A DNA stretch of 64,000 nt. It comes from Bdellovibrionota bacterium (GTDB lineage Bacteria; Bdellovibrionota_C; UBA2361; JBGSMV01). Position 1 is the stretch's first letter; each line of letters opens with the position of its first letter. The stretch is from contig JBGSMV010000059.1 of NCBI GenBank assembly GCA_041739995.1, positions 90,429-154,428 on the forward strand, in the 5' to 3' direction. A model generated the notes under the pieces. That model was not told the origin of the DNA, searched no databases, and was given only the letters and a program-made list of their open reading frames with translations. Positions 1 through 64,000 of this stretch are shown here, in pieces. The position numbers were made by a program, and so were the translations under genes.

Positions 1-287
1 GCTTTGGCTCTTTCGACCGCGAGCAGCGCAAAGAGCTGCTCTAACAAAGACGATTTCTTGGAGGGGTCACTAGAATCTGGAATCGGAGTGTCTCTCGCCT
101 TGGCGAGGTCAATGACCACAATGCGGGCCTGTGCAAGCATAGAGGGCAAATCCTCAACTCTTCGCATGCGTCGCAGAGACAGTTTTGTTCCAGACTGAGC
201 CGCAAAGTTCGCTAGTGCGGGCTCAATGCGACCTGCTGAGAGCAAGTCACAGCCAATAGTAATTACGAATTCTTCCGGATTGTTCAT
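1..287 (-). CDS. Hypothetical protein, possibly a degenerate receiver-like domain; 3' end runs off the window
   Basis: Not in the ORF track. ATG at 287-285 overlaps the TGA of the upstream regulator (ATGA coupling). The frame is open to base 1: [25 protein letters not shown]...ARIVVIDLAK. Confidence 0.6.
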   Translation of the reverse strand, partial: MNNPEEFVITIGCDLLSAGRIEPALANFAAQSGTKLSLRRMRRVEDLPSMLAQARIVVIDLAKARDTPIPDSSDPSKKSSLLEQLFALLAVERAK

Positions 288-1705
288 TGCGCCTGCTCGA
301 TTGGGTCTTCAAGAGCGTACTCTTGAACCTTGGCAATCAAATTACTTCGAGATATTCCTAAACTTCGTGCAGCCTCACTCTTATTTCCTCCGGCCTGCTT
401 AAGAGCTTGAGTAATGAAATCCCGCTCGAGATCGGCCAGCGCATCCTTGAGTGCTCCAACGGTAGCTGAGCCATGAGAGGGAGAACTTCGGTTCTCGACC
501 GAGCGTACCGCTTTAGAAAGGTCATCAACCCCAAGCGGGGAACTCGAGCTACTCATGATACACATGCGCTCTAGCTCGCTCTGAAGCTCTCGAACATTTC
601 CTGGCCACGAATAGGAACACAGTGCGGCAATCGCCTGCTCGGTCAATTGCTTTTCTCCCTTGCCCGCACGTACGCGCTGAGAAAGGAAGTACTGAACCAA
701 AAGCGGAATATCTGACTGGCGGTCGCGAAGCGCTGGAATCTCAATGCCAACTACGTGCAAGCGGTAATATAGATCTTGTCGAAAGGTCCCGACACGAACC
801 ATTTCTGCCAGGTTACGATGAGTGGCGGTGATAACGCGCACGCTGGTCTTTCGATGCTGGGTGGCACCTACGGGGGTGAATGTGCCGTCTTGGAGAACTC
901 GAAGCAACTTGGCCTGAAGCGCAGGAGACATTTCCCCTACTTCGTCCAGAAACAGACTTCCACCATTGGCAGCCTCGAACAATCCGACGCGATCACGTAG
1001 GGCTCCAGTAAATGCCCCCTTCACATGCCCAAACAGCTCAGACTCCAAAAGCTGCTCATTGAGAGCTGCGCAATTCTGAATGATGAATACCTGGTCACGT
1101 CTGACGCTTTGGTAGTGCAAAGCTGCGGCCACCAGCTCCTTTCCGGTCCCCGATTCGCCGGTTATCAAAACGGGAACATCGGCGTCCTTGACCTTCTCGA
1201 TTAGGTTAAACACTGCTTGCATCGCTGCAGAGCGTCCGATGATATTTGCGTAGTCTGTTCGTTGCTCAGCCACACGACGGAGCGCCGTGTTCTGATCTTC
1301 TAGAGTGTGAAGCTGTTGATAAAGGGAGCGAATGCGAAGCGCTGCGGCCACCCGCGCCAGCAGCTCCTCTTTTGAATATGGCTTTTTAATGTAGTCGTCA
1401 GCCCCTTGGTCGAGTCCGAATACCACGTCATCGAGAGAGTCCTTGGCGGTCAGAAGTACCACGGTGCAGAACTTTAGCTGAGGATCGCTTTTGATCGCTC
1501 TGGTTACCTCGTAACCATCAGGCTCTGGCATGTTCACATCAAGCAGCACCAAATCGGGATGCTCAGCATGCGCTTGCGCCAGTGCTTCTGTTCCGTTTGT
1601 GGCAGTGAAGACTTCGTAGCCCGCGCCCACCAGCAGCGTCTCAAGGGCGAACAACCCATCAGTTGAGTCGTCTACCGCGAGCACTTTTCGAGAGGGGCCA
1701 ACCAT
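284..1705 (-). CDS. Sigma-54-dependent (NtrC-family) response regulator
   Basis: Receiver domain (VDD, LLDVNMP), AAA+ domain with GESGTGKE and GAFTGA, C-terminal Fis-type HTH ([13 protein letters not shown]). Confidence 0.95.
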
Positions 1706-1720
1706 GCGCTACCTCTTCGC

Positions 1721-3430
1721 TCAACCGCCCTTCATGGAGTCAATGAACTCTTTATTGGTCTTGGTGCCGTCGAGCTTACTCAATAGCCATTCCATTGCTT
1801 CAACTGTGTTCGATTCGGACAAGAGCTTCCTGAGCAGACGAACCTTGGTGAGGACGTCCGGCTTTAGTAGCAGTTCTTCCTTTCGAGTACCTGATTTATT
1901 CAGGTCGATCGAAGGGAACACTCTTCTGTCGGCAAGTTTACGATCGAGTACGAGCTCCATGTTACCGGTGCCCTTAAATTCTTCAAAAATAACCTCGTCC
2001 ATTCGGGATCCGGTCTCGATCAGAGCAGTACCGATGATGGTCAAGCTGCCACCCTCTTCGACGTTTCGTGCCGCTCCAAAGAAGCGCTTTGGCTTGTGAA
2101 GTGCGTTTGAATCAACACCACCAGAGAGAATCTTTCCGCTCGGTGGTACCACCGTGTTGTAAGCACGGGCGAGACGAGTAATGGAGTCAAGTAAGATGAC
2201 TACGTCGCGCTTATGCTCGACCAGTCGTCTGGCCTTCTCGATAACCATCTCAGCAACTTGTACGTGACGAGTTGCAGGTTCATCGAAGGTTGAGCTGACC
2301 ACTTCGCCCTTTACCGAGCGCTGCATGTCGGTAACCTCTTCTGGTCGCTCGTCGATAAGCAACACAATCAGCACAACTTCTTTGTGGTTTTCGGTGATGG
2401 CGTTAGCGATATTCTGAAGCAGTACGGTTTTACCCGTACGAGGAGGAGCAACGATTAGCCCTCGTTGTCCTTTTCCAATCGGAGAGAATAGATCGATGAT
2501 TCTTGTCGAAACATCAACTTTCTTGGTCTCTAGATTCAGTTTCTCTGCAGGATATAGCGCCGTGAGATTGTCAAAGTGCAGCTTGGTCTTGATTACCTCC
2601 AAGCTGTCATGATTGACGGAGTTCACTTTTAGAAGTGCAAAGTAGCGCTCGCCTTCCTTCTCGCGTGGCGGTCTAACCTGCCCCTCGACGGTGTCGCCGG
2701 TTTTTAGTCCGAAGCGACGGATCTGAGCGGGACTGACATAGATGTCATCAGAGCCGGGTAAATAGTTGAAGTCAGGAGATCGTAGGAACCCGAATCCATC
2801 AGGCAGACATTCAAGCACGCCCTCAGCGTAGATACTGCCGTTAGACTCTGCCTGAGCGGTCAACAACTGAAATATCAGGTCCTGGCGACGTAAGCCGCTG
2901 GAACCTTCAATCTCAAATTCATTCGCGAGTTTCACCAGCTCCTCATTCTTGAGTCGCTTGAGTTCATTAAGGTTCATGTCCATTCCGTTCGAAGCGCGTC
3001 GACTCGGGTCAACGCGAGTGTTTTCACCGTCAAGATCGCCTCCGCTCTGCCCCTCAGGCAAGCCCTCAGTTGCTGAAGCCTGTCGAGGTGCCGAGGGTTC
3101 ATTCCCTTCCATAGGGTCTCCACCGAACTCCTCATCGCGAGGCAGTCCTTGTCGGGAAATGGGAGTGCGTGAATCAGAATTACGGTAGGGAGCAGGCGCT
3201 CTGGAATTCGCCTCGAGTTCCGGCCGATCGCGCGAATCGCCACCTCGTCCGCCTCGCCCTGCGCTCATGCGAGAACCGCTTCCACGTGCGGGACCGTCGT
3301 CACGATAGCTATCCTGTCGAGCCGGTGGACGACCACCAGACCTAGGTCCACTCGCGCTAGATGGGCGAGGGCGACGAGGCCCCCCGCTACGTGAAGAACC
3401 ACCACGGGAATCAGAAGTAGAAGACGTCAT
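1721..3430 (-). CDS. rho: Transcription termination factor Rho with long disordered N-terminal extension
   Basis: [66 protein letters not shown]. Confidence 0.98.
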
Positions 3431-3790
3431 TGAGGACCCTTACAACAATCAAATTTAGATACAGTAATTAAAAAATTGGCCAGATGCGGGTGTGAGAAGC
3501 GCTACCGGAGTCGGGAATACTAAGCAAAGCCTTCTTAGGTGACCTCGGAATGAGGCGCTTGAATATACAAACGATGCGTTCAAGTTATGTTCTCATTCGT
3601 GATGAATGCTCTTCTTGGACCTGCTCTTCTGCCGCTCAGCAGGAGCTCTCCAACAAGTAACTAGACATTCTGGCGATACCAGCCAATTAACCCAAATTCG
3701 CGCACGTCGACAGGCACAACAAAAGGCCCATTTCCGTTCCGCTTCTTTTTTAGCAACTTTTCCCCGCCGGCAGTTAGGAGAACAAAATAC

Positions 3791-3821
3791 ACAAGTTACA
3801 GAATTGATTAACAAGTTACAG
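3791..3821. repeat. Direct repeat ACAAGTTACAG x2 with 20-bp period, upstream of rho
   Basis: Exact 11-mers at 3791-3801 and 3811-3821. Confidence 0.6.
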
Positions 3822-4144
3822 CGTGATTTCGCAGGTTCGTAAATGCCGGATTCGATCTCAGGGACTGCGGGGACTGCGCGATGGACTGTCTTTAAAGGCT
3901 ATATCTTACCGCGCCTCCTCGTCAAGCATCAAAACACCTACTTCTGCCAACAAATCTATCATTCTACGACGATAACCCCCTACAGACACGAGGGTTCTCC
4001 CCCCTTCGAGAAATTGGTGTTTGGTGCCACCTAAATCCCAAGGCCAACACCCTGAGAGTCTTTCGCAGTGATGCACACCCGACCAGATTTGAACGCTCGC
4101 AGATTCAACCAGTCACCAATTCAACACCGGCATTGCTCCAAGCT

Positions 4145-4864
4145 TTACACCAGGCGTTGAGGGGCTTTAATTCCCCTATCCTGCAGAGACCGAGCCTCCG
4201 CAGACCGAACATAGAACGGCTCAGTTTCTGAAATCTCTATAGCGGAGCTGGCATGACGAACTCCGAAAGAGTCAACCGGCGAGGCATCCGAGAAAATCTC
4301 ACAAAACCCAATCGCCGCACCTTCAGAATCCGAAACCGCCGAGGGGGGAAGCTCCTGGTCGGGCTCGCCGGTGCTTACCCAATACGCTGACTGTGCGGAA
4401 TGCAGCGCATAAAAAGCAGTGTCTCCCAGATCTCCAATGCGATGAATGAACGGAGGTGTCAACACTGCGGGCCAGCGCGGCCCGGATATCTCTGTGATAA
4501 ACAGCAACCCAGTTCCCGCTGGAGAAACCACCACTACCGACTCTGCATCTGTGCGGTAGCGCCAGGCCGTACCAATGGGGCTCAGAATGACCCACAACGG
4601 GCACTTATTTGCCCATGCAAGCCCCTTGGCGAATGAAAGCGCAATGCGGATTCCGGTAAAGGAACCTGGCCCGCCACCTACGATTATCTTAGTGACTGAA
4701 CAAAGCGTAGCACCGGCTTCTGACAGTACTTCGCCCAGAACCACGCTGAATTTTTCGTCATGGCTTTGCTGCGCGCGAATACAGCGAGCAACCCGGGCGC
4801 CACTAGCCGTCTCGCACGCGAAACTTAAAAGCGGTCCGGCGCAGTCAATCGAAAGGGTCGTCAT
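4145..4864 (-). CDS. tsaB: tRNA threonylcarbamoyladenosine biosynthesis protein TsaB
   Basis: N-terminal LSIDC and GGGPGSFTGIRIALSFAKGLA motifs; C-terminal EPFYVR. Confidence 0.88.
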   Translation of the reverse strand: MTTLSIDCAGPLLSFACETASGARVARCIRAQQSHDEKFSVVLGEVLSEAGATLCSVTKIIVGGGPGSFTGIRIALSFAKGLAWANKCPLWVILSPIGTAWRYRTDAESVVVVSPAGTGLLFITEISGPRWPAVLTPPFIHRIGDLGDTAFYALHSAQSAYWVSTGEPDQELPPSAVSDSEGAAIGFCEIFSDASPVDSFGVRHASSAIEISETEPFYVRSAEARSLQDRGIKAPQRLV

Positions 4865-4907
4865 CTCAAGTCGCTCATTCGAAACTTTATAAGAGCAAGA
4901 GATCCGC

Positions 4908-6236
4908 TCAGAGCAGCAGACGCATCAGGTCATTCGAAATGGCAAACAGCATTAAGCACAGCAGCAGGGTTAGCCCCACCTGATTTGCAAGCGCGAGCCA
5001 GCGAACACTCAATGGTTTTCCTCGAATTGCCTCAATCAGAAAAAATGCGAGATGACCACCGTCAAGAACAGGGACTGGCAGCAGGTTAAAAATTGCTAAG
5101 CTGACGCTCAACAATACAAGAAAACTCAGCACTGACTCAAAACCCTGAGCCGCGCTTTGCGCCGCACCAGCGAAAACCGCTACCGGTCCGCCAATGGTCT
5201 GAGTGGGACTAATGACGCCGGCGAACATTGCACCGAACATCTTACCCGTAAGCTCGATTATCGCCCATACATGCCGAAAGCCTAGTGGTACCGCCTCGAA
5301 GAAGCTTACTGGCTCACTTACGGTGGCCTGCGCGATTCCGATGCGATATGGACGTGCGTTGGGGTCTTTGTCGTAGGTTCCGTCAAGCACGTTGAGCTCA
5401 GTATTATCCGAGGTTCCAGTCACCAAGATTTCTATTTGCTGTCTTTCGCTTGCACCTTCGTTGGTACCGCTGCTGGAGCCCTCGATAGCCGCACTCTCCA
5501 CCGCCCTGTCAACAACGATGGTGAGCGGAGCCCCCGCAGAACCTCGCACCGTTTCTGCGAGATTTATCCAAGAGACCACTTCCGTGCCATTGACTGAGAG
5601 CACTCGATCTCCGGCCTGTATTCCTGCAAGCGCGGCTGGTAGCTTAGGAGTCACGTGTCCAATGATGGGATCGGAAACCGGTGAGGGAATGCCGAATGAC
5701 CAGGCCGCGGCTATGGCAATCAATACCGCAAATATCAAGTTGAAGGCTGGTCCCGCCAGCACTACTGCGACCTTCTCCGGAAGCGTTTGATTTAGAAAAT
5801 GCCGACTTGGATCAACTTTCAGATCTGCGGGCACAGCTTCGGTTCCCGCGAAAAGGCGTTCGCCTAGAGCAGCACCACCAGCGCTGTCAGAAGATTTATC
5901 AGCGCTCGACTCTCCCGACGAGACATCCGAGCCCGCTTCTTCCTTTGGCGCCTTGGTGGTGGAAGCTTTGGACTGCTCAGCTAGGTTAGCCTGCTCAAAC
6001 GGATCGTCGCCGAGCATTTTTACATATCCACCAAGAGGAATGAGTCTTAAGTTATAGGTGGTCTCCCCTATGCGCTTTTTGAACAAGACTTTTCCGAATC
6101 CTACCGAGAAATCTAAGACGCACACGCGGCACATCTTTGCGACCAAGAAATGCCCAAGCTCGTGCACAAATACGAGCACACTCAAGGTCAAGATTGACAT
6201 TACCGCTGAGTAAGAGACGCCAAATATTTCAGTCAC
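4908..6236 (-). CDS. rseP: RIP metalloprotease RseP (M50 family, PDZ domain)
   Basis: HELGH, AGPAFN, PDZ domain, NLLPVPVLDGGH; conserved position after dxr. Confidence 0.95.
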   Translation of the reverse strand: MTEIFGVSYSAVMSILTLSVLVFVHELGHFLVAKMCRVCVLDFSVGFGKVLFKKRIGETTYNLRLIPLGGYVKMLGDDPFEQANLAEQSKASTTKAPKEEAGSDVSSGESSADKSSDSAGGAALGERLFAGTEAVPADLKVDPSRHFLNQTLPEKVAVVLAGPAFNLIFAVLIAIAAAWSFGIPSPVSDPIIGHVTPKLPAALAGIQAGDRVLSVNGTEVVSWINLAETVRGSAGAPLTIVVDRAVESAAIEGSSSGTNEGASERQQIEILVTGTSDNTELNVLDGTYDKDPNARPYRIGIAQATVSEPVSFFEAVPLGFRHVWAIIELTGKMFGAMFAGVISPTQTIGGPVAVFAGAAQSAAQGFESVLSFLVLLSVSLAIFNLLPVPVLDGGHLAFFLIEAIRGKPLSVRWLALANQVGLTLLLCLMLFAISNDLMRLLL

Positions 6237-6331
6237 GAACCATCCTATAAAATTGCTGCGGCGCTATAAATTCTTCTCGCCACCAAACTCCGCCCATCCA
6301 TTGCCAAAACAAGTCAAAATATCAAACCGAT

Positions 6332-6421
6332 ATTGAGTACCACTCATTAGAACAACATTGAGTACCACTCATCAGAACAACATCGAGTACCACTCATCAG
6401 AACGAACCCGAGCACCACTCA
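6332..6421. repeat. Tandem 25-bp repeat (about 3.5 copies) overlapping the dxr 3' end; unit contains TGAGT-acc-ACTCA palindrome
   Basis: Units ATTGAGTACCACTCATTAGAACAAC (6332), ATTGAGTACCACTCATCAGAACAAC (6357), ATCGAGTACCACTCATCAGAACGAA (6382), partial CCCGAGCACCACTCA (6407). Confidence 0.9.
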
Positions 6422-7638
6422 GAAACCTTAGCGCGCACTTCACGGTCCACTTGATGCAATTCTGTAGGCGTCTTTGGAGCTGCGAACTGAAGCTCTTCCA
6501 GGGCACGCGACACCAAGGGAACAATACGGTCAAACGAAATCGCTCCTCTCAGGAAAGCATGTACAGCAACCTCGTTGGAAGAGTTTAATACCGCACAGGC
6601 TGCACCGCCAGCATCAAGCGCACCCCGAGCCAGCGCGATGGCAGGAAAACGCGCCCCTTCAACCTCCTCAAAGACCAAATTTTCAAGCTGCGGCAGGGAA
6701 AGCGAGGGGATCAGGTCAGGAATGCTCTCAGGGAAGCACAGCGCCGAACCGATTGGCCCCGACATATCTGCAGAAGAGGCATGCATAATGGTGGAACCGT
6801 CATGCATCTCAAGCATGCCGTGCACCAGGCTTTGGGGGTGAATAAGGACCTTTACTCGCTGATGCTCAACCCCAAACAGCCACACGGCTTCAATCAGCTC
6901 TAAAGCCTTGTTCATCATGGTGGCGCTATCGATCGATATCTTGGCACCCATGGACCAGCGCGGGTGCTTTACGGCGTCGGCGATCGATACTTCTTTCAGT
7001 GTATTCACGGCACGACGTAAAAAAGGCCCACCTGAGGCCGTAAGCACCAAGTGCTTGACCTGGTCAAAGCGAACATTTCTAAGAAGTGAAAACAGCGCAG
7101 CATGCTCGCTATCTACAGGAATGAGCGTTCCGCCGAAGCGCTCAAGGGATTCCTGCACCAAGGCACCGCCCGCCACCAAGCTCTCCTTATTGGCAAGTGC
7201 TACGCGTTTTCCGGCATTAAGAGCCGCCAGGACCGAGTGCAGTCCAGCCATGCCCATGGCTGCTGCCAAAACCACATCAACGTCGCTCCTGGTTACGAGC
7301 TTTGTTACCGATTCTGGTCCAGCTTCAAGTGAAAGTCTCGAGGCAGGCAGGTCTTCCGACGAAAGCTTTGCCAAAAACGTAGAATATGCAGATTTCAGCG
7401 CTGCGTAAGACGACTCTTCACTTAGTACGACCGAGTTCGCCCCACAACGCCGAGCGGCCTCAAGCAATGGATCCGCACGCTCGCGTCCCACAACACCTAT
7501 GATTTTGAGGCGCTCCGGAAAGCGCTCGGCCAGGGTCACGGCAGTGGTGCCGATGGAGCCAGTAGCACCTACTACCACGACAGAAACAGGACCAGAGCGC
7601 GCACGAGGTGCGGCGCCGATGCAGGAGGGAACCAACAT
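6397..7638 (-). CDS. dxr: 1-deoxy-D-xylulose-5-phosphate reductoisomerase
   Basis: GATGSIG, LANKESLV, PVDSEH, LTASGGPF, HPRWSMGAKISIDSATMMNK. Confidence 0.97.
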   Translation of the reverse strand: MLVPSCIGAAPRARSGPVSVVVVGATGSIGTTAVTLAERFPERLKIIGVVGRERADPLLEAARRCGANSVVLSEESSYAALKSAYSTFLAKLSSEDLPASRLSLEAGPESVTKLVTRSDVDVVLAAAMGMAGLHSVLAALNAGKRVALANKESLVAGGALVQESLERFGGTLIPVDSEHAALFSLLRNVRFDQVKHLVLTASGGPFLRRAVNTLKEVSIADAVKHPRWSMGAKISIDSATMMNKALELIEAVWLFGVEHQRVKVLIHPQSLVHGMLEMHDGSTIMHASSADMSGPIGSALCFPESIPDLIPSLSLPQLENLVFEEVEGARFPAIALARGALDAGGAACAVLNSSNEVAVHAFLRGAISFDRIVPLVSRALEELQFAAPKTPTELHQVDREVRAKVSEWCSGSF

Positions 7639-7655
7639 TTCAATACCCTCCCATC

Positions 7656-8606
7656 TTATTGGCCGCCGTACGCAACCAGCACAGCGAGCAGCAGACAGGA
7701 TGCGCTTAAGATTCCGTCACAGCGGTCGTAGATACCACCATGCCCCGGCAAGATTGCGCCGCTATCCTTAACGCCCGCAGAGCGCTTTAGTGTGGATTTC
7801 AAAAGATCTCCGAGCTGGGCAATCACCGCCACCAGCGCCCCTAAAAAAAGCAACCCAAGGGTCGAGGCCTGAGGAACGAATAGAATGCCATAGACAAGGC
7901 TGGTCAAAACGCTCACGCACAAGCCGCCTCCTGCTCCGCTCCAGGTCTTCCCAGGAGAAACAGCCGGTAAGAGTTTTGGTCCTCCAACCGAAGACCCCAC
8001 CAGATAAGCAGCGATATCTCCCAATGCCACGACAAGCACTAAGTAGCCGAACCATACCACGCCCTGAGAAAGGCAGAGGATCGCGAAAACTGCAGCGCAT
8101 CCCGCACCGACGTGAAGTACTCCGACCAGAGAGCCTCCCAAACCTCTAAGAATTCGATCTGGAGATCCCATGGTCCAAAGTGATCGAACCGACAATGCGC
8201 TGACTGCGAGCACCAAGCCTGCCAGCATTGCTCCTAGTACCGAACTCGGGCTCAAATTTTTGCTCAGTGCAACCGACGAAGTGATGCTCTGCGCGTTAAG
8301 AACTTCGCTTGGATGGTCTGCAAGGGATACAGAGCAGAAGTGCCCCTGTGCGCCGGAAAAGACAAAGCACAGCGGTAAAAGGAGAGACAAAACCAAAAGC
8401 GCCTGCCCCAAGCGGGACTCATCCAAGATACGCGCGCACTCATAAGCGGCCAGCAGCGAGAGTGCTGCGATGATGCCCAGTAACAGAACCTTTCCTGAGC
8501 AGGTAAATTCAGCAGCAAGTACGAGGCCGGTGATGCATATGAAAAGCACCGCGCCTGTGAACACCCTGCGACGAAATTCCGGTCGGGAAAACAACTTGTC
8601 TGTCAT
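7656..8606 (-). CDS. cdsA: Phosphatidate cytidylyltransferase
   Basis: Multi-TM protein with SPGKTWSG, GDLLKSTLKRSAGVKDSG and PGHGGIYDRCD. Confidence 0.93.
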   Translation of the reverse strand: MTDKLFSRPEFRRRVFTGAVLFICITGLVLAAEFTCSGKVLLLGIIAALSLLAAYECARILDESRLGQALLVLSLLLPLCFVFSGAQGHFCSVSLADHPSEVLNAQSITSSVALSKNLSPSSVLGAMLAGLVLAVSALSVRSLWTMGSPDRILRGLGGSLVGVLHVGAGCAAVFAILCLSQGVVWFGYLVLVVALGDIAAYLVGSSVGGPKLLPAVSPGKTWSGAGGGLCVSVLTSLVYGILFVPQASTLGLLFLGALVAVIAQLGDLLKSTLKRSAGVKDSGAILPGHGGIYDRCDGILSASCLLLAVLVAYGGQ

Positions 8607-8639
8607 GAGACCTATTATTCATTAGGCGTTCATTAGGCA

Positions 8640-9623
8640 TTACGATGCGTGTGGCGAACCAGCACTACCGCTATTCGCGGAACCGAGAGACTCCCCGTCT
8701 TGGAAGCGGGGTCGAGCGTCGAGCGGTGCTGACTCAATCCTTTTACCAGATGAAGCCGAGCAGTTTTCCTCTCTCCGTTGCTCATCCGTCATGCCGAATC
8801 TTCTAGTTCTATTCGCATACTCTTGAAGACATCGCGCCAATTCCTCTTTGGAGAACTCAGGCCAATAGCTCTTGCTCACCACGAACTCCGCATATGCGAG
8901 TTGCCAAAGCAAGAAGTTAGAAATTCTGGATTCGTCTCCCGTACGCAATAGCAAGTCAGGATCGGGAATGTCCGGCGCAAACAAATACTTCTGCACAGAA
9001 GATTCATTTATGTCTTGAGGTGAGAGCTCGCCTTTGACGCATAGTTCGGCCAGCGTACGCGCACTTCTTGCAATCTCGTCTCTGCCGCCGTACGAGAGTG
9101 CCAATACAAGTTGCATCTCAGTTAGGTGCGCGGTCTCCGATTCGATTTTTGCGAGTGCCTTTTGCACATCTACGGGAAGTCGCTCTCTGGCACCGATAGC
9201 GCGCAAGCGAATTCCGTGTTTCAATAACAGATCGCGCTCTGAGTACACGTACTCGCAGAAAAGACGCATCAACCCAGACACTTCTTCCTGTGGACGCAGC
9301 CAATTCTCGGTCGAAAAACTAAACAAAGTGAGATATTGGATTCCAAGACGGCGGCACTCTTCCACTACCATTCGAACAGTCTTGGCTCCCGCGCGATGAC
9401 CCTCAAGCCGAGGCAGCCTCTGAGCCTTCGCCCAGCGCCCATTACCATCCATAATAATAGCGAGATGCCGCACTGCGGGAACACTTGCAGAGCCGATGCC
9501 TGCGTCAGGACTCGGGCCATGGCTGAGACCGTTGCTCAGGCCCTTTCTCAGGTCGTGGCTGGCTGTCAGTTCGGCTGACTGACTTACCGACTTGTTAAAT
9601 AGGGCGCTCCAAGGCCATCGCAC
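8640..9623 (-). CDS. uppS: Undecaprenyl diphosphate synthase (isoprenyl transferase); start uncertain
   Basis: HLAIIMDGNGRWA, FSTENWLRP, LSYGGRDEI, RISNFLLWQ. Confidence 0.96.
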   Translation of the reverse strand: MRWPWSALFNKSVSQSAELTASHDLRKGLSNGLSHGPSPDAGIGSASVPAVRHLAIIMDGNGRWAKAQRLPRLEGHRAGAKTVRMVVEECRRLGIQYLTLFSFSTENWLRPQEEVSGLMRLFCEYVYSERDLLLKHGIRLRAIGARERLPVDVQKALAKIESETAHLTEMQLVLALSYGGRDEIARSARTLAELCVKGELSPQDINESSVQKYLFAPDIPDPDLLLRTGDESRISNFLLWQLAYAEFVVSKSYWPEFSKEELARCLQEYANRTRRFGMTDEQRREENCSASSGKRIESAPLDARPRFQDGESLGSANSGSAGSPHAS

Positions 9624-9627
9624 AAAG

Positions 9628-10194
9628 CTAAACCTCCATCATCTCTTTCTCTTTCTGAGAGGCAAGCGTTTCTAACTCAGCGATGAACTTATCAGTGATC
9701 TTCTGTACTTCGTCTTGTCCGCGGCGCAAATCGTCAGTGGACATTTCCTTGGCCTTCTCACTCTTCTTCAACACTTCGAGTGCATCGCGGCGGTGATTGC
9801 GCATCCCGACCTTGTTCTCCTCAGCCAACTTATGCAGCTGCTTCACCATGTCACGACGACGCTCTTCTGTGAGAGGCGGAATATTGAGACGCAAAATGCT
9901 CCCGTCGCGCGAAGGGTTTAACCCAAGATTAGCTGCCTGGATTGCCTTCTCCACCGCCTCAACGGCCGCTCTGTCGTAAACTTGAATCATGAGCTGTCGC
10001 GGCTCAGGAGCGGAAATCATACCGAGCTGAATCAACGGAACCTGAGAGCCGTAGTACTCGACGGTGAGGCCTTCCAGAAGATTAGGAGAAGCGCGGCCAC
10101 TACGGAGACGCCCGCATTCCTTTTTAAAATGCTCGACGGTTTTAAGCCCCTTGTCCTTAAGGTCACCGAATGAATTGTCCATATGTACCCCCAA
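9628..10194 (-). CDS. frr: Ribosome recycling factor
   Basis: LRSGRASP, VEYYGS, IPPLTEERR, KEKEMMEV. Confidence 0.97.
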   Translation of the reverse strand: MGVHMDNSFGDLKDKGLKTVEHFKKECGRLRSGRASPNLLEGLTVEYYGSQVPLIQLGMISAPEPRQLMIQVYDRAAVEAVEKAIQAANLGLNPSRDGSILRLNIPPLTEERRRDMVKQLHKLAEENKVGMRNHRRDALEVLKKSEKAKEMSTDDLRRGQDEVQKITDKFIAELETLASQKEKEMMEV

Positions 10195-10223
10195 ATGATT
10201 TAGGCCGATGGTCGTAGAATCAG

Positions 10224-11039
10224 TTAGTTCTGAAGAGTTTGGATTTCTGCAGGCTGGGCATTGGATACCAAGGTGCCCACTTTTTCACCCTTCACAATTC
10301 GCACCAAATTCCCAGTCTTGCCCACATCAAACACAATAATAGGGAGCTCGTTCTCCTTGCAAAGCGAAATCGCGGCTGCGTCCATCACCTTAAGATCTCG
10401 CTGAAGTACGTCCATGAAAGTTAGGTGTGAAAACGGCTTGGCCTGTGGGTGCTTTTTTGGGTCCATGTCATACACGAAGTCGACTTTGGTGCCCTTAAGC
10501 AGCACGTCAGCACCAATTTCCATCGCGCGCAAAGCCGCGGCAGTGTCTGTGGTGAAGTAGGGATTTCCAGTTCCGCAGGCAAAGATAACTACCCGGCCCT
10601 TTTCAAGATGTCGCTGCGCCCTACGTCGGATGTATGGTTCTGCGATCTGTCGCATTTCAATGGCTGAGAGCACTCGCGTCTCCAGTCCCTGCTGTTCCAT
10701 CACGTCCTGCAAAGCGAGCGCGTTCATGGCGGTCGCCAACATGCCGATCTGGTCACCAGATGCGCGGTCAAGCCCCTGGGCTCCGGCCTGCACTCCGCGG
10801 AAGATATTTCCGCCGCCAATTACTACGCCGACTTCAACGCCGAGTGCTCTAATGTCAGCGATTTCTTTAGTGAGCGCTTGAATAACTTCTGCTTCGATCC
10901 CGTACCCGCGACTGCCACCGAGAATCTCACCACTAAGCTTCAACAACACTCTGCGAAACACTATGTCCTTGGGAAGGGACCGTGCGGGAGAATTCTTTTG
11001 GGGCTGAGAACTCTTTTCATTCATGTGTTCGGCTCTCAA
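10224..11039 (-). CDS. pyrH: UMP kinase (likely start at Met 11024)
   Basis: [32 protein letters not shown]. Confidence 0.97.
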
Positions 11040-11181
11040 GTGGCAAGCTAAATTGCTTACGGGTTATCCCTGACTAAGTCACTCCATTGAAATCGGCAAA
11101 AAATCACTACTAGATCAACCCACCAGAAGCAGCTCCCAGAAAGGCTCTGAGGCAACCCTGGCAGTACGGTCTAAGGATTCC

Positions 11182-11859
11182 CTACGCAATCATTCCGGCA
11201 ACTTCTTGCGCGAGATTCGAAGCAACCTTCTCGATGCCCTCACCCACTTCAAAGCGCTGGAAACGACGAATGACGACCTTCTCTCCACATTTCATCGAGA
11301 ACTGTTCTACCAGTTTCTGTACTGACATCTCGCCGCTCTCGTCCTTCACAAAGGACTGTCTAAAAAGGACTGCATCCTCGTAGAATTTCTCGACTTTGCC
11401 TGGAAGAATTTTATCCGCCTTCTCGCGCTGTTGCTCGTTAAGCTGAGCAAGGAGGATTTCCTTTTCCTTCTCAATCACCTCTGGCGGTACTTCCTCGACG
11501 GAGACATACAGCGGCTTCATCGCGGCGACATGCAAGGCAAGATCTCGCGCGAGAGCACGAAACTCTTCTGTGCGCGCAACGAAATCGGTCTCACAGTTCA
11601 GTTCGACTACCGACACCACCTGCTCGCCTTGATGCACGTAAATTCCGATTGTCCCCTCTGCGGCAACCTTTCCTGCTCGCTTGCTGAGGTCTTTTAAGCC
11701 TTTCTTTCTAAGAACCTCGACCGCTTGGTCCATGTTACCTGACGCTTCGCTAAGCGCCGTCTTGCAATCGAGCATTCCAGCGCCAGTGCGCTCACGGAGT
11801 TGCTTGACCATTGATGCTGAGATTACCGTTCCTGATGATGCTGAATTACTTTCTGACAT
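11182..11859 (-). CDS. tsf: Elongation factor Ts (short form)
   Basis: VKQLRERTGAGMLDCK, ELNCETDFVA, RFEVGEGIEK. Confidence 0.97.
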   Translation of the reverse strand: MSESNSASSGTVISASMVKQLRERTGAGMLDCKTALSEASGNMDQAVEVLRKKGLKDLSKRAGKVAAEGTIGIYVHQGEQVVSVVELNCETDFVARTEEFRALARDLALHVAAMKPLYVSVEEVPPEVIEKEKEILLAQLNEQQREKADKILPGKVEKFYEDAVLFRQSFVKDESGEMSVQKLVEQFSMKCGEKVVIRRFQRFEVGEGIEKVASNLAQEVAGMIA

Positions 11860-12030
11860 GACTCACTATCCTTCTCTTCTGTCGAATTTCTCTTAGGGGC
11901 AACCGGTCATGAGAGTCCGAACCCTCAATACTCCAGTCAGCCCGCTCGACAATCTACGTTCATACAATCCGACCCGCACGCGCAGCGTCCCTCTCGGCAC
12001 ACCTTTCGCACACATGCAGGGAGGTAAAGC

Positions 12031-13239
12031 TTAAGAAGCGGCGGCTGGGCTCTCTGCGCTGGCTGCAGCTGGAGACTCAGTCGAAGTGTCAGCGCTACCC
12101 TTGGCTTCCGCCTGAGGAGCAGCCGGTTTCTCAGCTGACTTGTCCGCTCCTGCGTGCGTCTCTGGCTGATTTCGATGGAATCCACCACCGCCACCGCCAC
12201 CGCCGCGTCCACCACGACCGCCGCGCCCTGGACGATCCCTAGAGTCGCTGCTGTGTGTCTGTACGTGCGCTCGACCCTCAAGCACTTGTAGAAGCTCCTG
12301 CTTCTCTCGCGCTGGTCGCGCATTAAAGGCAGCACGACCTTCAATCACCGCGTCGCCTACTGCTGCCGAGAACAGGCGAATAGTACGGGATGCGTCATCA
12401 TTGGACGGAATCGGGTACTCAATGCGGTCTGGGTTTGCGTTGGTATCCGTCAGGGCGATCACTGGGATACGAAGACGACGAGCCTCTTGCACTGCAATCG
12501 TTTCTTTGAGCACGTCAATCACGAAGAGAGCGTCCGGTGGGCGCTTCATCATTCGAATACCGCCAAGGCTTTGCTCGAGCTTTCCAACTTCACGAGTAAT
12601 CTCGAGCTTTTCCTTCTTAGTGATCTTTACTTTGGTAACATCAGTCTCGGACTGTACAAGAAGCTCTTCAAGCTTACGCATACGGTCGATTGAATTCTTG
12701 ATGGTTTGAAAGTTGCTGAGCGTTCCGCCTAACCACCTGGTGGTTACGTAGAAACTGCCTGAACGCGCCGCTTCTTCTTGCACGATGTCTCGCGCCTGAA
12801 TCTTGGTACCTACGTACAGCAAGCTTCCGCCACGTGAGATGGTGTCGACGATAAACTTTCGAGCTTTTTCCCAAAGCCCAAGTGTTCCATCGAGATTTAA
12901 AATGTGGATACCGTTCTTGGCACAGTAAATGTGCGGTAGCATCTTCGGATTCCACTTCTGAGTTTGGTGTCCGAAATGTGCGCCCACTTCTAAGAGCGTG
13001 CGAATTGAAATTTCAACAGGATAGCTTACTTCACTAGAGAGGCTCTCTCCCTTAGCGGCGGCGCGACGCGCTGCTACTGAAGCTCTACCGGTAGACGGAG
13101 CTGCGCTCGAGGCGGCTGTTTCGTTTGCAGCAGCGGTCTCTGGAGTAAACTCCGAAACCTCAGCCTCAGCTGACTTCGCTTTTTTGTCGTTGGTAGCTTT
13201 GGAGTCATCGGTGCTCGCACCGTTTGTATCGATGGACAT
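12031..13239 (-). CDS. rpsB: 30S ribosomal protein S2 with long N- and C-terminal extensions
   Basis: LLEVGAHFGHQT, RWLGGTLSNF, DTNANPD, PSNDDA. Confidence 0.97.
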   Translation of the reverse strand: MSIDTNGASTDDSKATNDKKAKSAEAEVSEFTPETAAANETAASSAAPSTGRASVAARRAAAKGESLSSEVSYPVEISIRTLLEVGAHFGHQTQKWNPKMLPHIYCAKNGIHILNLDGTLGLWEKARKFIVDTISRGGSLLYVGTKIQARDIVQEEAARSGSFYVTTRWLGGTLSNFQTIKNSIDRMRKLEELLVQSETDVTKVKITKKEKLEITREVGKLEQSLGGIRMMKRPPDALFVIDVLKETIAVQEARRLRIPVIALTDTNANPDRIEYPIPSNDDASRTIRLFSAAVGDAVIEGRAAFNARPAREKQELLQVLEGRAHVQTHSSDSRDRPGRGGRGGRGGGGGGGGFHRNQPETHAGADKSAEKPAAPQAEAKGSADTSTESPAAASAESPAAAS

Positions 13240-13257
13240 TGGTTCCCTTTGGTCTTA

Positions 13258-13342
13258 GTTAGCCTCCCCGAGGATGAAGCGCGAGCTTCGTGAGCGAACG
13301 TGCAAAAAGCACGTCACCAAGACACCATGATCCTCGGGTGTG
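13258..13342 (-). promoter_or_regulatory. rpsB (S2/t44-type) autoregulatory leader RNA
   Basis: Minus strand CACACCCGAGGAT ... ATCCTCGGGGAGGCTAAC forms a closing stem with the ACAC and GGAGGC-TAAC ends typical of S2 leaders; internal GGTGTC and ACGTGC/GCACGT hairpin; directly upstream of rpsB. Confidence 0.7.
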
Positions 13343-13495
13343 AATTTTGTGAGACCCTAGCATGTGGTCTAGGAGGGGGCAAATAGCCGGAATCTTAAGG
13401 ATATACGGGCAGGTTAGCGGAAGAGCGGGATGCCGAAAAACGAGGACTGAGACAAAAAACCACCAATTGAATTAAGCCGTTGCAAGCATAGCGCG

Positions 13496-14305
13496 CTACA
13501 GCGGGTTCTGTGCGCCAAGGCCACCAGATTTGGCTGATTTAAAGCCCATCTCAACCTGTCGCTGACCTACATTCTCAACAAAGCGCTGTAGCAGCCCGAG
13601 ACAGCTCTGGCCGCCGCGCCCACCGACCAAAGCCTCAATAGCACGCTCGGGGTGTGGCATTAGTCCAACAACATTGCCGCTTTCGTTGCAGATACCCGCA
13701 ATGCTGGCCGCTGAACCGTTTGGATTTGAATTGCGGTCACCCGCGTCCACCTCTCCGCTCGCTGAACAATAGCGGAAGACCACCTGACCCGAAGTTTGGA
13801 TGCGAGAAAGCGTCTGCTCGTCCGCAAAGTAGTTCCCCTCTCCATGCGCAATTGGACAGGTAATGACCTCTCTGACTGCATTTGCCGAAGAGCCATTGGG
13901 AATATTCGCGCTAAAGGCACTAAGAGACGGCTCAACCAATAAATGGACTGGACGTGAAAGGAAGTTGCACCCGACGTTTCTCAGCAACACTCCCGGTAAC
14001 AGCCCCACCTCACACAGGATTTGAAACCCGTTACAAATCCCGAGAACGGCGCCGCCCGCGTTCGCAAATTTGAGCACTGCCGACATAGCTGGAGAAAGCT
14101 TGGCTAACGCACCGGTCCTAAGGTAGTCGCCGAAGGAGAATCCCCCCGGCAGTACGACCAGGTCAGGATTCTGTAAATCGTGATCCTGATGCCAGATCAT
14201 ACGCACGGCATGCTCGCCAGAGCTCGTATTCAATACCGTACCAAATGCGTGCGACACGTCGTGATCACAGTTGGAGCCAGGAAATACGATGATAGAAACT
14301 CTCAT
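13496..14305 (-). CDS. purQ: Phosphoribosylformylglycinamidine synthase glutaminase subunit
   Basis: [41 protein letters not shown]. Confidence 0.97.
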
Positions 14306-14353
14306 CTCGCGGAACCTCTTGTAGACTTAATTCTGCCAGCTAATGACGACACG

Positions 14354-14492
14354 AGTGTCCTGGGTTCGAGGCTCGCATAAGTATCTTTCCCGCTGTTCTC
14401 GCTGAACTCTTTATGTAATTCATTAAATATCTTTACAAAGAGAACGGTGAGCGCGGCGAGAATTATTCATCCACCTAGCAACTCAGAACACT
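14354..14492 (+). mobile_element. MITE-like hairpin repeat, family A, copy 1
   Basis: Aligns end to end with 42944-43082 (same strand) and 21700-21847 (opposite strand); ends AGTGTCCTGGGTT ... AACTCAGAACACT. Confidence 0.75.
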
Positions 14493-14501
14493 ACAGCGCC
14501 T

Positions 14502-14611
14502 ACTCTGAAAATCTAATCTTAGTGGTGCAAACAAACTCTAGAAATTAGGCTAAATTTAATTGAACCAATATGACCACGAAGATAGCGACCAGGGATTTCC
14601 CGAGCTCCCTA
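14502..14611 (-). mobile_element. MITE-like hairpin repeat, family B, copy 1 (degenerate end, internal deletion)
   Basis: Reverse complement contains AGAGTTTGTTTGCACCACTAAGATTAGATTTTCAGAGT, matching 17193-17338 and 55970-56097; outer end TAGGGAGCTCGGGAA. Confidence 0.7.
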
Positions 14612-14613
14612 CA

Positions 14614-14853
14614 TTAAGCCTCTCGAATCTCATAATTTTCAATGATGGGATTCACTAAAAGCGTATCGCACAATTTTGAGACCTGGGCTTTTGCCTCCTC
14701 AAATGAAGGTGCATCGACCACCATCTCGATCAACTTGCCAATTCTCACATCGTGCACCGCTGCGCTACCCGTCTCGACCAAGCTGCGCTCAACGGCTTTG
14801 CCTTGCACATCCAGCACTCCTGGCTTCAGTCGAACAAGTACTTGCACTTTCAT
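14614..14853 (-). CDS. purS: Phosphoribosylformylglycinamidine synthase subunit PurS
   Basis: LKPGVLDVQGKAV, VRIGK, LLVNPIIENY. Confidence 0.96.
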   Translation of the reverse strand: MKVQVLVRLKPGVLDVQGKAVERSLVETGSAAVHDVRIGKLIEMVVDAPSFEEAKAQVSKLCDTLLVNPIIENYEIREA

Positions 14854-14930
14854 GGCCTACCTCTTCCCCTCTTCGCTCTGTCCAAAGTCGCTGTCATTTG
14901 TCAGAGCTACTTTCCGCCCATATTACGCGG

Positions 14931-16247
14931 CTATACTTTATCGATTCCACCCTGCGCTGCAAGCGCTCGGTCGATGATAAAACCAACTTGGGCCAAATGA
15001 GCGCGCGCATCGAACATGACCTCGAGTTTTGGACGAGGAACCCTAGCTAGTACGTCCTCATCCGCCATTACCCTCTCAGCCAGAGAAGCCCCGCCCTCAG
15101 ATGCTGCAAATGCATGTTTTTGCACTAGGCTATAGGCTTGCTCGCGGCTTAAGCCCGCGTCGGCCAGAGCGAGCAACAGCCCACCTGAGAATATCACTCC
15201 GTTACCGGACTCGAGATTTTTACGCATTCGCTCAGTATCGACCGTCATTCCCGCTACTACTTGGGAAAATCGCTCGAGCATAAAGTCCGCCAACTGACAG
15301 GCATCGGGCGCAATCACGCGCTCGACCGAACTGTGACTAATGTCGCGTTCATGCCAAAGCGCAACGCTCTCAGAAGATGCATTGGAATAGGAGCGCAGCA
15401 GGCGAGCGAGTCCGCAAATATTTTCGCACAAAATTGGATTGCGCTTATGCGGCATCGCAGAAGAACCTTTTTGACCGCTCCCGAAGGGTTCTTGCACCTC
15501 GGCGACTTCACTGCGTTGCAGGTGTCTAATTTCAGTGCAAAAGCGATCAAGCGAAGAACCCAGTAGAGAAAGCGCTCCAAAGAACGCCGCGTGCCTATCT
15601 CGGGCGACCACCTGAGTCGCTACTACCTCCGGACGCAATCCTAGCTTACCCAGCACGAAGCTCTCGACCTCTGGGGAAAGCGATGCATAAGTACCCACCG
15701 CGCCGCTCATTTTGCCAACGCGGATTTCATCTGATGCTGCCAACAGTCTAACTTTTGCTCGACACATCTCTGCGTACCAGCCAGCAAGCTTTAGACCAAA
15801 GGTCATCGGCTCTGCGTGCATGCCATGCGAGCGCCCAATACATAGGGTTTGGCGATGAGCTTCAATCACTGGAACCAGAGTTGCGAGAAGCTTGTCTACT
15901 CCTGCGAGAATCAAGTCGGCACTTCTGGAAAGCTGAACTGCGAATGCGGTATCGAGCAAGTCATTCGAGGTCAGCCCACGATGCATGAAGCGTGCGTCGA
16001 TACCGGCCTTCTCGGAAACTGCAGTAAGAAACGCTATCACGTCATGTTTGACTTCGGCCTCGATTTCCAGAACGCGCTTCGGATCGACCGAGCCCACTGA
16101 CCGCACAGCCGCGGCGGCAGAAGCTGGAATTAAGCCAACTTTCGCCATGCCTTCGAGGGCGAGCGCTTCAATTTCAAGCCATAGCACGAAGCGATTTGCA
16201 TCACTCCAAATAGCGGACATTTCTGGTCGGGTATATCGAGGAATCAT
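14931..16247 (-). CDS. purB: Adenylosuccinate lyase
   Basis: Start reassigned to MIPRYTRPEM (ATGA overlap with upstream gene); KHDVIAF, GRSHGMHAEP, GSSAMPHKRNP, LWHERDISHSS. Confidence 0.97.
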   Translation of the reverse strand: MIPRYTRPEMSAIWSDANRFVLWLEIEALALEGMAKVGLIPASAAAAVRSVGSVDPKRVLEIEAEVKHDVIAFLTAVSEKAGIDARFMHRGLTSNDLLDTAFAVQLSRSADLILAGVDKLLATLVPVIEAHRQTLCIGRSHGMHAEPMTFGLKLAGWYAEMCRAKVRLLAASDEIRVGKMSGAVGTYASLSPEVESFVLGKLGLRPEVVATQVVARDRHAAFFGALSLLGSSLDRFCTEIRHLQRSEVAEVQEPFGSGQKGSSAMPHKRNPILCENICGLARLLRSYSNASSESVALWHERDISHSSVERVIAPDACQLADFMLERFSQVVAGMTVDTERMRKNLESGNGVIFSGGLLLALADAGLSREQAYSLVQKHAFAASEGGASLAERVMADEDVLARVPRPKLEVMFDARAHLAQVGFIIDRALAAQGGIDKV

Positions 16248-17116
16248 GCAGCTCTCCAGTCGTCGGTGCTCATTCTCGCGGCATCTGAAACGCCCAAAGG
16301 TGAACATGCCAGCTCGGCAACGTCAAACAGAGGAGTAGCGGCATGAATCGATGCACAATGAACTCGGCCCGGAGGGCACAGTCTGGAGCTTTCGCTCAGG
16401 TAGGACCGAACCGTAGCCAAAGCCACCTCTGGGGTATTGCTGTGTTCGCTAAGATGAGCCAGCACCACCTGTCCAAGAGTGCCTTCCATCTGAGCGCCTA
16501 TTAAAGCACCCGCGGCATGATTACTCAGATGCCCATGAGTCGACCTAATCCGTTCTTTAAGGTCCCAGGGATACTCACAAGCCTGCAAGAGTTCCTCGTC
16601 GTGGTTCGACTCCAGCACCATGGCATGTGCGCCGCTAATGTTCTCATTCACCAGCCGTGTGACACGCCCCAGGTCAGTGCAATGCACAAGCGTCAGGCCC
16701 TCGAAGTGCAGCTTAAACCCAATCGGATCGGCCGCGTCATGAGGAATGCTAAAAGTCGAGACGTCGACGCCTCCTATGGTGCACTGGCTGGTAGGACTTG
16801 AGGGTCCGGCACTGAAGGACTCCCACTTAAAAATCTTATGATTCCTAACCCCGTCCTTATAGGCTCGGTGCGTCAGATCATTCATAAATACAGGAATGCG
16901 ATGACGCCGGGAAAAAACACTAAGCCCTAGCACGTGATCTGAGTGTTCGTGAGAGACTAAAATACCCGAGATAGTCTCAGGTTCTATTTTCACCTCGGCC
17001 AGCCGCTCCTCGAGCCGCCTTGCCGACAAGCCGCAGTCAATCAGCAATCGTGTCGAACCACATTCGACAATTGTAGCGTTGGCCTTACTTCCACTGGAAA
17101 GAACAGAAAACTTCAT
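16244..17116 (-). CDS. MBL-fold metallo-hydrolase (YycJ/WalJ-like)
   Basis: SSGSKAN, LIDCG, SHEHSDH, PHDA, ESNHD, GHLSN, LAHLSE. Confidence 0.9.
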   Translation of the reverse strand: MKFSVLSSGSKANATIVECGSTRLLIDCGLSARRLEERLAEVKIEPETISGILVSHEHSDHVLGLSVFSRRHRIPVFMNDLTHRAYKDGVRNHKIFKWESFSAGPSSPTSQCTIGGVDVSTFSIPHDAADPIGFKLHFEGLTLVHCTDLGRVTRLVNENISGAHAMVLESNHDEELLQACEYPWDLKERIRSTHGHLSNHAAGALIGAQMEGTLGQVVLAHLSEHSNTPEVALATVRSYLSESSRLCPPGRVHCASIHAATPLFDVAELACSPLGVSDAARMSTDDWRAA

Positions 17117-17192
17117 GGGAGAAAACTACGATCGCCCGCCTACAGGGGCAACGGAAAATGCAGAAGTATTTGCTCCAAAGAGAGGGCTCACC

Positions 17193-17338
17193 TAATGAAC
17201 CTCTGAATATCCCGTGTTTCTACCTTCATGCACTTTGAGGTCCTCGTGGTTTAATCAAATCTAGGCTAATTCCCAGAATTTGTTTGCACCACTAAGACCG
17301 CAAGGACCACTAAGACTTAGTCTTTCAGAGTTTCCCTA
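17193..17338 (+). mobile_element. MITE-like hairpin repeat, family B, copy 2; terminal TA is part of the apbE stop codon
   Basis: TAATGAACCTCTGAA ... TTCAGAGTTTCCCTA; aligns with 55970-56097; carries an extra ACCACTAAGAC unit. Confidence 0.78.
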
Positions 17339-18337
17339 AATGCCGAGTTGCCTTCGGTCCAACCCAAAACGAGTGACCAATCCAGCGTCATCGATGGTTA
17401 GCGCCTCCAATCCGAGCTCAGAAAGGAAGTAAATCGCACTCTCCCGCTCCATCAGCATGGCTGAAGTCGAAAGCACTCCTGCTACTAAGCAGGACGGAGC
17501 GCACACGCTTGCTGAGGCAAAGCTGGTTTTGGGCATCCCTGTTCGGGGATTTAGAAGGTGGCAATATCTAACGCCATCAAAAATGAATGCGCGCTGATAG
17601 TCACCGCTAGTTGCCAGAGCTGAGTCTTGCAGAAACATGACCTCAGACATGGCGTTTTCTTTACGCGGGTGAGCGATCCCTAGTCGCCAGGGGCGGCCTG
17701 AAGGATGAGTGCCGATCGTGGCAGTGTCTCCGCCAAAGTTCACAAGTGCGCTATTGACTCCGCTTTCACGCAGAAGAGAAATTGCACAATCGACGGCATA
17801 CTCCTTTCCGATGCCGCCAAAGTCGATTTCCATGCCATCTACGTCAAAGCGAATGCCGTCCGATGACAGGTGCACCTTGTCCCAACCAACCAAGGGGAGA
17901 ATCTCAGCAAGATTTTCCGCACTGGGAACTTGCTTCGCGGAAAAGTTCCACGCTTTTCTAAATACTCCACTGGTAACGTCAAACACCCCTTCGGAGCTCC
18001 GATGCGCCTCATCCGCTACGTTAAGAAGCCCCCTAGTTTCAGGATCTATCGCGACCGTGGCACGGAACGCCCCCGCATTTATTATCGAGAGGGCGCTGTT
18101 TGGTACATAGCGTGAATATTTCGCCTGAATTCGCAACGCCTCTGCGCGCACGCGAGAGAGAATCGTACTACAAGTCCTGTCGTTGAAATCACCGGCTACC
18201 ACAACTGAGTTCTGGCACCCGAAGGCATCGAAACACAACGAAGCTAAGCGACTACGGCCGCCTTCAGCATGTGAGAGTGGAGACTGTTCGGCTGCTAAAG
18301 GCATTTCACCATGTAGATTCAGAAATTGACCTGCCAT
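17336..18337 (-). CDS. apbE: FAD:protein FMN transferase
   Basis: SEGVFDVT, IDFGGIGKEYAVD, LVNFGGD, ALATSGDYQR, RYCHLLNPRTG. Confidence 0.95.
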   Translation of the reverse strand: MAGQFLNLHGEMPLAAEQSPLSHAEGGRSRLASLCFDAFGCQNSVVVAGDFNDRTCSTILSRVRAEALRIQAKYSRYVPNSALSIINAGAFRATVAIDPETRGLLNVADEAHRSSEGVFDVTSGVFRKAWNFSAKQVPSAENLAEILPLVGWDKVHLSSDGIRFDVDGMEIDFGGIGKEYAVDCAISLLRESGVNSALVNFGGDTATIGTHPSGRPWRLGIAHPRKENAMSEVMFLQDSALATSGDYQRAFIFDGVRYCHLLNPRTGMPKTSFASASVCAPSCLVAGVLSTSAMLMERESAIYFLSELGLEALTIDDAGLVTRFGLDRRQLGI

Positions 18338-18604
18338 CGGCTACTAGGTCTCGGAGAGTAATGGAAGCATCCCCCTCTCCACGTCCACCGCAACCTGCGT
18401 GGGAAAAATCCCATTTTAAATATTTCTACGCTCGCCGACACTGCCCACGGAACAAAGCGCAGCCTTCTACCGCATCTGTCTATTCCGATTGACTCTAGCT
18501 GTGTACACCATTTTTTCAATAACACGGAGGGCGCTGAGGGCAGGTAGAAAAATCCCTCTGCCCCGTGTCCACCGTGGCCTCCGCGTTAAGAATTCCCTCC
18601 ACGA

Positions 18605-18637
18605 ACCACTAAGATTGAGTTTTTCAGAGTTTCCGTA
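18605..18637 (+). repeat. Partial right end of the family B repeat
   Basis: ACCACTAAGATTGAGTTTTTCAGAGTTTCCGTA matches the family B right end. Confidence 0.6.
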
Positions 18638-18681
18638 CCTTGCGGAATGAACGAGTAAACGAAGCCACAAAAACCGGGGAA

Positions 18682-19872
18682 TTAAAAGCGCCCCGAAACA
18701 CCAAAGCCCGTAAACCTTGCGTGGAAATCCGAAATATCATCGGTACCAGAACTAAACAGGGCCCAGGAATTTCTCTGTTCCATCCACTCGATTAGCGCGT
18801 CAAACGAGATGTGCTCTGAAAGGGCATACTCCAGCTTCAATCCAAGCGAAAAGCTTCCAAAGGCAGCCATGCGCTGATCGTATGTTGAAAAAGTCTCAAA
18901 GTCCGTTGGAGGATACTCCTGTCCGAAAAACTCTGCTTCGGTCTGAGTGTAGTAGCGCACTTTAGGCCGCAGCATGAACTGTTCGCCGAGAGGTTGATAC
19001 CACTTCACGTCCACTGTGTGAGAGGCGACGCTCCACGAGGTCATCAAGGCGCGATAGTCGGTATGTAGCGACGCGTCTAAAGATTCGACGAATTGGTTGT
19101 GGCGAATCACTACGCCGTATTCGTCTCTCGAGCGTGGACGGTTATCAAAAAACTTATACTGATCGGAAGTGTAGCCGTCGGCATTTTGGTAGAACAAATT
19201 AAGCTGAGCAATGCTGTTAGGAGTAAGTACCTGGGTTACTCCAGCCAGCCACGCGAAGGTTCGGCGTCGCTCAAGCAACGACTGATTATTTGTGGAGGTG
19301 ATACGGTCCCACGTGGGGCTAACGCCAAAGTTCAGCGTGGTATTCTTATCTTCAGTCCACCACTGAACTTCAAGCGACGCACTATTAGAGGTCCAATCGT
19401 CCTCCCCGGAGTAGGCACCGCCGAGTGAGATCTTGTAGCGCTCAAACGACTTGCTGAGTCGCACATCTCCGAAATTTCGCTTGTCCTCGATTCCAAGGCC
19501 CGATGCGCCGCTCAACGAATCCAGATAGAAAGGAGAGGCGCCTGAGATATCATCAATTTGAAAGGTGCCTTCCAATTCCCAACTTTCCGCAAACGCCGAC
19601 CGGGCCCACAGCATCGGACTCTTGACCTTAATTCGATTCTCTCCCCCGGCCTGCCAGTCGTCGTAGTAGAAGTAAGCGATCTTGGCCTCGGTGGACGACT
19701 CGGCAGATTGGGCAAGAGCAATGCCTGCTCCGGCGGAAGGAATAGCTGCCGCAACTGACAAAAGTGCGCGCACCGATGGTGCCAGCTCTCTATTAGAACT
19801 TCGCGCTGAATCGATCGAAGAATCTCGAGAGACGGCGGAAGCGCAAGAAAATGCTTGGTTCAAGGTTGTCAT
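18682..19872 (-). CDS. DUF3570-family outer-membrane beta-barrel-like protein with two flavinylation-type motifs
   Basis: Signal-like N-terminus, alternating beta-strand pattern, C-terminal Phe, DDISGAS and DSLSGAS motifs; lies between DUF4266 and apbE. Confidence 0.85.
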   Translation of the reverse strand: MTTLNQAFSCASAVSRDSSIDSARSSNRELAPSVRALLSVAAAIPSAGAGIALAQSAESSTEAKIAYFYYDDWQAGGENRIKVKSPMLWARSAFAESWELEGTFQIDDISGASPFYLDSLSGASGLGIEDKRNFGDVRLSKSFERYKISLGGAYSGEDDWTSNSASLEVQWWTEDKNTTLNFGVSPTWDRITSTNNQSLLERRRTFAWLAGVTQVLTPNSIAQLNLFYQNADGYTSDQYKFFDNRPRSRDEYGVVIRHNQFVESLDASLHTDYRALMTSWSVASHTVDVKWYQPLGEQFMLRPKVRYYTQTEAEFFGQEYPPTDFETFSTYDQRMAAFGSFSLGLKLEYALSEHISFDALIEWMEQRNSWALFSSGTDDISDFHARFTGFGVSGRF

Positions 19873-19892
19873 GATACGTGCCCCCTGCCTGC

Positions 19893-20129
19893 TCAGTTAC
19901 ACCCGCATCCGCCACCGCCGATACCATAACCGCCAGATGTTCCTTCTTTGGCGGCATAAACTTTCTTCGTGTAGCGGGCTTCTACTGGATCGGGGTCAAA
20001 TTGCATGTGTCGGCGAGCGAGGTTCTGTTTCTCCCACGGCTGAACTGAACCAAGCGATGAGCTGGAACTACAGCCAACGCAAAGAACGGCAAGAAGCGAG
20101 AGTGCAGAAATGCGCAGCAGTAGGCTCAT
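19893..20129 (-). CDS. DUF4266-family small lipoprotein
   Basis: Lipobox-like CVGC, VQPWEK, C-terminal EGTSGGYGIGGGGCGCN. Confidence 0.9.
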   Translation of the reverse strand: MSLLLRISALSLLAVLCVGCSSSSSLGSVQPWEKQNLARRHMQFDPDPVEARYTKKVYAAKEGTSGGYGIGGGGCGCN

Positions 20130-20182
20130 GAGAGTGTCTCCTCAAAAAAGGCCCGTTCGACAACAGGGCATGAACTTATTTT

Positions 20183-20698
20183 CTAGTGTGTGGGCGATCC
20201 GAGCAAGACATCAATCTCGTGCTCAAGCGATGCCTTGTCGAAGGCTCTAAATCCTCTATGTACGCGCACGATCTTGCCATTCTGGTCGATCAGGTACGAT
20301 GTGGGCATTGTGGGAACGCGGAACGATTTCGCTGCAGCTCCTTCGGGGTCAAATAGCACTTGATATTGCGGCTTTACGCGCTTGAGGCTCTTCTCTGCTT
20401 GGCTTCGTTCGCGGTCTACAGACACGGCGATTACATCCAAGCCTCGATCCGCGTATTTTTCGACTAAGCTGTTCATCCAAGGAAGCGATTCTTGACATGG
20501 GGCACACCACGAGGCCCAGAAGTCCACATAGGTGACTCTGCCCGCGGTATAACTTAACGCGGTCGGTTCACCCTCTGTGTCGCGCAGGGTAACAATAGGA
20601 AGCGCGTCATTGGGACCGACAGCAAACGCCGGCACGCTGAGTAATGAGCTCAGTAGCAAGTGTGCAACGACCGCCAGCCCCTTAGAAACCATCTTCAT
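20183..20698 (-). CDS. TlpA-family thioredoxin (exported)
   Basis: Signal peptide, DFWASWCAPC, MPTSYLID. Confidence 0.92.
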   Translation of the reverse strand: MKMVSKGLAVVAHLLLSSLLSVPAFAVGPNDALPIVTLRDTEGEPTALSYTAGRVTYVDFWASWCAPCQESLPWMNSLVEKYADRGLDVIAVSVDRERSQAEKSLKRVKPQYQVLFDPEGAAAKSFRVPTMPTSYLIDQNGKIVRVHRGFRAFDKASLEHEIDVLLGSPTH

Positions 20699-20699
20699 C

Positions 20700-21389
20700 C
20701 TACGGCAAGTTAAATCTATTTAGATAGGCAGTGAGGTCGGCGGTCTGCTCCGTGGTCGGGACGGTAAGTCCAAACATCGTTGGTTGACTACTGAATGCAC
20801 CAGCGACACGATTAAAGGTCATGCTGCGCTTGCTGGCTTCGGTGTGACAACCTTGGCAAGCCATCGCACTCCAAAGCGAACTACCTCGATTTACGTCGCC
20901 GCGAATGCCAGAAGGAATTCCAAAGCACGAAGTCTGAGAACCTTGGAAACAACCAGAAGGAGTAGGCGTAGCTCCAGGCCCTGGTGTCGGTGACGGAGTA
21001 CCGCCGCCGCCAGGACCCGATGCACAAACACTCTTTCCACTACGTTGCTTCAACTTGAGTTTGGAAATCTTGTTGGACAGCTTGGCCTTCTTATCTTCGG
21101 GCGCCGTCTTCAGCTGTTTGTTAAGCTTTTTGATCAGGGCTGCATGCGGAGTAAATGTTGTACCGTTTCGCTTTAATGCGCCTGGAACCCATTTGCCATT
21201 ATTTAACTGACCACAGCGAACTGCTTTTCCACTTACGGAGGTTTCGAAGAGCCGATTAGAGGGAAGCTGGATTGCTTGAGCTTGCACTTGAGCGCTAGTC
21301 ACAATACCAAAAGCAGCGACAAGACCGAACCCTATACAAAACTGCCAAAAATTCTTTCTACGAGATCCCTCTATGAAATTCATTTTCAA
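20700..21389 (-). CDS. Secreted protein with Lys-rich N-terminal domain, PT-rich linker and C-terminal monohaem cytochrome c domain
   Basis: Signal peptide ending near AQVQA; CQGCH at 20844-20858 preceded by GDVNRG; downstream Met (QPTM) and DLTAYL, typical of class I cytochrome c. Confidence 0.75.
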   Translation of the reverse strand: MKMNFIEGSRRKNFWQFCIGFGLVAAFGIVTSAQVQAQAIQLPSNRLFETSVSGKAVRCGQLNNGKWVPGALKRNGTTFTPHAALIKKLNKQLKTAPEDKKAKLSNKISKLKLKQRSGKSVCASGPGGGGTPSPTPGPGATPTPSGCFQGSQTSCFGIPSGIRGDVNRGSSLWSAMACQGCHTEASKRSMTFNRVAGAFSSQPTMFGLTVPTTEQTADLTAYLNRFNLP

Positions 21390-21699
21390 AACTCCTCTGT
21401 ATCCTAAGGCTCAATCGGAACTGCCTTTCCTAAGAGGAAATGTCACCGATTCGCGCATGCACCTAACTCACTAGAGTTCCACCACAAATTGGAAGACATC
21501 GTTTGCAAAAGTGGAGAACCCAGGAAAACTCCCTGCTCAACTACAGAACATTGCAAATTAGGGGCCATAATCTGGCGGAATACTCCCTGATAGGGGATTT
21601 TGCAGAGCCCCATAGCGCAAAGCACGGAACCCCCGGGCACCGAGATTGGACTGCCGATCGAAGGCAGAGCCACAGTAAAAAGGAATTCTCAGGTTGGAC

Positions 21700-21847
21700 T
21701 AGTGTCCCGAGTTAGGAGTTAAGAGTTCGATGAATAATTCTCGCCGAGCTCGCTGCTCTCTTTGTGAATATACTTAATGAATTACACAATGAGTTCAGCG
21801 AGAACAGCGAGAACAATACTTAAATAAACTTCTGACTCAGCACACTA
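21700..21847 (-). mobile_element. MITE-like hairpin repeat, family A, copy 2; TA-flanked, overlaps the acyl-CoA dehydrogenase stop codon
   Basis: TAGTGTCCCGAGTT ... GACTCAGCACACTA; reverse complement closely matches 42944-43082. Confidence 0.8.
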
Positions 21848-23035
21848 CCGAGCTCGACCGAAAGAGAGTCGCGGAAGTTTAAGTAGCCGCTCCGCGATGA
21901 TCGAACGTTGAATCTCAGAGGTGCCTGCGGCGATAGTGCGACCACGAGAGTACAGATACCTATGCATGTCGTCATGCGCGCCGTTCGGGTGGCCAAGTTC
22001 AACCGCTGCACGAATTCCGGTGAGCCGCACCGCGAACTTGCAGAGGTCTTGAAAGGATTCGCTCCACAGCAGCTTATCCATGGAACCTTCCGGTCCAGGC
22101 GATGCGCCACTTGCATATAGATCAAGATGCTCGTACGCGAGCGCTCTGACCGCAGTCGCCCGCGCCACATTTTCAGCTAGCTCCACTCGCTCCGACGTAG
22201 ATAATTCTCGCTCTTTTGCCAGTAGCGATCTCAGCAACACTTCACTTTGAAGTTGGCGAGCGAATGTGAGAACGACGCGCTCATACATAAGGGTAGACAA
22301 CGCGATGCTCCAGCCCTTGCCCACTTCCCCGACCACTGATGCATCAGGTACGAATACACGGTCAAAGAAAACTTCGTTAAATTCGCTGTCTCCCGAAATC
22401 TGCTGAAGTGGCCGCGTGCTGATACCAGGGCTCTTCATATCGATAAGTAGGTAGGTGAGGCCCTCATGCTTTGACTTCTTAGGTACCCCTTCCTCTACGC
22501 CGGGCTCGGAAGTGCGACAAAGCGCAAAACACCAATCAGCGACGTGAGCAAAGCTCGTCCAAGTCTTTTGGCCGGTGACTAAAAATCCACCGTCGGTTCG
22601 TTCCGCCTTTGTTCTGACCGCCGCCAGATCGCTACCAGCGCCAGGCTCCGAGAAACCCTGACACCACACCTCTTCGGCAGTAAGGATCTTTCGAAGGTAG
22701 CGCTCCTTCTGTTGTTTAGAGCCGTGCGCGATGAGCACAGGTCCAACCATGGTCAGCCCAAAAAGCCCTAAGAGCTGCGGCGAACTTGCCCTCACAAGCT
22801 CTTCTTGTACCACTGCCTCTTCAACAAGACTTAGTCCTCGTCCACCGAATTCTTTAGGCCAATGAACGGCCACCCATTGTGATTGTGCTAATCGTGACTG
22901 CCAAGCACGCCCGGTCTCAACAAAGCGCTCTAGAGAAGAGTCGCCACCACCGCTCGGAACTTGTTGCTGAGACAACCACTCGCGAAATTCCTTGCGAAGC
23001 TGATCCACTGCTGGAGAAACATTCCACCTAATCAC
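21845..23035 (-). CDS. Acyl-CoA dehydrogenase family protein
   Basis: WCQGFSEPGAGSDLA, GQKTWTS, EFNEVFFD, TIAAGTSEIQR; start reassigned to GTG at 23035, just after the pgl stop. Confidence 0.92.
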   Translation of the reverse strand: MIRWNVSPAVDQLRKEFREWLSQQQVPSGGGDSSLERFVETGRAWQSRLAQSQWVAVHWPKEFGGRGLSLVEEAVVQEELVRASSPQLLGLFGLTMVGPVLIAHGSKQQKERYLRKILTAEEVWCQGFSEPGAGSDLAAVRTKAERTDGGFLVTGQKTWTSFAHVADWCFALCRTSEPGVEEGVPKKSKHEGLTYLLIDMKSPGISTRPLQQISGDSEFNEVFFDRVFVPDASVVGEVGKGWSIALSTLMYERVVLTFARQLQSEVLLRSLLAKERELSTSERVELAENVARATAVRALAYEHLDLYASGASPGPEGSMDKLLWSESFQDLCKFAVRLTGIRAAVELGHPNGAHDDMHRYLYSRGRTIAAGTSEIQRSIIAERLLKLPRLSFGRAR

Positions 23036-23042
23036 GGACCGA

Positions 23043-23810
23043 TCACGCTCCCTTACGAGAAAGTTGTGCAGCAGCACCGGTATCCAGGAACCATGAGACC
23101 GATCCCTTTGCTTCCACAAATAAACGAGCGGGGAGCTCAACCTCAGATTCCTGACCTTCCAAGACGCGCTTAAGCATAGAAGCTTTGGCGTCGCCATTCA
23201 CGATGAACATGAGTCTTCTTGCATTTTTCAAAGTCTTGGCGGTGAGCGATACCCGCACTCCTCCTGGCTTCTCACCCTCCTGCGGGTGCGTCGCGACACC
23301 AACGATGTCGCCTTCTGAAAGGCTGCAGTGCGGAAATAGCGAAGCGGTATGGCCATCGTCGCCCATTCCAAGGAGCACTAAATCAAACTCGGGGAGCTCG
23401 TTCTGTTTAAGTTTCTCTTGAGTTCTAATTAACTGCTCATAGGCGAGCGCCCCCTTTGCAGGCGTACTCGCGCTCGTATCAACCGGGAAAAGTTGCGGCG
23501 CAGTTGTTGCTCCAGACTGAACCGCGATCTTTTGAAAAAGTGTCTCGTTTGCCATGCGATAATTGCTCATGGCATCAGAGTGCGGCACCCAGCGTTCGTC
23601 TCCGAGATACACGCGCAGTGCGCCCCATTGAATTTGCTCAACGCGCGGTGGCAAACCCAGTGAGCGGTATACTGCGGCAGGAGTACTACCACCTGCGAGC
23701 ACGAGCGAGGCACTACCCCGCTCCTCGATAGCTTCGGATAATATTTGCACAATTTCGTCAGCTACAGCGCCGGCGAACAACTTTGACTCAATTACTTCAA
23801 TCGTCACCAT
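23043..23810 (-). CDS. pgl: 6-phosphogluconolactonase
   Basis: LAGGSTP, GDERWVP, SNYRMA, LLGMGDDGHTASLFP. Confidence 0.95.
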   Translation of the reverse strand: MVTIEVIESKLFAGAVADEIVQILSEAIEERGSASLVLAGGSTPAAVYRSLGLPPRVEQIQWGALRVYLGDERWVPHSDAMSNYRMANETLFQKIAVQSGATTAPQLFPVDTSASTPAKGALAYEQLIRTQEKLKQNELPEFDLVLLGMGDDGHTASLFPHCSLSEGDIVGVATHPQEGEKPGGVRVSLTAKTLKNARRLMFIVNGDAKASMLKRVLEGQESEVELPARLFVEAKGSVSWFLDTGAAAQLSRKGA

Positions 23811-23922
23811 TCACTCCCGATCAGACCAAATGAGAAGAGCACTCTAGATTATTCAGCGACTCAGACTGGACTTACATATGAAAAGACTATTGGAACCACT
23901 CCTTCGTCCTGAGATGAATCTA

Positions 23923-25146
23923 CTATGTTGCCATAGCGCAAAGCTTCAAAACCCTTCCCATTGCGGCACTGTAATTTGCTACGGACTCTCCGATTAGGAA
24001 AAAGCGACGCAATCGTCCGTCCCCGGTTTCGTCTTCGATTGGGCGAGAAAGCTCTACGGAGTTAATGCCTTCCACGCGAGCTTCAAGGGTTAATCCTCTT
24101 CGATTAATTTCGAAACTGGAACCCTTTCCTCCGCGAGCGGTTCCCTCGAAGCGCACTGAACGAACCTTTGGCTCAACTGATGTCGCCTCAGCTAAAAATC
24201 GCGGCTCAACTCCTAAATTCTCAGCCGATGAAATTAATTCGCAGATTACCGTTGCTCCGGAGGGAGATTGGAAATGGACTGCCCAACCCTCGGCTTCAGC
24301 ACTTCCAGAAAGGCTCAGTCGCTTCACTGACTCTAGGCTGAGTTGAAGACGAGCAGCGATCCATCCACAAAGCAACAATCCGGCCATGGAACAGTGAGCT
24401 GGAATTCCCCTATCCTCGGATGCGGATCCTTTGGGTTGAGCCGCAGAGTCCTTAAGTCCATCCGAGACGATAGTAAATCGCTGCAACCCTGAGGCCAATC
24501 CGCGCGCCTGTGCAAAATCAAAGCCCGCTCGCACCTGATCCCGCCAAGCCCCAAGCGCAATCCACTGAAGGTCGACCGCAAGCTTCACCTCTCGCAACAC
24601 ACCCTCGATAACTGCTAAGCGTCGCGCCCACATAGAGCTATCAAATATAATGCTATCGACCATGGAGGCCGCCACTTCGATCAGCTCCCCTTCTACCTGA
24701 GAGTCAAAAAGTAGAAGTTCGCTAGGCGTACCGCTAACCAGATTGGCACGAATCGCCTCTGCCAACGCCTGCACCTGACTACCCGGCGCCCCCATGCGCA
24801 CCAACTCAGAGCACACATGATGCGATGTTCCTTCCCCCTTTGAGGTAAAATGACAGCGCGCAGAGACTTCTGCAGCTACGGCAGAAAGCGCATTATTTAC
24901 TCCGTAGATGAGAAATCTGCTGGGATGCAGCCGCGCTACATCTTCGATAAGGCGCTCGACGTCTGAAACCGCAGAGGAAGATCCCACTGGGATGAGCACA
25001 TTGGTGCTCGCAGCCCGGGTGTATACGCTAGACCCCTCCTGTAGGTCCGAAAAAAGCCGGCTTAAAGACTCAGAAATACGCGAAACTTTGGTGAGCTCAT
25101 AGCCGCCCGCACCACCAGCAAGAACTTGTTCTGCTGCACTACTCAT
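23923..25146 (-). CDS. opcA: Glucose-6-phosphate dehydrogenase assembly/effector protein OpcA-like
   Basis: Between zwf and pgl; HPSR, VCSELV, IIFDS, DLQW, LLCGWIAARL motifs resemble OpcA. Confidence 0.75.
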   Translation of the reverse strand: MSSAAEQVLAGGAGGYELTKVSRISESLSRLFSDLQEGSSVYTRAASTNVLIPVGSSSAVSDVERLIEDVARLHPSRFLIYGVNNALSAVAAEVSARCHFTSKGEGTSHHVCSELVRMGAPGSQVQALAEAIRANLVSGTPSELLLFDSQVEGELIEVAASMVDSIIFDSSMWARRLAVIEGVLREVKLAVDLQWIALGAWRDQVRAGFDFAQARGLASGLQRFTIVSDGLKDSAAQPKGSASEDRGIPAHCSMAGLLLCGWIAARLQLSLESVKRLSLSGSAEAEGWAVHFQSPSGATVICELISSAENLGVEPRFLAEATSVEPKVRSVRFEGTARGGKGSSFEINRRGLTLEARVEGINSVELSRPIEDETGDGRLRRFFLIGESVANYSAAMGRVLKLCAMAT

Positions 25147-25187
25147 TGATTCCGTTCCTCCTGACTAAATCGGGCGACGCCAGTCAT

Positions 25188-26723
25188 CTAAAGACGTGTC
25201 CAGCGGTGTCCGTTCGTCCGCAGTAAATCGGCGGCCGCTTTTGGTCCCCATGTTCCGGCTTCATGGCTTTCAAGCGCTGGCGGCTTAGCGGAGTCCCAGG
25301 CCTCAAACACAGGAGCAAGCAGCTCCCAAGCTTGTTCGATCTCGTCATCACGAATAAAGAGCGTCTGATCTCCTTTCATCGCGTCAAGAAGCAGACGTTC
25401 GTAGGCCTCGGCCGAAGCCACGCCGAACGAGTGATCGTAGTTGAAATCCATTACGACTGGGCGCACGCGCATGCGCGGACCTGGTGGCTTACTGCTGATT
25501 TTCAGTGAAATACCTTCATTGGGTTGCACTTGAATATTGAGCACATTCTGCTCAAGCTCGCCGACTTGCCTTCCGCGAAACATCGCTTCGGGCGCCTTCT
25601 TGAAGAAAACGGTTATCTCGGTGATTCGCTTTGGAAGTCTCTTGCCAGCTCGAATGTAGATCGGCACTCCAGACCAACGCCAATTGTCGATGGCCAACTT
25701 CATCGCGACGAACGTCTCGGTGGTGGAGCTTGGGGAGACATCCTTCTCCTCCAAGTAGCCCTTAACCGCCTCGCCATCAATAAAGCCCTTGGAGTAATGG
25801 GCTCGCACAGTAGAGGAGGCTACCTCTTCAACACTCAAGCGACGCATAGCTCTCAACACCTTCACCTTCTCATCACGAATGCTGGTGGAGTCGCTCAGAG
25901 AAATCGGAGGCTCAATGCAAATCAAGGACAGAATCTGAAGTAAGTGGTTTTGAACGATGTCACGCAAAATGCCTGCTTTATCAAAATAGCCGGCGCGGCT
26001 TCCCACCCCGATGCTTTCGCACACCGCGATCTGAATGTGATCAACGTACTTGTGATTCCACAGCGGCTCGAAAATGCCATTGGCAAATCGGAACACGAGG
26101 ATGTTCTGAACAGTTTCTTTCCCGAGATAGTGATCGATTCGATAGATCTGCTTTTCAGCAAAGCTTTCCCGGATAGTGGTGTTCAGCTCTCGCGCCGAAT
26201 CCAAGTCGTGCCCAAAAGGCTTTTCAATAATCAATGAGGTAGCCCGAGCATCATCACTCGGCTTCTCGACAAGACCCGCGTCCCTTAACTGAGACGCAAT
26301 CTGTCCGAAGAAGGTGGGTGATACGGCAAGGTAATAGAGATAGTTAAACCGTTCCGAGCTTTGACCGCTTGTCAGCCCCTCGAGGCGCGCCTTTAAACGA
26401 GTGAAATCTTCACTGCGCGTCGCATCAACTGGCTCATAAAACACTCTCTTGGAGAAGCTCTCCCATACGCCCTCATCGAGAGGACGCCGAGAGAACTTAG
26501 AGACCGCTTCCTTTAGGTTAGAACGAAACTGCTCATCACTAAGCTTAGACCTCGCCACTCCAACCACCACAAACCCACTGGGCAAATACCCGTCCGCTTC
26601 TAGATTGTAGAGCGCGGGTATCAGCTTACGCTGAGTAAGATCTCCGGAAGCTCCAAAGATGACGAGAGCGGTAGCAGGAGGTCGAATGATGCGATTCTCC
26701 CCTTCTGAAAATGGATTCTCCAT
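25188..26723 (-). CDS. zwf: Glucose-6-phosphate 1-dehydrogenase
   Basis: FGASGDLT, EKPFG, YRIDHYLGKETVQN, RDIVQNH, EAYERLL. Confidence 0.98.
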   Translation of the reverse strand: MENPFSEGENRIIRPPATALVIFGASGDLTQRKLIPALYNLEADGYLPSGFVVVGVARSKLSDEQFRSNLKEAVSKFSRRPLDEGVWESFSKRVFYEPVDATRSEDFTRLKARLEGLTSGQSSERFNYLYYLAVSPTFFGQIASQLRDAGLVEKPSDDARATSLIIEKPFGHDLDSARELNTTIRESFAEKQIYRIDHYLGKETVQNILVFRFANGIFEPLWNHKYVDHIQIAVCESIGVGSRAGYFDKAGILRDIVQNHLLQILSLICIEPPISLSDSTSIRDEKVKVLRAMRRLSVEEVASSTVRAHYSKGFIDGEAVKGYLEEKDVSPSSTTETFVAMKLAIDNWRWSGVPIYIRAGKRLPKRITEITVFFKKAPEAMFRGRQVGELEQNVLNIQVQPNEGISLKISSKPPGPRMRVRPVVMDFNYDHSFGVASAEAYERLLLDAMKGDQTLFIRDDEIEQAWELLAPVFEAWDSAKPPALESHEAGTWGPKAAADLLRTNGHRWTRL

Positions 26724-26761
26724 ACTCGGACCTCCTGAGACCTGAAATAATTGATTTGGAT

Positions 26762-27886
26762 TTAAGCTATTTTCGCAGCCTTAGTTTCAATCGAGCTCAG
26801 TAGATCTCGATATGAATCTGCAAAAAGATCCACGCCTTGAACTTGCAGCTCCTCGAGCAATCCATCTACCCCAACTCCAAGAGCAGGAAGCGAGTTCAAC
26901 AAGTCCCGACCTGCCTTAAGATCCTGCATGACTCGATCTTCAATCTTGCCACCCTTAAGCAAAATATCGAGCGTCGCTGGCGGCATAGTATTGACGGTAT
27001 GAGGCCCGGCAAGCTCCTCTACGTAGAGCAAGGGATTTAGAGTGGCGTTTTTGGTGCCGGTAGAGGCCCACAATGGTCTTTGCACTTTCGCCCCCTTGGC
27101 GACAAGGGCTTCCCACCTCTTTCCAGAAAAGAGCTGAGTAAAGCGTTCGTAAGCCATGCGCGCATTGGCAACGCCGACTTTCCCGAAGAAACTCGCACGC
27201 TGTGACTCCTGAGCTTTGCCAGAAGCAACTGAAGCATCAAAAGCCTTCTCGCAAATCGCGTCAACTCGCGAAACAAAGAAGCTGGCTACTGATGAGATAC
27301 CATCAATAGGTAGCCCCTTAGAAACACGAGTCTCCAAGGCGCAAATATACTGCTCCGCGACGCGCTCGTACTGAGGGACGGAGAAAAGTAAGGTCACGTT
27401 GATGTTAATTCCCTCCTCTAGAGCAGCACGAATAGCCGGAAGTCCCTCAGCGGTGCCAGGAATTTTGATCATGCCGTTGGCGCGATCAAGGCGACCCCAT
27501 AGACGCTTAGCGGCCTCGATCGTTCCTTTAGTATCGCGTGCAAGAAACGGAGAGACCTCAATGCTGGCATGACCATCGGCACCTTTGGACTCTAAAGAGA
27601 CTGCTCTCAGTAGGTCTGCCGCGGCCGCTACATCTTGAATCATTAGCTCTTCGCAAATGCCATCGGCATTCGTTCCGGACTTACGCAGACTTGCTATGTC
27701 AGTGTCGTAATCCGAACTGTCCGCGATGGCCTTTTTAAAAATGGTGGGGTTGCTGGTGAGCCCGCTCACGCCCTGCTCAATCAGTCCCTTCAATGCACCG
27801 GAACGCAGAACGTCCCTCGAGACATTGTCGTACCATACGGACTGTCCAACTTTATTGAGGGCCTTAATGCTTGAATTCTTAGTCAT
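26762..27886 (-). CDS. tal: Transaldolase (long type)
   Basis: GLTSNPTIF, SIEVSP, IKIPGT, INVTLLFS, SFFVSRVD, QRPLWASTGTK. Confidence 0.96.
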   Translation of the reverse strand: MTKNSSIKALNKVGQSVWYDNVSRDVLRSGALKGLIEQGVSGLTSNPTIFKKAIADSSDYDTDIASLRKSGTNADGICEELMIQDVAAAADLLRAVSLESKGADGHASIEVSPFLARDTKGTIEAAKRLWGRLDRANGMIKIPGTAEGLPAIRAALEEGININVTLLFSVPQYERVAEQYICALETRVSKGLPIDGISSVASFFVSRVDAICEKAFDASVASGKAQESQRASFFGKVGVANARMAYERFTQLFSGKRWEALVAKGAKVQRPLWASTGTKNATLNPLLYVEELAGPHTVNTMPPATLDILLKGGKIEDRVMQDLKAGRDLLNSLPALGVGVDGLLEELQVQGVDLFADSYRDLLSSIETKAAKIA

Positions 27887-28392
27887 TGTCTTAAATCTCC
27901 TCTAACCAAATACTTCTTCCACCGAGCACTCGCCCATGGACCCCAACCAAACCAACTCCCTTCTAGGACGTCGGTTCGTTCTGGTGACATACGACGCGAA
28001 CAACCCCCTCGCTTCGTCGGAGGTCCTCGCTGAATCTTCACGTAGTGGAAACGGAGCGAGCACGAGCCAGTCTGGATCCCGTCGCAGCGTCCTTCACAAA
28101 ATCTAGACCAGTAGTTTCAAAATGGATACAAAAAGTTACTTGATGGGGCTATTTCCTTGGGGGTTTCGAGAGCTTACCAACTGACCAGCCACTAATACGG
28201 CCTTGCGCGGCACGCGGAGAGAGGACTTAGTTGCGTGCGTCATCTCAAGACACCAAGCCACGGGTGCATCAAAACTCGCCAGAGGGACGTAAGCCCCAGA
28301 GAGACGTAAGCCACAGAGGTGCACAAAAGAACCTACGAGGCGATATACGGTTTGAATGCGTGTTGCGGCGAACGTAGCAATCCCCGCACAAC

Positions 28393-28436
28393 GGCCTATT
28401 CTCGGGCCTATTCTCGGCGGCACAGGCCTATTCTCG
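28393..28436. repeat. Three copies of GGCCTATTCTCG at the 3' end of a hypothetical gene
   Basis: Copies at 28393, 28405 and 28425; the last contains the TAG stop of 28428-28763. Confidence 0.8.
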
Positions 28437-28763
28437 GCGGACTTGCGGACCCTTGAGCAACCGCACGATTAGTCGACTGCCTTCCGCGCTGCGCTCGAGC
28501 AGGCGAATACCAGGTTTATCTGAGCTCTTGCTGTCGGAATTAAGCCTAGCAGAACTATCTCTGTCGGGGCGAAGCCTGCTCGACGGTGCTTCGCGCCTTT
28601 CCAGTTCGTTCAACAGGGCACGCTCTTCTTCGGTCAAGAAGTCCTCGACTTCGGTCTCGCTACGTAACTTTACAAGATCGACTCTCGCTCTATGGCGCGT
28701 TCGAGCGCACAACGCTTGACCTAATACGCGCGACTTGCTCGATCTTCGACGTCCAAAAATCAT
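28428..28763 (-). CDS. Hypothetical protein (111 aa)
   Basis: Follows the GT2 gene by 16 nt with GAGGT upstream of the ATG; no family recognised. Confidence 0.55.
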   Translation of the reverse strand: MIFGRRRSSKSRVLGQALCARTRHRARVDLVKLRSETEVEDFLTEEERALLNELERREAPSSRLRPDRDSSARLNSDSKSSDKPGIRLLERSAEGSRLIVRLLKGPQVRRE

Positions 28764-28779
28764 ACTTACCTCTTACGAT

Positions 28780-29637
28780 TCAGGACCGCGACCTTATCGC
28801 ACCAGACTGTGCCCTAACGGAATCTGAAGCATTAGATTCTGCAGGAATAGTCGGTATGTCAGCAGGCCCGGGATAAGACAGTATTCCGCGCTTACGGTTC
28901 TGATAAAAACGGTACGATGTTGAAATACAATTAAGGGCGTATGGAATGCCGTTCACATGGCAAATCTCGTCACCATAATAGGTCGGAATGGGCAGCTCCA
29001 CAATTCGCATATTTCGCTCAGCCATGGCGAGAATTATCTGGGTGTCGAAGTGCCACGTATTAGTAAAAGACTCAAAAGGCACTCTGCGAAGGGCCTCAGT
29101 TGAATAGAGGCGATAACCCGAGTGATATTCGCTCAGATTCAAGCCGGAAAGACGGTTCTGGCACACCGTGAGCACTCTGTTGCCAAGAAACTTATAAAGC
29201 GGCATTCCGCCCTTCAGCGGCTTCCCCCCAGCCGCCATGCGTGAGCCAAAAACCATGTCGGCTTCCCCTTTGCGAAACGGTTCAAGAAGAAGCGGTAATG
29301 CCTCAGGGGCATACTGCCCGTCGCCGTGAACCATGGCGACCACATCGAAACCGCGGTCAATGGCGTAGCGATAACCGATCTTTTGATTTCCCCCGTAGCC
29401 CTGGTTTGTCACGTTGCGGTGGATGGTGAGCTTGTCGACTTTCTGCTCATGCTTGTAACCTAGCGCCGCGTAATACGTATTATCTTTGCTACAGTCATCA
29501 ATTACAAAGATCTCCTCTACCTCCTCGTAGGTCTCCCGAGGTATTCGATTGATGGTCTTAATAAGATGGTTCACCGCATTGTATGCGATGATGAAGATGC
29601 CGACTCGTGGCTTCCTTACCGCTGATTCCGCTCCCAT
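28780..29637 (-). CDS. Glycosyltransferase family 2 (DPM1-like)
   Basis: IIAYN, IDDCSKD, NQGYGGNQK, HGDGQY, VFGSR, HSGYRLY, IPTYYGDE. Confidence 0.92.
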   Translation of the reverse strand: MGAESAVRKPRVGIFIIAYNAVNHLIKTINRIPRETYEEVEEIFVIDDCSKDNTYYAALGYKHEQKVDKLTIHRNVTNQGYGGNQKIGYRYAIDRGFDVVAMVHGDGQYAPEALPLLLEPFRKGEADMVFGSRMAAGGKPLKGGMPLYKFLGNRVLTVCQNRLSGLNLSEYHSGYRLYSTEALRRVPFESFTNTWHFDTQIILAMAERNMRIVELPIPTYYGDEICHVNGIPYALNCISTSYRFYQNRKRGILSYPGPADIPTIPAESNASDSVRAQSGAIRSRS

Positions 29638-29682
29638 TCTGTAGTTCCCGCCTTTCGGATCAAATGTTCATCGCAGAAGGCC

Positions 29683-31326
29683 TTAGCCGACTGCACTACC
29701 GACCAGGTCATACCCAGCCACTTCAGTGATACGCACATTAACAAATGAACCTACTGCCGGAGAACCTTGAATGAGATCGCCTTGATCGGGGCGGTCCGAA
29801 GCTCCTGAATCTGGACTAGTATTATGGGCCGCTCCGTTAGCGCTGTCGCTTAGCGCCGAGTCGCCAATGCCGAGTTCACTAAAATCATTCACAATAACCG
29901 TACCATCGACCTCGGGGGCTTGAAACCGAGCTCTTCCCACCAATAAATAATCCGTATCCTCGTGAGCCCCTTCCATAAGAACCTGAATTGACTGTCCTAT
30001 GTACCCAGAAAGGCGCTTGGCGACAACCTCTTGTTGGGCCTGCATGATGCGCTCCCGCCGAGAAGCCTTCTCCTTCTCAGAAACCTGGCAATCCATGTCA
30101 AAAGAAGGAGTGCCGCTTTCTAGCGAATAGGTAAATACCCCCACACTTGAGAAATGCCCCTCTCGTACGAAGCTCTCAAGCTCTTGTACGTCTTCCTCGG
30201 TCTCACCGGGGAAGCCAACAATAAAGGTGGTGCGTATCGCAATGCTTGGCGCGGTCTTACGAATCCACTCAACCATCGGTCGAGGCGCAAAGGAGCCTAT
30301 GGGTCGCTTCATCTCTTTGAGCACTCGAGTGCTGGCATGTTGCAATGGGATATCGAGGTATTCGACCACTCGTGGCAGATCTCTGATTGCTTCAATCAAG
30401 GCAACATCGGTTCCTACGGGATAGGCGTACAACAGGCGCACCCAGTCAACTGCCGCTTGTCTGTCGAGCGCTTCAAGCAGCTGCCTAAGCCGGCGTCCGT
30501 TTCCATATTTATCAGGCGCCTGGTCTAGCCCAAATGAGGTCAAATCCTGAGCGACGAGGTTGATCTCTCGTACTCCCTGATTGGCGAGACTCTCAGTTTC
30601 TCGAAGAACCGAATCAATTTGACGACTGCGCATCGTGCCGCGAATCTTTGGAATAATGCAGAAAGTACACGGCCGATTACAGCCCTCGCTCACCTTCACA
30701 TATGCAAAATGCCGCTTGGTGGCGAGCTCACGCGGCATCGAATCGTCATAGAGAAAATATGGGCGCGCCGCAGCATCGAGAACATCACCGAAATCGGGAG
30801 CGGGTGTAGTGTTCGCGAGAAGGCTATCTTTTGCCTGTCCTGGCTCGACTAAAGTGGAGACGTCAGCAACACGTAAGACATCATTCACCGACAAAAATGC
30901 ATCTACTTCTGGCAATGCTTCTTGCATGCTTTGGTATTTGCCGGATGGGTCCTTGTAGCGCTCCACCGCACAGCCCGCGACCACGAGTTTGCGCAGGCGC
31001 CCCGTTTTTTTGAGCTCCGCCACGTCAATGATACAATCGATGCTCTCTTCGACTGCGCTCTGTAGAAATCCGCAGGTATTCACAATCGCCACGTCGGCAT
31101 CTTCAACTTTGGAAACCACCTCAAAGCCGCGAGCACGAAGCACCCCCAACATCACTTCAGAGTCGACGTGATTCTTCGCGCACCCAAGTGTAATGAGGGC
31201 TGCACGTCCCGCAAAAATGGCCGCCCCTACTCCGCCCTCATTTCCCTGATTGACGTGAATTGCAGGTGCGGTGGCGCATGACTTCTTAGCGTCGCCACCC
31301 TCATCTAATATTGTAAGTCGTCCCAT
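29683..31326 (-). CDS. rimO: Ribosomal protein S12 methylthiotransferase
   Basis: LGCAKNHVDSE, NTCGF, radical SAM CNRPCTFC, DIPLQHA, QAPEVDG. Confidence 0.95.
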   Translation of the reverse strand: MGRLTILDEGGDAKKSCATAPAIHVNQGNEGGVGAAIFAGRAALITLGCAKNHVDSEVMLGVLRARGFEVVSKVEDADVAIVNTCGFLQSAVEESIDCIIDVAELKKTGRLRKLVVAGCAVERYKDPSGKYQSMQEALPEVDAFLSVNDVLRVADVSTLVEPGQAKDSLLANTTPAPDFGDVLDAAARPYFLYDDSMPRELATKRHFAYVKVSEGCNRPCTFCIIPKIRGTMRSRQIDSVLRETESLANQGVREINLVAQDLTSFGLDQAPDKYGNGRRLRQLLEALDRQAAVDWVRLLYAYPVGTDVALIEAIRDLPRVVEYLDIPLQHASTRVLKEMKRPIGSFAPRPMVEWIRKTAPSIAIRTTFIVGFPGETEEDVQELESFVREGHFSSVGVFTYSLESGTPSFDMDCQVSEKEKASRRERIMQAQQEVVAKRLSGYIGQSIQVLMEGAHEDTDYLLVGRARFQAPEVDGTVIVNDFSELGIGDSALSDSANGAAHNTSPDSGASDRPDQGDLIQGSPAVGSFVNVRITEVAGYDLVGSAVG

Positions 31327-31366
31327 ATGTACCTCTATCCCTGCACTCCTCGCCCGCTCCGCTTAC

Positions 31367-32179
31367 CTAGCTAGCTCTTCGACGATCGTCGATATCCACT
31401 CCCGCAGGAAAAGAAACAGCAAAGTCCGCTTCAGTCACAGCCGGATCATTTGAATGCACATCGCTGAGCAAGATCGCAGTTACGTTTCCACCCACGTCCA
31501 CCACTCGCGCTCCTGCGGGAAGATGCGATTCTCGGTTCACAAGCAGTTCAAAGCTTCTCAGGTCGCCAGGCGCTTCATTGTCTGTTTCTGAAGTTTGGTG
31601 CTTGGGAACTAACGAAAGTAATAGCCGACCGCCCGAATCGCAGGCGCGCTCAATGCGAAACTCGTTCTCAAGCTCGCCAATGCCCATAAGAAAAGCCACC
31701 GGCATTTCGGCAAGAAGAACGTCTTTTAGAGTTTCCACCACAAGCTGACTGAGCTCTGGCTGAAACAAATATACGGTCTCGTCCCTCACCAAAAATACTT
31801 GGGGCTCAGGGAGTTCATAAACCCAACGCATTTTGCCGGGCTTCTTGAAATACACCGTTCCAGAAGCCTGTTCACTATCATCGAGCGCTGCGATGCGAGA
31901 CTCTTGATTGAACTGCGCTTTAAGCGATCCGCTCGACTTGTAAGCGTTCTGAACGCTAGTCAGCAATGAATTAGCCTGAACTTTAGACAGTTCTTTCTCG
32001 CACCCGAAGCGACCCTCTATTTCGGAAGCTTGAGCATTGGTGCCCAGCAAAGCCAGGACCACCAGGATGCCAAAGAATAAGGCCTTGGTCCCCCAGGCAG
32101 CGCTGGCGCTCGGTCTGAATGCCGCAAGACACACACACCTGTAGGCTTCGTAGCCTACTTTTGACTTCCATCGCAGCAT
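31367..32179 (-). CDS. lolA: Outer-membrane lipoprotein carrier LolA family; start uncertain
   Basis: AQFNQ, SGTVYFKKPGKMRWVY; lies directly after ftsK. Confidence 0.85.
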   Translation of the reverse strand: MLRWKSKVGYEAYRCVCLAAFRPSASAAWGTKALFFGILVVLALLGTNAQASEIEGRFGCEKELSKVQANSLLTSVQNAYKSSGSLKAQFNQESRIAALDDSEQASGTVYFKKPGKMRWVYELPEPQVFLVRDETVYLFQPELSQLVVETLKDVLLAEMPVAFLMGIGELENEFRIERACDSGGRLLLSLVPKHQTSETDNEAPGDLRSFELLVNRESHLPAGARVVDVGGNVTAILLSDVHSNDPAVTEADFAVSFPAGVDIDDRRRAS

Positions 32180-32373
32180 TTTGAAATTCCCAGGAAAACG
32201 GCAGAAAGGCGCTACGCCCCAACCAGCTAGTGACCGCAAATAGTAGGCGAAAGCGATTTCCTTCGCAAATTCAAGTGTATGCCGCTGTTTTCGTTCACCC
32301 GACTGGTGCCAAACCCGCATTAGGCGGTCGTCAGTCGTCCTTTCTGCGCCGGGAACGCACTGAACTTATGAAG

Positions 32374-35082
32374 TTATGAACCTTGCTCCTGGTTCGCCGG
32401 TGGTAGCAAGACCTCACGAGGCTTCACCCCATCCATTGGGCCCACAACACCATCACGCTCCATCGTCTCAATTATGCGAGCGGCGCGATTGTAGCCGATA
32501 CGAAAGACGCGCTGAATCATGGACGTGGATGCTTGGCCCTTTTCCATCACTAACTCAACCGCCTTATCGTACATTTCATCGTACTCACTGCTCTCGCTAG
32601 ACCCTGAGTCGCCACGATCCTTAGATTCGTCTTCGAGCGCCTGATCGCACACACGCATGATGCGATCGTCGTACTTCGGTCCACAGGTTTGCTTGATGTG
32701 AGTCACTGCGCGCTTCACTTCATTGTCAGACACGAAAGCACCGTGCACTCGCCGTATGGCCTCCGCGCCAGGAAGCATCAGCAACATGTCGCCGCGCCCG
32801 AGCAGTCGCTCCGCTCCCATTGAGTCCAAAATCGTCCGAGAATCGACGCGGCTAGAAACTCTAAACGAAAGGCGCGCGGGGAAGTTTGCCTTAATCAACC
32901 CAGTGATAACATCCACTGACGGTCTTTGGGTCGCCACGATTAAATGAATGCCAGACGCCCGCGCCTTCTGAGCCAGGCGCGTAATCAGCTCTTCAATGTC
33001 TCGACCAGCCGCAAGCATCAAGTCGGCCAGTTCGTCTATCACGATTACTATCTTTGGAAGCGGCTTTAACTTCTCGACCGGAACTCCCGATCGGGCAAGT
33101 CTTTCGACCTCCGCCTCGGTATCAAGTGGTTCGACCGTCCCTTCCTCGATCACCTCATTGTCCGTAAGCATAACCACTTGATCGTCCAGGGCCACCTGAG
33201 GATCCTGGTCAGGGTCCTTCTCACCGTTCACGATACGATTGTAGCCATCGATGTTTCGCACTGAATACTTCTGCATCAAGCGATAGCGCCGGTGCATTTC
33301 GTCAACCGCCCACTGCAGCACGGCCTTGGCCTGGCGTGGATTGCTGACCACTGGAACTCGCAAATGCGGAATAGACTCGTAAAGACTAAGCTCAAGAATC
33401 TTTGGATCGATTAGAATCAAGCCTAGCTCCGACGGGTGCGCACGGTACAACAGGCTTAACAAGAACGCGTTGATACATACTGATTTACCGGTGCCAGTCG
33501 CTCCCGCAATGAGCAAATGGGGCATCGCGGCGATGTCTATTACCACAGGCTCCCCATAGGTATCCTTTCCTATGCAGACGCTGAGAATCGACTCTTCGTT
33601 CACGAACTGATCACTCTCTAGCACGTCACGCAGGCGCACGAGGTCTCGATGCTTGTTGGGGACTTCAATGCCGACCGTGCCGCGCTTGGGAATCGGAGCG
33701 ATAATTCGAATAGAACTGGCGCGCAGGCTCATCGCAAGATCGTCTTGCAGTGCCGCAATTCGACCTACCTTTACTCCTGGCGCTGGCTCGAATTCGAACA
33801 GAGTAATGACCGGGCCAGGATGAACCTGCGTCACTTTGCCGAGCACACCGAAGTCGCGGAGCTTGGCCTCAATCAATTTTGATTTATCTAGTAGCTCTTC
33901 GTCGTCTTCGTGCGCTTCTGTTTGCTCTCCGCGCGTCAACAATGAGAGCGGCGGAGGCTCGTAGCCATCGAACGAACTGGGAGTCTCGGCTACCGAGCCC
34001 GTTTCGTCGGAGGCGCCAGAGGTCGCTCCAGAAATTACTCCTGGAAGCGGGAGAGTTCGAACGAATTCTCGGTCGGATGCCCGAGACTCGCGTTGCTTAC
34101 GGCTCACCACCACCCGCTTCATTTCCTCGTCAATTGAAGCGTCTTCAGTTTCCTCGTCCTCGTCCTCATCGTCATCCTCTTCCTCTTCAGACACCGCTGC
34201 GCGCTTGCTGGTAAGAGATTCCGTAGCCTGATCGACCTCCTCCTCAATTTTATTTCGACGAACACGCGCTTTCGGAAAAGAGTCCGAACGCGGCTCTTTC
34301 GCGAGCAGCTCGGGCACTCCAGACAATCGGAATGCGGCGCGAAGCACCAGAGCGATCGCACCTAATCCCCACCACACTACTCTGGCGGCAAGAAGCGGAA
34401 GCTGTGCGATGAAACCAGCAGTAAATAACAAGGAGCGCGCGAGCCGCATTGAAACTTCAAGCACACTGAGATTCGTGGCCATTGCCAAGGAAAGCAGCAG
34501 AATCGCGCACGAAATCAAACTGGCTCCGAGGGTATTGAACCAGTCGTGCAGGGGGCCCGCGGCAAGCATGCCGACGGATCCCCCGCCTTCCCGCCCGAAG
34601 AACACTGCTGCGGTCACGCAGGACGCAGCAAAAACTCCGCCAAATCCGAACGACTTGCGCCCCCAGTGCAGCAGCGCCCTGCCTAGGGTCTGGGAACCTT
34701 CAGAAGCCGCGGCGCGGTCTCCTTCGCCCGACCTATTGAGGCGCCAGCAGTATAAAGCGAGCCAAAAGGCACATAGCGCTGGTACTAAGCCGCACCAGCC
34801 CATCAGTCCCCACAGCAAAGTGCCGGTGGCGTGGCCACTAGGCCCCATCAAGTTCTCTGCGCGCTCGAGCGCGCCACCAAAACTGGCAGACGACTGGGAC
34901 TGGGAATTTGCCAAGGAAGCGAGCCTCGAGAGAAAACTCAAGGTTAGAAAGCAACCCAATGCAAAGCACGCGACTGCGCATACTTCGTCCAACCAAGTAT
35001 GCGTCCAGGGATTGCCGGAACTCTTTTGCGACTTGACGCCCGGCGTCGCTCGTCTCCTTTGATTCATTCGTCTCGTTGCCAT
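32374..35082 (-). CDS. ftsK: DNA translocase FtsK
   Basis: N-terminal TM domain, PHLLIAGATGTGKS, IDELADLM, ATQRPSVDVITG, gamma domain IGYNRAARI. Confidence 0.97.
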   Translation of the reverse strand: MATRRMNQRRRATPGVKSQKSSGNPWTHTWLDEVCAVACFALGCFLTLSFLSRLASLANSQSQSSASFGGALERAENLMGPSGHATGTLLWGLMGWCGLVPALCAFWLALYCWRLNRSGEGDRAAASEGSQTLGRALLHWGRKSFGFGGVFAASCVTAAVFFGREGGGSVGMLAAGPLHDWFNTLGASLISCAILLLSLAMATNLSVLEVSMRLARSLLFTAGFIAQLPLLAARVVWWGLGAIALVLRAAFRLSGVPELLAKEPRSDSFPKARVRRNKIEEEVDQATESLTSKRAAVSEEEEDDDEDEDEETEDASIDEEMKRVVVSRKQRESRASDREFVRTLPLPGVISGATSGASDETGSVAETPSSFDGYEPPPLSLLTRGEQTEAHEDDEELLDKSKLIEAKLRDFGVLGKVTQVHPGPVITLFEFEPAPGVKVGRIAALQDDLAMSLRASSIRIIAPIPKRGTVGIEVPNKHRDLVRLRDVLESDQFVNEESILSVCIGKDTYGEPVVIDIAAMPHLLIAGATGTGKSVCINAFLLSLLYRAHPSELGLILIDPKILELSLYESIPHLRVPVVSNPRQAKAVLQWAVDEMHRRYRLMQKYSVRNIDGYNRIVNGEKDPDQDPQVALDDQVVMLTDNEVIEEGTVEPLDTEAEVERLARSGVPVEKLKPLPKIVIVIDELADLMLAAGRDIEELITRLAQKARASGIHLIVATQRPSVDVITGLIKANFPARLSFRVSSRVDSRTILDSMGAERLLGRGDMLLMLPGAEAIRRVHGAFVSDNEVKRAVTHIKQTCGPKYDDRIMRVCDQALEDESKDRGDSGSSESSEYDEMYDKAVELVMEKGQASTSMIQRVFRIGYNRAARIIETMERDGVVGPMDGVKPREVLLPPANQEQGS

Positions 35083-35165
35083 ACGCTAACCAACTTCTTT
35101 AGTAGACAACTTCTTCAATCGACAACAAACAACCGTTCTGAGTTCCAGCAGTGCAAGCGGAAAGC

Positions 35166-36353
35166 CTACGCGCTAGGAAAAAATAGAGCGTTTCGTTCAG
35201 ATGCGAGCGCTCTGGCTGCTTCACGAAATCCCGCCAAAATTAATTCTTTCTCTGACTTGAATCCAACCCCACGGGACACGGGGACTCCTTCATTGCTTTG
35301 AAATAGGCCCTGGCCAAGTTTAAACAAGTTCTCGGAGAGTGCTTGATCTCGAAAGCTGAAATTTGCGTTCCAAATTGGGGTTCCATCAACCCCCACAAGC
35401 TCCATTGAAAACACCACCACCGCGAGCGAAGAAGCGCCCGCTCTTGAACCATCGCGCACTTGATAGTCGGAAATAGTTGTTACCAACACACTGTCAAGAT
35501 TGGCGTTCCTCGCGTTGCTTAGAAGTGTAGGCAGAGAGGGGGCTGGTCCCGTAGCGCCGAGTCCGAGCGAATTGTCTAGGGAAGTCGAATTAAGCTTCTC
35601 GGCGCCAGCCTTCCCCGAGAGAGAATCGGGAGCGTCTTCGACGGATTTCACGTCAAGGTCAAGTTCTTGGGTAAGCGCTTCCATTAAACTACGAGCGATG
35701 CCGTCCCGCTGTGCAAGCGCCTCTCTTGCACCCGAACCGTAGGTCGGACGCGAGACCATAATAGAACTCACGCGAACCAGAGCGGCGCGACTCGTCAAAT
35801 TCGAACGCAGACCCGGGCTATCCTTCTTGGAGCGCGACGAGGGCGCAGCAACGGAAAGATCATGACTCCCGCCGACTGAGTTCGAACCCTTTGCACCCAC
35901 AACCTGGCCGCCCGAGTCCGAGATGCCACTTCGAGATGGAGTCATGGCGGATTTTGCTACTGCACCGATCGGCATAGTGCTTGTGGGTGAGTCGGCGCTC
36001 ACTCGCGTACGCGCTGACTGAAAGCTGGGAGCGTGCCTTTCCCCAACAGGCGAGACAGAGGACGAGGTAGAATTAGAGCAGCCTGCAGCAAACGACAGGC
36101 AAACCAAGGTCAGCGCAACACGCAACGCTGGGCACCTTCCTAGGGCACCTCCAAGATCGGTGTTGAGACCACTTTCAACGCTCCCATCGACTGAGGGCCT
36201 CAAATTGGAAGGACTCGGGAAAACCAAACCCCGCACACGTTCTATTCTGCTCATCTTCATTTTACCTGCCACCCTATGCTCCAGGCCCAAATTTGCACTG
36301 GAATCATTGCAGTATCTTTCAGGCTGATACTCTTCGACCATAGTTAAATTCAC
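35166..36353 (-). CDS. Putative lipoprotein; true start likely downstream of the ORF start
   Basis: Hydrophobic stretch ending FAAGC, Ser-rich linker, C-terminal alpha/beta domain. Confidence 0.6.
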   Translation of the reverse strand: MNLTMVEEYQPERYCNDSSANLGLEHRVAGKMKMSRIERVRGLVFPSPSNLRPSVDGSVESGLNTDLGGALGRCPALRVALTLVCLSFAAGCSNSTSSSVSPVGERHAPSFQSARTRVSADSPTSTMPIGAVAKSAMTPSRSGISDSGGQVVGAKGSNSVGGSHDLSVAAPSSRSKKDSPGLRSNLTSRAALVRVSSIMVSRPTYGSGAREALAQRDGIARSLMEALTQELDLDVKSVEDAPDSLSGKAGAEKLNSTSLDNSLGLGATGPAPSLPTLLSNARNANLDSVLVTTISDYQVRDGSRAGASSLAVVVFSMELVGVDGTPIWNANFSFRDQALSENLFKLGQGLFQSNEGVPVSRGVGFKSEKELILAGFREAARALASERNALFFPSA

Positions 36354-36476
36354 CTACCTCAAAACTTTCCTTATTTACGCCATGTTGAGTCTTGATTTTC
36401 AGGTTTGATTCGCTTTAGCCTCGACACTAAATCGGGCAATTATTGGTACAGCCCCTAGATTCTGGAATTATGGTTT

Positions 36477-36893
36477 ATGACCACAAAAGCTGCTGAAAAA
36501 GTTATCGAAGGCCTCACCAGTGTGATGGAGGGATTCCACGAGCTGCGTCGTGCAGTCCGAGAAGATCTCGGGGCTACGCTTGAGGGCGAGGAGGAGTCCG
36601 AGGAGACCGCAGATCCTGAGCTTGAGGCAGATGTCGAATCAGCGGTTGCTAACGAGATGCGTGCAGCGCTGGAGACTGTGCTCGAGAACGAAGAGTACTC
36701 GTCTGAGGAATTGGCCGCGATGCTTTCTTCCGTAACCGAGGCGCTTGAGGAAGTTGACCCCGACGTCTTCGCTGAAGAAGTGGAAGAACCGGTCGACGAC
36801 GACCTCGACTACGACGACGATGACGATGACGATGACGATGATCTTGGTGATTTGGACGAGGATGAGGACGAGGCAGAAGAAGAGGACCAGTAA
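36477..36893 (+). CDS. Small, highly acidic hypothetical protein
   Basis: 138 aa, E/D-rich helical body and poly-D/E tail; fills the gap between two minus-strand genes. Confidence 0.75.
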   Translation: MTTKAAEKVIEGLTSVMEGFHELRRAVREDLGATLEGEEESEETADPELEADVESAVANEMRAALETVLENEEYSSEELAAMLSSVTEALEEVDPDVFAEEVEEPVDDDLDYDDDDDDDDDDLGDLDEDEDEAEEEDQ

Positions 36894-37080
36894 TCGATCG
36901 CGTCCTTTCAGTCTCTTAAGCGCCTACCCCCGCCAGTTTAACGATCGGCTTTTACCAAATGCTGACCGTACATCAGCGACCAGTGGTAGCAGCGACCAGC
37001 AGCAGCGACCAATAGCTCGGCCTAACCAAAAATTGGAATTTCGGCGCTAATGTCGAATTCTCGAATGGCCCAAACCTCGA

Positions 37081-39048
37081 CTACTTCTTATGGACTCTAA
37101 GAGCCTTAACTACATCTGCTGCCCGCTTAGACAGTGAATTTGCATCTGCTACCTTTAGAAGCTCAGTAAGGTCGATAGTACCTTCCCGAAGATGCATTAA
37201 TGCGTCATCAACCATGGAGATAAAACCATCGCTCAGGGCAGCTTGCAGGAGTTCATGGACCGCAACCTGACCTTTTGCGATCATCGCCTTTTCAGCGTCG
37301 CCCGGCAGCCAAAGCTCAGCGATCACTTTACGCCCTGAGTAGCCTGTTCCCTTGCAGCCCTCGCAGTCAGAACCTGACGCAGTCTTGCCGCTTGAACGAA
37401 AAAGGTGAAACGACTCCCCTGCATTCACCACTCCCGCAGCCGCCCCTAAAATCTCCTTAATGTCCGAGGCTGCATCAAAAGGCTCTTTGCAATCACCACA
37501 AAGACAGCGGACCAAACGCTGACTGAGTACTCCTCGCAAAGCATCATGGAGTTCTGGTCCAGAAATTCCCAATCCTGCCAGTCTCTGCACTGTACTAAAT
37601 GAATCATTCGTGTGGAGGGTAGCAAATACCAAGTGGCCTGTGAGCGACGCACTTAAGGCGATTTCCGCTGTTTCATCATCTCGGACTTCTCCGACAAGAA
37701 TTACATCTGGATCCTGCCGCAAAAAGCTTCTTAATATCCTGGCAAAATTCAGGCTCTCACCGGCATTTCCGTCAACCTTGATTGCGTTGTTCACCTGCAC
37801 TTGGCGAATGCCCTCCATCGGCATCTCAACCGGGTTCTCCGCAGTGACGATACAAAGCGTTCCATCATTGAGTTCACTCAAACACGCATAAAGACTAGTC
37901 GTCTTTCCACTACCCGTTGGTCCAGTGACGAGAACCATACCGTTAGGACTGCGCATCACACGCCTCAGACCGAGCTCAACATGCTCAGGCAGCCCGATCT
38001 TTTTAAGATTCAGACGCTCTTCTTGGGCACCACGAAGCAGTCTCAGAGTCACCGCCTCTCCTCCTAGCGCCGGAACAGTGGCGACTCGAAGGCTCAAACG
38101 GTCGAAGAGGTGGGCTTCCCCTGGGAAGAACTCCTCAATGTCCTTAGCTGAAAAAACAATTCTACCATCCTGGTCAAATCTTTTTTCCTCTACCCTCATT
38201 GAGCCAGACATTACCTTAAGACAAGAAACAAACGGCTTGGCGCGAGACTCCAGCAGCTCCATGCGCCGTTGAAGCACACCATTTACTCGGAAACGTACCT
38301 CATATTTGCCACGCTTGTTTGGCTCGACGTGAATATCACTAGCGCCCAAGCGCAGCGCGCTCCGAACAATATGAACAACAGCCTTTTGAACAGAGCTCTG
38401 CTCGTCGAGCCGGTCGAGATATCGGTCCCTGACGTCCTTGTTCTGACCTATTTCCAAAAGTCGAGCGCACTCCGCAGGTGTGGCGAGCACTAGCTCCATT
38501 CTGCGTTCCTTAAGGTTCGGAAGCGCATTTCGAATTGAGGGGATTATCACTTGCTCGAAGTCGATTAGACTTCTAGGATTTCTAGCCAGGCCGCTTTGAT
38601 CGCTCACTAAGAGCACCAGAATCTGTTTCGATGCCCCCTCTAGCTCTTTGGAGTAAAGAAATAGCGGAAAAACACCCTTGTTCTGCACGCCCTGGAGCTT
38701 CTTACTTACAAGTTCGAATTGTTGCTGTTCCACTGGAGTCATCGCCTCGATACGCTCCGCTAAGTCCTCCTCGCTAGTGAAGGCCGGCGTAGTGGCAAGG
38801 TCGGCAACAGACTGATACCCATATCTCTGCTGGACATCCACCGCGAGCTGCTCGCGCGCGGACAGAACCGGTTTGGGAATTTTGGCGGGGGGCGCTTCGC
38901 CAAACGAGATTACCTTTCCGGCAGTTCGTTGTGGTTTTCCAGAAGGGAAGAGAAATTCCCCACTTTCTGCGTTGGCGGGATTTGATTCTGGATTGATTTG
39001 CTTGGGAGCTTGCGACCTATCAGAGCTGCGGTCCTCTGCTGCACTCAT
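37081..39048 (-). CDS. GspE/PilB-family secretion/pilus ATPase
   Basis: ASDIHVEP, GPTGSGKTT, LRQDPDVILVGEVRD, TGHLVFATLHTND, CGDC...CEGC zinc motif. Confidence 0.92.
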   Translation of the reverse strand: MSAAEDRSSDRSQAPKQINPESNPANAESGEFLFPSGKPQRTAGKVISFGEAPPAKIPKPVLSAREQLAVDVQQRYGYQSVADLATTPAFTSEEDLAERIEAMTPVEQQQFELVSKKLQGVQNKGVFPLFLYSKELEGASKQILVLLVSDQSGLARNPRSLIDFEQVIIPSIRNALPNLKERRMELVLATPAECARLLEIGQNKDVRDRYLDRLDEQSSVQKAVVHIVRSALRLGASDIHVEPNKRGKYEVRFRVNGVLQRRMELLESRAKPFVSCLKVMSGSMRVEEKRFDQDGRIVFSAKDIEEFFPGEAHLFDRLSLRVATVPALGGEAVTLRLLRGAQEERLNLKKIGLPEHVELGLRRVMRSPNGMVLVTGPTGSGKTTSLYACLSELNDGTLCIVTAENPVEMPMEGIRQVQVNNAIKVDGNAGESLNFARILRSFLRQDPDVILVGEVRDDETAEIALSASLTGHLVFATLHTNDSFSTVQRLAGLGISGPELHDALRGVLSQRLVRCLCGDCKEPFDAASDIKEILGAAAGVVNAGESFHLFRSSGKTASGSDCEGCKGTGYSGRKVIAELWLPGDAEKAMIAKGQVAVHELLQAALSDGFISMVDDALMHLREGTIDLTELLKVADANSLSKRAADVVKALRVHKK

Positions 39049-39372
39049 TTGCTAATCCTCCTATCCGACTTCACTGGCAGAACTGTAAAAGACTTTTATC
39101 ACACCCCTGCTATCGCCTAGCCTGCGCTAGAAGTTAAAAATAAGAGCTAAGATTTTGTGCCGCGCAGAATCTGCTTTCTGGAAATGAAAAATTTCTTTGG
39201 TTGTTAATAAAAACTGAGCGAGGGCTCGGTGAAAGCGACAAGAAGCTGTGTTACTGTAATGAATGTCAGGAAGCGGAATGTTCGCGTGCAGGAGTTCTCG
39301 ATGTTTTTGTTTTTTTGTTTGAAGACGAGCGACTCAGAGTGCGGCAACCTTTGGATTGAACCCTTTCGGATG

Positions 39373-39418
39373 AAAAAAACCAGAGCGGGTGCCACGCGCA
39401 GATTGCTACGTGGCACCC
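39373..39418 (-). terminator. Probable intrinsic terminator after the aminopeptidase gene
   Basis: 10-bp perfect stem GGGTGCCACG/CGTGGCACCC (39387-39418); on the minus strand T7 follows after a 7-nt gap. Confidence 0.55.
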
Positions 39419-39445
39419 ACCCCAGAATGTAAAGGCACTGGTCGC

Positions 39446-40717
39446 TTATGGATTGGCGAACGGGCCTGCCCATGCGCCATCCTCGATCACCGTGATGCGC
39501 GAGCCATCCCGACGAACGGCAACGACGGTGGTCTCCTCGTTGGATATCATGCAGTCCCGATGCACCTTGCTCTCGTTGCAGCCAATTTCAGCCTTCTGCG
39601 CTGCGCTCATGGAGGTGCCCCCGACAAGCCGGTCGGAATAGGCTCGCCCAAAGGCAATGTGACAGGCAGCGTTTTCGTCGAGCAGAACGCTCTGGAACAC
39701 GATGCCGGTGGAGAAGATTGGCGAGTCGTCGATACCGACCAACGCCACCTCACCCAGTCGCTTCGCCCCATCGTCCGTCTCCAGCATGGCCGCAAAAGCC
39801 TTGCGACCGACACGGGCAGTGAAGCGACTCACTACGCCGTCCTTGAACCACACCGTGAGACCGTCTACGGTTTGTCCGTTGATAAGCACCGGTCTCGTCA
39901 CCTGTACGCGCCCTTCAGTTCGACGGAAATCAGGGGTCGTGTAGTTCTCGAAGGTGGGGAGGTTCGCAAAGAACCTGACCCCGCCATCGTCCTGCATGCC
40001 ACCGCCAAAGCGCGCCTCAGAACTCAGACCAACCTTCAGGTTCGTGCCGGGCCCCTTGAAGATCAGATAGTCGATCTGCTGTTCATTCAAAAGACTCGAG
40101 CGCGCGGCGATTCGATCGCCCCGGGCCCACCAGCGCTTGATGTAGTCCGGATGGTGGAGTCCTAATACCTCCACCAGAGCGCGCTGAAGCTTTCTCCGAG
40201 CCGCGCCGGGAGACATCGAGGGGAAGATCAGCCTGGCCCAGTCCTCCGTTGCGAACGGAATGATGTTCCAGGGAGTGATGTTCTTGTGAAGACCCTCATC
40301 GTAGAAATGCTGGCGCGCCAACATGCGCGCCTGCTCGAAGCGCGCGACCCGCTTAGGGTCGCAGCGTGCAAGCGCCAGGGGATCGTCGACCCCCTCGATG
40401 CGAACGGTGGCACCGCGCACTGCAACCAAATCGTTCCAGCGATTCGCCCAGGTGGGCGACACATCCACCAACCCCTCGTCCGAGGCGTACTGCACATGCA
40501 GCGCGTCAAGACGAGGGGACCACAGAGTGTGGTCTACTCGACGTGCTCCGATTTTGTACGCAGCCTCACTGATGGCGCAGGTGAGTGGGTAAGCCGGGAC
40601 GGAATGGTACACGTGCACCGGCTTCCCCTCGATTCCCGCTCGGCCTCCAAATCCACACTGAACCACGAGGTCGGCCGTACGGCGGACGACATCTTGATCG
40701 GACAATGACTTTTTCAT
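39446..40717 (-). CDS. Aminopeptidase, M29 (AmpS/AmpT-type)
   Basis: FANLPTFENYTTP, LGEVALV, LLDENAACHIAFGRAY, NESKVHRD; start reassigned to MKKSLS, which has GAGGT upstream. Confidence 0.92.
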   Translation of the reverse strand: MKKSLSDQDVVRRTADLVVQCGFGGRAGIEGKPVHVYHSVPAYPLTCAISEAAYKIGARRVDHTLWSPRLDALHVQYASDEGLVDVSPTWANRWNDLVAVRGATVRIEGVDDPLALARCDPKRVARFEQARMLARQHFYDEGLHKNITPWNIIPFATEDWARLIFPSMSPGAARRKLQRALVEVLGLHHPDYIKRWWARGDRIAARSSLLNEQQIDYLIFKGPGTNLKVGLSSEARFGGGMQDDGGVRFFANLPTFENYTTPDFRRTEGRVQVTRPVLINGQTVDGLTVWFKDGVVSRFTARVGRKAFAAMLETDDGAKRLGEVALVGIDDSPIFSTGIVFQSVLLDENAACHIAFGRAYSDRLVGGTSMSAAQKAEIGCNESKVHRDCMISNEETTVVAVRRDGSRITVIEDGAWAGPFANP

Positions 40718-40866
40718 GTTACCTCGCCTTCTGGAAAAATGTCGGTCTTGTACAACAAGACACTTCGGTGTTGAGAACAGGGCATGCCGCATAATGTGCA
40801 AGCCCTACTCTCAACACCGACCAAGTTCCAGAAAGTAAAATTAAAACCCTTGATGTTCTCTGAATC

Positions 40867-40933
40867 GCCCTTTCCAAGCGCGCACCGCGCTGCAGCACCC
40901 GCAAAAGCACCATAGTGCACCCTTAGAAAGGGC
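40867..40933. repeat. Imperfect 19-bp inverted repeat
   Basis: GCCCTTTCCAAGCGCGCAC ... GTGCACCCTTAGAAAGGGC, 3 mismatches. Confidence 0.65.
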
Positions 40934-41082
40934 AATTCTCAACTGCTCATTTAGAAAATTAAAAAGATCACTACATGTAGGAAATGCAGGATGCGTTTGT
41001 AGCATCGCGTAGAAGCAAAAGCGACGAAAAGAGGGGGAGAGCTCCTCTGCCAGTAGGAGCCAAGAGTCCGTTCCAGTCGATT

Positions 41083-41670
41083 CTAGTGCGAAGCAAGACT
41101 ACGCATAATGGTCAGGGCGGGATCTCTCCCCCACTCTCTTGGCCCAATCACTCTCACCACTGGCTCTCCGGAATCAGGATCGCTGAACATCATTAATTTT
41201 CCACTGCCATCGACCACGAAGCTTTCAGGAAATCCAACCAAGTGGAAAGCGGACTTAGAAAGCCCCTTTTGGTCTCTCACTATAGGGAAAGTCAAATTAA
41301 AGCGTCGTTGAACCTTCATTAGATTTTCAGCGCTGTCATCGATGCCGATTGCGACTACACTAAAATTAGTAGCGCTAAGCTGGTCATGCAGTTTCTGCAA
41401 CTCCGGCATTTCAGCCACGCACGGAGCGCACCAAGAAGCCCAGAAGTTAACTAGCAAGGTTTTCCCGGCGAGAGAATCAAGCGAGAAGCTCTCGCCTGCT
41501 AAAGTTTCAAAGTCAGAAATCGGTAGCCGCTTGCCTGGGGCGAGGCCACGTTCGCCTTCGCTGCGACAGCCAGCCATGCAACACAGAAACAACACACCCA
41601 GAGCACAGCACAATAAATGCGCCCAAGAGACCCATGAGATCGGTGAAGAGTTGGACGAAGCTTTGCTCAT
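41083..41670 (-). CDS. TlpA-family thioredoxin-like lipoprotein
   Basis: MAGC lipobox-like, NFWASWCAPCVAEMP, GFPESFVVD. Confidence 0.92.
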   Translation of the reverse strand: MSKASSNSSPISWVSWAHLLCCALGVLFLCCMAGCRSEGERGLAPGKRLPISDFETLAGESFSLDSLAGKTLLVNFWASWCAPCVAEMPELQKLHDQLSATNFSVVAIGIDDSAENLMKVQRRFNLTFPIVRDQKGLSKSAFHLVGFPESFVVDGSGKLMMFSDPDSGEPVVRVIGPREWGRDPALTIMRSLASH

Positions 41671-41847
41671 AGTCGATTACATCAATCTTTAGCCACTCAC
41701 CTGTCAACCGCCCAATACAGAGAAGCAAGGCTCCCGAATCATGACGCAAGAGCACGCTCGCGACCCGTGTACGCCCAGCGTGAGTCTGAAAGGAGGAGGT
41801 ATAACAGGTAAGCCCTCACCCAAGGTGAGGGGCGCTGCCCAAAGAGC

Positions 41848-42096
41848 CTAGCTACTGGAGGCTTCTGGAGCCGCATCGGCAGCAGGAGTAGCGCCAGTTT
41901 TTGCGTACTTGCGCTTAAAGCGATCTACACGCCCTTCAGCATCAACGAGTTTTTGCTTACCGGTGTAAAACGGATGACAGGCCGAGCAAACGTTAACGCG
42001 AATTTCAGAGATGGTTGAACCCGTGGTGAAAGTGCCTCCGCAACCGCCGCAAACAACATTAGCTTGGAAATACTCAGGGTGAATCTGGGGTTTCAT
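41848..42096 (-). CDS. rpmE: 50S ribosomal protein L31 (zinc-binding type)
   Basis: [31 protein letters not shown]. Confidence 0.97.
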
Positions 42097-42137
42097 AAAA
42101 AATCCTTAAATCTCGAACGAGCTAATCAGTAAGCGCA

Positions 42138-42165
42138 AACTTCGGAAGCACAACTTCGGAAGCAC
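42138..42165. repeat. Tandem 14-bp repeat AACTTCGGAAGCAC x2 in the rpmE upstream region
   Basis: Exact copies at 42138 and 42152. Confidence 0.7.
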
Positions 42166-42291
42166 AGAGTTCGAAAACTCAAATAGGCAGCCTAATCGTA
42201 AGCGCCTATATTTGCTGCGGTAATATGACCGAACTACGGCTGATGGTCAAATAGCTCCGACATCCAGCAGCTTAGGGGCACCGATCGAGCG

Positions 42292-42843
42292 CTATTTTGT
42301 GGCCCCCCGCAAGGCCTCAACGAAATCAGCGGGGGGCGCGACACCACGAAGCGTGGCCTGGGAAACAAATACCTGCGTAATGAAAGCCTCAATCGCAATT
42401 TTTCCACGCTCAGCACAACCGCCATCCGCCGGTGATGAGGCCGGAAGCTCAACCCACTGTGAGAGCCAAAACTCCTTGCCTCTTGAGGCCCGTTCGACTG
42501 GCCAGTCCCGCCTACCAAATCCGAACTCATCAATACCGAGAGTTACGTCACCAACACGAAGCTCCCGTAGATATGAAACCTCAACTTTGGTCACCATTAG
42601 CAGTAGCCCTTCGGTCAGGAACTTCTCTAGAGAATAGCCCATATGCTCAAGCCAGCGTGTGCGGCCGATTTCAAGCACTCTAAGCGCATCGGCATGATGC
42701 ACATGCTGGTATGCGTTATTGGTCAGATCCATTCCGATTTGGGCTGAGCAGGAGAATATAGGAGCACCGGCCAAGCTGCTTTCAGTTCTGTCTGCCATTT
42801 TCTTTAAACCTCTCATCACTTTGCATTCTTTACGGCCGCCCAA
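42292..42843 (-). CDS. Acyl-CoA thioesterase (YbgC/4HBT-like hotdog fold); start uncertain
   Basis: NAYQHVHHADALRVLEIGRTRWL, VEVSYLREL. Confidence 0.75.
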   Translation of the reverse strand: MGGRKECKVMRGLKKMADRTESSLAGAPIFSCSAQIGMDLTNNAYQHVHHADALRVLEIGRTRWLEHMGYSLEKFLTEGLLLMVTKVEVSYLRELRVGDVTLGIDEFGFGRRDWPVERASRGKEFWLSQWVELPASSPADGGCAERGKIAIEAFITQVFVSQATLRGVAPPADFVEALRGATK

Positions 42844-42943
42844 GACGGATTCAGGCGCCAGCTACAGCGAAAAGCCTCCAGGGCGATAAACAGCTACTGC
42901 CTATTTCCGGTTTATTGTATCCAGCAACTAGCAATAACTGCCT

Positions 42944-43082
42944 GGGGTCCTGAGTTAAAAGTTCGTTTAAGTATCTTTCTCGCTGTTCTCGTTGAGCTCA
43001 TTGTGTAATTCATTAACTATATTCACAAAGAGACCAGCGAGCGCGGCGAGAATTGTTCAACGAACTCTTAATTGAGAACACC
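42944..43082 (+). mobile_element. MITE-like hairpin repeat, family A, copy 3
   Basis: GTCCTGAGTTAAAAGTTCGTTTAAGTAT ... TTCAACGAACTCTTAATTGAGAACAC; aligns with the other two copies. Confidence 0.78.
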
Positions 43083-43137
43083 AGCCGCCTGGTATATTCC
43101 GAGCGGACATCATTACCTGCCACTGGTAAGGAAAATT

Positions 43138-44469
43138 ATGACAGAAAGCATGTCCGAGCAGCAACTTCAGCTTAGCCATTCCAAACGAATGAAGAAGCTT
43201 CTTGACCTGCTGAGCGCCCAGTCGGCGACCAGTGGCCTTCTGCTATCTTCGTCCAGCAGAAAGGTTCGTTCTGGCGATCAAGACTACCCCTTTCATCAGA
43301 ATCGAGACTTCCTGTACCTGACTGGCTGCGAAGATGAAGGTTTAGTGTTGCTCGTGCATCCCAGCCAATCGAAATCAAAGAAGACTACATTTCAAGTTAC
43401 CCTGCTTGCGCAACCAACAGACAAGAACCGAGTGCTGTGGGAAGGGCGTAGCTCAAACGTGCAAGGCATCGCCAAGTCCATAGGCGCTGAGCTCGTCGTA
43501 ACCAAAGACTTCGACGCAGAGGTCAGAACCCGCCTTAAGCATACCGAGCGCCTATTTATTTCAAATGAGCGAGACTCGCGCGCCTGGGCCATGGCGCAGC
43601 GCCTCATGTCGATTCCAAGCCATCTCAGAAAGCAAGTGCCCCAGCAGTTCCATCTAGCTGACGAACTCCTCACTCCGTTACGAGTTCGTAAAGATGCAGC
43701 TGAGTTGCGCCTAATTGAAGAGGCCGCCGCGATTACCAACAGCGCGCTCTTTGACACAGTACCTCTGCTTGCAACCGGAGTAAGTGAGACTTTCGTTGCG
43801 GCAGGACTAGATTTCTTCTTTCAGACCAGAGGAGCGACCCCGGGCTTTCAAACCATCGTTGCCAGCGGACGTAACGCGGCGACCTTGCACCACCGACCTT
43901 CTGCCAAGAAAAACTTGCGAAACGGAGAGCTGCTTTTGATTGATTGCGGGGCTTGCCTCCATGGCTACAGCGCTGACATCACTCGGACGCTCCCACTCTC
44001 CGGAAGCTTCACCCCGATTCAACGCGTAATCTACAATGGAGTGCTCAGAGCCCAGACGGCAGCGTTTCACTCTATTCGTGCCGGATCACTGGTACGTAGC
44101 GTGTTTCTGGCCGCGGCCGAAGAACTGACAGAGACCTTGAAGGAAATAAAAGTCTTGCGCGGCAAGACGTCAGCCCTGGTAAAATCTCGCGCCTTTGCAC
44201 CCTACTTCCCACACGGCATCGGTCATACCCTTGGCCTTGATGTTCACGATGTAGGAAACCTAAGGGGAAATGAAGACGCGGTGTTTCAAGAGGGAATGAT
44301 TTTCACCGTTGAGCCGGGGCTGTATTTTCCAAAGCCGATAGGAAAGGTTCCTGCACTAGGCATCAGGATTGAAGACGACGTGCTTGTTACTAAGCAAGGA
44401 TGCGAAATCATCACCGAAGGCTTTCCAAAAGAGATCGACGAGGTCGAAGCACTCATGGCGCCGTCCTAG
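43138..44469 (+). CDS. pepP: Xaa-Pro aminopeptidase (M24B)
   Basis: DFLYLTG, LIDCG, YSADITRT, PHGIGHTLGLDVHD, TVEPGLY, GIRIEDD; start reassigned to ATG 43138 (AAGGA upstream) because the track start lies inside the repeat. Confidence 0.93.
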   Translation: MTESMSEQQLQLSHSKRMKKLLDLLSAQSATSGLLLSSSSRKVRSGDQDYPFHQNRDFLYLTGCEDEGLVLLVHPSQSKSKKTTFQVTLLAQPTDKNRVLWEGRSSNVQGIAKSIGAELVVTKDFDAEVRTRLKHTERLFISNERDSRAWAMAQRLMSIPSHLRKQVPQQFHLADELLTPLRVRKDAAELRLIEEAAAITNSALFDTVPLLATGVSETFVAAGLDFFFQTRGATPGFQTIVASGRNAATLHHRPSAKKNLRNGELLLIDCGACLHGYSADITRTLPLSGSFTPIQRVIYNGVLRAQTAAFHSIRAGSLVRSVFLAAAEELTETLKEIKVLRGKTSALVKSRAFAPYFPHGIGHTLGLDVHDVGNLRGNEDAVFQEGMIFTVEPGLYFPKPIGKVPALGIRIEDDVLVTKQGCEIITEGFPKEIDEVEALMAPS

Positions 44470-46169
44470 GTCGCCGCACTCTGTCCGGTCACCGGGCCTG
44501 AAGACGCGGCTGCCTTCAGCTCATCAAAGAGCCTCGCCTTGAGTGCGCTTAGTCCTTCTCCAGTTTTGGCAGAAATAGCACAGGCGTCTAGCTCGCGCGT
44601 AAGCGCCGCCACCTGATCCTCGTCGACAAGGTCGCACTTATTAAGCACCATCAACTGCTTGCAACCTGAAAGTTCCATTTCACGCAGAATGCTGTCTACG
44701 GCTTCTCTGCGATCAGGGAGCTCTGGGTCCGACGCATCAAGCACATGAATCAAAATCGCTGCGCTGTACAGTTCTTCCAAAGTCGCGCGAAACGCGTTCT
44801 TCAAAGCGGCAGGAAGTCTACGGATGAATCCCACCGTATCGCTTAGCACCACCTCGAGACCCCGCTCGTACACTGTCTCACTTAAACCCGCAGCTCCCGC
44901 ACCAAGATAAATCTGCCTTTGAGCGGGATCTAAGGTAGCGAACAGCTTATTCTCAGAAAGCACTGACGCACCGGTGAGCGCGTTAAACAGCGTAGATTTT
45001 CCTACATTGGTATAGCCAAGAATAGAAACCAACGGGACGTCACGACCTTGGCGCTTTTGTCGACGTAGTTTTCTCTGTCCACTAAGCGTGTCGATACGTT
45101 TCTCGAGGTCGGCAATTCGATCGCGAATACGACGTCGCCCAATTTCAAGTTTGGTCTCACCGGGACCACGTCCTCCGATGCCGCCGGTAAGACGCGAAAG
45201 TCCAGCGTCCTTCTCAACTAGTCGAGGTAAATTGTATTCCAACTGCGCAAGTTCAACTTGCAGTCGCCCTTCGCTGCTCTGAGCGCGCTGGGCAAAGATG
45301 TCTAGAATCAGCATGCTGCGGTCAAGAACCTTCAGCTCAGTAGCATTCGTAATTGCTCGCCACTGTGAAGGCCGAAGATCGTTATCAAAAAGGATTATAT
45401 CTGCGCCAACGCGAAGACAGCGCAACACCACCTCTTCTATCTTACCCTTTCCGAGCAATGTGCGTGGGTCTGGATCTTTGCGCTGCAGTACTCGATCCAC
45501 CACTTCTACTCCAGCGGTACGCGCGAGCTCACTCAGTTCGTCCATCGAACTTTGAGCGGACGAAAACTTACGAGGATGCACACCGACCAGCATGGCGCGC
45601 ATCATTCCGGTTCTTACTTGAACCGCTCGTTCCTCTTGAAGCTCAGACTCAAGATTCTCCATGAGCAAACTAAAATCTGGCTGGTCGCGAGCCAGGTCCG
45701 CCAACTGCTCAGTACGAACCGCGCGGTCTTGCACTTGGGCGGTTGGAATAAGATGGGCATAGGCAGCCTGAGTACTGCCCTGATGCACGCGAACGCCTAC
45801 CACCATATCAAGGCGAAGCTTCTCAAGGTCGGTATAAATATCTGTAGGGATATGGACCTGCTCGTGGTTGGTCAGGTCGCTGAAGATCAAACGCAGGCGT
45901 CTCAACCTTCCCGCTCCGTAACGATAGCGTCCGAGATCTGGCAGGTAGAGGATTTCTTTGGTGCCAATGCACACTTCCTGCACGTCGCCCTCACGCGACA
46001 ATAGGATTCCGATTCGTCGACGAAGCGTTGACGCCAGAGTAAAGAGCTCTCGCGCCAAGTCTAAAGAAACTATCTCTTCGGCCGAGACTCGCCGTCCACC
46101 TAATTTTCTGAGAGCGCGCAACTCTGATGAGGCCAGACCGCGCGTGTTGCCCGTTAACTCGGAAGTCAT
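44466..46169 (-). CDS. hflX: GTPase HflX (long form)
   Basis: LILDIFAQRA, GGRGPGETKLE, GYTNVGKS, LFATLD, DTVGF, NKCD. Confidence 0.96.
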   Translation of the reverse strand: MTSELTGNTRGLASSELRALRKLGGRRVSAEEIVSLDLARELFTLASTLRRRIGILLSREGDVQEVCIGTKEILYLPDLGRYRYGAGRLRRLRLIFSDLTNHEQVHIPTDIYTDLEKLRLDMVVGVRVHQGSTQAAYAHLIPTAQVQDRAVRTEQLADLARDQPDFSLLMENLESELQEERAVQVRTGMMRAMLVGVHPRKFSSAQSSMDELSELARTAGVEVVDRVLQRKDPDPRTLLGKGKIEEVVLRCLRVGADIILFDNDLRPSQWRAITNATELKVLDRSMLILDIFAQRAQSSEGRLQVELAQLEYNLPRLVEKDAGLSRLTGGIGGRGPGETKLEIGRRRIRDRIADLEKRIDTLSGQRKLRRQKRQGRDVPLVSILGYTNVGKSTLFNALTGASVLSENKLFATLDPAQRQIYLGAGAAGLSETVYERGLEVVLSDTVGFIRRLPAALKNAFRATLEELYSAAILIHVLDASDPELPDRREAVDSILREMELSGCKQLMVLNKCDLVDEDQVAALTRELDACAISAKTGEGLSALKARLFDELKAAASSGPVTGQSAAT

Positions 46170-46374
46170 AAATCTCGATTGATTAGACCAGTGTAAAACC
46201 CGAAACGGGACGCACCACCGGCCGAACTGTTACTCGAGGTTATTATCCAATAGGTCTTTGACAAAAGCGAACTCTAGGGCCTAGGCGCGATTAAAACGAA
46301 GAGACTACCGTGCAATATCGCTCCAGTAACTCAGGCCTCACACATAGAAAGAAAGCACCCTCTCTCCTGCTAAG

Positions 46375-46644
46375 TTAGGCCGTTCGGAGCTGCCTCAATA
46401 TATTCGAAGCTCGATCATCAGTTAGTAATGCGGTGAGGCTCTTCGGAAAGCTTCCCGTTAGTCCGCAGACGTCGCTGATAAAGTCTCTATCTGAGAGGGA
46501 TAGGCAATCAAGAGCTTCTGACACTTCGGCGGAGAAAGCCGCTGAAGCCGGCGGATAGACCTTCATTTCCGTTTCGGAAGCGGGATGCGAAGCGGAATCT
46601 TGATCGTCATTAGTTGCTTGCTTAGGAGATTCCAGTAAATGCAT
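46375..46644 (-). CDS. Small hypothetical protein (89 aa), weakly sigma-70 region-4-like
   Basis: Strong Shine-Dalgarno AAGGAGG shortly before the ATG; EALDCLSLSDRDFISDVCGL..PKSL..ILRQLR pattern. Confidence 0.65.
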   Translation of the reverse strand: MHLLESPKQATNDDQDSASHPASETEMKVYPPASAAFSAEVSEALDCLSLSDRDFISDVCGLTGSFPKSLTALLTDDRASNILRQLRTA

Positions 46645-47110
46645 ATTTCCTCCTTGTCTTGTTACTTCTTCAGCATGGTACCAATCACTCAGTTGTTCAA
46701 GGTGCGCAGGACCGGGACCTGATCTACGTCATGTACTAGCTTACACCGTAAACAATTGCCGCTTTACATCTCGTCTACGTATCGCTGAGATTTGTGGTGC
46801 ATCCTCAGTGACCGACACCTAGTTCAGCCCACGGTGTCGCACATTGCCCTTTTCAAAAACGTTGGCCCCTCTTCCAAAATCGAATTTTAGCAATTCGAGC
46901 TCGACAGTGTTGTGGTCGAGACGGACGCGCAGGTCACCGCTTGATCAATGAAGCGCACGATCGAGTGACAGGGAGAGACCGCGATTTAATGTCTGGGTCG
47001 TGGCCGCCACAAGCGCTCTCTAAGAATAATGAACGAGGATAATGCGTCAGATACTCAAGGCATCAAACAAAATTGGTTTTGATCTCCGGCGAAGCAAAAG
47101 GACCTGAGTG

Positions 47111-48553
47111 TTATTTCGCTCCCGTGGGCTCCACGACTTCAGCAGCGTCTGCCAGATTCTTAGCGAATTGCGGATTCGAACCAAAATGAAGAAATCTAAA
47201 CGTAGCAAAAATCTGAGCCCCGGGAGAAAACCCTTCAGGCACCGGCACTCCGCCGCCACGGGCGATTTTCAGCGCCTTAAGCATGCGTTCTTCCTTTTTG
47301 GTCTTCCACTCCCCAGTGCAAATCCCGCGCACTACTAAGCCTGGTCGACCCAAAACAGACTCTTCATAGGTAACCGCCTCCTCGTAGTGCAAGCCGGTGC
47401 GCTCAGCCAGGGAGCTCATTGGCAATAGACCCACACCTGGAACAGGCTCCGTTGCCCCCTCTGGCTTAAAATCCCTAGACAGATAGGCCGTACTCGCCCC
47501 CTCAGCGTAAATGACGCCACCACGTTCGGCGAAATCCCTGAGAGCCTCGATCATATTGCGGTTACGCGAGAGCTCACCGGCATACTCTGCAAGACAAGCG
47601 CCGCTCAAATACACCGCACCGATTTTTTTCGGTAAGCCCTCATCGGCCAGCGGAGAAAAAGTAACAAGTTCTGCCCCGTAGTAGCGAAGCCATTCGAGGT
47701 TATCCTGAAACATCAGATGGAAGCAGCTATCCTCACTGACCGCGATTCGGCAGCGTCGATGCATTGGCTCATACGAGAAATCAACTATCGAGACCGCCGG
47801 AGCAAGCTCCGCCTTCTCCATCAAAGCTTGTATGTCTATGTTGGAGCCCACCTGAGTCTGCAGGTCGATAAAGAATTGGCGAGGCAGTAGCGTCTCGTTA
47901 CGCTCTTGGGTCGGCGGACTATGTGGAAACGTACAACCGTGATCGAACTCGGGCATAAACCCAATTGGCGGATTCATGCCAAATGCTGCAAAGGCTTTCC
48001 CGAAATATGCGGCATCGACCGTTTCCTTAGATACCGCGCCTTCCGCCGCAATTCGGTCCACTCGATTTAGAATTGAGCCTGCTAATTCGAAGCCCCCATC
48101 CGCCCTGGCACCCCCAGCGAGCGTCGAAAAGCCCTTTTCAACTGCGGCTACGCTTCCGCCATAGCCGCGTGCGTCGACGACAAGTGCGACAGGACTCTTC
48201 GTCAACGCAGCCATTTCAGCATCAGTGCCATCAAAACTGCCGACCTGTGGACCGTCAAAGAGCCCATCTTGGCCGTCGATGATGACGTAGTCGGCCCCTA
48301 CTCCGGCTTGAAACAGCGAAATGAGAATTTGCTCTGTGTTTAAAAGTCGCGGGTCCAGACAGCGCGCCGAACGCCCAACGGCTCTTTTTAGAATTGCAGC
48401 CTGCCCAAGGCGGGGGCCAAGCACGACACAAGACACACTGTGCCGGCGCCTCCTCAGCTCATAGGCGAGCCCCAACGCGATGGTCGACTTCCCGACTCCG
48501 CGCCCAGTCCCAGAGATTATGACTCTTGGAATTCCAAGGGTAACCGCACTCAT
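47111..48553 (-). CDS. Cobyrinate a,c-diamide synthase (CobB/CbiA)-like protein with degenerate glutaminase domain
   Basis: GTGRGVGKST P-loop, DGQDGLFDG, PVALVVDARG, GAELVTFSPLADE; YAEGAS in place of the usual YAECGG. Confidence 0.82.
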   Translation of the reverse strand: MSAVTLGIPRVIISGTGRGVGKSTIALGLAYELRRRRHSVSCVVLGPRLGQAAILKRAVGRSARCLDPRLLNTEQILISLFQAGVGADYVIIDGQDGLFDGPQVGSFDGTDAEMAALTKSPVALVVDARGYGGSVAAVEKGFSTLAGGARADGGFELAGSILNRVDRIAAEGAVSKETVDAAYFGKAFAAFGMNPPIGFMPEFDHGCTFPHSPPTQERNETLLPRQFFIDLQTQVGSNIDIQALMEKAELAPAVSIVDFSYEPMHRRCRIAVSEDSCFHLMFQDNLEWLRYYGAELVTFSPLADEGLPKKIGAVYLSGACLAEYAGELSRNRNMIEALRDFAERGGVIYAEGASTAYLSRDFKPEGATEPVPGVGLLPMSSLAERTGLHYEEAVTYEESVLGRPGLVVRGICTGEWKTKKEERMLKALKIARGGGVPVPEGFSPGAQIFATFRFLHFGSNPQFAKNLADAAEVVEPTGAK

Positions 48554-49779
48554 CGCCGCCGCAGCACCAACAGTCGGTGTGCATGCTCAGGTCCGCGCCC
48601 TCTCACCTGTTGCTGTACTCGAGCACCCTTAGGTCTATGAACAAGGGCACACTCAGGCTCCCAAAAACGTGAGAGCTCTTGTTCGACGAGCGACTTCAAA
48701 TCCTCATCGGGCAACCATGTGGCGCCACCCCTGCAAGGAACTTCTCGCAGACACAACACCGCCCGTCCGCCGGTTTTAGTAACCCGGGCAAGCTCCAGCA
48801 ATGATTCGTTCATGAAAACAAGCCACTGGCCTCTAGAACTCTGCGCCTCTGAAAAATTCTCGTCATCGCTCTTAAGTGATTCATCTAGACCGACCCCCTC
48901 TTCCGACCACAGCGCATCACGCACCGCTTGAGGATCAATGCCCGCAAACCACAGCCTCATCCAGTTATCCAAGCTCGCGTTGCGATCTCCTGGAATCGGA
49001 GGTGAAGTCAAAGCAAGCGAAGCGCTCGCACTTGGAATGAAAGACAGGTCTCTCGCGTCTCTCACAGAGAATTTACTCTGACGCTCGTGCTGAGTAAGAA
49101 CACTGGGAACGCCATCACGCAACAACATAGCTGCGCGACGCAAAAGGCGAGGTATCACCGCTCGGTACTCAGGACTCTGAGCACGCTTACGATTTATTCG
49201 CTCTTGCTCATCTGGACTGACGCTCATGTGCGGAAGTGAGTACACGGAAAGGAAGCCTGCGCTATGCCCATGCAGCAATCCAGAAGCGAGAAGCTCAATG
49301 AAGCGAGAAACCCGGTCGTCATGCTCTCGCAAATAGGATTTCAGTCCGAGAATCTCTCGGAAGGTATCAACGTCAAAAAAACTAGAGAATCCCCGACGGT
49401 ACTCCTCAATGCCGACGGGTCGCCTAAGATTAAGCAACTGCAGACGTAAAGTGACTTCTGTAATGTCAGCCGGCTGCACTTTCGCACGTACCGCTCGGAC
49501 CATAAGCGGATTTGCGTCGCTTCCAAGCGCAATTCGTCCTCCAAGCAGCGCTTCGAGCATATGGGTACCGCCACCCATGAATGGGTCAACGACTACGTCA
49601 CCTCGACGACTGAATTTTGAGAGTGCGAACTGGGAAACTTCAGGGGCGGTCTGACCATTATAGCTAAGCGCATAGTGCAGCGAGTGAGCACTTCGCGCCG
49701 CAGTAGGCGCCCAAAGCTCATCCTCTTCGACGAAGTAGGAGGGCTTTTCCACCAAACGTAATGCGGCTCGTGCGGCCAT
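48550..49779 (-). CDS. DNA methylase (N4/N6-type)-like protein with altered catalytic motif
   Basis: Motif I VVDPFMGGGT, GSDANP; motif IV reads TSPPI rather than TSPPY; ELARVTKTGG. Confidence 0.78.
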   Translation of the reverse strand: MAARAALRLVEKPSYFVEEDELWAPTAARSAHSLHYALSYNGQTAPEVSQFALSKFSRRGDVVVDPFMGGGTHMLEALLGGRIALGSDANPLMVRAVRAKVQPADITEVTLRLQLLNLRRPVGIEEYRRGFSSFFDVDTFREILGLKSYLREHDDRVSRFIELLASGLLHGHSAGFLSVYSLPHMSVSPDEQERINRKRAQSPEYRAVIPRLLRRAAMLLRDGVPSVLTQHERQSKFSVRDARDLSFIPSASASLALTSPPIPGDRNASLDNWMRLWFAGIDPQAVRDALWSEEGVGLDESLKSDDENFSEAQSSRGQWLVFMNESLLELARVTKTGGRAVLCLREVPCRGGATWLPDEDLKSLVEQELSRFWEPECALVHRPKGARVQQQVRGRGPEHAHRLLVLRRR

Positions 49780-49817
49780 AGCGATGCTCGAAGTTTCAGA
49801 GCTTTAAACCGTATTCA

Positions 49818-49846
49818 CAGTGGCACCGAACTCTTTAGTGCCACTG
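49818..49846. promoter_or_regulatory. Inverted repeat CAGTGGCAC-N11-GTGCCACTG; candidate operator or hairpin
   Basis: Perfect 9-bp arms about 40 nt upstream of the methylase-like gene, in a divergent intergenic region. Confidence 0.5.
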
Positions 49847-50038
49847 CATCGGAATGCTTAGAGGGGACAATATACGGAGCCCTCCCCTTGTTCGCTACAG
49901 GAAATCTAACCTGCTGGAGTTCAAACAGAATTATTTATTTAGAGACCGCCGCCAGGCTCTACGACGTGAGGATAAGAGCTTGAAATGTCTTGGGTGCTCA
50001 GTGAGACTCAGCGCCTAACGCGAATCTAGCCGTCCACT

Positions 50039-50869
50039 ATGCCGACCTTCATCGACACCCACGTGCACTTTTATCCGAGCTTTTCGCTGCCCACAGCGAT
50101 TAATGCCTGCTTCGATCGGGTCCCCGTAGTGGGACCTCAACCTCGAGACGGTCTAATCCGCGTTTGGATGCTTGCGGATCGTCAGGGACAGTCTTCGCTA
50201 GACCTCTGGCGCAATCAAGCTGCCAGCGCGTCAAGCGGCGTCGCAGTGACCGAACACGCACCCGCGTGCGTCGAACTGACGTTAGGTCAGCGAAGAGTCT
50301 TTGCGGTATCTGGTCGCCAACTGATATCGAGTGAGGGAATTGAAATATTAACTTGGCCCCTCACCACAGTGCCCGACCGAGCGCTTACTCTCGAAGAGGC
50401 TCTCAAAGAACTTGTTTCACGAGACTCGATAACGATTTTGCCCTGGTCGCCCGGCAAGTGGAGAGGCGCACGATTAGGACAGATTGAAAATGCGATCGAG
50501 CGCTATCCGGATTCTGTATGGCTTGGTGACACGCCGCTGCGCGTTTCACTCTTAAAAAACTTCAGCACACTTGAAACTCTGCTGAGGACTCCAAAGCCTC
50601 TTGTCGCGGTGGCTTCTCAGAGAGTTCTTTGGGGCTCCGACCCGCTACCGCTCCCTCATGAGGACTCGACCTTAGGGAGCTTCGGAATAGTATCCGCCGC
50701 CACTTTCGCCCCCACCACCGCCATCCCCAGCCTTCGTTCCATGCTGTCTTCCCCTTTCACTTGTCAGGGAGCGAGGAATTCTCTCTTCGAAGCAACAAGG
50801 CGATGGACCAGCCTAGCCCTAAGGTCTCGACTTATGAAACGCAAAACACCGGCCCTTTGCACTGAATAG
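50039..50869 (+). CDS. Hypothetical PHP/amidohydrolase-like metalloprotein
   Basis: N-terminal IDTHVH, GRQLISSEGIE, LPWSPGKW, GSDPLP. Confidence 0.6.
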   Translation: MPTFIDTHVHFYPSFSLPTAINACFDRVPVVGPQPRDGLIRVWMLADRQGQSSLDLWRNQAASASSGVAVTEHAPACVELTLGQRRVFAVSGRQLISSEGIEILTWPLTTVPDRALTLEEALKELVSRDSITILPWSPGKWRGARLGQIENAIERYPDSVWLGDTPLRVSLLKNFSTLETLLRTPKPLVAVASQRVLWGSDPLPLPHEDSTLGSFGIVSAATFAPTTAIPSLRSMLSSPFTCQGARNSLFEATRRWTSLALRSRLMKRKTPALCTE

Positions 50870-50906
50870 CGGGGTCGCGCTAAGCTCGGAGCATTACGAG
50901 GTTTCG

Positions 50907-52280
50907 ATGCTTTCCAACAATATGCCTTCAAACACCGCGCCCTCAAAGAACGTGCTTTCGAAAATCACCCTGCTTGGCTCGTCATCGGGCCGCAATGCCG
51001 GTGATGCGGCACTCATTTCTGGAATTATGGACTCAATCGACCGCGAGCTGGGTGAGCGCTTGTTGTACGAGATCCCTACCATTCGACCGCAGTTTATTTA
51101 CGACACCTACAAGAACAGGGTCCGGCCGATTTCTATGCTTCCCTGGGCTGGCTCTATAAAAATGTTCGGTGTGCCTACTCTCTCGTCAATTTTTCGCACC
51201 GATATGTCGCTTATTTTCGATGCGATTCTATTCGACCGACAACTCTACAATCCTCTTTTCAATTATCTCTCGACCCTGCGCCTGATGCTTCCTGCCGCCC
51301 ACAAACGCGGTAAGCGCTTAGGCTGCTATAACGTTGGCGTCGGCCCGGTCACCACTCCTGCCGGTCAAAAGATGCTAAGAGAAATCTGCGCTCTTATGTC
51401 CTTCATAACCGTCAGGGACGAGGACTCATTAAAGATCCTTCGTTCAATTGACGTACCTGACGACAATATTCTGGTCACGGCGGATGCGGCGCTTGGAGTT
51501 TCTGCCTGCTCTAGTGCTCGTACTGATGAAATCATGACTCAATGTGGAATGCACGGCGCCACCGAGATTCTGGCTTTGAATATTAGTAAGTACCTCGACA
51601 CCTGGGCCTCAGCCGATCGCACTCCAATGGGCAAGGAACGCTTCATACAAGTATACAGTGAGGCCCTGAACCGCGTCCTGGAGACTCTCAAGGTACCAGT
51701 GCTCTTCGTCTGCACCCAGCACCATGACGTTGCAGTCACGCGCGAGTTAATGAAACACGTTCGCTCTCGGGAAGTCGTTTCGTTGATCTCAAATCAAGAA
51801 CTTAGTCATTTCGAAATCAAAGGCGTGCTCTCTCGCGTCTCTTTGTTGTTTGGCATGCGCTTACACGCCGTAATACTAGCCTCTTCCGAACTGACTCCGG
51901 TCGCGGCGCTCCCGCATCAGCCCAAGGTAAATCATTTTCTTAAGACCCTTGGACTTGAAAAGCAGGCTATTTCTTTTACGGACTTTACGGTCGACGCCCT
52001 CAGCGACCACCTGCTAAACGCATGGAACACTCGCGCCGCGACTAAGGAGCAATTAAAAGCCCGCATTCCAGGCCAGATCGTCCGCTCCCAGGTTGCTGCA
52101 AAACTGATCGCTGGAATTCATAATGGGACTCAGGTTCCGTCCTTGATCTCTTCGCTTCGGCGCTCGCTGGATTCGGCATCACCCTCTAGCACAACTTCTT
52201 CGACACATCAGCCGAACGCTGTGGCAGCTTCGGCAAGCAAGGGCAGTTCGATTGAAATTGGCGGAATTCTCGGTTCCTAG
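50907..52280 (+). CDS. Polysaccharide pyruvyl transferase family protein
   Basis: NAGDAA, VGVGP, ITVRDEDS, TADAA, GMRLHAVI. Confidence 0.9.
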   Translation: MLSNNMPSNTAPSKNVLSKITLLGSSSGRNAGDAALISGIMDSIDRELGERLLYEIPTIRPQFIYDTYKNRVRPISMLPWAGSIKMFGVPTLSSIFRTDMSLIFDAILFDRQLYNPLFNYLSTLRLMLPAAHKRGKRLGCYNVGVGPVTTPAGQKMLREICALMSFITVRDEDSLKILRSIDVPDDNILVTADAALGVSACSSARTDEIMTQCGMHGATEILALNISKYLDTWASADRTPMGKERFIQVYSEALNRVLETLKVPVLFVCTQHHDVAVTRELMKHVRSREVVSLISNQELSHFEIKGVLSRVSLLFGMRLHAVILASSELTPVAALPHQPKVNHFLKTLGLEKQAISFTDFTVDALSDHLLNAWNTRAATKEQLKARIPGQIVRSQVAAKLIAGIHNGTQVPSLISSLRRSLDSASPSSTTSSTHQPNAVAASASKGSSIEIGGILGS

Positions 52281-52311
52281 TTCTAGCGCTACAGGAGCAC
52301 CGCGGGCGGTC

Positions 52312-53067
52312 TTAGCCTGACCGTCTCTTACGAAATCCGGCAATCACCGGATTACCAAAATATTTCCGTAACCCAAGCCGAGCGCCTGGAAACTCCAGCA
52401 ACGAGATGAGTGCGGGCGACTTAAGCGCACGATAGAGCACCAGAGGAAGTAGAAACTGCCCCTCCCTGAATATAGGCGTGAATCCGTGCTTGGCAAACTC
52501 GTCAACCACTTCGCGATGCGAGAACAGCCGAAAGTGTCGAGTGTTTCCCTCAAGGCGCTTTTTTAACGGAAAAAAGATCGAGTACAAAAGATTAGAACTC
52601 AAGCTCGGTGGATAATCCACCACCACAAGGGAGTTACTCAGACGACATAACTCAGCAATCAATGCGCGCCACTCGCTAAAATGCGGGAGTTGCCGAAGAC
52701 AGGTGACCACTTCAAATGATTCTGCCGCCAGCCCTGACGCATGCAGCGCGCCAATAGAAGCAGCCACACGCTGATCCGCAACAGCCTCAGCAACTTGTCC
52801 CAACGCTTCCACGGAACTCGCCAGTACGGTTAGGCCCATCGACAGATCGGCCGTCAGGGCCGCTACAACCTGCCCGTGCCCCCCTCCCACATCAAGAAGT
52901 CGCAACTGAGGACTCTCGCTCCTCTCTGTCCCAAGGTCTTCTCGCACTAGCGCTAGAACTTTCAGGAGCAGCTCAGATTGCCTTTTCAGCAGGACACGGC
53001 CGACCGACCCGGCGAAGCGCTCGGCATATTCATTTGTCGCAGACTCTCGGTCCGGATACTCTTCCAT
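52312..53067 (-). CDS. Class I SAM-dependent methyltransferase
   Basis: LLDVGGGHG, FEVVTCLRQLPH, LIAELCR. Confidence 0.85.
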   Translation of the reverse strand: MEEYPDRESATNEYAERFAGSVGRVLLKRQSELLLKVLALVREDLGTERSESPQLRLLDVGGGHGQVVAALTADLSMGLTVLASSVEALGQVAEAVADQRVAASIGALHASGLAAESFEVVTCLRQLPHFSEWRALIAELCRLSNSLVVVDYPPSLSSNLLYSIFFPLKKRLEGNTRHFRLFSHREVVDEFAKHGFTPIFREGQFLLPLVLYRALKSPALISLLEFPGARLGLRKYFGNPVIAGFRKRRSG

Positions 53068-53139
53068 CGAGCTAACTTTTTTTCAAACCCTACGGAGGTG
53101 CTCTCCACCTTCCCCGCCGCCTAATGTAGACTCAGCCAC

Positions 53140-54693
53140 ATGTCCGCACCAGCATCAGACATCACAAAGAGCCAACTTCTGCGCATCCTTCCTGAGGAGT
53201 CTCTTTTGCGTAGAACTTCCCCCTCGCAGTCAAGCGAGCAGGGCCTGAATACTCCGAGCGCGTTTCTCCAAGGGTTAGGAAGTTCTCCGAAAGACAGCCC
53301 CGCCATTCCCCGAGCGCTGCGTTCGCTTGCTCAAATTATTGACGGCGGCCTTTGCCATCGATGTGGCTCTTGCATCGGCATCTGCCCCACTAAGGTGCTT
53401 GAGCTCGACAAGGAAGAATATCCAAAGGTCGCCCACCTCTCAGCGTGCACCGATTGCGATCTTTGCGTTCGAGTCTGTCCTGGAGATGAGTTTGACTTAA
53501 ATCATTTTCACCGCGCTCATTACAATACTGACGCTGCGCTAGACGACACCCACGGTCCGTTTCAGCGCGGAGTACTAGCGCACAGCACCGACCCAGAGAT
53601 CAGAGAGCATTCCACCAGCGGTGGACTTGTCACCGCTATCCTCTTGCATCTGATTGAGACCAAGCAAATTGACGGTGCACTTACCATCGGCTCAGACCCC
53701 ACTACGCCATGGCGTGGCAAGCCAATGGTGGCCAAGACTAAAGAAGAACTTCTGTCCACGATGAAATCGAAGTACGCGATTTCACCCACCAACGAATCTC
53801 TGGCCTTTGTCCGAGAGAATCCTGGTCGCTACGCCATGGTAGGACTGCCCTGCCAGATTCACGGACTTCTTAAAGCTTCAGAACTTGACCCTCGCATCAA
53901 GGAGCGAGTGGTTTTGAGTATCGGCCTTTTTTGCCACGCCGCGATTGAACACGAAGCATTTGAAGTCATCTGGAAGAGCCTGGGCGAGCGCGCATCAAGA
54001 GTGCGCCGCTTCATCTCTCGAGTGGGCAAGCATCCGGGGACACCGTACGTCGAACTCGATGATGGGTCGCTCTACCCGGTCTACTTTGGCGATCGTTCAG
54101 GCTATCGCCCAAGTTCGATTGAAGTCATCAACGTGCTCTACCGACTCTACACTCCGGTGCGCTGCACGACCTGTTTTGACGGCCTGTCAGATTTTGCTGA
54201 CATTAGTGTGGGCGACCCGTGGATGGCGCCGCCAGATCGCTCTATTGATTTCTTCAAAGGCTGGAGCTTTGCACTCCTTCGCACCGCAAGAGGGGTCGCG
54301 GCCTACGACGCGCTACAGCAAGCAAACAAAGTAGAGTCATTCGAAATCACACGGCGCGAGGTGCTACAGTCCAATAAGCTCATGGCTTCCGAAAAACGCT
54401 GGCGAGCGTTTCGCATGATTGAGACTCATCGTCGTCAAGGAAAGCCTATTCCGCGCTATTACCCAGAACTCAAGGAACTTCCGCGACACACCGGAGTGCA
54501 GTTCGTAAAAACAGAGATGCATATTCTCTCTCACCTCTTTTGCTTTCTGCCAAATGTGCGTGCACGCGTACTGCAATTTATGCTGGCTCAGGGGTATTGG
54601 CTTTTCTGGTTAAACCATAAGAGGCGAGGACTCCGCACTCTTACGCGTGATTACCTCACCAGTTTACGAACAAAGCTCTTCGGTCGCGAATAG
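53140..54693 (+). CDS. Coenzyme F420 hydrogenase/dehydrogenase beta-subunit (FrhB/FdhB) family protein with N-terminal 2x[4Fe-4S] ferredoxin
   Basis: CHRCGSCIGICP, CTDCDLCVRVCP, STSGGLVT, GLPCQ, GLFC, RCTTCFD, ADISVGDPW. Confidence 0.88.
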   Translation: MSAPASDITKSQLLRILPEESLLRRTSPSQSSEQGLNTPSAFLQGLGSSPKDSPAIPRALRSLAQIIDGGLCHRCGSCIGICPTKVLELDKEEYPKVAHLSACTDCDLCVRVCPGDEFDLNHFHRAHYNTDAALDDTHGPFQRGVLAHSTDPEIREHSTSGGLVTAILLHLIETKQIDGALTIGSDPTTPWRGKPMVAKTKEELLSTMKSKYAISPTNESLAFVRENPGRYAMVGLPCQIHGLLKASELDPRIKERVVLSIGLFCHAAIEHEAFEVIWKSLGERASRVRRFISRVGKHPGTPYVELDDGSLYPVYFGDRSGYRPSSIEVINVLYRLYTPVRCTTCFDGLSDFADISVGDPWMAPPDRSIDFFKGWSFALLRTARGVAAYDALQQANKVESFEITRREVLQSNKLMASEKRWRAFRMIETHRRQGKPIPRYYPELKELPRHTGVQFVKTEMHILSHLFCFLPNVRARVLQFMLAQGYWLFWLNHKRRGLRTLTRDYLTSLRTKLFGRE

Positions 54694-54703
54694 CGTATTT
54701 TTG

Positions 54704-55924
54704 CTATTCGTTTCCCGCGCGTTTGTGCTGCACACTATTGGACATACGGTCATAAATCGCGTTCAAGGTCTCGTGAAAGCGCTCAAAGGTATAGCGCTCT
54801 TCAGCAAGCGCGCGCGCGGCGTCACCAATAGACGAGGCTTGCGCCGGGTCGCTGGCAAGCTCTTGCATGGCGCGACCGAAATCCTCTCGATTCGGCTCAG
54901 AAAGTTTAGCGATTTTGTCATCAAGCACCTGGGTATGCGTGGGCAGTCGGGTGGCAACTACGGGTACACCAGAGTGCAGATATGAATAAATTTTCATGGG
55001 GGTGTTGTTCCCCAGAGTGCGCGGCGAGACTAATGCGTCAGCCTGCGTCAGATACTCGTTCAACAAAGATATCGGACGTGGGCCAAGCAAGCGCACGCGC
55101 GCGGTCAAACCAAGCGCGTCTACCATACGTTGGTACTGCGCGATGTGGGCATCGTTGCCACCAATGATGGCGAGACGAATCTGAGGCAAGCGCTCTGCTG
55201 CAAGCCTAAAGCTCTCCACTAACAAGTCGATTCCCTGATAACGCTCCAGATTGCCGATATACAGAAAAATAAAAGTACTCTCGTCGCCCTCAATCTCTGT
55301 TCTTAACGAAACCTTGCTCTTGCTCGGGACCATCTCCCGGCCGGTAACGTCGTGTCTTAAAAATGAAATATCACTCAATACCTGAGTATCAGAAGATCCG
55401 TGACGCGCCGCAACTGCAGCGAGCGCATCGCAGACCGGGACCACCGCAATACTGTCCCGTACCGCTCTTCTTTCAATCCACTCGAGCAGCGGGAACAGAG
55501 GGCGCAATACCCACCATTTTTCGGTGAGTTGCAGCGCCAAGGACGAGTCCATGTCGTAGATATAGGGAATTCTGTAGCACTTAGAGATTACCCAGGCGAC
55601 GAATACAGATTCTTCAACTGCATGGACCAGGTCATATCTGTCCGCCTTACTGCGGCGAGCCATGAGAAAGGCCGTGATACAAAAGACCACATCGCACAGT
55701 AATTTCTTCACAGAAATACCGGGACCGATGCCCTTGATCCATGATGGCATCTTTATTCGTCGAAGGGTCATTCCAGGGATCTCAACGTCTTGCCCTTCGT
55801 GATAGGTGAGCAGATCTACTCGGTCGCCGCGACGTCCCGCGAGAACTTCGACTGCCAATCGCACCGCGATCGGAGTTCCACGTTCTTGAAAGAAAGGCTG
55901 AGGTGCAAGGAAGAGAATTCTCAC
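54704..55924 (-). CDS. Glycosyltransferase family 4
   Basis: MRILFLAPQPFF, YIGNLERYQGIDLL, SPRTLGNNTPMKIYSYL. Confidence 0.9.
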   Translation of the reverse strand: MRILFLAPQPFFQERGTPIAVRLAVEVLAGRRGDRVDLLTYHEGQDVEIPGMTLRRIKMPSWIKGIGPGISVKKLLCDVVFCITAFLMARRSKADRYDLVHAVEESVFVAWVISKCYRIPYIYDMDSSLALQLTEKWWVLRPLFPLLEWIERRAVRDSIAVVPVCDALAAVAARHGSSDTQVLSDISFLRHDVTGREMVPSKSKVSLRTEIEGDESTFIFLYIGNLERYQGIDLLVESFRLAAERLPQIRLAIIGGNDAHIAQYQRMVDALGLTARVRLLGPRPISLLNEYLTQADALVSPRTLGNNTPMKIYSYLHSGVPVVATRLPTHTQVLDDKIAKLSEPNREDFGRAMQELASDPAQASSIGDAARALAEERYTFERFHETLNAIYDRMSNSVQHKRAGNE

Positions 55925-55969
55925 CGATTTATCCTAACATCAGCCACGAACGAATACTCCTTACTTGCC

Positions 55970-56097
55970 AAGGGAACCTCTGAACAACTCGCGCTTCTAT
56001 CTTCGTGCGCTCTGTGGTCTTCGTGGTTTAATCAATTTTAGGACAATTTCAAGAGTTTGCTTGCACCACTAAGACTTAGATTTTCAGAGTTTCCCTA
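55970..56097 (+). mobile_element. MITE-like hairpin repeat, family B, copy 3; supplies the last codons and stop of the epimerase
   Basis: Terminal inverted repeats AGGGAACCTCTGAA / TTCAGAGTTTCCCT (13 of 14 match); internal stem GTCTTCGTGGT/ACCACTAAGAC. Confidence 0.8.
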
Positions 56098-57091
56098 GAA
56101 GCCCATGGCTACGGTACCACTGCACCACATCCCGCACTTCGCCCCGAACGTCTTGGCGCGGCGCGTAGCCCAGTTCCGCCTGAGCTCGGCTAATATCGAA
56201 AATGCGATTCTTCGCAAAAAAGTCCACGCGCCTTCGATATAGTGGCGGAGAAATTCCAAAAGGCTTGCAGATCGCTTCGCAGATACTTCCCGCCATTTGA
56301 AGCGGCTTAAGCGGGATATGCAGGCGAGACACCTTCACTCGAAGTTCTTGTGCAACAATATCGACGAATTCAAGAAATGAAAGAGGCTCACGTCCCGCGA
56401 TGCAATATATTTGACCATTCACCTCGCTGTGTTGCATGGCAAGGATGAACGAATCGACTAGGTCCCTCACGTCTACGTAGTGCACCCACTGGCGACCGGA
56501 GCCAACATGAAAAAATCTTCGCTTTGCGATAGCAAGGAACAGTTTTAGAAAGCGCGTATCTCCTGGTCCGTACACCATTCCCGGGCGAATAACGGCGCCG
56601 CTTATTTTCCCAGAGCGAAAGAACTCCAACGCAATCTTTTCCCCTTCGACCTTACTCTCCTGATAGACATCATCCGGAGCATAAGGTGTCTGGTCACTCC
56701 CTCTGCCCTCTTTTATATCGCCGAGCACTCCGCCCGTAGAACAGTGAATAAAACGCGGAACCCCCGCTGCTACCGAAGCTTCCAGCAACAACTTGGTACC
56801 TTCGGTATTGATCGCAAAAAAATCTCGGTCCGGAATATTGGTCTCACGGTAAACGGCCGCCACATGGAATACCCCACGCACTCCCTTAACCGCCTCTGCC
56901 AGACTTTTAGGATTGCGTAGTTCGCCTTCCACAAGCGAAACGCCACGCTCCTTGAGCGATGAGGCCTTGGCAGGGTTTCTCACCAGCGCACGCACTCGCA
57001 CTCCCCGAGAAACAAGCGTTTCAGCTAGCACCGACCCTACAAAGCCTGTGCCACCTGTCAGGAGATATTCGCCTTCCAAAACGTGTCCCAT
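56084..57091 (-). CDS. NAD-dependent epimerase/dehydratase (extended SDR)
   Basis: TGGTGFVG, FHVAA, HCST, YQESK, RPGMVYGPG. Confidence 0.93.
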   Translation of the reverse strand: MGHVLEGEYLLTGGTGFVGSVLAETLVSRGVRVRALVRNPAKASSLKERGVSLVEGELRNPKSLAEAVKGVRGVFHVAAVYRETNIPDRDFFAINTEGTKLLLEASVAAGVPRFIHCSTGGVLGDIKEGRGSDQTPYAPDDVYQESKVEGEKIALEFFRSGKISGAVIRPGMVYGPGDTRFLKLFLAIAKRRFFHVGSGRQWVHYVDVRDLVDSFILAMQHSEVNGQIYCIAGREPLSFLEFVDIVAQELRVKVSRLHIPLKPLQMAGSICEAICKPFGISPPLYRRRVDFFAKNRIFDISRAQAELGYAPRQDVRGEVRDVVQWYRSHGLLGKL

Positions 57092-57215
57092 TACTTAAGC
57101 TCGATTCTGAATTCCCCAGAGAGAAGGAGTCCGTACCTGATTGAATGAAGCATACCGTCCTGCGACACCACAACTCTCTTGCAGCACGCGGCACACTAGC
57201 CTTACACTAGCGGCA

Positions 57216-57377
57216 ATGGCAGGTTTCCTAAAGTCCGCAGCGCGTAATTTCGTCCTTATTACCCTGGCGGTAATCGTCCTTGCTATAGTTTTCAGCCGAT
57301 CGCAAGACGCGCGAGACTTACTTTCTCCGCCAGGCTCCCAGTTACCGCCAGGATTGACTCAAGATCCTCCGCGATAA
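57216..57377 (+). CDS. Possible small single-TM protein (53 aa)
   Basis: MAGFLKSAARNFVLITLAVIVLAIVFSR hydrophobic helix then Pro-rich tail; lies in an otherwise empty gap. Confidence 0.45.
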   Translation: MAGFLKSAARNFVLITLAVIVLAIVFSRSQDARDLLSPPGSQLPPGLTQDPPR

Positions 57378-57430
57378 CTCGGGTATTTTCGTGAGGAATC
57401 TGTGACATAGGGGTGATACGAGCAGTCCGC

Positions 57431-57460
57431 CGTGGCCTGGACTGTCGTGGCCTGGACTGT
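57431..57460. repeat. Tandem 15-bp repeat CGTGGCCTGGACTGT x2
   Basis: Exact copies at 57431 and 57446. Confidence 0.7.
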
Positions 57461-57522
57461 CATCGGCAGGCCCCGTATTCGAGAAGGCTCCAGCGGGACG
57501 TCGTCGTCTGTCGCACAGACTC

Positions 57523-58926
57523 CTATCGCCAAATCCGCCAGCCCCTGGCCCCATTATCGGAATTCTCCCCATCATCGGGACCGAATAGTTCGGCTTCCGT
57601 CTCACTACCCACCGATTCCCCCGCAGCCGCACGTTCCGCTCGAACTTGGTTCAGTGTCTCTCTAAGCACCTCTGCGCGTTCCTTGTTGCCCTGTCGTTCG
57701 CGCAGGGCAACTAGTGACACCAATGCAGGAACGCTACGGGGCGAAATTTCAAGAGCGCGCTCAAAACTCTCTCCGGCTTGATCTAATTTCCCGAGCTCCA
57801 TCATCGCCCAGCCGAGAGCACCATGCGCCCGCACATCATTTTTCTCAATGCGAAGCGCTTCTCTCGCGCTGTCCGCCGCATCGGAGGGGCTATGATTATC
57901 GAGTTGTATTAAAGATAAATTCACCCAGGCCATCAGATTTTTTGGGTCGGCCTCAACGGCTCGTCTTAAGGCAAGCTCCGCGTGGGCACTCTCACCGTCA
58001 CCGTCCAGGATGGACCCGAGTGCTACCTGCACACGCGCATCGCCCGGAGCAACTTCCGCCGCCCGCGCGAAGGCTTGTTTTCCCTCTTCAATCTTCCCAT
58101 TGGTTCGTAAGCTACGAGCTAAGTAGAGCAATGCATCGACGTTACGGGGCTCAATCTGAACTGCGCGCTGGTAGGCAAATAGAGCGGCCTCTTGTTGACC
58201 TGCGCGCTCATACAGCACTGCAAGGTTAAACCAGGTAAGGAAGCCCGAACTATCAATCCCTTTGGCACGTTCCAAGTACTCAAGTGCTTGAGCACGATTT
58301 CCCTGGGCTTCAGAAAATACCGCCAAAGTCTGAAGCGCTCGCGTGGAATTCGGGTCTCTCTGAAGTAAACGCTCGATGCTGTCTCTCGCATCCTCCGACC
58401 GCCCAAGGTCGTGCTCGGTCATGCCGATCGCAAGCAAATAGGAAGCATCATCGGGCTTTAAGGTGCCCGCTTCCTGAAACGAGGCGAGAGCCTCAACGTT
58501 GTTGCCCTCATTCCGCAGCGCCATCCCCAGACCATAGTGAGCTTCGGAAAGTGTTGGGCACTTTTTGATGGCGTCCTTGTACAAGCTCTTGGCTTCCGAC
58601 CCTGCCGAGCTTGCCTTCTCCATTAACTGAGTGGCCTCGTAACAGCTCGCACTCGACTTCTCAGTCCCCTGGACTCTTCTCTCTGGAGTCGACGCCGTAT
58701 ACCCATTGGTCTCTTTCTCGGAGGCAGCGCTCGCTGAAGAGCTTGATTCGGCAACGCTAGAACCACAAAATAACAGCCCCCCCGCACTGGCGCACAGCAC
58801 TACCGCAAGCACTCTCGTCATACGAAAGCACGGAAACAAAACATATTGCTCCAGCTTGCCGACTATCATCACTGCTGCCTCATGGAATCCTACCAGCGGA
58901 CAAAAAAAAGAAACTTTATCACTCAA
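57523..58926 (-). CDS. Exported tetratricopeptide-repeat protein; start uncertain
   Basis: Hydrophobic signal-like stretch followed by multiple TPR units (AHYGLG, TWFNLAVLY, AHGALGW). Confidence 0.88.
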   Translation of the reverse strand: MSDKVSFFCPLVGFHEAAVMIVGKLEQYVLFPCFRMTRVLAVVLCASAGGLLFCGSSVAESSSSASAASEKETNGYTASTPERRVQGTEKSSASCYEATQLMEKASSAGSEAKSLYKDAIKKCPTLSEAHYGLGMALRNEGNNVEALASFQEAGTLKPDDASYLLAIGMTEHDLGRSEDARDSIERLLQRDPNSTRALQTLAVFSEAQGNRAQALEYLERAKGIDSSGFLTWFNLAVLYERAGQQEAALFAYQRAVQIEPRNVDALLYLARSLRTNGKIEEGKQAFARAAEVAPGDARVQVALGSILDGDGESAHAELALRRAVEADPKNLMAWVNLSLIQLDNHSPSDAADSAREALRIEKNDVRAHGALGWAMMELGKLDQAGESFERALEISPRSVPALVSLVALRERQGNKERAEVLRETLNQVRAERAAAGESVGSETEAELFGPDDGENSDNGARGWRIWR

Positions 58927-58931
58927 GTCTA

Positions 58932-60251
58932 TTAAGTCAGTGCTCCCATGCGAGCTCCCACCTCTCGCAAGCGCTCACGGGGAGCGACCAAAGCAAAGCG
59001 CACAAAGGATGACCAAAGAGCAGCGGCGCCATCGCCTTGTTGCCGCGCGCCATAGTACCACCCAGGAGCAACCACAATGCCTGTTTTCTCAAGAAGTAAT
59101 TCTTCTATGGGACGCGACTCCATCTCGCCACCAGAACACCTAAGTGCGTCCTCGACCCCAGAAGGAAGGCGCGCCCAAACGCACCCACCTGCTGCCGGAT
59201 GCTCGACCACGCAGCCGACCTTCTCTAAGACCGCGCACAAGGCCTTTGCTCTCGAGCGATATTCCTCTACCGCAACGCGAGAAATTGATGGTCCACTTTC
59301 GAGTGCCGCGGCGGCAGCGATTTGCACAGGCAAAAATATTCCGAAATCTAAGGTGCTCTTTCTCGACGCAATAGCACCGACAATCTGAGCGTTTCCTAAA
59401 ACCGCTGCAACTCGCCAGCCTGGCACCGAGTACGCCTTCGAAAGACTATAACTCTCGATACAGCAGGCGCGCGCACCTTCACTCCGAAGGAGGCTCGGAG
59501 CAGCACTTCCATCGTGCACAAGTTCTCCGTACACAAAGTCATTAAAAACATGACACTGATACTCGCGCGCTAAGCTGACTATTCGATCCCAAAAATCCTG
59601 AGATACCACGCGCCCGGTGGGATTATGAGGAAAGTTCAGCAAAATGAGTTTCACTGGCGCAGTCTTGAGAGCCTTTTCGATACTTGCGGCAAGCTCATTT
59701 TCGCTGGGGCTCAAAGCAACACTCAAAAGCTTTGCGCCCGAAACGGCGAGGGCCGAGCGAAAACTGGGATAGAGCGGCTCGACGCAAAGCACCGTGTCTC
59801 CGGGCTTGGTCAGAACGCCTAGTGTCTGCAACAGTGCGTCTTTGCTGCCAAGTGTTACGCAGACTTCTTCTTCGGGACTTAAAATCACTTCAAAGCGCTG
59901 TCGGTATTTATTGGAGAAGGCCTCTCGTAGTTTGCGCACCCCGCGAGAAACCGCATAGCGGTGCAGGTGTGGTTTGGTTGAAGCTTCTACTAACTTGTCC
60001 AATAGGAGGCGCTGCGGGGTGAGATCTGGATTGAACATCGAGAGATCGATCACGTCTTTACCGGCTTGCAATGCCGCGAGCTTGTGGTCACGCAGGGAGG
60101 CCAAAGGATCGGTGACGCCAGCCATAGAGAAATGGAGAGCATCTTCCCCCACAGGGCCAGACGCCCTATTCGCCTCTCCTGAACTGAGAGACGTTTGCGG
60201 TTCTGGGATTAGCTCCCCTTCGTATTGGGTTGAACAAGAATCTATTGTCAT
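58932..60251 (-). CDS. PLP-dependent aminotransferase class I/II (AlaC-like)
   Basis: DVIDLSMFNPD, HRYAVSRG, NFPHNPTG, DFVYGEL, SLSKAYSVPGWRV. Confidence 0.9.
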   Translation of the reverse strand: MTIDSCSTQYEGELIPEPQTSLSSGEANRASGPVGEDALHFSMAGVTDPLASLRDHKLAALQAGKDVIDLSMFNPDLTPQRLLLDKLVEASTKPHLHRYAVSRGVRKLREAFSNKYRQRFEVILSPEEEVCVTLGSKDALLQTLGVLTKPGDTVLCVEPLYPSFRSALAVSGAKLLSVALSPSENELAASIEKALKTAPVKLILLNFPHNPTGRVVSQDFWDRIVSLAREYQCHVFNDFVYGELVHDGSAAPSLLRSEGARACCIESYSLSKAYSVPGWRVAAVLGNAQIVGAIASRKSTLDFGIFLPVQIAAAAALESGPSISRVAVEEYRSRAKALCAVLEKVGCVVEHPAAGGCVWARLPSGVEDALRCSGGEMESRPIEELLLEKTGIVVAPGWYYGARQQGDGAAALWSSFVRFALVAPRERLREVGARMGALT

Positions 60252-60769
60252 CGCTAGAAATCGAGTAACTGGTCACCAAGTTCTAAATCCGTATAGCAAT
60301 TCTGCACAAGGAAGGGGCACATGGGTCATATTGACGCTGATACTTCCATCTTGTCAGCCCCTAAACGGGGTAGCTATTTTTCGTGACCAGTTAGTTGTTG
60401 TCACCCCCGATTTGCCCCGCAAATCGACCCCTGAGGGGCATCTCGCCCGAGTTGTGCTGACTAGTTACGAAATCGAAAGTGGCTGAGCATAACATGGGCT
60501 CACCTAGGGATGAAACGCCTAGCAATCTGCTGATTTTCGCAGCAAAAGTTCTCAAGCATCGACCCGGGACCCGATAGAGAGGGGCGCAGAAATAGCAGAT
60601 TGGTCCTTCCAGAGGACCCGCCTTGAAACCTCACTACCGCACCTCAATCGAGCTGCACGACAGGAGTAAAATAGAGCCTGTGAAATCTTCTGAAAACTGC
60701 CAACATAGGATATTTAGGATTCACAGGAGATTTCGCCGCCATTGGTGAAGTTTCTGACAGGGAGTTTGT

Positions 60770-61900
60770 GTGACGAGCAAGAGTGACTCAGAAAAGTCCC
60801 CTCTAGGTGCAGCAGCGGGACAATCTGGCATCCTGGCTGAGACCTTAGCTCATTCCGCTCATTCAGTACTCCTACTCGACACCACTGGGCAGATACTGTT
60901 TAGAAATTCAGTGGCGACAAAACTGCTCGGAACAGGTGGTCTAGAGAGCATGCCCCTGTTTCGAGAACCCGTTCAACGCCAAATACTCCAGACCAAGCAC
61001 TGGAATTGTGTGGAACTGCATGCGCCTCCGGAGCGCCTGGGCCACCTGAGACAGGTCGCCGTAGTCGTGGAAGTGGGCTCCCTCGCGCCTTCCACCCAAG
61101 AGAGCAGTGGCGCGACAAATCTGTGCCTATTGGTAATCATTCCCCCTCAGGCAGAGCAGCAATCCTCACTAGCTGACAGAGAGGAGTTTCTCGCCACGGC
61201 CGCACACGATCTTAAGAACCCATTGAGCGCCATTTTTGGATACGCCGACACCCTCGTCACCTCAGTGCCGGGAAAGGAAATTTCAGATCGTACGCGCAGC
61301 ATGGTTGCGAAAATGCGCAGCATCGCAGCACGCTCAATTGATTTAGTAAGAAACTATCAACAGCTTGCTGAACTGGCCCAATTAAAACCCTCCTCCCCAA
61401 ATGCCCGCACCGATTTGAATAAGGTTATTAAGAACGTCGTTGAGGAGACCTTTCGCGAGGACGAGGATTCGCTCACCGTGGTATTCGTCCCAATCTCTCC
61501 GCCCGTCCTGCTTCGACTTGAAAAACTCCCGCTCGAGCGCGTGATTGCGAATCTGTTCGGAAATGCTCTTCGCTATTCGCCGCCTGGGGGCACCATCACT
61601 ATTTCTGTAACCAAGAGCTTAAGCGACTCACTGTGGCCAATCGAAATTCACCTAAATAATACCGGCACTCCAATACCTGCAGAAGAGATACCTAAGCTCT
61701 TCACGCGCAGATACAGAGGGAGCACCAGTACTGGTACCAGTGGCACCGGATTGGGGCTTTTTATTGTGGACGGGATTATAAGCCGCATCGGAGGAAAAGT
61801 TTCAGTTCAAAGTACCAAAGAAGGTGGCACGACCTTCACCATCCATCTTCCGACCAGCTGCGTCATTGAAAACAGCGTCGTGGAACCTGTTCCATCCTGA
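60770..61900 (+). CDS. Orphan cytoplasmic sensor histidine kinase
   Basis: PAS-like start (LLLDTTGQILFRN), H-box AHDLKNPL, N-box NLFGNALRY, G2 box GTGLGL. Confidence 0.9.
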   Translation: MTSKSDSEKSPLGAAAGQSGILAETLAHSAHSVLLLDTTGQILFRNSVATKLLGTGGLESMPLFREPVQRQILQTKHWNCVELHAPPERLGHLRQVAVVVEVGSLAPSTQESSGATNLCLLVIIPPQAEQQSSLADREEFLATAAHDLKNPLSAIFGYADTLVTSVPGKEISDRTRSMVAKMRSIAARSIDLVRNYQQLAELAQLKPSSPNARTDLNKVIKNVVEETFREDEDSLTVVFVPISPPVLLRLEKLPLERVIANLFGNALRYSPPGGTITISVTKSLSDSLWPIEIHLNNTGTPIPAEEIPKLFTRRYRGSTSTGTSGTGLGLFIVDGIISRIGGKVSVQSTKEGGTTFTIHLPTSCVIENSVVEPVPS

Positions 61901-61916
61901 AAGCGTGGTTTGTGTA

Positions 61917-61929
61917 ACGGAGTGGTCTC
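61917..61929 (+). repeat. Left copy of 13-bp direct repeat ACGGAGTGGTCTC flanking the MNIO operon
   Basis: Identical to 63831-63843. Confidence 0.6.
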
Positions 61930-61964
61930 GGAGGAACAGAGCTCCTCTCCATGGCCACCAAGTT

Positions 61965-61986
61965 AAAATTCCCGGTTAACGGGATT
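61965..61986 (-). terminator. Possible weak terminator for the MNIO operon
   Basis: TCCCG/CGGGA stem followed by ATTTT on the minus strand, between convergent genes. Confidence 0.35.
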
Positions 61987-62011
61987 CGTCACTTGAATGC
62001 CGTTTGAGACC

Positions 62012-62608
62012 CTATTTATCTACTTTTTTGAGCTTTCCGCCGGGCAGCACTAGATAAGTATCGCCGCCAATTATCACAGTGCCTATGCTACCATCTGCGC
62101 CGGGCGTCGCCCATCCTCCCATCCCGCATGCGGGACAGGGATCTCTCGTCGGTGCGACCTCGACCTCGCTTTGCCTAAGGCGAAGCACTCCCTTTTGGGT
62201 GGCCAAGTTAATCTTCGCGGAGTCCTCTGATGTAACTAGTAAGGATACGGCGAGCGTAACTCTACCTTCCAATGCAGGTCCGTTGACGCTATTAACAGGC
62301 TCGATAGATAGCAGTCTTGCTCTCCTCGCGATCGAAGAGGTTCCTGCCCGATCCCGACCTTGGAATAACACGTCTACGTGCTCCATAACTCGATAGCGGA
62401 CTTCGGTTCCACCGATTGATTCAACATTGAACCTCGACACTTGGTAACCTTTGGGGACGGAAATGTTAAATGGGTTGGACGCGGCAGTTGGACTGGTTGA
62501 TGGACCCGCAGTAACCGCTGGCTGAGCAAGACTCTCAGCATTGGCCGCCATCCCCGCACCGTTGAGCACTGCTGCGATCAGCAACAGTGTTTTCTGCTGG
62601 AGTTTCAT
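62012..62608 (-). CDS. Secreted protein with partial CpaB/RcpC-like domain and internal CPACGMG motif; candidate MNIO substrate
   Basis: Sec signal (MKLQQKTLLLIAAVLNGAGMAANA); VPKGY, HVDVLF, VSLLVTSEDSAKINLATQKGVLRL resemble CpaB; CPACGMG at residues 158-164. Confidence 0.75.
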   Translation of the reverse strand: MKLQQKTLLLIAAVLNGAGMAANAESLAQPAVTAGPSTSPTAASNPFNISVPKGYQVSRFNVESIGGTEVRYRVMEHVDVLFQGRDRAGTSSIARRARLLSIEPVNSVNGPALEGRVTLAVSLLVTSEDSAKINLATQKGVLRLRQSEVEVAPTRDPCPACGMGGWATPGADGSIGTVIIGGDTYLVLPGGKLKKVDK

Positions 62609-62835
62609 ATATCGCTCTCGGTTTGGAGTCGCACTTCATCATCGTAGAGCGCATGGTACTTAAACGTTTTCAAGGCCATCTCTACGAAGGCAGGCGTGAG
62701 TTCATAGCCCTTAAAGTATGAGGCGACATCAGTATTAGTCCGAAGCCGAAGGATAGCCTCCTCGTACGATGAACTTGAAAAGAGAATTTCTAAGTAGCAG
62801 GCTTGAAACTGAGACATTTGTTCACGCTTCTCCAT
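62605..62835 (-). CDS. Small helical partner protein of the DUF692 enzyme (76 aa)
   Basis: Overlaps both neighbours (14 nt upstream, ATGA downstream). Confidence 0.65.
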   Translation of the reverse strand: MEKREQMSQFQACYLEILFSSSSYEEAILRLRTNTDVASYFKGYELTPAFVEMALKTFKYHALYDDEVRLQTESDI

Positions 62836-63691
62836 TTACAATCCTCCGCATTCGCAAAAAATCGCATTGAAATTGCTGACACTGCTCTTCGCTCTGTAAT
62901 GCGTGAGGGAGCTGTTCCAACACAACCAGGTGGAGCGAAGGCGTGCGCGATATAACGCTGTCAAGTAGGTCGAAAACCTCTTCCGGAACGGGCCCATCGT
63001 GAGTATCGCATCGTAACGTTGTGGTGGACCGATCGACCTCAACGTCCGCAAAGGATCCCCCCGAGATATGAATTTCACGAACGCGCTCTAAGGGGTACGT
63101 CCGCACTATTTCCTCAGCAGAGCACTTAAAATTTATTGCTTGGCAGTATATGTTATGAAGATCCAGAAGTATAAACCCATCAATGGGCTGTACCAAATTG
63201 AATAGAAATTCCCCTTGTCGTTTGACTTCGTCGAGATTAAAGGCAAGTGCCAAGTTCTCAATGCCTACTGGTCCGTTAAAAACACTTTTCAGCAGTTTTA
63301 AATTCTCCTGCGTGACTTCAAGAAGCTCGTCTGTGAGAGGTAGTGGCATAGGCGCACCGTGATGAAAATCGCCGCCACGCATGAGACCAAAATGCTCGGT
63401 AAGATGTTCATAGTTTCGCACAGCAAGCTCTGAAGAGAGGAGCGCTCGCCACTGGTCATGATGCTCAGCAATTCCTGCAGAACACACAGCGTAGCGCACG
63501 CTGTGGGCATATAGTGCACGTGCTTCACTGTAATCGTTCACCACCGCCACCAAGGTCGGATCAGGCTCCCCCATCAGTTCCGGCATATCAAACGCCCACT
63601 CGATCGCGTCAACCAACTGATCACGAAACAGAGGGAACGCCGAACTCAACACCCGCGTGTCCGGTATAAAGGAAAGTCCCGAAAGAATCAT
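62822..63691 (-). CDS. DUF692 / multinuclear non-haem iron oxidative enzyme (MNIO), ChrH-like
   Basis: Iron-ligand motifs LYAH, LTEHFG, VGIENL, LLDLHNIYCQ, VREIHISGG, DTHD, VVLEQ. Confidence 0.92.
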   Translation of the reverse strand: MILSGLSFIPDTRVLSSAFPLFRDQLVDAIEWAFDMPELMGEPDPTLVAVVNDYSEARALYAHSVRYAVCSAGIAEHHDQWRALLSSELAVRNYEHLTEHFGLMRGGDFHHGAPMPLPLTDELLEVTQENLKLLKSVFNGPVGIENLALAFNLDEVKRQGEFLFNLVQPIDGFILLDLHNIYCQAINFKCSAEEIVRTYPLERVREIHISGGSFADVEVDRSTTTLRCDTHDGPVPEEVFDLLDSVISRTPSLHLVVLEQLPHALQSEEQCQQFQCDFLRMRRIVNGEA

Positions 63692-63830
63692 GGCAGGTAA
63701 ATCGGCAAAAATGAGCTCCGACTAAATGAAAATATAGAAGCCTGCACGCTGTCAATCAGACAAAATGCCCCTCAAGACCCGGGCAACCGCTCAGTCTAAA
63801 CAGAAACGGGTTGGGATTATAAAACGGGGC

Positions 63831-63843
63831 ACGGAGTGGTCTC
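63831..63843 (+). repeat. Right copy of the 13-bp direct repeat; part of hairpin GCACGGAG...CTCCGTGC (63829-63861)
   Basis: Identical to 61917-61929. Confidence 0.6.
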
Positions 63844-64000
63844 AAGCAGCACTCTCCGTGCGATAAGCCTCATAAAAAAGGTTACCAAAGAGAAGCTGTT
63901 TGAGTGGTTGAAGCCTCATAATTCCAGTTACCGAACTTTTATAAGGTTCTGGAAATATGAGAGAAATAGTAGGTTTTGACGAGTTAAAGCACCGCTACTT

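Follow-up and report, generated by a model that had tools for sequence, protein, structure and literature searches.

Does an MNIO of the ChrH type act here on a secreted protein of the CpaB family, at a core motif that lies inside the chain and not at its end? This question is raised by three minus-strand genes in the window, the stretch of 64,000 nucleotides analysed here, which encode an MNIO, a 76-aa protein and a signal-peptide protein that carries the sequence CPACGMG followed by a further 34 residues. The system of reference, ChrA/ChrH(/ChrI), reportedly comes from Chryseobacterium. From the analysis described below, we consider it probable that the three genes form a self-contained operon, in which a split ChrH/DybH/MelH-type MNIO and its Hc subunit act on the co-transcribed 198-aa pre-protein as their substrate and modify it in the manner proposed further below.

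Operon organization

The three genes overlap in series and encode the 289-aa MNIO (62822..63691, minus strand), the 76-aa protein (62605..62835, minus strand), referred to as Hc in the following, and the 198-aa protein (62012..62608 including the stop, minus strand). The MNIO and Hc genes share 14 nt, while the Hc gene and the 198-aa gene share 4 nt (ATGA), with the start of the latter placed on the Hc stop. A promoter-like site (63816..63845, minus strand; TTGAGA, an 18-nt spacer and TATAAT, 11 of 12 matches), which is a consensus match only, precedes the MNIO start by about 125 nt; the region contains three such sites, where shuffles lead one to expect 1.9. Likewise a consensus match only, a terminator-like hairpin followed by a T-rich run (61970..61984, minus strand) is located just 3′ of the 198-aa gene. 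The operon is bracketed by a 13-nt direct repeat, ACGGAGTGGTCTC (repeat family D7), of which both genome-wide copies are found here, one downstream (61917..61929, plus strand) and one upstream (63831..63843, plus strand), the latter overlapping the −35 hexamer of the promoter-like site. A joint skipping the operon was not seen in the contigs examined. The neighbouring genes encode a histidine kinase, an aminotransferase and a TPR protein, placing the operon outside a tad/cpa operon; the real Tad locus of the genome resides on another contig and comprises a TadZ-like ATPase, a CpaB with SAF and RcpC domains, CpaF and two T2SSF proteins. All genome-wide statements refer to an assembly of 3.81 Mb in 81 contigs, which is 91% complete.

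A split enzyme of the ChrH subfamily

The 289-aa enzyme comprises the TIM-barrel core and lacks the C-terminal helical bundle. PF05114, the MNIO TIM barrel, matches residues 36–259 (E 6.7e-30; 104.7 bits with the cut-off at 25), and the best NCBIfam model is NF050165 MNIO_ChrH with 282.7 bits, compared to 85.2 bits for BufB, 70.5 for HvfB and 50.8 for ApyH. The equivalog cut-off of NF050165 (600 bits) is not reached by this enzyme, nor by any of the five matches in the phylum. The match spans model positions 3–283 of 363, and coverage stops at position 283 because the last domain is encoded by a separate gene. Among 3,775 candidates, 1,508 homologues were found at E <= 1e-3; among the matches listed, named chryseobactin maturases share 42–43% identity with the enzyme (43% for that of Chryseobacterium), and named enzymes from Chryseobacterium, Hymenobacter and Adhaeribacter share 42–45%. 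For the iron ligands of DybH, reported at the mutated positions H65/H102, D179/H210 and D228/H230, counterparts are found within the same sequence motifs at H63, H100, D177, H208, D229 and H231, and these six columns are invariant in all 23 aligned split enzymes. In a tree of 134 rows the enzyme falls into a clade of four split enzymes (SH-aLRT 98), which adjoins the Bacteroidota clade of fused enzymes; its nearest enzyme cluster is P0003/P0130, from contigs of up to 6,328 nt. Judged by its sequence, the enzyme thus belongs to the ChrH/DybH/MelH subfamily of MNIOs, and it is the only ChrH-type MNIO of the genome. The likeness to ChrH claimed in the earlier note therefore holds for the model scores and the identities, and the grouping with ChrH, for which a network had been suggested, is upheld by the tree.

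The 76-aa protein, which the earlier note had left unexplained, represents the C-terminal helical bundle of a ChrH-family enzyme in the form of a gene product of its own, an Hc subunit of the MelHc type. Compared with 26 fused enzymes by hhalign, the protein alone aligned with columns 322–374 of 382 at a probability of 78% (E 1.7e-5), and a profile including four Hc proteins of the same phylum aligned with columns 317–378 at 97.6% (E 4.8e-12). The AF2 model shows four helices with a mean pLDDT of 82 and a pTM of 0.66. Searches against Pfam and NCBIfam gave no match, and the word-indexed homologue search returned the query itself only (1 candidate). Among the five aligned Hc proteins, the one studied here is the most divergent, and the motifs W-E/D-P-x-M and KKW of the other four are absent from it. 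The MelHc arrangement was published in 2026 for MelA1/MelH/MelHc from 'Candidatus Melainabacteria bacterium SJ512', where MelH modifies MelA1 only with co-expressed MelHc and both proteins co-purify (PMC13056109, drawn upon here and below in excerpts).

The candidate substrate is a truncated CpaB/RcpC paralogue

A phmmer search with the 198-aa protein against 1.84 billion representatives yielded one full-length homologue, P0122 (46% identity, encoded on a contig of 2,039 nt), and five CpaB-like proteins, while the word-indexed search returned only the query itself from 785 candidates. The protein starts with MKLQQK, a hydrophobic stretch and ANA/ES, and from inspection of the translation only, a Sec signal peptide is predicted at residues 1–24 (62537..62608, minus strand) with cleavage after ANA. 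AF2 places a helix at residues 4–17, and P0122 displays the equivalent pattern ASA/EE.

The alignment with CpaB-like proteins by hhalign covers residues 51–198 with a probability of 99.1% (E 5.3e-19) and begins at about residue 137 of CpaB; sequence homology extends to the genome's own CpaB. Within the aligned part, residues ~50–148 (62165..62461, minus strand) form a predicted RcpC D2-like domain, which AF2 models as a block with pLDDT 82–89 over most of its length. By VIA-align, RcpC (9gzr_A) is the top match to the AF2 model with a Z of 8.8 and an rmsd of 3.1 Å over 96 residues, compared to 5.7 for the next entry. Foldseek also ranks 9gzr_A and 9gzr_B first (E 1.5e-3 and 4.1e-3), which means that on its own it returns nothing at E <= 0.001, while a profile search against the PDB finds RcpC at E 2e-7. 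The Pfam RcpC model gives E 0.01 and 16.2 bits, which is below its cut-off of 28.8. The predicted C-terminal β-hairpin, residues 171–198 (62015..62098, minus strand), comprises AF2 strands at 176–180, 183–187 and 193–195 in a block of pLDDT 71–81; it aligns with the C-termini of six CpaB-like proteins and is kept in P0122. The N-terminal transmembrane anchor and the SAF/D1 domain are absent, Pfam giving no SAF match. What the 198-aa protein shares with CpaB/RcpC by homology is their C-terminal half, made up of D2 domain, L3 linker and β-hairpin, so that the resemblance to CpaB/RcpC proposed beforehand, with HHpred and Foldseek as the suggested check, is confirmed by both profile alignment and fold comparison.

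The core motif in the linker

The CPACGMG core occupies residues 158–164 (62117..62137, minus strand) and is the predicted site of the macrocycle and hydantoin. It holds the only two cysteines of the protein. ORFs and translation agree with the earlier note in these points, in the overlap of the three genes and in the 34-residue tail. Residues 150–170, which contain the motif, have AF2 pLDDT values below 50 and are set between two parts that fold with confidence, and the motif aligns, as CPACG-MG, onto the conserved ITIDDLLG segment in the linker of CpaB-like proteins; its description as internal and linker-borne is therefore accurate. P0122 keeps both tail and motif, the latter as CPGCGMGGW. 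The core is a full CPxCGMG with a DP flank, as in DybA-type precursors, and residues 149–164 match the last 16 positions of the NCBIfam model NF050125 ChrA_rel_RiPP (E 0.0014); at 19.3 bits against a cut-off of 40, this match concerns the motif region only. With its 34-residue tail, the protein is not a short peptide of the ChrA/DybA type that ends in the core.

In RcpC, L3 contacts the next D2 domain through L261, D264, L266, L267 and Q268, while the hairpin binds the secretin (PMC12307814, in excerpts); RcpC deprived of L3 is monomeric. Judging from MAFFT and hhalign columns and the quoted spacing, ITIDDLLG would fit RcpC residues 261–268. The conserved L3 segment that contacts the neighbouring D2 domain thus appears to be replaced by CPACGMG in the 198-aa protein.

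Among 75,864 stop-to-stop frames of at least 30 aa in the assembly, C..CG.G occurs in 37, CP.CG.G in three and the exact motif in one, and a degenerate DNA pattern for CPACGMG likewise finds this one site in the 3.81 Mb. The single exact-motif frame lies two genes downstream of the sole ChrH-type MNIO. A chance placement of the motif beside the MNIO is excluded, because the exact 7-residue core is unique in the genome and stands in an adjoining, translationally coupled gene. The only further CPACG.G frame was rejected as an out-of-frame artefact, which has no Met and is overlapped by a 232-aa ORF.

Related loci and alternative readings

Compared to its relatives, the locus departs from the usual arrangement in two ways, as its substrate gene is situated downstream of the enzyme and its motif is internal. 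Upstream-encoded substrates that end in the motif are the rule among the related loci: they are seen in 76 of the 80 that matched best from named genomes, and in each of the four further loci from this phylum; the 76 loci contain 108 precursor frames with a median length of 70 aa. A scan of JGI metagenomes with the two-sequence alignment as query gave 408 stretches with the pattern, three of which were confirmed; all three are ordinary short precursors ending in CPACGMG beside ChrH-like enzymes, none of them CpaB-like. At the locus itself, the CPxCGxG core is present in the coupled gene downstream of the MNIO. A complex prediction of MNIO, Hc and substrate residues 45–198 scored 0.20 and 0.13, the mark being 0.32, and weighs neither way on binding. 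The tie of a CpaB-type motif protein to an MNIO is one suggested by a single locus.

Since the D2 fold and the hairpin are conserved in both known members as well as in CpaB proteins, we argue that the whole 198-aa protein is functional. We therefore find it unlikely that the protein is a long precursor, in which D2 would serve as leader or recognition scaffold and a protease would free a macrocyclic peptide, with or without the tail, after export. Leaders and followers are part of classical RiPP logic, the motif sits in an exposed loop within protease reach and most family members are short, all of which would suit such a precursor. However, the operon contains no protease or exporter gene, and MelA1 is reported as modified in the form of the intact protein (PMC13056109).

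The order seen in the related loci also bears on a second alternative, according to which the MNIO had its true substrate in a canonical short ChrA/DybA-like peptide, whose upstream gene has since been lost or separated by an insertion sequence, leaving the CpaB-like protein unmodified or a fortuitous neighbour. A multicopy IS with an rve transposase begins at 63861, at an upstream distance of 170 nt from the start of the enzyme gene, and the contig breaks off within this element; given this position and the 91% completeness, a precursor gene once present upstream could have been severed or be missing from the assembly. However, the 170 nt of unique DNA upstream of the MNIO hold the promoter-like site and no ORF, none of the 75,864 frames in the 81 contigs, contig ends included, ends in CxxCGxG, and the exact core is found just once in the genome, in the coupled neighbour, and is conserved in P0122. 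We consider this alternative very unlikely. PF08592, representing the ChrI-type gene, has no match in the 91%-complete assembly either, so that a canonical ChrA/ChrI pair elsewhere, which had been named as a possible true system, was not found. The absence of ChrI, pointed out in the earlier note, is no anomaly, because ChrH and DybH act without this partner (PMC13056109). A 467-aa secreted TPR protein (57523–58926) was also tried as a MelA1-like substrate and rejected, as it has no terminal CxxCG and two unrelated genes intervene.

Least probable of all is that a periplasmic CpaB paralogue uses the CxxC pair unmodified, for thiol-disulfide chemistry or to hold a metal, with the MNIO serving another role or none: cysteines in the CpaB C-terminal region are indeed not unique to the motif protein, because the genome's own CpaB has two around the hairpin near its C-terminus (SDCEG...YCVK), but these fall into other alignment columns, while the complete core with its DP flank, the match to the end of the ChrA-related model and the retention of every ligand position in the enzyme all speak against it.

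Comparison with known systems

The closest parallel to the preferred reading, in which the 198-aa pre-protein is the substrate of the split enzyme, is offered by MelA1/MelH/MelHc. Both systems combine an MNIO barrel with a separately encoded helical bundle (~8 kDa) and a full-size protein that carries a CPACGMG core and, at its N-terminus, a secretion signal, and neither has a ChrI-type partner (PMC13056109). They differ in that MelA1 is a 34-kDa TPR protein with the motif at its extreme C-terminus, whereas the protein studied here is a 198-aa D2/hairpin protein with a 34-residue tail, whose gene lies 3′ of the two enzyme genes; in the tree, the enzyme is not found among cyanobacterial or melainabacterial rows. 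An embedded core is known from ArlA/ArlH of Archangium (Myxococcota), where processing of CPACGMMM is reported to give −4 Da and methylated species side by side (PMC13056109), although ArlA is a peptide of ~6.4 kDa and here the canonical CPACGMG lies inside a domain protein. With ChrH and with DybH of the Dyadobacter DybA/DybH system (PMC13056109; preprint 10.64898/2026.10.27.762324, in excerpts), the enzyme shares subfamily, core motif and ligand set, but those enzymes are fused (~365–385 aa) and this one is split into two genes. ChrA and DybA are peptides of 50–100 aa with a terminal motif and are encoded upstream, unlike the 198-aa protein with its internal motif and downstream gene, and DybA-type peptides are lipoproteins, while the 198-aa protein has no lipobox cysteine. 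With RcpC/CpaB of the Tad alignment complex (PDB 9gzr; PMC12307814, PMC13170226, in excerpts) it has the D2 fold and the C-terminal β-hairpin in common; in contrast to them, it lacks a transmembrane helix and SAF/D1, is encoded outside the tad operon and appears to have its L3 segment replaced.

The claim that the architecture was undescribed can thus be kept only in part. Secreted protein substrates of 30–40 kDa, among them MelA1, which is modified, the embedded motif and the split enzyme are all in print (PMC13056109), while a CpaB-type MNIO substrate was not found in the literature searched for CpaB and MNIO together, a search whose scope ended short of the supplementary information of PMC13056109. 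The novelty lies in the CpaB-type host, in the long, folded stretch that follows the motif and in the order of the genes. The chemistry is already known on peptides and whole proteins, and the CpaB-like host would add a rare new substrate type.

Proposed mechanism

We propose a model in which a heterodimer of MNIO and Hc would bind the flexible loop of residues 150–170 of the pre-protein in the cytoplasm. The thiol of C161 would be oxidised to a thioaldehyde and the backbone rearranged into a hydantoin, after which the thiol of C158 would close a small macrocycle. The net change would amount to −4 Da, possibly followed by S-methylation (+10 Da if methylated). Sec would then export the modified pre-protein and the signal peptide would be removed, leaving as mature product a 'mini-CpaB' of RcpC D2 domain, modified linker and C-terminal β-hairpin. 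The chemistry, the requirement for Hc and export after modification are carried over from published relatives and would apply here by analogy.

In the mature product, the macrocycle would stand where the L3 'latch' clamps neighbouring RcpC subunits, and the hairpin for docking on the secretin side would be kept. Since the latch would be replaced and the hairpin retained, the mini-CpaB may, speculatively, have its place of action in the periplasm, at the Tad pilus machine or close to it, which is the weakest step of the model. A doubtful extension of the model would have RiPP-type backbone chemistry serve to remodel one part of a known envelope machine, with a ChrH-type macrocycle and hydantoin in place of the L3 oligomerisation latch of a soluble mini-CpaB.

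Conclusions

The locus would widen the known tolerance of ChrH-type enzymes to a folded element of 34 residues after the motif and to a substrate gene located downstream, both of which would be missed by genome-mining rules that look for short, upstream-encoded, motif-terminal peptides. What the ChrH/DybH/MelH product does physiologically is given as unknown for peptide and protein substrates alike (PMC13056109, in excerpts). The host family has a solved structure and known partners, namely the RcpC D2 ring, the L3 latch and the contact of the hairpin to the secretin, which makes the functional hypothesis testable by setting the modified linker against oligomerisation or Tad binding. If the replacement of the L3 latch is true, a defined structural target would be at hand for an MNIO modification for the first time, and with it a first clue to the purpose of the ChrH product.

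Results and discussion

The three overlapping minus-strand ORFs and the internal CPACGMG described in the earlier note were confirmed. The operon begins with the gene of a 289-aa MNIO (62822–63691), which overlaps by 14 nt the 76-aa ORF of its separate Hc subunit (62605–62835), followed through an ATGA overlap by the ORF of the 198-aa putative substrate (62012–62608). About 125 nt ahead of the MNIO gene there is a promoter-like site matching the consensus at 11 of 12 positions, and a terminator-like hairpin follows the gene of the 198-aa protein, the last of the operon. The operon sits at the extreme end of the window, which is also the contig end (G000:C39:154428, G000 being the source assembly), while a convergent histidine kinase gene adjoins its other side; past the latter, genes for an aminotransferase and a secreted TPR protein show no visible operon link. 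A TPR protein of 467 aa (57523–58926), encoded three genes from the operon and beginning with a signal-peptide-like stretch, was considered as a MelA1-like substrate, MelA1 substrates being TPR proteins, and was taken as unrelated, since it is without a CxxCG motif.

The window closes, up to the contig end, with 140 nt (63861–64000) that form one end of a multicopy insertion sequence. BLAST places 14 matches of 100% identity across the genome, of which 12 fall at contig ends, and a full copy runs from G000:C77:4688 onward (L110). Its transposase (393 aa, rve integrase core, E 5.9e-9) starts at about 63957 on the plus strand. Contig depth is 41–90 in the IS end versus ~3–5 in the operon, several distinct loose ends converge at 63860/63861, and this multicopy element accounts for the assembly break 309 nt ahead of the MNIO gene. 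The stretch 60500–64000 is also present as contigs of at least 99% identity in four runs of one study, labelled as biofilm or hot-spring metagenomes, with a T>C difference at 63153 in one run; these may be the source samples and are therefore not counted as independent support.

PF05114 (E 6.7e-30) identifies the 289-aa protein as an MNIO, and its earlier assignment to the ChrH type holds, as the NCBIfam ChrH model scores 282.7 bits versus 85.2 for BufB, 70.5 for HvfB and 50.8 for ApyH, with a match over positions 3–283 of 363 that stays under the 600-bit equivalog cut-off. Searching a database yielded 3,775 candidates, 1,508 of which qualified as homologues at E ≤ 1e-3. The 120 homologues listed form two length classes of ~290 and ~375 aa; named Chryseobacterium chryseobactin maturases appear in the list at 42–43% identity, and the nearest protein listed shares 58% identity with the query. 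The iron ligands of DybH are given as H65/H102, D179/H210 and D228/H230 (preprint 10.64898/2026.10.27.762324). The first four recur at identical residue numbers in a Dyadobacter homologue, the counterparts in the 289-aa MNIO (H63, H100, D177, H208, D229, H231) lie in the same sequence motifs, and none of the six positions varies across 23 aligned split enzymes. A second MNIO gene at G000:C27:5715–6497 (L001), a much stronger PF05114 match of 354 bits in a 354-aa open frame, presumably belongs to another subfamily.

All ChrH-like subfamily members are reported to have a C-terminal helical bundle of ~7.8 kDa, which in Cyanobacteriota is a separate protein, MelHc, whose presence is needed for substrate modification by MelH (PMC13056109). 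The 76-aa protein has no Pfam or NCBIfam match, and a word-indexed homologue search returned nothing beyond the query itself. On its own it aligns to columns 322–374 of 382 in 26 fused enzymes (hhalign probability 78%, E 1.7e-5). Equivalent small ORFs lie downstream of all four other ChrH-like enzymes of the phylum, and the resulting five-protein profile aligns to columns 317–378 (97.6%, E 4.8e-12). The 76-aa protein is the most divergent of the five, being without the W-E/D-P-x-M and KKW motifs of the others, and AF2 predicts a bundle of four helices for it (pLDDT 82, pTM 0.66).

The 198-aa protein has a signal-peptide-like N-terminus (by inspection) and exactly two cysteines, with CPACGMG at residues 158–164. 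HMMER against 1.84 billion representatives returned seven proteins at E ≤ 1e-3, query included. Of these, P0122 is the single full-length homologue (199 aa, 46% identity, E 2.7e-31) and carries CPGCGMGGW at the matching position and a similar tail; the other five (212–306 aa, E 4e-5 to 9e-4) are all CpaB-like, four of them being 292–306 aa long. A profile of the two motif proteins matches CpaB-like proteins over residues 51–198 (hhalign probability 99.1%, E 5.3e-19), and a profile of all eight motif and CpaB-like proteins matches RcpC (PDB 9gzr, E 2e-7). The AF2 model is confident at residues ~50–148 and 171–198, with pLDDT below 50 across the motif stretch (150–170), and RcpC is its best fold match in both Foldseek (E 1.5e-3) and VIA-align (Z 8.8, rmsd 3.1 Å over 96 residues; next entry 5.7). 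From these profile, HMMER and fold matches it follows that, in line with the fold proposed earlier, the 198-aa protein is the C-terminal half of CpaB (D2 domain, L3 linker and beta-hairpin), with a signal peptide where CpaB has a membrane anchor and SAF/D1 domain. The motif is indeed internal to the linker, with CPACG-MG standing in both alignments where CpaB-like proteins have their conserved segment ITIDDLLG.

The same genome encodes a 295-aa CpaB-like paralogue with SAF and RcpC domains, within a Tad-type pilus locus on another contig (G000:C47, L111, 4608–11642), where it sits between a ParA/MinD-like TadZ ATPase and a CpaF-like T2SSE ATPase with two T2SSF proteins (TadB and TadC homologues). 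PP2C phosphatase, FHA and Ser/Thr kinase genes precede these Tad genes, an FHIPEP (FlhA-type) gene follows them, and no secretin gene was seen in the examined stretch. C64:58821–59120 holds a third CpaB-like frame, which is more distant.

That the 198-aa protein is the substrate is favoured by the translational coupling of the three genes and by the exact consensus core, found once in the genome. A canonical ChrA/ChrI pair elsewhere, raised in the earlier note as the possible true system, was not found: in the 91%-complete assembly, 0 of 75,864 frames of at least 30 aa end in CxxCGxG, the one further CPACG.G frame is spurious and lies within a different gene, and no ChrI-type gene (PF08592) turned up. 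ChrI is moreover reported to be dispensable, while the embedded CPACGMMM of ArlA and the secreted 34-kDa protein MelA1 are reported as modified (PMC13056109), and these two precedents count for the 198-aa protein. The neighbourhoods of related enzymes count against it. In the best 80 loci from named genomes (7 split, 72 fused, 1 unclassified), at least one frame ending in CxxCGxG was present in 76 (108 frames, median 70 aa, maximum 262 aa); of the remaining four, one is cut at the enzyme, one is a Cys-to-Tyr variant and two show nothing. Internal CxxCGxG occurred in just two frames, both short and distant and probably chance matches. The four other loci of the phylum likewise have short upstream precursors with C-terminal motifs, so that our operon stands apart both in where its motif lies and in its gene order. 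It is therefore conceivable that an original precursor upstream of the MNIO gene may since have been lost, as the IS element starts 170 nt upstream of this gene. Among other loci, a Planctomycetales MAG (L102:87–983, JAGQPS010000120.1) has, directly upstream of a split ChrH-like MNIO, a 262–299-aa frame ending in CPPCGMG with no Pfam domain at E ≤ 0.1, a candidate protein-sized substrate outside Cyanobacteria. In Chryseobacterium phosphatilyticum ISE14 (L090:3737–3982), a fused ChrH is preceded by a ChrA-like precursor with CPAYGMG as its C-terminus, which has tyrosine in place of the second cysteine; this cysteine is described as essential in the DybH study (preprint 10.64898/2026.10.27.762324), and the precursor may be decayed or a variant.

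The ChrH model matches 5 of 124 phylum genomes at E ≤ 1e-40 and none of the four other genomes of the family, and a DNA pattern for CPxCGMGGW occurs in 1 of the 124. From a same-genus genome (93% complete) both the enzyme and the operon DNA are absent, and just short matches to the kinase gene and the IS end are present. In a tree of 134 enzyme cores, built by a quick method and midpoint-rooted for drawing only, the 289-aa MNIO groups with split enzymes in a four-row clade (SH-aLRT 98) and not with the four other enzymes of the phylum. The scattered matches, the absence from the same-genus genome and the tree placement together suggest separate acquisition of the operon. Its two intergenic flanks (61917–61929 and 63831–63843) share a perfect 13-nt direct repeat, ACGGAGTGGTCTC, which is otherwise absent from the 3.8-Mb assembly; the copy upstream of the operon overlaps the promoter-like site at its -35 hexamer. 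The repeat could mark the seam where a cassette was inserted or be a protein-binding site common to both flanks, and no joined form without the operon was seen in the contigs examined.

Conclusions

The earlier note, which knew of no description of this architecture, rated it as too novel, since split enzymes, partner independence, protein substrates and embedded motifs were already published in 2026, as passages of PMC13056109 show. Within the main texts of the papers covered by our literature search, none combined a CpaB-type host with an MNIO, and neither CpaB nor RcpC occurs in the MNIO landscape paper (PMC12452194). What is new is the kind of host, a domain protein belonging to a known envelope machine, in which the core replaces a defined functional segment and is followed by a folded element. 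In RcpC, the L3 residues L261, D264, L266, L267 and Q268 are reported to pack against the adjacent D2, the protein without L3 is a monomer, and the hairpin, modelled as completing the sheet of the secretin N-domain, is required for Tad function (PMC12307814). Since ITIDDLLG fits the L3 contact spacing [I/L]-x-x-D-x-L-L-[G/Q] and CPACG-MG occupies its columns, we infer, from the linker alignment and the quoted residue list rather than from a structure, that in the 198-aa protein the oligomerisation latch would have been replaced by a ChrH core, while the docking hairpin would have been retained.
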